The notes under the pieces were generated by a model that saw nothing but the letters and a program-made list of their open reading frames with translations, was not told where the DNA came from and made no database searches. Shown here piece after piece: positions 1 to 29,783 of a DNA stretch of 29,783 nt. The DNA is from Octopus sinensis (lineage: Eukaryota): positions 1-29,783 of the forward strand of contig NW_021832888.1 in assembly GCF_006345805.1 (NCBI RefSeq), given 5' to 3'. The translations under genes and the position numbers were made by a program. The number at the start of each line of letters is the position of its first letter. Position 1 is the stretch's first letter.

Positions 1-100
1 ATCCGGGAATGGATGAATGGTGAAGTTCACCTTGATAGGATTTGAGTCAGATTGTAATATTTCAACGAAGTTTTTTTCCAACGCAGTAACGAACCTGGCA
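1..100 (-). mobile_element. Degraded SINE family A fragment, truncated by the window edge
   Basis: ggatgaatggtgaagttcacct...gatttgagtcaga resembles the ggatgaaaggcaaagtcgacct...atttgaactcaga segment of the copies at 552-756 and 13314-13541. Confidence 0.55.
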
Positions 101-104
101 ACAC

Positions 105-470
105 AATAGAATACAGTCTCAAAGTTTTGCTTTTGCTTACCGTGGTATCTAAAATATTTGAATGTGTACATGAATATGTATTTCTAAGTTGCCTTTTTAT
201 TAATATACTCATATATTGAATTAACGTGAAGACATACGCATGTTAATGCACATGTTGAAGAGACTCCCCATATGCATAGGCACTTTGACAGTTCAATATC
301 AACGAAAAAAAAAGCTCGCTATTGAGTGTTAGCAAAAGCCATGGATGAAGATGTCCGTAAAGGTACTTGCGGTCGTACGAAAGATGTATAGTTTTTCTGC
401 TCGTGTTTGAAATCAACGATTCAGGCCAACGTCTTTAGTATAAACCACTATGCGACCCATCGAGAAAGGG
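105..470 (+). pseudogene. Highly decayed non-LTR reverse transcriptase fragment
   Basis: Manual translation gives LLTVVSKIFECV (cf. ISLLSxxSKIFE), then a (A)FDS-like segment and KVLAVVRKMY, in RT motif order but with stops and frameshifts. Confidence 0.4.
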
Positions 471-551
471 TTAAAATGCCGTTTTATAGCAATGCTGGTG
501 AGAGATAGGGAAGCGATGGAGAAAGCATGTCTCATACAATGTTGTTTGGCT

Positions 552-756
552 TATTTCTTTATTGCCCACAGGGGGCTAAACATAAAGGGAACAAACAAGG
601 ACAGAAAAAGGGATTAAGTCGATTACATCGATCCCAGTGCGTAACTAGAATTTATTTCATCGACCCCGAAAGGATGAATGGCAAAGTCGACCTAGACGGA
701 ATTTGAACTCAAAACGTAACGGCAGACGTGGTACCGCTTCTGCCAGCTAACCGCCT
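552..756 (-). mobile_element. tRNA-derived SINE, family A
   Basis: Reverse complement matches the copy at 23225-23464: head aggcggttagctggcaga, B-box gagttcaaattcc, tail ...tagccccctgtgggcaataaagaaata. Confidence 0.9.
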
Positions 757-1055
757 TAATATATATTGTGCTACGTATGCATGTATGTGTGGGGCGTTCT
801 GTTTATCAAGTGTTGCTAATTAAGGTCTCGCAAATTAACATATCAACTGCGCCTGTCTTGATATATATTCTTGTTTGTTCAACGTTGACCCTTAAACACA
901 TTTCTCTAATTCCTAGATGCCTTTGTTTATATTTACGCATCACTGATTTCAGCCAATTTAAACGCATTCAAAAATGAATGCCAATCAATTCTTCAATTCC
1001 CAAATATTTTTTTTACTGATTCCTGTCTTCGGCATGTCCCTCGTTAACCCGACCG

Positions 1056-1480
1056 CCACCGTCCCCCAACCACACCGCACCACCATCACAGCCCTCTAGA
1101 ACTTGCTACTACTCATAAGAATCACCAACACCACCACCACCCCCATTAACATAAGCATCAGCATCATCACTACCATTACCTCCACATCCATCACGACCAT
1201 CTGCTACCAGCGTCACCACTGCTACTACCATCATCATCATCATCATCATCATCATCATATCACTTCCACCACAACCAACACTAGCATGCCTGTCACCAAC
1301 GGCACCACCTCTACAGCATCATCCCCACACGAACCGAAGACTACCAGCCTCCTTCTTCCCTCCTCCTCCTTCTTCTCTTCCCCTTCTTCTCCTCCTCCTC
1401 CTTCTTCTCTTTCTCCTTCTCCTCCCCCTCCTTCTCCTCTTCCTTCTTCGCTTCCTCCTTCCCCTCCTCCTCCTCTTTTC
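1056..1480. repeat. Low-complexity (CAC/CAT)n followed by a (CCT/CTT)n tract
   Basis: Directly visible; explains ORF 1103..1498. Confidence 0.9.
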
Positions 1481-1845
1481 CTTGTTTCTATGCTTTAATG
1501 GCGTCCATGAACCATTTCGAATAATTTATATTTTCCATTCCGTCTTTGTATTTTAAATCTATTCAAAAATTCTAGTTCAAATCATTGAAACTTATTTCGA
1601 TTTTTCATTACTAATACTGCTGCTGTGTGCACAGTACTAATGTGTCTCCGGGTATACTCAGCTCACAAAATGGACCCAAGTAGGAAACCGGCACCAAAGT
1701 CTATAGAAATTAAATACTGACGAAGACAATCACCAGTAAAACCTTTGCAGTCACATGATATTTTTGTTTCTAACGCTCTAATTAAGTAACAGTCAATACT
1801 TGATTAATTTTACGTAATTTTACATAAAACAGCACGCATGCGCAC

Positions 1846-2072
1846 GACAATTTCCTAAAGGATTTCAATAGATATTAGTATCATAAATAGGGATAGAAAA
1901 TATAGAAATCATTTCATATTCATATAAATATATAAATATATCCATTTCTATTAATATATAATCATAATTTTTTTCCACAGTTAGTAAATATTATGTCTAA
2001 CATTTCTTTTAATTCAACTCATTAAAAAAATCACCATTTACTAGCTAATTATGATTATATATTAATAGAAAT

Positions 2073-2107
<35 letters not shown>

Positions 2108-2109
2108 TA

Positions 2110-2142
<33 letters not shown>

Positions 2143-2213
2143 ATATTTATATAGATACGAAATGATTTCTATATTTTCTATCTCTATTTATTGAAATCCT
2201 TTAGGAAATTGTC
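1846..2213. repeat. Long inverted repeat (foldback) around an AT-rich spacer with (TA)n
   Basis: gacaatttcctaaaggatttcaata (1846-1870) is the reverse complement of 2189-2213; gatagaaaatatagaaatcatttc (1892-1915) is the reverse complement of 2159-2182. Confidence 0.9.
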
Positions 2214-2219
2214 TAAAGA

Positions 2220-2750
2220 ATATTTACTTAAATTTCTTAATATAGAATCTGGATGTCAAATGATAAGAGACATTAAAACCTCTAGAACACTAGTAATCTA
2301 TGTTCCCCTAGCCCTCTAACTCCGACCTACTAGCTTTTTGCTATAATACATTCAAATGTATCTAAACTGAATTCCTCAAAAGTGGGAATAGGTTTATGGT
2401 TTTGACATTTCTACTATCCCTTCCTATATCTATAAATAGAAAAAATTCTTTGTCTCCATCCTACCAAGAATAAAACCCCCCTCCCCACTGACAGATCTAA
2501 ATAACAAAGTGAACTCAATAATAAAATCTACAGTCAGAGAGTGAACATACTACTATCATATTCTTAAGGACGAAATCAACCTCTCTGTCTATATATCTAC
2601 CCTCTTAATAAAGTTGGCAAATGAAATAGAGATAAGAATGGTCATTGTCCGTTTGATTGGAAAATTCTATAAGTGGCTGAAGATTGCTCGACATTTTAAA
2701 ACTGATGTAATACTTACAGTGTTTAATAAAAGTAGCATGAAACAATTGTA
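2220..2750 (+). pseudogene. Possible very decayed Penelope-like ORF C-terminus
   Basis: Pieces NIESGC, TKSTSLSIY and FDWKIL.VAE...CN occur in the order of the PLE linker/GIY-YIG C-terminal pattern (ST.LS.YIW...I.W.I...A...C.LC); many stops. Confidence 0.3.
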
Positions 2751-2810
2751 CTACTCTACCTCGGATATACTTGTTGCTTATTTTGATTTTATATATATAC
2801 ATACACACAT

Positions 2811-2976
2811 AGGCGCAAGAGTGGCTGTGTGGTAAGTAGCTTGCTAACCAACCACATGGTTCCGGGTTCAGTCCCACTGCGTAGCATCTTGGGCAAGTGT
2901 CTTCTGCTATAGCCCCGGGCCGACCAATGCCTTGTGAGTGGATTTTGTAGACGGAAACTGAAAGAAGCCTGTCGTA

Positions 2977-3022
<46 letters not shown>

Positions 3023-3259
3023 ATATATATATAAAGTGTGTGTATGTGTTTGTGTGTCTGTGTTTGTCCCCCTAGCATTGCTTGACAACCGATGCTGGTG
3101 TGTTTACGTCCCCGTTACTTAGCGGTTCGGCCCAGAACAAGTACTGGGCTTACAAAGAATAAGTTCCGGGGTCGATTTGCTCGACTAAAAGGCGGTGCTC
3201 CAGCATGGCCGCAGTCAAATGACTGAAACAAGTAAAAGAGTAAAGAGTAAAGAGAGTAC
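2811..3259 (+). mobile_element. tRNA-derived SINE, family B, with internal (TA)n/(TG)n
   Basis: A-box-like gtggctgtgtgg, B-box-like gggttcagtccc, CORE-like cttgggcaagtgtcttc, and a (gtaaaaga)n tail; homologous to 6271-6662 and 14872-15262. Confidence 0.92.
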
Positions 3260-3590
3260 ATATATATTTGCAAATTCAACTATAATATATATATATATAT
3301 ATATAATATATATATATATATGTGTGTATAGCTAGACGGATAATAGATAGATATACATACTGATGCACACACACGCACATATATGAAACGCAGGCGACAT
3401 AGAAGAAAATTTATATGAAGAAATTTTATACCAATAAGAAAATTTATATCAATTCTCTTCTACGAGATTGAAATAACTGTGATTGTTAGCGGTATAAATA
3501 ACCATATTTTACAAATATAGACCTAAGATTTCTTTTAATGCTTTTTTTTTACCTGTCTGACGAATAACTTGCTCAGACGTTACTTCCTGT

Positions 3591-3605
3591 TCTTTCTTTC
3601 TTTTT

Positions 3606-3649
<44 letters not shown>

Positions 3650-3653
3650 TCGT

Positions 3654-3733
<80 letters not shown>
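3591..3733. repeat. (TTTC)n microsatellite
   Basis: Directly visible. Confidence 0.98.
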
Positions 3734-3983
3734 TTGTAGTAGAAGTTGTTGTTGTAGTTGTAAATTCAATAAACTAATTATTTTAATTATTAATTAGCGA
3801 CACAAATTAATAAATTCTCCAAAAAGAAAGAAAGAACCAAAAAAAAAAAGCGAAGTATAGTTCGAAAGAAAATAAAAATTGCAACAAAAACAAACAAAAA
3901 AAGACAAAGAAATCGAATCATTGATAAAATAAATGATTTTGTTTGTTTTAAGAACAGCACCATCTCCATAACCGCCACTGTCA

Positions 3984-4070
3984 CACCACTACCACCACCA
4001 CCACCACCACCGATACCAGTACCAACACCAATACCATCATCGCTGCTGCTGCTGCTACTACTACTACTAA

Positions 4071-4103
<33 letters not shown>

Positions 4104-4183
4104 AGTTGCTGCTTCTGCTGCCACTACTACTACTACTACCATCGCGGCGTCCGTCACCAGCAACAGTTGCTGCTGTTACTACT

Positions 4184-4225
<42 letters not shown>

Positions 4226-4243
4226 TTACTACTACTACTACTA
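3984..4243. repeat. Compound trinucleotide repeats (CCA)n/(CTG)n/(CTA)n
   Basis: Directly visible. Confidence 0.95.
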
Positions 4244-4631
4244 GTGGTGCTGTTTCTTGGCCTTCTGGTATTGAGCGGAAGCCAGTGGGGGGTACGTTAC
4301 AACGGTTAGATGCAAAGGAACACACACCTTACAAGAAACAATCAAAGAGTTTCACGGAAAGAAGCAGGAGACCACCCCGATAGCATTAAACACATTTTCG
4401 TAAAAAAGAAACTAACAAATGGCAATAGTGGTGTACAAAGTATGAACAAGGATGGATTATTAAAATGTACAGCAGCCATATTGATTTTTTTCAGAGAATG
4501 TTACTCACCATCCTCGATTTCTCTAACACATCAAATTCAAGTGTCTCATTCCAGTTTTTACCGGCATCTTTCAGTTGCATTGTTAACGTGGGCTATCCAC
4601 ACCAATTTCTCCATTTCTACATAACCTATAC

Positions 4632-4880
4632 GAAGGCACGTGGGCTAGTGATTGGGATGCTGCTCACACGATCGCAAGATTGTGGATTCGATCCCCGTAC
4701 CGGCCGGTGTGTTGTATTCATGAGTAAAACACTTCGTTTCTCGCTGTTCCTCTGCACTCATCTTTAAATGAGTAACCTTGTGAACGATTGGTGTCTCTTG
4801 CAGGGGGAATGTTGTGACCATGGTTACATATACGCTATAGCAACTGGATAACTGACTCTTTGGGGCCTGGAGCTTCAGGC
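4632..4880 (+). mobile_element. Diverged tRNA-derived SINE, family D
   Basis: Head gaaggcacgtgggctagtg, B-box ggattcgatccc; collinear with 17068-17296, 18851-19110 and the reverse complement of 15771-16081. Confidence 0.75.
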
Positions 4881-5149
4881 ATTAATGTCCAATGTTAAAA
4901 CAGAATTTGTCATTAATTTACTAGGAAGAAACGCTTCTCTTACAATCCTCGTCTTTCATTGTGACCGCTTGACCGGAAAGAAAAACGCTCAATCGTAAAG
5001 TCTTTCTGTCATGTCCTCCATTCAAATTCTTTTAATATGGCCATCAGTTAGAGGGAAACTACTTGCGTTTAAAAAGAATCGCAGTCATTTGATTATTACG
5101 ATAGACTCAACTGATAGCCGAATCTGTTCTACATGTGGTAACAGCTATT

Positions 5150-5400
5150 TTAAATAAGCCTACAAAGAGCAATGTACGGCACCGAATGTGTATATGTTGG
5201 ACGGTTTCGTCATCCTGCAAGCATTTCAGAAATTGCTGGTTGCTTGCTATTCTTATACAGTCTAGCCAGTTGAGTTTATCCTGAACGAAGCCCATTTGTC
5301 GCACTGCTAGTCCCCCAGAGGAGACTGCTAAGACTGTCTCGTGCAATCCTGGAATCACACCCAAGCCATCATCATTCATATCCTCCATTCAGCGTCTAGA
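5150..5400 (-). mobile_element. LINE C-terminal zinc-knuckle fragment (L1/Tx1-like)
   Basis: ORF 5107..5388 contains VQDKLN...FLKCLQDDETVQHIHIRC, resembling the CxxC..E(T)xxH...C zf-RVT motif with the first Cys lost. Confidence 0.5.
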
Positions 5401-5649
5401 GTTGCGCTTCTCAAACTGAGCAATATTGTTTCTTGGGCTGGGGTGAAGCAATAAAAAATGTTAAACATGGTTAATAGAAACAAAAAGCAAGTAAGAGGAG
5501 AGTAATAAATGCATCTCTACAATTAAAAAAAAATTCCTGTTTCATATTTAAATATGAATATAAGTAGTTAAATATAATATGATAAACTGAATATTAGACA
5601 CGATGACAAGGACAGTTACAATAATAGCAACAGCACCAACAATAATGAT

Positions 5650-6055
5650 AGACTTCGAATAAATGCAGAAGACCAAATATATAGCACCTATGCTTTTGAG
5701 ATATGGATCTGTTACAGATTAGGTAGAATAAACTGTTACAGATTAGGTAGAATAAACAGGTTAAGAAATGCCTTTGTACAAGGATATATGTAAGCCCCAA
5801 AACACCTTATTTTTGTGAATGAAGTCCACAAAGCTATTGTATTTTGGACATAGAATGTGCCATGACATCCTGACAGGAAGTGTTGAGGGGAAGAGAACAA
5901 AAGGCCTACAATGATGTTTGTGGACTGAGGACATCAAGGAATGTTACTGAAAGCAAGAGTCTGGCTAATTTTATGCAAGCGGCCCAACAACAACAACACG
6001 GAGGGAACTGAAGTGTGATGGCAAGTCAGCTCCTGAACAAAGAGAAGGCTCTGGC
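5650..6055 (+). mobile_element. RTE-clade LINE 3' fragment
   Basis: Manual translation: AFEIWICYRLGRIN ... KLLYFGHRM ... ILTGSVEGKRTKG ... WTEDIKE, which fits the RTE C-terminus (AFEMW; L.YFGH; G.VEGKR..GR...W.D.IK). Contains a 24-bp tandem duplication of ctgttacagattaggtagaataaa at 5708-5755. Confidence 0.8.
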
Positions 6056-6270
6056 TGGTGGTTGATGTTGATGTTTATACTGCTCGCTTGTAGTAGGGTG
6101 GTCATTTTAGTAAGTAGTCACCTGCGACAATCTAGTACCTGGAACTAAATTATTCTGGTGTGGTATTACGTGTTGGGACAGGAAGAATGGTAGTGTGACG
6201 GGCATTGCACCGTAACAAGGGAGTGTTGATTAAAGAAAAAGGACCGACGATTATAAGAAAAGGTTTGGGA

Positions 6271-6662
6271 AGGCGTAGGTGTAGCTGTGCAGTAAGAAGC
6301 TTACTTTTCAACCATATGGTTCCGATTACAGTCCCATTGTATGGCACTTTCAGCAAGTGTCTTCTACTATAACCTTGGGCCGACTAAAGCCTTGTAAGTG
6401 GGTTAGGCAGATTGAATCTGAAAGAAGCCCGTCATACATACATAATACATACATCTATATATATATATAATTATATATATGTATGTGTGTGTGTCTCCAC
6501 TTGTGTGTGTTTGTTCCTCCCACTGCTTAACAATCAGTGTTGGTGTGTTTACATCGCAGTAACTTAAGGATTCGGCAACGGAGAATGTGCTGGGACTGAT
6601 CCATTTGGCTAAAAATTCATCAAGGCATGGCCACAATGTAATAACTGAAAGTAAACGATAAA
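6271..6662 (+). mobile_element. Diverged SINE, family B
   Basis: Collinear with 2811-3259 across head, central domain, microsatellite and tail. Confidence 0.88.
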
Positions 6663-6951
6663 CAATATATATATATGAGCACTGCTTTAGAGATTGTAAA
6701 GTATAATTTACCCCACACCAACCACATGGTTTAGCAGGCAGAGTAATACCATTCTATAAATTAGAAAGGGTCAAATTCATCTCGGGCATGGCTAAACAAC
6801 CACAGTTCGGACAGTGAGTCGAACTGCAGACACACGTGTCCCGCGAACAACAGCCGCACCTGGTCACCGTCGCCAAAACCTAACGAATTATTTCTGTTAA
6901 CGACTATACCAACATAAAATATCTCGTTTCTTACGATTAGGACAACAAAAT

Positions 6952-7044
6952 ATCATCATCGTCATCATCATCATCATCATCATCAACATCATCACCATCA
7001 TCACCACCACCACCGCCGCCCCCGCCGCCACCCCACACCACCAC

Positions 7045-7122
<78 letters not shown>

Positions 7123-7227
7123 GATTTGTTTATTTTAATCCAAGCGGAAATCATTGTTTACGATCATTATTCAATAATGTTAATGATGATTACAACTCAC
7201 GTTATTTAATAATGTCAATAATGATGG

Positions 7228-7263
<36 letters not shown>

Positions 7264-7373
7264 GATAATGATGATGGCATGATGATCATGATGATTACAT
7301 AAACTTCAATAAGATCGATATTAATGGCATAATTCATCATCATCATCTTCTTCATAGTCATCATCATAACCCC

Positions 7374-7404
<31 letters not shown>

Positions 7405-7490
7405 GTCGTTGTCGTCCTCGTCGTCGGCATTACCATCATTATTAGCAAAATAATCTTTTGACATTGTCGTCATCATCATCGTCGTCGTCG

Positions 7491-7548
<58 letters not shown>

Positions 7549-7580
7549 TATCGTCGTCATCGTCGTCGTCGTCGTCGTCA
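6952..7580. repeat. (CAT)n, (CTA)n, (GAT)n and (CAT/CGT)n microsatellite cluster
   Basis: Directly visible. Confidence 0.95.
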
Positions 7581-7694
7581 GTAGCAAAATTATCTTATCT
7601 TTATTTTTTAATTGTTTCTCTAAACTTCGAAAACAATTATAATAATGTTTATAAAATTAAGAAGAAATTTTAATAAAAATAACACACAAAACCA

Positions 7695-7708
7695 CGCACG
7701 CACACACA

Positions 7709-7766
<58 letters not shown>

Positions 7767-7990
7767 GAACGTACATATACAAACACAGATATTAACTTAC
7801 ACAGATAAAAACACAAACGTTTCTGACTTGTCTTCCGGCCACAAGTAGAATAAGTTAATTAATTAAAGTCTGAAATATTTTTTATTTTCATACTGTATGA
7901 ACTAACCTTTTTGGTACAATGTATATCTATAGGTATACAAAGGTTTATACATACATAAATATATGTATATATATATATATATATATATAC

Positions 7991-8071
<81 letters not shown>

Positions 8072-8130
8072 TATATATATGTATGTGTGTATATATATAT
8101 ATATATAATATATATATATAATATATATAT

Positions 8131-8172
<42 letters not shown>

Positions 8173-8254
8173 ATGTACATGTATATAATATATCTGTATA
8201 TAAATATATATGAATAATATATATATCTTAAATGTGTGTATATATGTATTTATA

Positions 8255-8297
<43 letters not shown>

Positions 8298-8525
8298 ATA
8301 TATATATATATATATATGGAAATTTTTGTTTTTGTGTTATTTAGTCTGAGTATACATTGTGGTAAAGTACAGCATATCATATATCTAGATTTTATATTTA
8401 TCTATAATACATATATATATGTCTAGAATCGAAAACCATATCGACATATATAACATATATATATATATATATAAGTATATATATGTATACATATATACTC
8501 AAACACGGAAACACGCGTATATATA

Positions 8526-8596
<71 letters not shown>

Positions 8597-8747
8597 AATA
8601 TACACACACAAAACATATATATTTAGTTTGATTATTGTACGCCTGTATAACTGTATATATAGTTTGATATTACGCCAAATATCTATCTATCTACTGATCA
8701 ATCTATCTTTCTTTCTATCTCTGCCTGTCTGTCTGTCTGTCTGTCTG

Positions 8748-8815
<68 letters not shown>

Positions 8816-9062
8816 GACACTCACACACAAATACATATGTTGATGTTATTTATAATTTGAGTCAAATCGAATGTGTTTACATGTATCATAACATTGGCAC
8901 TGAAATTCATATTTCAGTATCAACCTAAAATTAGCCTTTTTATATCACGTGAGTTAGTATTTTTCAACATACGCACAAACACGCATACATATATGCACAC
9001 GCACATATACACTACACCATACGATTTTTATATGTTGTTTAGAAATGTAGAAATATATTCTC

Positions 9063-9094
<32 letters not shown>

Positions 9095-9450
9095 CACTCC
9101 TTTCTATATATCTGTCTACATATAAACAAATAGATACATACATAGATACATGCATAGATACATACATAGATACATGCATAGATACATACATACATACATA
9201 TATATATACTTACATACACATACACACACACATATATATATTACATATGTGTGTATATATATATACAGAGAGAAAGAGAGTGTGGTAGATAGATATACAT
9301 AGATATACATATACATAAACAAATATACATATACATATATATACACACATCTCTCTCTGTATACATACATACATACATACATACACACACACATAAATAT
9401 ATGTATATATATGTATATATTCTATTGTGTGCACCCCTTCCACACACAAT
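7695..9450. repeat. Microsatellite field: (CA)n, long (TA)n, (CTGT)n, (CT)n, (TACA/TAGA)n
   Basis: Directly visible, with short unique spacers. Confidence 0.95.
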
Positions 9451-9506
9451 CTATATGGAAAAAAATTACGCTGATCTTCTAAATCTTAATATTTCTCTCT
9501 TTTTAG

Positions 9507-9545
9507 CCCAGATCTAGTAGTGGAAACGAACCTGACCAGAATAAC
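9507..9545 (+). other. Candidate 39-nt microexon (PRSSSGNEPDQNN if phase 0)
   Basis: Pyrimidine tract atttctctctttttAG before, GTAAGA after; length divisible by 3 and open in frame 0. No homology support. Confidence 0.3.
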
Positions 9546-9719
9546 GTAAGACAACGAATTCGCGTAATACATTTAGCAATATCCGCTATATCAAAGATGG
9601 CTGTAATTTTTCCATCTTGGCTGTCTATACGCAGTTGTTTGTATATAATGTGTAGAATCTGAACCCACTGTTAACACGGTTATTTAAACCATAAGAAGCA
9701 ACACGTAATCTAATATTTC

Positions 9720-10535
9720 AACATTAAATAAAAGAAAGGCTAACAAGAGACGTTCTAGCGATAATATGAAGATGAAAATGTTAATTCTAGATGATTGAGT
9801 GGATGCTGTAAAAGTGCATAAACGGTGACAGTACAGCAAATAAGTTGGTGAGACTTGTTAATCTTAATGAATGAAACAATGTTTCGAACAATTACAAGAA
9901 GTATTTATGACTATAAGGCAAACGTTGAAGCTTAATCAACTTTAGATGCACAAACAAGAAATGGAAGTTGTATTATGATTGAAATAATCTTCGTGGATGG
10001 AAGATTGCGACTAAAAACGAATTCCCCGAAGGACATTGATTATTAAAAGGAAAGCTTTAAGCATTTTCTGTGTGATTAAGAAAAATTAATAAGAGAAAAT
10101 GAGATCTTAGCTGCAACTAAAGAAACAGCTACTTCTGGCTGGGCTTACAAATTGAAAAATAGAACAAGAAATGACAATGCTTTTGTAAGAGGTGAAGCTG
10201 TTAATGGAGACGATGTTTTAATGGGAAAATAGTCCAATGTTTTCTTAATTTGGATCAATAGTGAATACAGAGAAAAACTAACAACAAGGAGGTAGATGAC
10301 AATGAGAAACATATAAAGGAAATCCCCGTAAAGGAATGTGATATGTTGTTTTGAGAATTTGAAAAGTCGAACCAATTAATAAATGATATCGACCTTTGCC
10401 CCAAACACAACGAGAAAACTGAGTGAAACCGAACAAAGAGTTTCTCTAATACACGTATATAGAAGCAAGAATTTAGAACTATATAAATGCAAAGATGTTG
10501 TCCAGTTGACATTATTCAGATGTCTTACAAAGGTG
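9720..10535 (+). mobile_element. Decayed Tigger/pogo (CENP-B-like) DNA transposon with internal deletion
   Basis: Manual translation: WMEDCD*KRIPRRTLIIKRKALSIF and ATSGWAYKLKNRT...VRGEAVNGD (CENP-B HTH region, cf. W.ED..KRIP, AS.GW..F..R, GEA.SAD), followed soon after by an acidic C-terminal-like tail EVDDNEKHIKEIPVKE...INDID...QLTL. Confidence 0.75.
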
Positions 10536-11419
10536 TATGTATAGAAGAAGAAATGAAATCGTTCCCTCTTTCTGCGATATTCTTTTTATTGGTTTCAAAG
10601 AAAGGGTATGACCATGCTGGGGCATATAATTTCTAAGAAATTGTTCGACAGTAAATATTTTCATGCTCTATTATTGTTTTTTAAAAAAATCTGACTTTCA
10701 CATCGGTTAGCTTACGACTTCCTGTCGAGCAACTATTGGTTTCTTAGGGCAAGTAATGTAGAGTATTATTATTGTTCAACACAGCTTCTGATTCAGTTGG
10801 GATAAACTGAATGCTTAATATTTATTAACAATTAACTTTCTTGAGTTGAAACCAAATACACAAACACGCACAGAGTAACAAACACACATACACACAAACA
10901 CACAGACACACACGCGCACACAGACACAGACACACACACACACACACACACATACACATTTCTATACTTTTATTCAGCCGTTCAAGGAGAGTCACAAACT
11001 ATACTCTAAGGAAGATATGTTTATTATTTTTCTCATTTTTCGGGTTTTGTGCCAAGAGAAGAAAAAAAAAAAGATTATTTTTCTCATTTGTTCTCAATAA
11101 GTTTCCCCAATTTTGACGCGTATCCACTGTGCAACAGTTAATCTAAAACACGGTTTACTTTCTCTCTCTTTCTCCCCTTTTCCCCCTTTCTCCGTTAAAT
11201 GTTCCCCTTCATTCCTCATTCCTTTCTGCAGAGAAGTATTTGCTTCAAACGTCAAAGACCCTTCTAATTTTTCTGGATGCACCCTATTTGCCTCTTTGAT
11301 GTTCCCTCACCTGTCACTCTTCTGATTATTTTTGATTTTGTACAATTTTGTCCCCCCACCCACAAATACACAGACACACACACACAGACACACACACACC
11401 ACACACACACATTCATCTT

Positions 11420-11882
11420 TGGCGACTCAGGTACTCGGGCTGTTCGGGCTTAGCCTGAGTCTAAGTTTAATTTAAATGGTCGTGTATTTGCAAGCTGGTT
11501 TAATTTCTACCAACACTTACTTCAAGTATGTAATTGCAGCCAATAACTCGGGCCCCTTTCATTGAGCCTAGCCGCAGTTCATTATTTTCAGTCAGTGGTC
11601 GTCTTTGAGGTGTCCTGTATCGAAAAATATTCGTAGCGGACGTTTCCTCGATATTGTTCCCATGCGCCTGACTGGGGCTCGGAAATTACAGCCCGAGTTA
11701 TCTACAATCATAAAAATTACAATATTCTTAAACAAACGAAAAATTATCCAGGTTCTCAGAGGTGAGAATATACTGCTTCGCGCAAGCAGCACGAACATTT
11801 TTCTCGCGTACACGTAGCATCGATCGCATTCTCACCTGGAATCGATTTTTGTAATTTTTCAAGACTTATACACGCCCTGATA
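11420..11882. mobile_element. Possible non-autonomous DNA transposon end with internal inverted motifs
   Basis: Ends ...tacacgccctga|ta (Tc1/mariner-like TA-TCAGGG terminus). Internal inverted pairs: aggtgagaat/attctcacct and taactcgggc/gcccgagtta. Confidence 0.35.
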
Positions 11883-11889
11883 TACGCAT

Positions 11890-12260
11890 TATATATACAT
11901 GTCTACACACACACACACAACACACACACACGCACACGCACACAAACACACACACACACACATATATATATACACACATATATATATATAATTATATATA
12001 TATTTATATATATATATATAAATATGTACACATTATATATATACATACACACACACACACATATATATATATACACACATATATATATATAATTATATAT
12101 ATATTTATATATATATATATATAAATATGTACACATTATATATATACATACACACACACACACACACACACCACACACACACATATATATATATATATAA
12201 TATATATATATATGAATACACATTATATATATGTTTATATGCACACACACACACATATAA
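11890..12260. repeat. Compound (CA)n/(TA)n repeat with a ~100-bp higher-order unit
   Basis: Anchors aattatatatatattta and aaatatgtacacattata each recur twice, with a third diverged copy. Confidence 0.9.
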
Positions 12261-12774
12261 TTTAACACAATATATCTGATTAATAATATCTGTTATGATT
12301 GTGCGGTGGTGGTGGGCGATAATAATTCACCGTTCTAAGAGACCTGCGGCGGGAATATTTTAACTTTTGCGGCTGTCAAAGCTTTCTTTCTATAGATACA
12401 GACAGACGTACAGTGACAGAGGTGGTGAGGGTAAGAGAGACAGAGAGACGGCGAAGCTGTCAAACGTCGTTACAGAGAGAAAGTGGAGGGAAAGAAGGAA
12501 AGAGAGAGGCGGAGGAAGACAGGGTGATATGCGAAAGGGAGAAACGACAGACACTTGCAAAGTGTGGGTTTTGTTGCCCTAGTAACCACAGCGTTTGAGA
12601 TAGGGGTTTCTAACCTAGTCCGCTCACTTCCTCGCCTCTTTTTACATGTCCCTGTAAATTTTGGAGCCAATCCGACCCCATCTTGTGCCCCTTAACCCGT
12701 TCCAATCCCCAAACCAGACAAACAAACTTTCCGCATTTCAGCCTTATATATATATATATATATATATATACATA

Positions 12775-13130
12775 CTGTATACGAAAATTGTAGACTCTCT
12801 TTTCTAGATGGACGACAAAAAACTATTTAGAAGAGACAATATTCGGTCGGAGAAACTAGTGAAGTTGTTCATGAATTTATCCAGGTTAAAATTGTGAGAT
12901 AATAAAGGTTAGAAAATTTGTCGAAGAATTCTAAGGAAAGGCAAAACAATAAAAAATGAGATTATTAAATAAGATCCAATCTCTGAGGTGAAATTATTAA
13001 AGAAGACAGATCCATTTAAATACTTGGAACCAGGGGAAGCGGATAATATATAGCAAGCAGAAATGAAAGAGAAACAAAAAGACTCCAATATAATAAATGG
13101 TGTAATCAGGAAATGTCCAAGCTATTACGT
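12775..13130 (+). mobile_element. Decayed R4/Dong-like RT fragment
   Basis: LF*MDDKKLFR (cf. YMDDLKLFA) ... GEIIKE ... FKYLG ... QAEMKEK; similar to the reverse complement of 16230-16410. Confidence 0.7.
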
Positions 13131-13145
13131 AAGAAGCTGAAGGAT

Positions 13146-13313
13146 ATTCTTTTCTACTCTAGGGATAAGGCCCCGAAATTTTTGGGGAGGGGACCAGTCG
13201 ATTAGATGGACACCAGTACGCAAGTAGTACATAATTTATCGATCCCGAAAGGACGAAAGGCAAAATCGACCTCGGCAGAATTTGAACTTAGAATGTAGAG
13301 ACAGACGGAATAT
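13146..13313 (-). mobile_element. SINE family A 3' part with an alternative tail
   Basis: Shares the central gatcccgaaaggacgaaaggcaaaatcgacctcggcagaatttgaact segment; tail matches 19287-19340 rather than 23400-23464. Confidence 0.88.
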
Positions 13314-13541
13314 CTATTTCTATTTCTTCACTACCCACGAGGGGCTAAACACAGACAGGACAAACAAGGACAGACAAACGGATTAAGTCGATTATATCGA
13401 CCCCAGTGCGTAACTGGTACTTAATTTATCGACCCCGAAAGGATGAAAGGCACAGTCAACCTCGGCGGCATTTGAACTCAGAACGTAGCGACGGGCGAAA
13501 TATCGCCAAGCATTTCGCCCGGCGAGCTAACGTTTCTGCCA
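13314..13541 (-). mobile_element. SINE family A
   Basis: Reverse complement closely matches 23225-23464. Confidence 0.92.
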
Positions 13542-13562
13542 TCACGATGTATGTATTGTATA

Positions 13563-13936
13563 GAGGCCCAATGACCCAGTAGTTAGGGTAGAGCTCTCGT
13601 GGTTATAGGATCACGATTTCGATTCCCAGACCTGGCCTTGTAAATATTTATTGCGCGAAAATACTTTAAGCTCCACGATGCTCCGGTAGGGTGAGGGTGA
13701 AACCTGCTGTACTCTTTCACCACAACTTTCTATCTCTCTCTTCCTGTCTCTGTTGTACCTGTATTTCAAAGGGCCAGTCTTGTCACACTGTGTGTCACGC
13801 TGAATCTCTCCGAGAACTACATTAAGTGTACATGTGTCTGTGGAGTGCTCAGCTACTTGTACGTTAATTTCACGAGCAGGCTGTTCTGTTGATTGGATCA
13901 ACTGGAACCCTCGTCGTCGTAACCGACGGAGTACCG
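13563..13936 (+). mobile_element. tRNA-derived SINE, family C
   Basis: Head gaggcccaatgacccagtagttagg, B-box-like gatttcgattccc; shares ctctttcaccacaactttct with the family D copy at 15771-16081 but has a different 3' half. Confidence 0.75.
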
Positions 13937-13984
13937 AAGTATAGTAGCATGAGTGCATTGTGGGTGTGACTGTGTGTATCTGCG

Positions 13985-14107
13985 TATGTGTGTGTGTGTG
14001 TGTGCGTGCGTGTGTGTGAGAGAGAGAGTGTGTATGTGTGTGTATATATATATAGAAAGAGAGAGAGAGAGAGACAGATGGAGAGAGTGAGAAAGAGAGG
14101 TAGATAA

Positions 14108-14165
<58 letters not shown>

Positions 14166-14194
14166 CAGATGGAGAGAGTGAGAAAGAGAGGTAG

Positions 14195-14281
<87 letters not shown>

Positions 14282-14320
14282 TAGAGATGGAGAGAGTGAG
14301 AGAGATAGATAAATAGAAAG
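13985..14320. repeat. (TG)n/(TA)n/(GA)n compound repeat with a duplicated unit
   Basis: gacagatggagagagtgagaaagagaggtagataaat occurs twice, plus a third variant. Confidence 0.92.
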
Positions 14321-14658
14321 CGAGAAGGAGAGGAACACAGGAGTTTTACCCTATTTTTCACTTTGAGTCGAAATAAATTTTTATCAAATGTTCGCTATCT
14401 AACAAAAATTATAACAGCTAAGCAAATGGCGTTCCTAAATACATTAGAAACCTTATAGTATAATCTGATCATTATTTCAGAAAATTATCGGCGTTCATTT
14501 TGAGCATATAAAAGACAAATTTGGTTAGGGCCAAATGAGTAAGCCAAGATATGGTAAATCTACCGCTGAAATTCCCCAGAAAACAAACTCATATGCATCA
14601 ATATAATTTTACTAGACATCAGAAAGATCAGAAATAAAAGAACAATTTTAAATATCTA

Positions 14659-14871
14659 TGCCCACGGGCATATGGCGTAGTGGTTAAGAGTGCGGGCTAC
14701 TAACCCCCAAGATTCTGAGTTCGATTCCAGGCAGTGACCTGAATAATGATAATAACATCGAAAAGTACTTTGGGAATGAGAACCCAGGTTCGAAATTTCC
14801 CCAAGACACCTGATAAAAGCTGGAGGGTATATCAGCCAAAATGTTGTGTTAACAATGAAGAAGATGAGGAC
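14659..14871 (+). mobile_element. tRNA-headed, hammerhead-bearing PLE pseudo-LTR element, copy 1 (ribozyme core mutated)
   Basis: tgcccacgggcatatggcgtagtggttaagagtgcgggctactaac...gagttcgattcc, short (AAT)n, then gacac-ctgataa...cagcc-aaaa; homologous to 17552-17870. Confidence 0.88.
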
Positions 14872-15262
14872 GTAGTAAGTAGCTTGCTTATCAACCACAT
14901 GGTTCCGTGTTCAGTCCCACTGCGTGGCACTTTGGGCAAGTATCTTCTACTATAACCTCGGGCCGACAAAAGGTTTGTGAGTGGATTACGTCGACGGAAA
15001 CTGAAAGAAGCCCGTCGTATATATATATATATGTAGGTGTGTGTATATGTTTGGGTGTTTGTGTTTGTCCCCCCACCAAATCACTTGACAGCCGATGCTG
15101 GCGTGTTTACGTCCCCATAACTTAGCGGTTTGGCAAAAAAGAACGATACAATAAGTACTAGGCTTACAAAGAATAAGTGCTGGGGTCGATTTACTCGACT
15201 AAAGGCAGTGCTCCAGCATGGCCACAGTCAAATGACTGAAACAAGTAAAAGAGTAAAAGAGA
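14872..15262 (+). mobile_element. SINE family B, slightly 5'-clipped
   Basis: Collinear with 2811-3259. Confidence 0.92.
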
Positions 15263-15770
15263 ATGCCAATAATTTAAATATATAGGTCAAACGAAAGGGC
15301 GTTATAGAAAAATGACACATGATATGAAATTAACGAAACTATATTAAAAACAAAAGATTCCACATAGAATATTCTCTGTAGCTTCTTCATAATCTTCTGG
15401 AGTGTCTCCCTTCGTGATATATTTACGGTACACGTGATATATTTTCGGTACGCAGTTTAAGATAAGGAATTATTGAAATTAGTAATTTTTACCCCATTTT
15501 ACCCTATTTTTAGACGTCATCTTTTTGAAACTTGAAAATTATCAAATTAGACATTAGATTGAAGAAAAACTGACTTGGAATCCAACAGAGAGAAGAATAT
15601 TGATTGTCGAACGCCAAAAATTATCCAGATATTTTATTAGTTGTCTTAATTACAATTAGGTTAAAATTTAGTATAAATTTCTTGATAAGTAACTATCACT
15701 TGACTGTGTTTCGAACTCTCTCAACTTCAACAACAATTATGCTGACCAATTTTTACGTCTAAATATAATG

Positions 15771-16081
15771 ATTTTTTTTTGTTTGTTCCTTCTCGAGCCG
15801 CGTCGGGCTCATAAGGGCCGGTTTCCCGGTTTCCTTGGCGTATAGGTTCCCCACCTGGATAGCATGTCGGTCCGTCACAGGTGAGCTGCAAGATGCAGGG
15901 GGAAAGAGTTAGAGAAAGTTGTGGCGAAAGAGTCAGCAAAAGTTCGCCATTACCTTCTGTCAGAGCCGCGTTGAGCTTAGGTGTTTCGCTCATAAACACA
16001 CACATTGCCCGGTCTGAGATTCGAACCCGCGATCCCTCGACCGCGAGTCCAATGCTCTAACCACTAGGCTATGTACCTCCA
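15771..16081 (-). mobile_element. tRNA-derived SINE, family D, full length with TSD
   Basis: Minus strand has A-box tagcctagtgg, B-box gggttcgaatctc and an A-rich tail; 12-bp TSD ctaaatataatg at 15759-15770 and 16082-16093. Confidence 0.92.
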
Positions 16082-17371
16082 CTAAATATAATGTAGCAAT
16101 GCAAAATGATGATGATGCGGTACTTGGAACATAATGGCTTCAAACAAGCTGAAAGAAAATAACAAGAAATCAAAATTTACTAATTTTACCCCACTTACAA
16201 ATTTCCCCACTATCCCCATGTATTGTATATATATTCGGTTTTAATTGTTTTGTCTTTTGTTAGAGCTTCTTCCACAGATTTGTCTAATACCCTAATTAAA
16301 TTTTTATCCCGGATAAATTCACGAACAACTTCAATAATTTCTCACTTCTAAATTGTTTTAAGTCATCCATACAGAAAATAAAGTCAACAATTTTTCCATA
16401 GCACTATAACATGTATATCCATTGGTGGTTTAATTCAGTAAATTTGATTATGGAAAAGTATATAAGATTTAAAGGCCGTCGTCAATGATTGTTATTCTTA
16501 TGGGCATAGAAGTGCTTTAATCATATCATTCATTTTGATATGGTATCATTGATGTAACTTATTAAGCACTCCTCTATCTGTATGTTGTGTCACCAACACC
16601 CAAGAGAGTGATATGTTATCAAATGCTTTTCGGTAGTCAATTGACGTCAAGTTATTTTCTCATTTTGTTGTCTTCAATAGCTCTCTGATTCAATATTAGC
16701 TGCTCTTTACAGCCACTCTTGTATCCCTTTCGGGCATCGGTTCTGCGTCTCTGGCAAGACATTACTGTCAGGAGGTCAACCAACTGCTGTTTGAGTACAG
16801 ATGTAAGGGCTTCATACTTAGCTTGATGGCAAACAGGTTACAGGCCGATGGTTTTGATGTCACTAGGGTTTCGTCCTTTGTTTTGAGGAATCAACATTAT
16901 ATCCATCCTTTTACCAATTCAACTGTTAATTCCAGATTTGTTTACTAATTCATTGAATGGTGCTGTCACTGACTCATGAATAACAGCTTCAAGTGAGAGA
17001 TATTGCCAATCCTTGTTGAACTTGCATTTGTATGCGGCTTTTAACGTATTATTGAATTCCTTGTTGTAAAAGCGCGTGGCCGAGTGGTCAAAAATTTGCG
17101 CTCGCGATCGTAAGATTGTGGTTTCGATTCCAGGACCGGGAGATGCGTTGTATTACTGAGCAAAACCCTAAATTTCGCTTTGCTCTAATTCACTGAGCTG
17201 TACATGAGTTCCAGCAAATGTCTAGAAAGTTAATCCTGCGACGGACAGATATCCCGCTTAGGGGAGGGAGCGTTCTAATCTCAATCAGTTGAAAACACCA
17301 TGGAAACTTTTTTTTGCATTATTTACATTATTTACATTTGACGGATATTTGTCCTCATCTTGTTTGTTATT

Positions 17372-17417
17372 AACACAACGTTTCGGCTGATATACCCTCC
17401 AGCCTTCTTCAGGTGTC
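17372..17417 (-). ncRNA. Minimal type I hammerhead ribozyme (best-preserved copy)
   Basis: Minus strand reads GACAC CUGAAGA A GGCUG-gaggguauau-CAGCC GAAA CG UU GUGUU: stem I GACAC/GUGUU, CUGANGA and GAAA core boxes, 5-bp stem II, and a vestigial palindromic stem III as in PLE hammerheads. Confidence 0.8.
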
Positions 17418-17469
17418 TTGGGGAAATTTCGAACTTTGGTTCTCATTCCTAAGGTATTTTTCGATGTTG

Positions 17470-17534
<65 letters not shown>

Positions 17535-17565
17535 GTTATTGTTCAGGTCTCTGCCCACGGGCATA

Positions 17566-17620
17566 TGGCGTAGTGGTTAAGAGCGCGGACTACTAACCCC
17601 AAGATTCCGAGTTCGATTCC
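17566..17620 (+). promoter_or_regulatory. tRNA-type internal Pol III promoter (A and B boxes)
   Basis: A-box tggcgtagtgg (17566-17576) and B-box gagttcgattcc (17609-17620) at tRNA spacing, with an anticodon-loop-like ctactaa between them. Confidence 0.75.
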
Positions 17621-17651
17621 AAGCAGTTACCTGAACAATAACAACAATAAC

Positions 17652-17683
<32 letters not shown>

Positions 17684-17735
17684 TAACATCGAAAAATACC
17701 TTAGGAATAAGAGCCCAAGTTCGAAATTTCCCCAA

Positions 17736-17781
17736 GATACCTGAAGAAAGCTGGAGGGTACATCAGTCGAAACGTTGTGTT
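17736..17781 (+). ncRNA. Minimal type I hammerhead ribozyme with weakened stem II
   Basis: gatac ctgaaga a agctg...cagtc gaaa cg tt gtgtt; core boxes intact, first stem II pair mismatched. Confidence 0.65.
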
Positions 17782-18573
17782 AACAACAAACAAGATGAGG
17801 ATAAATATCCGTCAAATGTAAATAATGTAAATAAGGTACATAATTCCTCATCTCTTAAATATAGAACTGTACCATGGAAACTGGTTTTAAGATGAGAACT
17901 TACGAGACCTAATATTCATGACTTGTGAATGAAAATAAACACGACCCGCTATATTTGACAATTCTTTGTCAAATATGGCGGGTCTTGTTTGTAATATTAT
18001 TGCGTTTTTCATTGTCCTTTTCCCTTCAAATCCACTGTACTTTCTGAATGTGCTGGATATTTTTGTTCAGTATTTTCTATCATAATTCTGGAATTACCGT
18101 CGCTATTTTATAACAACTCCTGTAAAATTATAAAGTTATGTAATTAAGTTACCTTGTTTTCCCGAAGCCTCGAAACCTGCATGATTTTATGTTGATATGA
18201 TTAGCTTAAGCCTATCTGTAACTTTCAAACTATCTTCTTTCTTATTAGTAAAATGTTTTGATGCATTTTTTTTACCATTTTCGTTGTGATGTGCGTTAAC
18301 TTGAGTTAGTTCAGTAAGGCTTCTCATTCAATTTTAAGTTGATTATTTTCTTTCTGTATTTTTTTCTTATTTGGTCTGGTTGATCATACTCTGAATCTAT
18401 CAAAATCGAATCCGATTTCTTTCAATACTTTTACACTTACTGAATAAATTACACAATTCAGTCTGTTGCTATTTGGTTAGATCGTCTCTCTGAACACAAC
18501 GATTTCTCACACACATATGTACATTCTTCCTTGGAATTATTTTCCTATATGTGACTAAGGCATGAATTTCTTT

Positions 18574-18818
18574 CAGTTCTATATTTACGGGCATATGGCG
18601 TAGTGGTTAAGAGCGCGGGCTACTAACACCAAGATTCCGAGTTCGATTCCAAGGAGTGACCTAAACAATAATAATAATAACATCGAAAAATACCTTCGGA
18701 ATAAGAACTCAGGTTCGAAATTTCCCCAAGACACCCGAAGAATGCTGGAGGGTATATCAGTCGAAACGTCGTGTTAACAACAAACAAGATGAGGACAAAT
18801 ATCCGTCGAATGTAAATG
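18574..18818 (+). mobile_element. tRNA-headed, hammerhead-bearing PLE element, copy 3
   Basis: 12-bp TSD atgaatttcttt (18562-18573 and 18819-18830). Starts with cagttctatattta, the reverse complement of the element's 3' end (17856-17869). Hammerhead at 18730-18775 has CCGAAGA and GAAACGUC. Confidence 0.92.
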
Positions 18819-18850
18819 ATGAATTTCTTTGTTTTATGTTTTTTCGATTG

Positions 18851-19110
18851 TGAAGGCGCGTGGTTTACTGGCGAAGGTATTGCATTAAGTTCGCACTTAT
18901 GATCGCAAGATTATAGTTTCGATTCGTGGACTGGGCAATGCGTGTTGTTCTACAACAAATCACTTCATTTCTCGTTAATCCAATTCACTTAGCTGGCAAA
19001 AATGAGTATACCTGAGATGGAACTGTGTTCCGTCCAGAGCGGCGACGGAGGAGGATATTTACGTCACAGAATCCGTGAAGCTAGCCTCATGAGCCTCTGG
19101 TTCGGGAAGG
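18851..19110 (+). mobile_element. Diverged SINE, family D
   Basis: gaaggcgcgtgg head, gtttcgattc B-box, collinear with 4632-4880. Confidence 0.75.
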
Positions 19111-19286
19111 GCTTTCTACTTCTTTTTTTGCTTTTTGAAGCTTTCTGATTATTAATGCCCCTTTCTATTTTTTTTTATAGTTTATGTTAGGTTCTACGTT
19201 AACACTGGTTGATCTGCAATTTTATCAGACAAACGTGGCTTCAGGAGTACATATATTGTACCTGTATATTTAATAAAAATAGTAAA

Positions 19287-19476
19287 CCTTCCTACTATAG
19301 GCACAAGGACCGAAATTTTAGGCAGGGGCCAGTCGATCACATCGTTCACAGCGTTCAACTGGCATTTATTTCATCGACTCCGAAAGGATGAAAGGCAAAG
19401 TCTACCTCAGCGGGAGTTTGAACGTAATGCTGCTATGCACTTTGTCCAAAAGATGCCAAAGATTCTGCGAGCTCGC
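19287..19476 (-). mobile_element. Diverged SINE family A with the alternative tail
   Basis: Contains ccgaaaggatgaaaggcaaagtctacctc; tail resembles 13146-13200. Confidence 0.8.
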
Positions 19477-19776
19477 ATCATCATCACCATCATCTTCACC
19501 ATTATCATCGTCTTCATCGCAGCTACCGCCGTCACCACCATACCCACAACCACCCCACCTACCCCCCCCCATCATCATCATCATCATTGTTATTAATATT
19601 ATTGATATGAGAAAAGTCAAATCATTGAAGGGAAGATTTAGTCTTCAGAATCGCTTATGGCACGTTTCTCAGAAGCATCTTACCGAATGTAAATATAATC
19701 TTTCAGACACTTTCTTTCACTCTAGTTGCAGAGTTAAATGCATTCATAGCATATGCTTACATGCTTCTACTCCCGG

Positions 19777-19849
19777 CACACACACACACGCACACACACG
19801 CACACACACGCACACTCACATACGCAAACGCGCGCGAGTTTGTGAGTAC

Positions 19850-19890
<41 letters not shown>

Positions 19891-19998
19891 AAATTAAGAT
19901 TCTCATCCAGAAATCTCATTCATGTACATACATAAGCATGTATGTTTTGTATGTATGTATGTATGTATGTACCTATGTATCTTTTCTACACACACACA

Positions 19999-20042
<44 letters not shown>

Positions 20043-20350
20043 TATACGTACATTCATGCATAATCTCTCTCTATAAATATATATGTATATATGTAGATGT
20101 GTATATATATATATCTATATATATATATATATATATAATATATATATATACATTCATACACATTTGCGTATATACGTAAAAAGATGCACACAAGCATACA
20201 CGCACAGATATATATGAGCCTACTTAATTACCTCCCTCCCTCCCCTACCTCCCTACCTACCTCCCTATCTACCTACCTACCTACCTACCTAACTATCTAC
20301 CTTCTTACATACTTACCTGTATACATACATTCATTCAAACATACACACAA
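19777..20350. repeat. Microsatellite field: (CA)n, (GT)n, (TATG)n, (TA)n, (CCTA)n
   Basis: Directly visible. Confidence 0.93.
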
Positions 20351-20655
20351 ACACTTAAAGGTCTAAAAAAAAAAAAGAAGCAGAGTCCAAAAGAAACGTG
20401 TTGGTTTGTGCAGGCAAAGATATGATGAAGTTTGTGAGTTTGGTGATGTTTGGATATGTTTCAATGCCGTTGGGAGAAATTGAATCTGCCGTAGCAGGTC
20501 CCCTCTTTGGTCTGAAAGAGGAAAGAGTCGTGTTTTCATTTGAAAATATCTTTTCTATATTTCACTCGAATGGCTAGTCTCAAAACATCAGATTCAAGTT
20601 TTCCCCACGGCACAGAGGAGTGGGGTGGGGTGGAATTCAACTCACTTGACGTTGC

Positions 20656-20874
20656 ATGTGTGTATGTATGTATGTATGTATGTATGTATGTATGTATGTA
20701 TGTATGTATGTATGCGTGTGTGTACGTACTTTTGTATGTACTTATGTATGTATGTGTGCATTTATGTACGTATGTATACATATATACATAAACACACTTA
20801 TGTATAAATATATACATCTATACATATATACGTATATACATACATAATACATACATATATATATATACATTCAT

Positions 20875-20933
<59 letters not shown>

Positions 20934-21262
20934 CACGTGACCGATCAGGCTATCAGATGTTGCTACATATCGCTGGTCACAATGCGCTTCGCATTGTTTT
21001 AGCCTTCAAATGTCGCCACACAGCTGGCTAAGTGAGCAGGCCAATATATATATATATACACATACATTAAATGCGCATATGCACATTATATATGTAAATA
21101 TATATATATACATATACACATACGTGTGTGTACATCTATACATATGGTGTGTGTGTACTGTCCTATGAACACAAGGCTATGAGAAAGACTAAGATTGAAA
21201 GAGAGAGAGAGAGAGAGAGCGAGAGAGAACGAGAGAGCGAGAGAGGGAGGGAGAGAGAGAGA
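20656..21262. repeat. Microsatellite field: (TATG)n, (TA)n, (GA)n
   Basis: Directly visible; encloses the 20929-21043 insert. Confidence 0.9.
20929..21043. mobile_element. Short retroelement-end fragment embedded in (TA)n
   Basis: GC-richer ~115-bp island flanked on both sides by (TA)n. I recall it as a common octopus repeat end; unverified. Confidence 0.4.
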
Positions 21263-21377
21263 AAGTGAAAGAAAAAGAAGTTGTTAGGATGCTCCCTGAA
21301 CGCGGTCACCGAATATTTCTAAACGTCTCGAGCTCTTCTTGTCCATGTTTTTTTACTCTACCTCTCTGTCATGCTCG

Positions 21378-21520
21378 AAGTAATGGCAATCGGACAAAAT
21401 TTTAGTGGTATATTTTCCGGCTCTTTACACCCTGAGTTTACTTTCCACCTGCAAGTTTAAGTTAGCTCTTCATCCGTTCGAGGATGATAAAATAAGTACC
21501 ACTTGAGGGAGCCGACTTAT
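21378..21520 (+). mobile_element. Highly diverged SINE family A
   Basis: ctgagtttactttcc...ttcatccgttcgaggatgataaaataagtacca resembles the family A centre. Confidence 0.6.
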
Positions 21521-21761
21521 ATATTTCCCTTTAAACCATTAACTGCCAATTCTTTAAAATTCATATTTTTGGGGCTTTGACAGGTGTCTTAAGAGTTAAA
21601 ATAATATATAGTATCCAAATTTCCTTCGTATGTGAATTATTATGGAAATTATAAATTTTTCGAAAAGTCACAAATGGGGATCGCTGAAAAAAAATCATAT
21701 TTATCCTTTTCTGTTCTATTGCAGTAATGACTATTTTAGTTTTTGAAACTATAATATCAAC

Positions 21762-22257
21762 ATACAAAAGATATGCAGCCCATATGACATCAGGACAGTA
21801 TTCAAGAGTAATACAGCACTTCGCAAATATCTCCTTCGAGTAAAAAACACCAATAGAAGAGGATATTATCGAAGACCGCGTGCATTCCATCCCATGCAAC
21901 TCTGTTAGGTTATACAAAGGCGAAACATGCCGCCCCTAAAAATAAGGGTAGAGGAATATCGCAAACCTGTAACACGAGGAAATATTGATAAATCGGGGAT
22001 AGCTGATCATGTATGCAAAAATGGAGACCACCTTCCCCTGTGGGCTTAAGTTAAAATAATAGACCGAGAACACCACTGGAAAATACGAAAACTAAAAGCA
22101 GCACGTATGCTGGGACACAACAACCTCCTAAGCAGACCGAGTGCAAATATAAATAGCATATGGGAACCGGTATTAGGGAAGGATAGGAAAATATTAGATT
22201 TTATAAGCCCTAAAATTCACTCCATAATTGCCCACGGGCATATGGCGTAGTGGTTAA
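21762..22257 (+). mobile_element. Penelope-like element 3' fragment: GIY-YIG endonuclease pseudogene running into the tRNA-like head
   Basis: Manual translation: IQKICSPYDIRTVFKSNTALRKYLLRVK/..RVHSIPCNSVRLYKGETCRP/LKIRVEEYRK..KSGIADHV..W..VKIIDREHHWKIRKLK..NSIWEPVL, matching the PLE GIY-YIG pattern (VY.IPC.C...Y.GET.R.L..R..EH; S..A.H). Ends in tgcccacgggcatatggcgtagtggttaa (22229-22257). Confidence 0.9.
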
Positions 22258-22451
22258 TGAAATTAATGTTCATCACTATTTATCAAATACTCGGCAAGCA
22301 ATCTCCTTTCACTCCTTATGCATTGGTCTATACTCAGCCACCATTCTTTCTTTTCATATACAGTCTGTTTACGTTTGCTTTAGGGTGTAGCGCTCTATGC
22401 AGCATCATCAACTTTCTCGTTCTTCTATCCAGTGTTCATATTTCTCTTATC

Positions 22452-22662
22452 TTCTTTTTCTTTCTTCTTCTTCTTCTTCTTCTTCTTCTTCTTCTTCTTT
22501 CTTCTTCTCTTCTTCTTCTTCTTCTCTTTTCTCTTTCTCTTTTCTTCTTCTTCTTCTTCTTCTTCTTCTTCGTCTTCTTCTTCTTCTTCTTCTTTCTTCT
22601 TCTTCTCTTCTTCTTCTTCTTCTTCTTCTTCTTCTTCTTCTTCTTCTTCTTCTTCTTCTTCA
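22452..22662. repeat. (CTT)n microsatellite
   Basis: Directly visible. Confidence 0.98.
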
Positions 22663-22809
22663 TCCAGCTCAAAAACGTCCGTCCTGAACAAGGGCTGTTT
22701 AAGGATGTTGAACAAAACACCCATGTTTCTAAAGGTGAATTATTACCAAACTCCAAAGAATTCCTCTCAACACATGGCTATGATGCTCTCCTACTACTCG
22801 TGATCAGAG
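22660..22809 (+). mobile_element. Probable SINE 3' fragment of another family
   Basis: Non-coding island between two microsatellites. I recall it as an octopus repeat; there is no second copy in the window. Confidence 0.35.
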
Positions 22810-22810
<1 letters not shown>

Positions 22811-22866
<56 letters not shown>

Positions 22867-22882
22867 GTTATTATTATTATTA

Positions 22883-22934
<52 letters not shown>

Positions 22935-22957
22935 GCATTATCATTATTATTATTATT
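22811..22957. repeat. (TTA)n tract abutting the 3' end of an R4/Dong fragment
   Basis: Directly visible. Confidence 0.97.
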
Positions 22958-23650
22958 TTTTCCTTCTTTCTTCAAATTTTCTTCCGTTTCTCGCCGAGTA
23001 TTTTCCGTACACCTAGGGCAGAGAAGCACATTGTATGCATTCCCAGATTACACACGCAAATTCACAGATAAAAAATATGTATTTAAAAAATTAATAAATA
23101 AATAAATTCATGGATGGATGTTGTTTTCACAGCAATAATGCTCTTCTCAGTACATGAGTCGTTCCAGTTAACACGATTTTACGCACTTCATGTAGGGATG
23201 GTAAGCCTGGTATCATTTCCAAATTAAGGCGGCGAGCTGGCAGAAACGTTAGCACGCCGAGTGAAATGCGTAGCCGTATTTCGTCTGCCGTTAGGTCCTG
23301 AGTTCAAATTCCGCCGAGGTCGACTTTGCCTTTCATCCATTCGGGGTCGATTAAAAAAGTACCAGTCACGCACTGGGGTCGAATTAACCAACTTAATCCG
23401 TTTGTCTGTCCTTGTTTGTCCTCTCTGTGTTTAGCCCCTTGTGGGTAGTAAAGAAATAGAAATAGGTATCATTTCCAAATAGGGTTAAGTGCCTTGTTTT
23501 TAATCATTCCTAGAGTTCCTACAATCACTGGTACTGTAGTCGCCTTGAGATGCCACATTTTTCAATTTCTATTAGCAGGTCTTTATATTTACTGACCTTG
23601 TCAAATTCTTTCGCCGCTATAATGTGATCGCAAGGATGTCAATTAATAAA
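22958..23650 (-). mobile_element. 5'-truncated R4/Dong-like LINE of a second subfamily (RLE C-terminus plus 3' UTR), interrupted by a SINE
   Basis: Minus-strand translation: LLID..CDHIIAAKEFDKVSKYKDLLIEIE..WHLKATTVPVIVGTLGMIK..LEMIP|GLPSLHEVRKIVLTGTTHVLRRALLL*. Confidence 0.88.
23225..23464 (+). mobile_element. SINE family A, full length with 16-bp TSD
   Basis: TSD ggtatcatttccaaat at 23209-23224 and 23465-23480; B-box gagttcaaattcc; tail gaaatagaaata. Confidence 0.95.
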
Positions 23651-23654
23651 CATA

Positions 23655-26600
23655 TTATTATTATTATTATTCTATGTTTGACTTTTGCTTTATATTTGTA
23701 CAAGTTGCTCCAAGTCTCACCCAGAGACCTCAAGAGACAACAGGGCTGGAAGTTCATGTTGTTGTTATGCTAGTGTGCCTATATTTGGGGGGTGGGGATG
23801 TTGTTACTAATGAATGTCTAAAAAAAAAAAGGTTTTTTTTTTTTTTTTTTTTTTTTTAAACCGAAATTATGTTTGTTTTAAACCTTGAGATTACATAGAG
23901 AGTTTTTGCGTAGGATATGAGCAGTTCCCATGAGCACTATTTTTTGAACTTCTGCCATTTTTGGGTTTCCTGGTATCTGAGTTAGTAGCTATCAGCCCTT
24001 TTGCTATCATTCCCAGGGCACCTATGACAACAGGTATTGTTTAGTCTTCAGCTTCCACATTTTGCTGATTTCTATTTCAAGATCTTTATATTTGCTCAGT
24101 TTTTGGTAGGTCTTGACAGATACGTTTATATCGATTGGGACAGTCATATCAATGAGGAGGCATGTTCTTTGTTTGAAGTTTTTCAATATGATGTCTGGCC
24201 TATTTGCATCTATCTTCCTGTCAGTTTGAAGGGTGAAGTTCCAGAGGAGTGAGATGTGGTCATTTTCAAGCACTGGGGGTGGTTTGTGTTCCCACCAGTT
24301 TTTTTCATGGGGCAAATCCAGGTTTTTACAGATTACCCAGTGAATATATTGTGCAGCTCTATCGTGCCTGTTGAGATACTTGTAGTAGGCGCTAGAAGAC
24401 TGCACTTGGAGACCACATGGTCAATGGTTTCATTTGTTGCTTGCATACACGACACGTTGGACTGCTTCTGATCTTTAATATGTGGCCTGGTAGTTTCTTG
24501 TTGGTAGGCATTGATCTTGAGCTGCTATGATAAACCCCTCTGTTTCAGATTTTAAGCCAGAGGCCATTAGCCATTGATGGGTCAGGGCTTTGTCGAATCT
24601 GCATTATTCGCTCTCTTTGGGTATTGCCATAGAGAGGTTTTTCTTGCCATTTATTATTCAGAATATCTAAGGCCGCAGTTTTGGCACGGGTTTTCATGCG
24701 CCTAGCTTTTTCTGTGCTTGTTCTTGTATATCTATCTCTAATTCCGAAATTGGTTGTATTCGGAATTCACTTAGATATTCCTTTGCCTGTTTTGTGACTG
24801 AGTATGATGCTTTCTTGTTTTCATGTTTTGAGACAAGTTTTAGCATCCAGTCCTCAGAGTTTTTCAGGTAGGTGTCTAGGCCAATTGTAGCAATCTTCAT
24901 TGTTATTGCCAGTTGCAAAAGACCACGGCCTCCCTCTTTTCTTGGCAGATAGAGTCGTTCTGTATCTGCCTTAGGGTGGTGCATTCTATGCATTGTCAAC
25001 AGTTTCCTTATTTTCTGTCGAGCTGACATATTTCAGTAATTGACCAGTTAACAATATTGAAACTGTAAGTCACGACTGGTATAGCTAATGCATTGATTGC
25101 TTCGATCCTGTTTCTTGCATTCAGCTCTGTCTTGAGTATTGCTCTCACTCTTCGATAGCATTCTCTCCTGATCCTTTCCTTCATCTCTGAATGGCCTTAT
25201 TCCGTTCCCTTCAATTATCCCTAGGTACTTGTAGCTCTCCGCTGGGTCTAGTTCTTTTATGACATTCTGTTGGTCAAGGTTAACGTTAGATGTTTCTGTC
25301 ATTTTTCCTTTGATAAAGGTAGCTTTGCACATTTATCGAGGCCGAATTGCATTCTGATGTCGTCACTGAATTGTTTGACTATCGCTAGTAAGCCCTTGAG
25401 TGTTGATCATTTTTTGCAAAAAGCTTTAAATCATCCATGTAAACGAGATGATTTATATTTTTATCAAACATTTTATACCCGTACTGCGCATCATTGAGCA
25501 GCTTTGAGAGAGGTATTAAGGATAAACAAAAGGAGTGGTGACAGTGAGTCACCCTGGAAAATGCCACACGAAATTTTTACATCACCAGCATTTAGGGATT
25601 CACTGTCACTGTTCAGAGTTAGTGTGGTTCTCCATGATCTCATACTTACAGTCAAGAAGTTTCGCAGAGTTGGTGCTATCTTATACATTTCAAGGCATTT
25701 CCTAATCCAGCTATGTGGTAGGCTATCAAAAGCCTTTTTATAGTCTATCCAGGCTATTGATAAGTTTTTGTGTCGTTTGTGACAATCTTCTAAGATCATC
25801 TTATTGATGAGTAGTTGGTCTTTACAGCCGTAGGATCCACGTTTACATCCTTTCTGTTCATTAGGGAATATGCTGCTGTCTGTTAAAAAACTATAGGTAT
25901 ATTCCGTCAGGACAGATGTTAGTGTTTTGTACATAGTGTTAAGCAGGTTATGGGTCTATAGTTTTTTGGTTCATTTGTTTCTTCACTTTTGGAAGCAGGA
26001 ATGTAAACCCATTAACTAGCCAAGGAGGCATCCTACTAGGGTGTTGCAAAACATCATTGTACAGTTCTGTTAGCAGTTCATGGCTCTCTGGGAAGGCATT
26101 CAGCCAGAAGTTAGGAATTATCCTTTCTGGAGACTTCCATTTGCTTGACCTCCTGAGAGCAGATCTTATATCTTATACCTTGACACCCTCCCACTTTTGC
26201 TCTTCTAAGGGGTCCAGTTCTGTAGATATTCTGTCAATCCAGGGGGCCTTTTCGTTGTGTGTTTTTCTTCTGCCCAGATTTTATTCCAAAATCTCTGCAC
26301 TTCTTCTTTTGATGGTACAGACCCTGCAGTAAACGCTGTTTTTCCTATCTTCCTGTAAAAATTGTGGTTATTTTTGAACATGTTGTTGTCCTTGAAAAAT
26401 CTAACACGCTTTTCATCTCGCTATGCGGGCAGCTTTGGCAGATACCTTTTGTTGATGGTTTCTATGGTGGCATCATATCAAGTATAGTTTTCATATTGTA
26501 TTTTTTCAGTAATTTTGGGTTTTGTAGGTTTGGTAATCTTGTGAGCCTTAAGGTTTTTCAAATATTCAATGTCAGATCTAAATATTTTAATTTGTTGTTG

Positions 26601-27672
26601 CAGACGCTCTTGCCAAGAAGGCTTTTTGTGGGACTGTTGCCGTTTTCTAATCTTACACCACATAGGATCGTTGAGATTTTCGCGGATGCATAGTATAGGT
26701 GGTTGAGGTTTGTGATATCAACATCATTAACTGAAATTATATCCTAAGTGCAAGCCGGATTTTACCAATTATTTTCATGTTTTGGTTAGAGTTGCGGATT
26801 TTAGGAAGTGTATCACGTTCATCCATGCTGGTTTCTTTAATTTTCAGCCATTCAATCATGATTTGATTTTTTAGCTCATGTAGTTCTGTTGGGTCAATAT
26901 TTGTGTGACTTTCTTTATCTATTTGATGCTCATCTGTCTTAGTGTTTATGATTGGTTCAGGGCGTATTTCACTTTGCCTATCACTATACTAACTCTTTCA
27001 ATCCTCTCTTCGTTTTATCTGCCCTGGGCTGGTCTATATCATTTCCTCTGTATTATCTTCTCTAGCTGCAGCTTCGTTCATTTTATCCGATATTGCTTGT
27101 CTAACCTGATCAATCTCTACTTCAGTCAGTAATTTCTTTATAATGTTTCTTCTAACATTGGCAAGCTTGTTACTGTCTATGTAGGGTTACTTCAGGGTGT
27201 TTCTGTCTCCAGTTTAAGTATGCTTGTACAGTGCTAGACTTATCTGTGGGGAAATATATGGCATGGTAGAAGGCCTCAAGAACTTCTTTATTATCTTCCC
27301 TAGACCATTTTTCCTTCTTTTTCTTTTGATTATTTGGTGATGAGCATGGATGGCCATCTGTTGGAATATTCCGGTGTTGGGGTTCGTCCAGCTCCTGTGT
27401 TGGGAAGATTTGATCCAGTAACTGATTTTTCAATCAGGATTTGGTTCAATTTTCGGGTACGTGGTCTTTTGTAATCCGCGCAATGACCAATGCGGTTTAT
27501 TGTTTGATTTGTTGACCTTGAAGCATGACGAGCATCCATTCTTATATTAGGAGATGGATCTGTCAGTTTAGGGTTCATACTTGTAAGCATTGCTCATAGC
27601 GCCGCTTCTTAAGACTAGCAGATCTATATTCGTCTGATTTTTTTTGTTGTGATAGTTTTATCTCCGGACATT
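23655..27672 (-). mobile_element. Near-full-length R4/Dong-like non-LTR retrotransposon (single ORF: RT, CCHC knuckle, restriction-like endonuclease), frameshifted
   Basis: N-terminal KWSREDNKEVLEAFY; RT motifs EQKGC, GCKDQLLIN, WIDYKKAFDSLPHSW, GIFQGDSLSPL, YMDDLKLFA, YKYLG; RLYLPRKEGGRGL; CRVC..TIDHVVSKC; RLE motifs RHD, RPD, LLID, K..KY; 3' UTR ending in (TAA)n at 23654-23671. Confidence 0.95.
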
Positions 27673-28621
27673 TTTTTTTTTTTTCCTTTCCTCCTCTTCC
27701 TTCTTCAAGGCTTACAGTGTGTCTGTATTAGTTCGAAATAATGAGATAAAATACGAAAAGGAAACGAAAAGAAAGGGAAAAAGACGGGATCTGTCAGTTA
27801 TTATTGTTATTACTATCATCTTCACCACCATCACCATCATCAGCAACATCACCATCACCATCATCATCTTCAATGACATTGTTTTATGTGTAGCCACAGC
27901 CACCATCAACACTCCATTGTGTTGGAGAATGGGTGGTTAAAGAATTCATGTTCTTTGGGTCTATAAATGGTGGAGACAAAGGACGTTAATGGTCAGTAAA
28001 AGGTCAAACCTGTTTACGTTTATTTATTTATTTATTTATTTTTTTTTCCCTTTCTCTTTCTTCTTCACCACATGCATATGTATATGTATTATATGTATAT
28101 TCACTCACACATATTATCTGATTTTTCGTCGAAGATTTTTTTTTCTTTTTTTAATAACTTTCTGAGTTCAATGTTATGTATATATTTTTAAATTTCTGAA
28201 TTCAGTTGTATGTATATAGTAGTAGGTGCTTAATTCCATAACTTTTATCGTGCATTTAATGTGTTGTGTTACAATAAAAGGTAATTAAAGGCAATTTTAC
28301 ACATTCTTATAGTCATGAGAGACGACTAAATGTAAATGTTCACACAGAATTGGAGATATTATGTTTCTAATTTTCTTGTTAGGTGTACGTTTGTATGAGC
28401 TGTAGATATGTAAGTTTTTTTTTTTACTTATTTTGAGGGTAATTCAAATTACTTACAGTAAACAGTAGATCTTCCAGTTTTCTACAGTTGACCTGCTGGG
28501 TTCGCTGTTGCCAGTTCAGAGCATCGTAAAAATACGTCCATCCTCTGTCACGTCCAGCCGCCTTATTATTATCATTATTACTATAATTACTATTGTTGTT
28601 GTTGCTGTTATTAGTATTATA

Positions 28622-28795
28622 AAGGCGGCGAGCTGGCAGAATCGTTTGCACGTCAGAAAAAAATGCTTAGGAACATTTCGTCCGTCTTAAAATACTCAAA
28701 TCAAATAGCACTGAGGTCGACGTTACCTTTCATCCTTTCTGGGTCGATAAAATAAGTACAACTTGAACACTGACCTTATGCCAAAATTTGAAACC
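28622..28795 (+). mobile_element. Diverged SINE family A
   Basis: aaggcggcgagctggcagaatcg...gaggtcgacgttacctttcatcctttctgggtcgataaaataagtac. Confidence 0.85.
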
Positions 28796-29087
28796 ATCAT
28801 CATGATCATCATGATCATGATCATGATCATCATCATTATTGTTGTTGTTGTTGTTTTACTATCACTTCAGTTATCAAAGGGACTTTTCAATTGGTTTCGT
28901 ATTGTTTCTGTCTTGACAATATACTGATTTCTCTATCGATTATTATGTTTTCACAAGTGGACGGTGATTAATAGCCTGCCAGGCTTCAATTATCGTTGAT
29001 CTGTCAGTATGGCCCTCTGTCTGTCTATATAGATATATATGTATCTGTATGGAAGAAATATCTGTCTCTTTGTCCGTCTCTCTTTAT

Positions 29088-29089
29088 CC

Positions 29090-29186
<97 letters not shown>

Positions 29187-29187
29187 A

Positions 29188-29235
<48 letters not shown>
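29088..29235. repeat. (TATC)n microsatellite
   Basis: Directly visible. Confidence 0.98.
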
Positions 29236-29257
<22 letters not shown>

Positions 29258-29595
29258 AATCCTCCATGCATTAATCTGCCCATCTGTCCATTCATCCATC
29301 CATGCATCTATCTATCCATCTATCTCTACATGTATGTGTTCATCATACGGCCATCTCTGCAGCAGTTCATTCATGTGTCTGTCCGATTTATTATCTCATC
29401 TTTCTTTCTTTCTTTCTTTCTTTTTTCTTTCTTTCTTTCTTTTCTTGTCTTTATTTTTCCTATCTATCTTTTCTTTTTATTCTTTTCATTGGAATGAATA
29501 ACTAAATTTATTTCTCCGGTCACAGTATGTGCATATGATAGCCAAGGTTACATGCAAAGTTTAAGTTGCATCGTATTTCCGCTGATGAAGGTTTC

Positions 29596-29720
29596 ACATA
29601 CATACATACATACATACATACATACATACATACATCATACATACATACATACATACATACATGCATGCATGCATACATAATACATACATACATACATGCA
29701 TACATACATACATACATATA
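29596..29720. repeat. (TACA)n microsatellite
   Basis: Directly visible. Confidence 0.97.
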
Positions 29721-29783
29721 TAAAGCTAATTCGAATTATACATAAAGTTAATACGAAGTCTACAGATCCAATCCATCACTGGA

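What the first reader, a model, noticed from the sequence alone, without database searches (positions are those of the whole stretch)
14659..22257. A Penelope-like element whose pseudo-LTR is a tRNA-derived Pol III head plus a hammerhead ribozyme, spreading as SINE-like short copies
Seen: the 29-mer tgcccacgggcatatggcgtagtggttaa starts the short elements at 14659 and 17552, appears clipped at 18588, and directly follows the GIY-YIG remnant at 22229. The short elements read A-box/B-box head, (AAT)n, hammerhead, tail. Established: PLEs encode RT plus GIY-YIG and carry minimal type I hammerheads in their pLTRs, while tRNA-headed SINEs normally depend on LINEs. Inference: this PLE lineage captured a tRNA or SINE head into its pLTR, giving a unit that could be Pol III-transcribed, ribozyme-processed and PLE-mobilised. 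I cannot tell whether this has been described before.
Basis: partly seen in the sequence, partly recalled or inferred. Interest (0 to 1): 0.9.

Follow-up and report, generated by a model that had tools for sequence, protein, structure and literature searches.

The report
Penelope retrotransposon with tRNA-type promoter
This is an extinct, high-copy jumping gene of the Penelope type whose RNA begins at a piece borrowed from a transfer-RNA gene, and whose sequence suggests that the cell's small-RNA polymerase may have transcribed even its protein-coding part, which is not expected of such elements.

Summary
The 29-mer, (AAT)n tract and minimal hammerhead belong to the pseudo-LTR of one high-copy Penelope/Poseidon-like family. 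The head follows the ORF end in 18 of 19 RT-anchored copies that reach it, and is tRNA-like (perfect A/B boxes, cloverleaf lost). It lies ~110 nt upstream of the ORF start, so it sits where the promoter should be. Of 55 arms that reach the head, 45 stop there (18% expected), so the template RNA began there. The short copies are not a separate SINE. They carry Penelope marks (two 3' ends ~30 nt apart, tail-out inverted pairs, target duplications), most are truncated before the head, and they span the ribozyme cut site. New here: the sense strand of the whole 2.6-kb unit has no shared TTTT run (0.3-0.4/kb, private; related elements 3.3/kb; P about 0.03-0.0002 for one ancestor). Best reading: the head is a Pol III promoter for the full-length RNA, and short copies come from internal RT initiation near its 5' end. 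No transcription data were obtainable. Ten literature searches and three scan look-ups found no description; Repbase/Dfam could not be checked.

The parts
14659..14871 (+). Short pLTR copy: tRNA-like head from 14666 (A box 14673, B box 14719), short (AAT)n, ORF start codon 14776, degenerate hammerhead core 14810; cut off by a different SINE-like element at 14872
17297..17308 (.). Left copy of a 12-nt duplication (ACCATGGAAACT) flanking the inverted pair, read as a target-site duplication; about 10 nt separate it from the arm
17319..17551 (-). Inverted (tail-out) arm of the same pLTR, without most of the head; holds the one intact minimal type I hammerhead of the window (17417-17372: 5-bp stem I, 6-bp stem II, core CUGAAGA...GAAA-CG-UU)
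17552..17870 (+). Direct pLTR arm: palindrome TGCCC-AC-GGGCA, tRNA-like head 17559-17632 (A box 17566, B box 17611), (AAT)n 17637-17686, decayed ORF start, hammerhead core 17741, ends at the second (tail) 3' end
17871..17882 (.). Right copy of the 12-nt duplication
18587..18821 (+). Short pLTR copy starting 2 nt before the tRNA-like start (A box 18596, B box 18641), hammerhead core mutated at 18735, ends at the first 3' end
21762..22206 (+). 5'-truncated, frameshifted C-terminal remnant of the ORF (GIY-YIG-type endonuclease); the family's stop codon corresponds to 22204-22206
22207..22257 (+). 22-nt spacer plus first 29 nt of the pLTR head; the rest of this pLTR is missing from the window

Best explanation
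All the pieces are decayed copies of one extinct Penelope/Poseidon-like retrotransposon family whose ~2.65-kb unit reads: tRNA-like head, (AAT)n, start codon, hammerhead inside the first codons, two RT-start sites, RT, GIY-YIG, stop, and then the head of the next unit (shown). The template RNA began at the head, about 7 nt before the tRNA-like sequence (strongly inferred). The head most likely acted as an internal Pol III (A/B-box) promoter, and the unit stayed free of TTTT terminators so that Pol III could read through the ORF into the next pLTR (inferred). Because Penelope RT starts inside the ORF's first ~170 nt, it can start at the site nearest the RNA's 5' end and run off at the head, giving the many <=270-nt copies; starting one unit further on gives ORF-bearing copies (inferred from PMC11167929). 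The 5'-terminal palindrome lets the finished cDNA fold back or pair with a second cDNA, which gives the hairpin junctions (inferred). The hammerhead does not set copy ends (shown). How the protein was translated is open; a capped read-through transcript could have supplied it.
For: Head follows ORF end in 28 of 29 DNA-anchored loci plus a partial 29th and 18 of 19 RT-protein-anchored loci that reach it. RVT_1 E=1.2e-9. Start codon in frame with the ORF body, hammerhead inside it, as reported for the anole element (PMC11167929). 5' ends: 45 of 55 arms reaching +10 end between +10 and -18, expected 18%, P~1e-24; only 1 of the 10 that pass ends in the next 60 nt. Three ORF-bearing copies (L161, L171, L173) also start at the head, two (L179, L183) extend into a preceding ORF end. 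3' ends: 40 of 90 at +228..244, 47 of 90 at +256..272. 52 of 90 have an adjacent inverted arm; 18 of 42 pairs share a >=8-nt flank word, shuffled mean 1.2. Head versus host tRNA: z 6.9-7.8, profile E=4.9e-5. T4: 64 runs in 144,756 aligned nt, none shared by more than 7 of 54 copies; 3.28/kb in 57 T-matched related elements, 1 of 44 long ones with none; 3-6 per 1,760 nt in another PLE family of this genome; 23 observed versus 106 under synonymous shuffling.
Against: No transcript was seen: no raw-read RNA run was offered. Copies share one ancestor, so the T4 test has one independent unit: expected 3.5 to 8.7 runs, P about 0.03 to 0.0002 depending on the null; two of three single long copies are not significant alone (P 0.29, 0.34); TTT runs are also only half as common as in controls (6.7 vs 12.3/kb), so a general T-run bias is possible; one headless relative (L256) has no T4 in 1,906 nt. 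A pile-up of 5' ends marks a start site but not the polymerase, and the palindrome at that place could attract template switches. Pol III transcripts are uncapped and known Pol III retroelements are short (100-700 bp SINEs, TRIMs up to 1,263 bp; PMC10886601 passages). The internal-initiation model is borrowed from another species' element.
Confidence: 0.55

Rival explanations
1. Two promoters: Pol III makes only a short head-to-tail RNA (a built-in SINE), while the full-length RNA is made by Pol II from the pLTR or by read-through. The lack of TTTT in the ORF is chance or general codon bias.
For: Heads outnumber ORF ends about 5-10 fold (4,938 vs 937 exact 20-mers); known Penelope promoters are Pol II type (PMC8557442 passages); TTT runs are also low; weakest null gives only P~0.03.
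Against: A Pol III start at the head has no terminator to stop at before the ORF's end; ORF-bearing copies also start at the head (3 of 5 that reach it); in the anole element the RNA needs sequence beyond the RT-start sites (PMC11167929), which short genomic copies lack, so they should be dead ends.
Confidence: 0.2
2. The head is a passenger: a SINE or tRNA fragment that inserted into the 3' UTR of a master copy at or next to an ordinary Pol II start site; the A/B boxes played no part in transcription.
For: tRNA-derived SINEs are dense in this genome (several in the window); the pLTR normally holds the start site (PMC6765202 passages); the family may descend from few masters (pairwise identity 0.90-0.98, mean 0.925).
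Against: A and B boxes are perfect while the cloverleaf is lost; 5' ends sit ~14 nt upstream of the A box, the Pol III geometry (recalled); 118-nt leader with no TATA-like box noticed, unlike relatives L247 and L320 (by eye); T4 depletion unexplained; no donor SINE with the same head and another tail among 30 head-anchored loci.
Confidence: 0.15
3. No start site lies at the head; the palindrome TGCCC-AC-GGGCA is simply a hot spot where RT stalls or switches template, so ordinary truncation piles up there.
For: 15 loci show fold-back junctions at the palindrome, 6 of them 15 nt or longer; hazard already rises at +11..+30 in direct arms.
Against: 33 of 70 head rows start at -3..0 or later with no palindrome partner; a 4-5 bp stem is too weak to stop ~80% of RT passes (inference); arms that pass it then truncate slowly.
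Confidence: 0.1

Closest known systems
Penelope/Poseidon PLEs, e.g. the green anole element PAc (PMC11167929; parts 1-2 of 4 read, plus passages)
   Same: Single ORF with RT and C-terminal GIY-YIG; hammerhead overlapping the ORF start; two 3' ends ~30 nt apart; tandem and inverted copies; hammerhead cleavage not needed for insertion
   Different: pLTR begins with a tRNA-derived A/B-box head; sense strand free of shared TTTT; the paper has no occurrence of 'tRNA' or 'Pol III'
Schistosoma Sm-alpha / Sj-alpha elements (seen only through review passages, PMC6765202; original paper not held)
   Same: Pol III-type promoter followed by a hammerhead in a short repeat
   Different: Those are non-coding tandem repeats released by ribozyme cleavage; here the unit is the pLTR of a coding PLE, dispersed or inverted, and spans the cut site
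TRIMp3 elements Helenus, Ajax, Cassandra (PMC10886601 passages)
   Same: Small-RNA-derived Pol III promoter captured inside a terminal repeat, probably by SINE insertion
   Different: They are non-autonomous LTR elements of at most ~1.3 kb; this is a PLE with a ~2.5-kb ORF downstream of the promoter
Non-LTR retrozymes as non-autonomous PLE derivatives (bioRxiv 10.64898/2026.07.22.740005; parts 1-3 of 5 read)
   Same: Short hammerhead-bearing copies related to PLE pLTRs
   Different: Defined by head-to-tail tandem units; no tRNA head mentioned in the parts read; copies here are solo or tail-out pairs
tRNA-derived SINEs (SINE2)
   Same: tRNA-like head with A and B boxes, lost cloverleaf, 3' part shared with the partner element
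   Different: No simple-repeat or poly(A) 3' end, PLE rather than LINE partner, and the head belongs to the autonomous element itself

Membership tests
Penelope-like elements (EN+, Penelope/Poseidon type) | Single ORF with PLE-type RT | tested here: met
   RVT_1 E=1.2e-9; 141 homologues with the same domain set, including an Anolis protein at 40%; profile hits telomerase RT weakly, E=0.0016
Penelope-like elements (EN+, Penelope/Poseidon type) | C-terminal GIY-YIG endonuclease | tested here: met
   This family's own segment has no Pfam hit, but aligns with a PF01541-annotated relative (E=6e-16) and 5 of 24 aligned relatives hit PF01541, best 1.4e-4
Penelope-like elements (EN+, Penelope/Poseidon type) | pLTR, tandem and inverted 5'-truncated copies, 30-40-nt tail | tested here: met
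Penelope-like elements (EN+, Penelope/Poseidon type) | Minimal type I hammerhead in the pLTR | tested here: met
   Core, 5-bp stem I, 6-bp stem II, palindromic minimal stem III by sequence and fold match the description in PMC4209133 (part 1 of 4 read); Rfam gives no hit; cleavage activity not testable
Penelope-like elements (EN+, Penelope/Poseidon type) | Placement in the Poseidon clade against named references | tested here: inconclusive
   Tree groups it 100/99 with four unnamed proteins, inside a cluster with Anolis proteins; no named Repbase reference was available
Penelope-like elements (EN+, Penelope/Poseidon type) | Pol II promoter with 5'-UTR intron (D. virilis Penelope, Chlamys-3) | tested here: inconclusive
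   Only ~118 nt lie between the 5' pile-up and the start codon, filled by head and (AAT)n; no RNA data
tRNA-derived SINE (SINE2) | tRNA-derived head with A and B boxes | tested here: met
   parent isotype unsettled (Arg-TCT best, Cys close, only 6 isotypes among 27 host tRNAs sampled)
tRNA-derived SINE (SINE2) | Non-autonomous family separate from its partner, with LINE-type 3' end | tested here: not met
   Head is part of the coding element; 3' ends are PLE RT-start sites
tRNA-derived SINE (SINE2) | Transcribed by Pol III | not testable with these tools
   Indirect support only; RNA runs offered were contigs of uncertain type
Non-LTR retrozyme / Sm-alpha type | Head-to-tail tandem units with ends set by hammerhead cleavage | tested here: not met
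   2 of 40 copies start within 5 nt of the cut, 37 span it; neighbouring arms are mostly inverted

The most novel reading that the evidence does not exclude
An autonomous, protein-coding retrotransposon whose whole ~2.9-kb RNA (promoter, ORF and next pLTR) was made by RNA polymerase III from a captured tRNA promoter, purged of TTTT terminators, with a 5' palindrome that primes second-strand synthesis by fold-back; its SINE-like copies are by-products of its own internal RT initiation.
Probability: 0.4. Interest if true: 0.85.

Novelty: new variant of a known kind. Interest (0 to 1): 0.7.

Why it matters
Autonomous retrotransposons are taken to use Pol II (or Pol I read-through for R2, recalled), and Pol III retroelements are short and non-coding. 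A Penelope element that switched to a tRNA promoter and kept a terminator-free ORF would be a natural case of a long Pol III coding template and would raise the question of how it was translated. It also gives a route to SINE-like repeats from inside an autonomous element, and a place where such repeats are likely mislabelled as SINEs. The mapped 5' end, fold-back junctions and target duplications bear on the open question of how PLE inverted insertions form. Absence of TTTT in an ORF is a cheap genome-wide screen for further cases.

Tried and rejected
ARAGORN and Rfam: no tRNA or hammerhead call; microRNA hits are simple repeats. One search had a parsing error and was replaced. The A/B-box pattern failed its positive control (0 of 30) and was corrected (18 of 27 own, 0 of 22 controls). 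Idea that the ORF's stop codon lies in the A box: true only of the frameshifted window copy. Idea that the hammerhead sets 5' ends: rejected. Donor SINE with the same head: none among 30 loci; the closest other head in the window aligns only at z=5.6. Expression: no RNA holder on record was listed; the one read-laying run (69) used L179 in the wrong orientation, covered pLTR plus ORF start, and returned only contigs, which cannot show strand or start; pLTR-to-ORF depth was similar in the guessed-RNA runs and the unlabelled run; not used as evidence. No relative of the closest protein in viral contigs; DNA of the four closest proteins could not be obtained. Protein search for a headless sister family in G000 returned only this family (30 of 30 loci). 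Literature: ten searches found no PLE with a tRNA head; the Octopus vulgaris repeat paper (PMC13282606, part 1 of 3 and one supplement searched), PMC8967140 and PMC6962438 (passages) give class totals only. Repbase, Dfam, subscription journals and bioRxiv supplements could not be seen and may hold this family. The scan's own index gave one unrelated note and two blanks.
Full report
Setting. The window is a whole 29.8-kb contig of a 2.72-Gb genome, rich in microsatellites and repeats. Positions written +n or -n count from the first base of the tRNA-like sequence (window 17559).

The observation. The 29-mer is exact at 14659, 17552 and 22229 and clipped at 18587. A and B boxes are perfect in the three longer copies. 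That arm holds the window's only hammerhead that folds as such; folding energies are not exceptional, so the identification rests on the core sequence and on the minimal type I description in PMC4209133. ARAGORN and Rfam see nothing. Against 27 distinct host tRNA sequences, the three heads align end to end with z 6.9-7.8, best to tRNA-Arg(TCT) with Cys close behind, and a profile of those tRNAs finds them at E=4.9e-5, 0.006 and 0.04. The stems no longer pair.

The head belongs to the element. A search with the ORF remnant gave 3,177 candidates; 28 of the 29 other top loci have the head right after the ORF and the 29th has its first 22 nt. That query held part of the head, so I repeated the test with a foreign RT protein: all 30 loci were this family, and after dropping 4 duplicates, 19 of 26 reach the ORF end and 18 of those have the head. 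Upstream the copies are truncated at scattered points up to the RT (RVT_1). The stop codon is 29 nt before +0. Downstream of the head and (AAT)n, a start codon at about +110 opens a frame that runs through the hammerhead and 'tail' into the ORF body, and resembles the N-terminus of a related protein. So head, hammerhead and tail are the 5' end of the next unit, as in the anole element, where the ORF starts at the hammerhead and RT initiates at two internal sites (PMC11167929). Among 79 related loci from metagenomes, 48 reach the C-terminus and 22 show a hammerhead core within 800 nt; none of the 22 spacers has an A/B pair or a tRNA-profile hit, against 18 of 27 own loci by the same pattern.

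Copy numbers. Exact matches: 3' pLTR 19-mer 12,175; head 20-mer 4,938; ORF-end 20-mer 937; ORF 20-mer just past the tail 105; hammerhead 34-mer 1,551; all reversed controls 0. With rough retention rates that is about 19,000 heads and 1,900 ORF ends. Seven of 30 head-anchored loci have the ORF upstream (by eye; three of the 30 repeat another locus or arm). Mean pairwise identity is 0.925 and no intact ORF appeared among the loci fetched.

Where copies end. I took 90 of the first 91 listed hammerhead matches on contig C1. 3' ends fall in two groups ~30 nt apart, 40 and 47 of 90, the PLE tail signature. 52 of 90 have an adjacent inverted arm, and 18 of 42 scorable pairs share a flank word of 8 nt or more against 1.2 in shuffles. 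58 of 90 direct arms end before +10, 22 of them in or at the (AAT)n tract. Of arms that reach +10, 26 of 32 direct and 19 of 23 inverted end by -18; pooled 45 of 55 against 18% from the rate over +70..+11. Of five ORF-bearing copies that reach the head, three start there and two extend into a preceding ORF end. Junctions at the head are often fold-backs around TGCCC-AC-GGGCA: 15 loci at 7 nt or more, 6 at 15 nt or more, while 33 of 70 rows start at -3 or later without it (some insertions appear on both strands). For the ribozyme I took 40 tail-anchored loci, skipping listed places already fetched: 2 start within 5 nt of the predicted cut, about the background rate, and 37 span it.

Which polymerase. 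Pol III stops at four or more T on the sense strand (recalled). One near-full copy has none in 2,621 nt against 3.5 expected (P=0.01); two shorter copies have one each (not significant); a LINE in the window has 10 against 5.2. Across all fetched copies there are 64 runs in 144,756 aligned bases, at coverage 31 or more, and no site is shared by more than 7 of 54 copies, so they look like later mutations. The 57 of 79 related loci with matching T content have 3.28 per kb, and 1 of 44 long ones has none; another PLE family in this genome has 3-6 per 1,760 nt. Synonymous shuffling predicts 106 (own codons) or 153 (other family's codons) where 23 are seen. Because all copies descend from one lineage, the fair statement is zero shared runs where 3.5-8.7 are expected, P about 0.03 to 0.0002. 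TTT runs are also halved. This is suggestive and independent of the A/B boxes, not proof. No usable RNA data were found.

Mechanism. Shown: architecture, linkage, end positions, PLE insertion marks, no role of the cut site in copy ends. Inferred: RNA start at about -7; Pol III as the polymerase for the whole unit (0.55); short copies as run-off products from the first internal RT-start site; fold-back priming at the 5' palindrome. Rivals: Pol III for a short RNA only (0.2), passenger head at a Pol II start (0.15), palindrome hot spot with no start site (0.1). Translation is unexplained.

Comparison and novelty. It is a PLE by RT, endonuclease, pLTR, tail and hammerhead; Poseidon placement is likely but not tested against named references. 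It is not a SINE or a retrozyme by their defining features, though the short copies look like one. The parts have precedents: Pol III promoter plus hammerhead in schistosome repeats, small-RNA promoters inside LTRs of non-autonomous TRIMs, PLE-derived retrozymes. I found no report of the combination in a coding PLE in ten searches, without access to Repbase or Dfam. Verdict: new variant of a known kind, interest 0.7.

Noticed in passing
window 16012-16075 (-): Strong match to the host tRNA profile (E=2.4e-11) inside a longer repeat; the head of another SINE-like family, not called by ARAGORN.
   Followed up: no
window 14872-15020; also L333, L341, L369, L388: A different abundant SINE-like element interrupts or directly follows this family's pLTR in several loci.
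   Followed up: no
window 552-738, 13310-13546, 23233-23469; 17068-17150; 18854-18940: Further dispersed repeats with tRNA-like or B-box-like starts.
   Followed up: partly
window 24000-27600 (-): Decayed LINE-like element with an RT domain (RVT_1 E=2.3e-10); used as a T-run control.
   Followed up: partly
L214, L218, L220, L221, L225, L229, L230, L233-L243: A second, much younger PLE family in G000 (open frames of ~781 aa) with no tRNA head seen, a hammerhead-like core starting with U instead of C, T-runs in its 3' region and a variable tandem-repeat 3' UTR.
   Followed up: partly
L256 3001-4906: A related PLE from a metagenome contig with no TTTT in 1,906 coding bases but a T-rich, headless 3' UTR; the one exception among 44 long controls.
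   Followed up: partly
(AAT)n tract, e.g. L011, L042, L046, L349: The tract expands to hundreds of bases in some copies and often holds or adjoins other retroelement ends; 22 of 90 arms end at it.
   Followed up: no
window 17564-17572: The head holds a two-codon upstream frame (ATG GCG TAG) overlapping the A box; any effect on translation is unknown.
   Followed up: no
L017/L061, L030, L155-L157, L195-L197: One near-full-length insertion with its flanks recurs at 96-98.5% identity on C1 and three small contigs: segmental duplication or unmerged haplotypes.
   Followed up: no
L140, L223, L224: A cluster of tRNA-Cys genes (listing) and two GIY-YIG hits that look like host repair-nuclease exons (SLX1-like, name recalled).
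   Followed up: no
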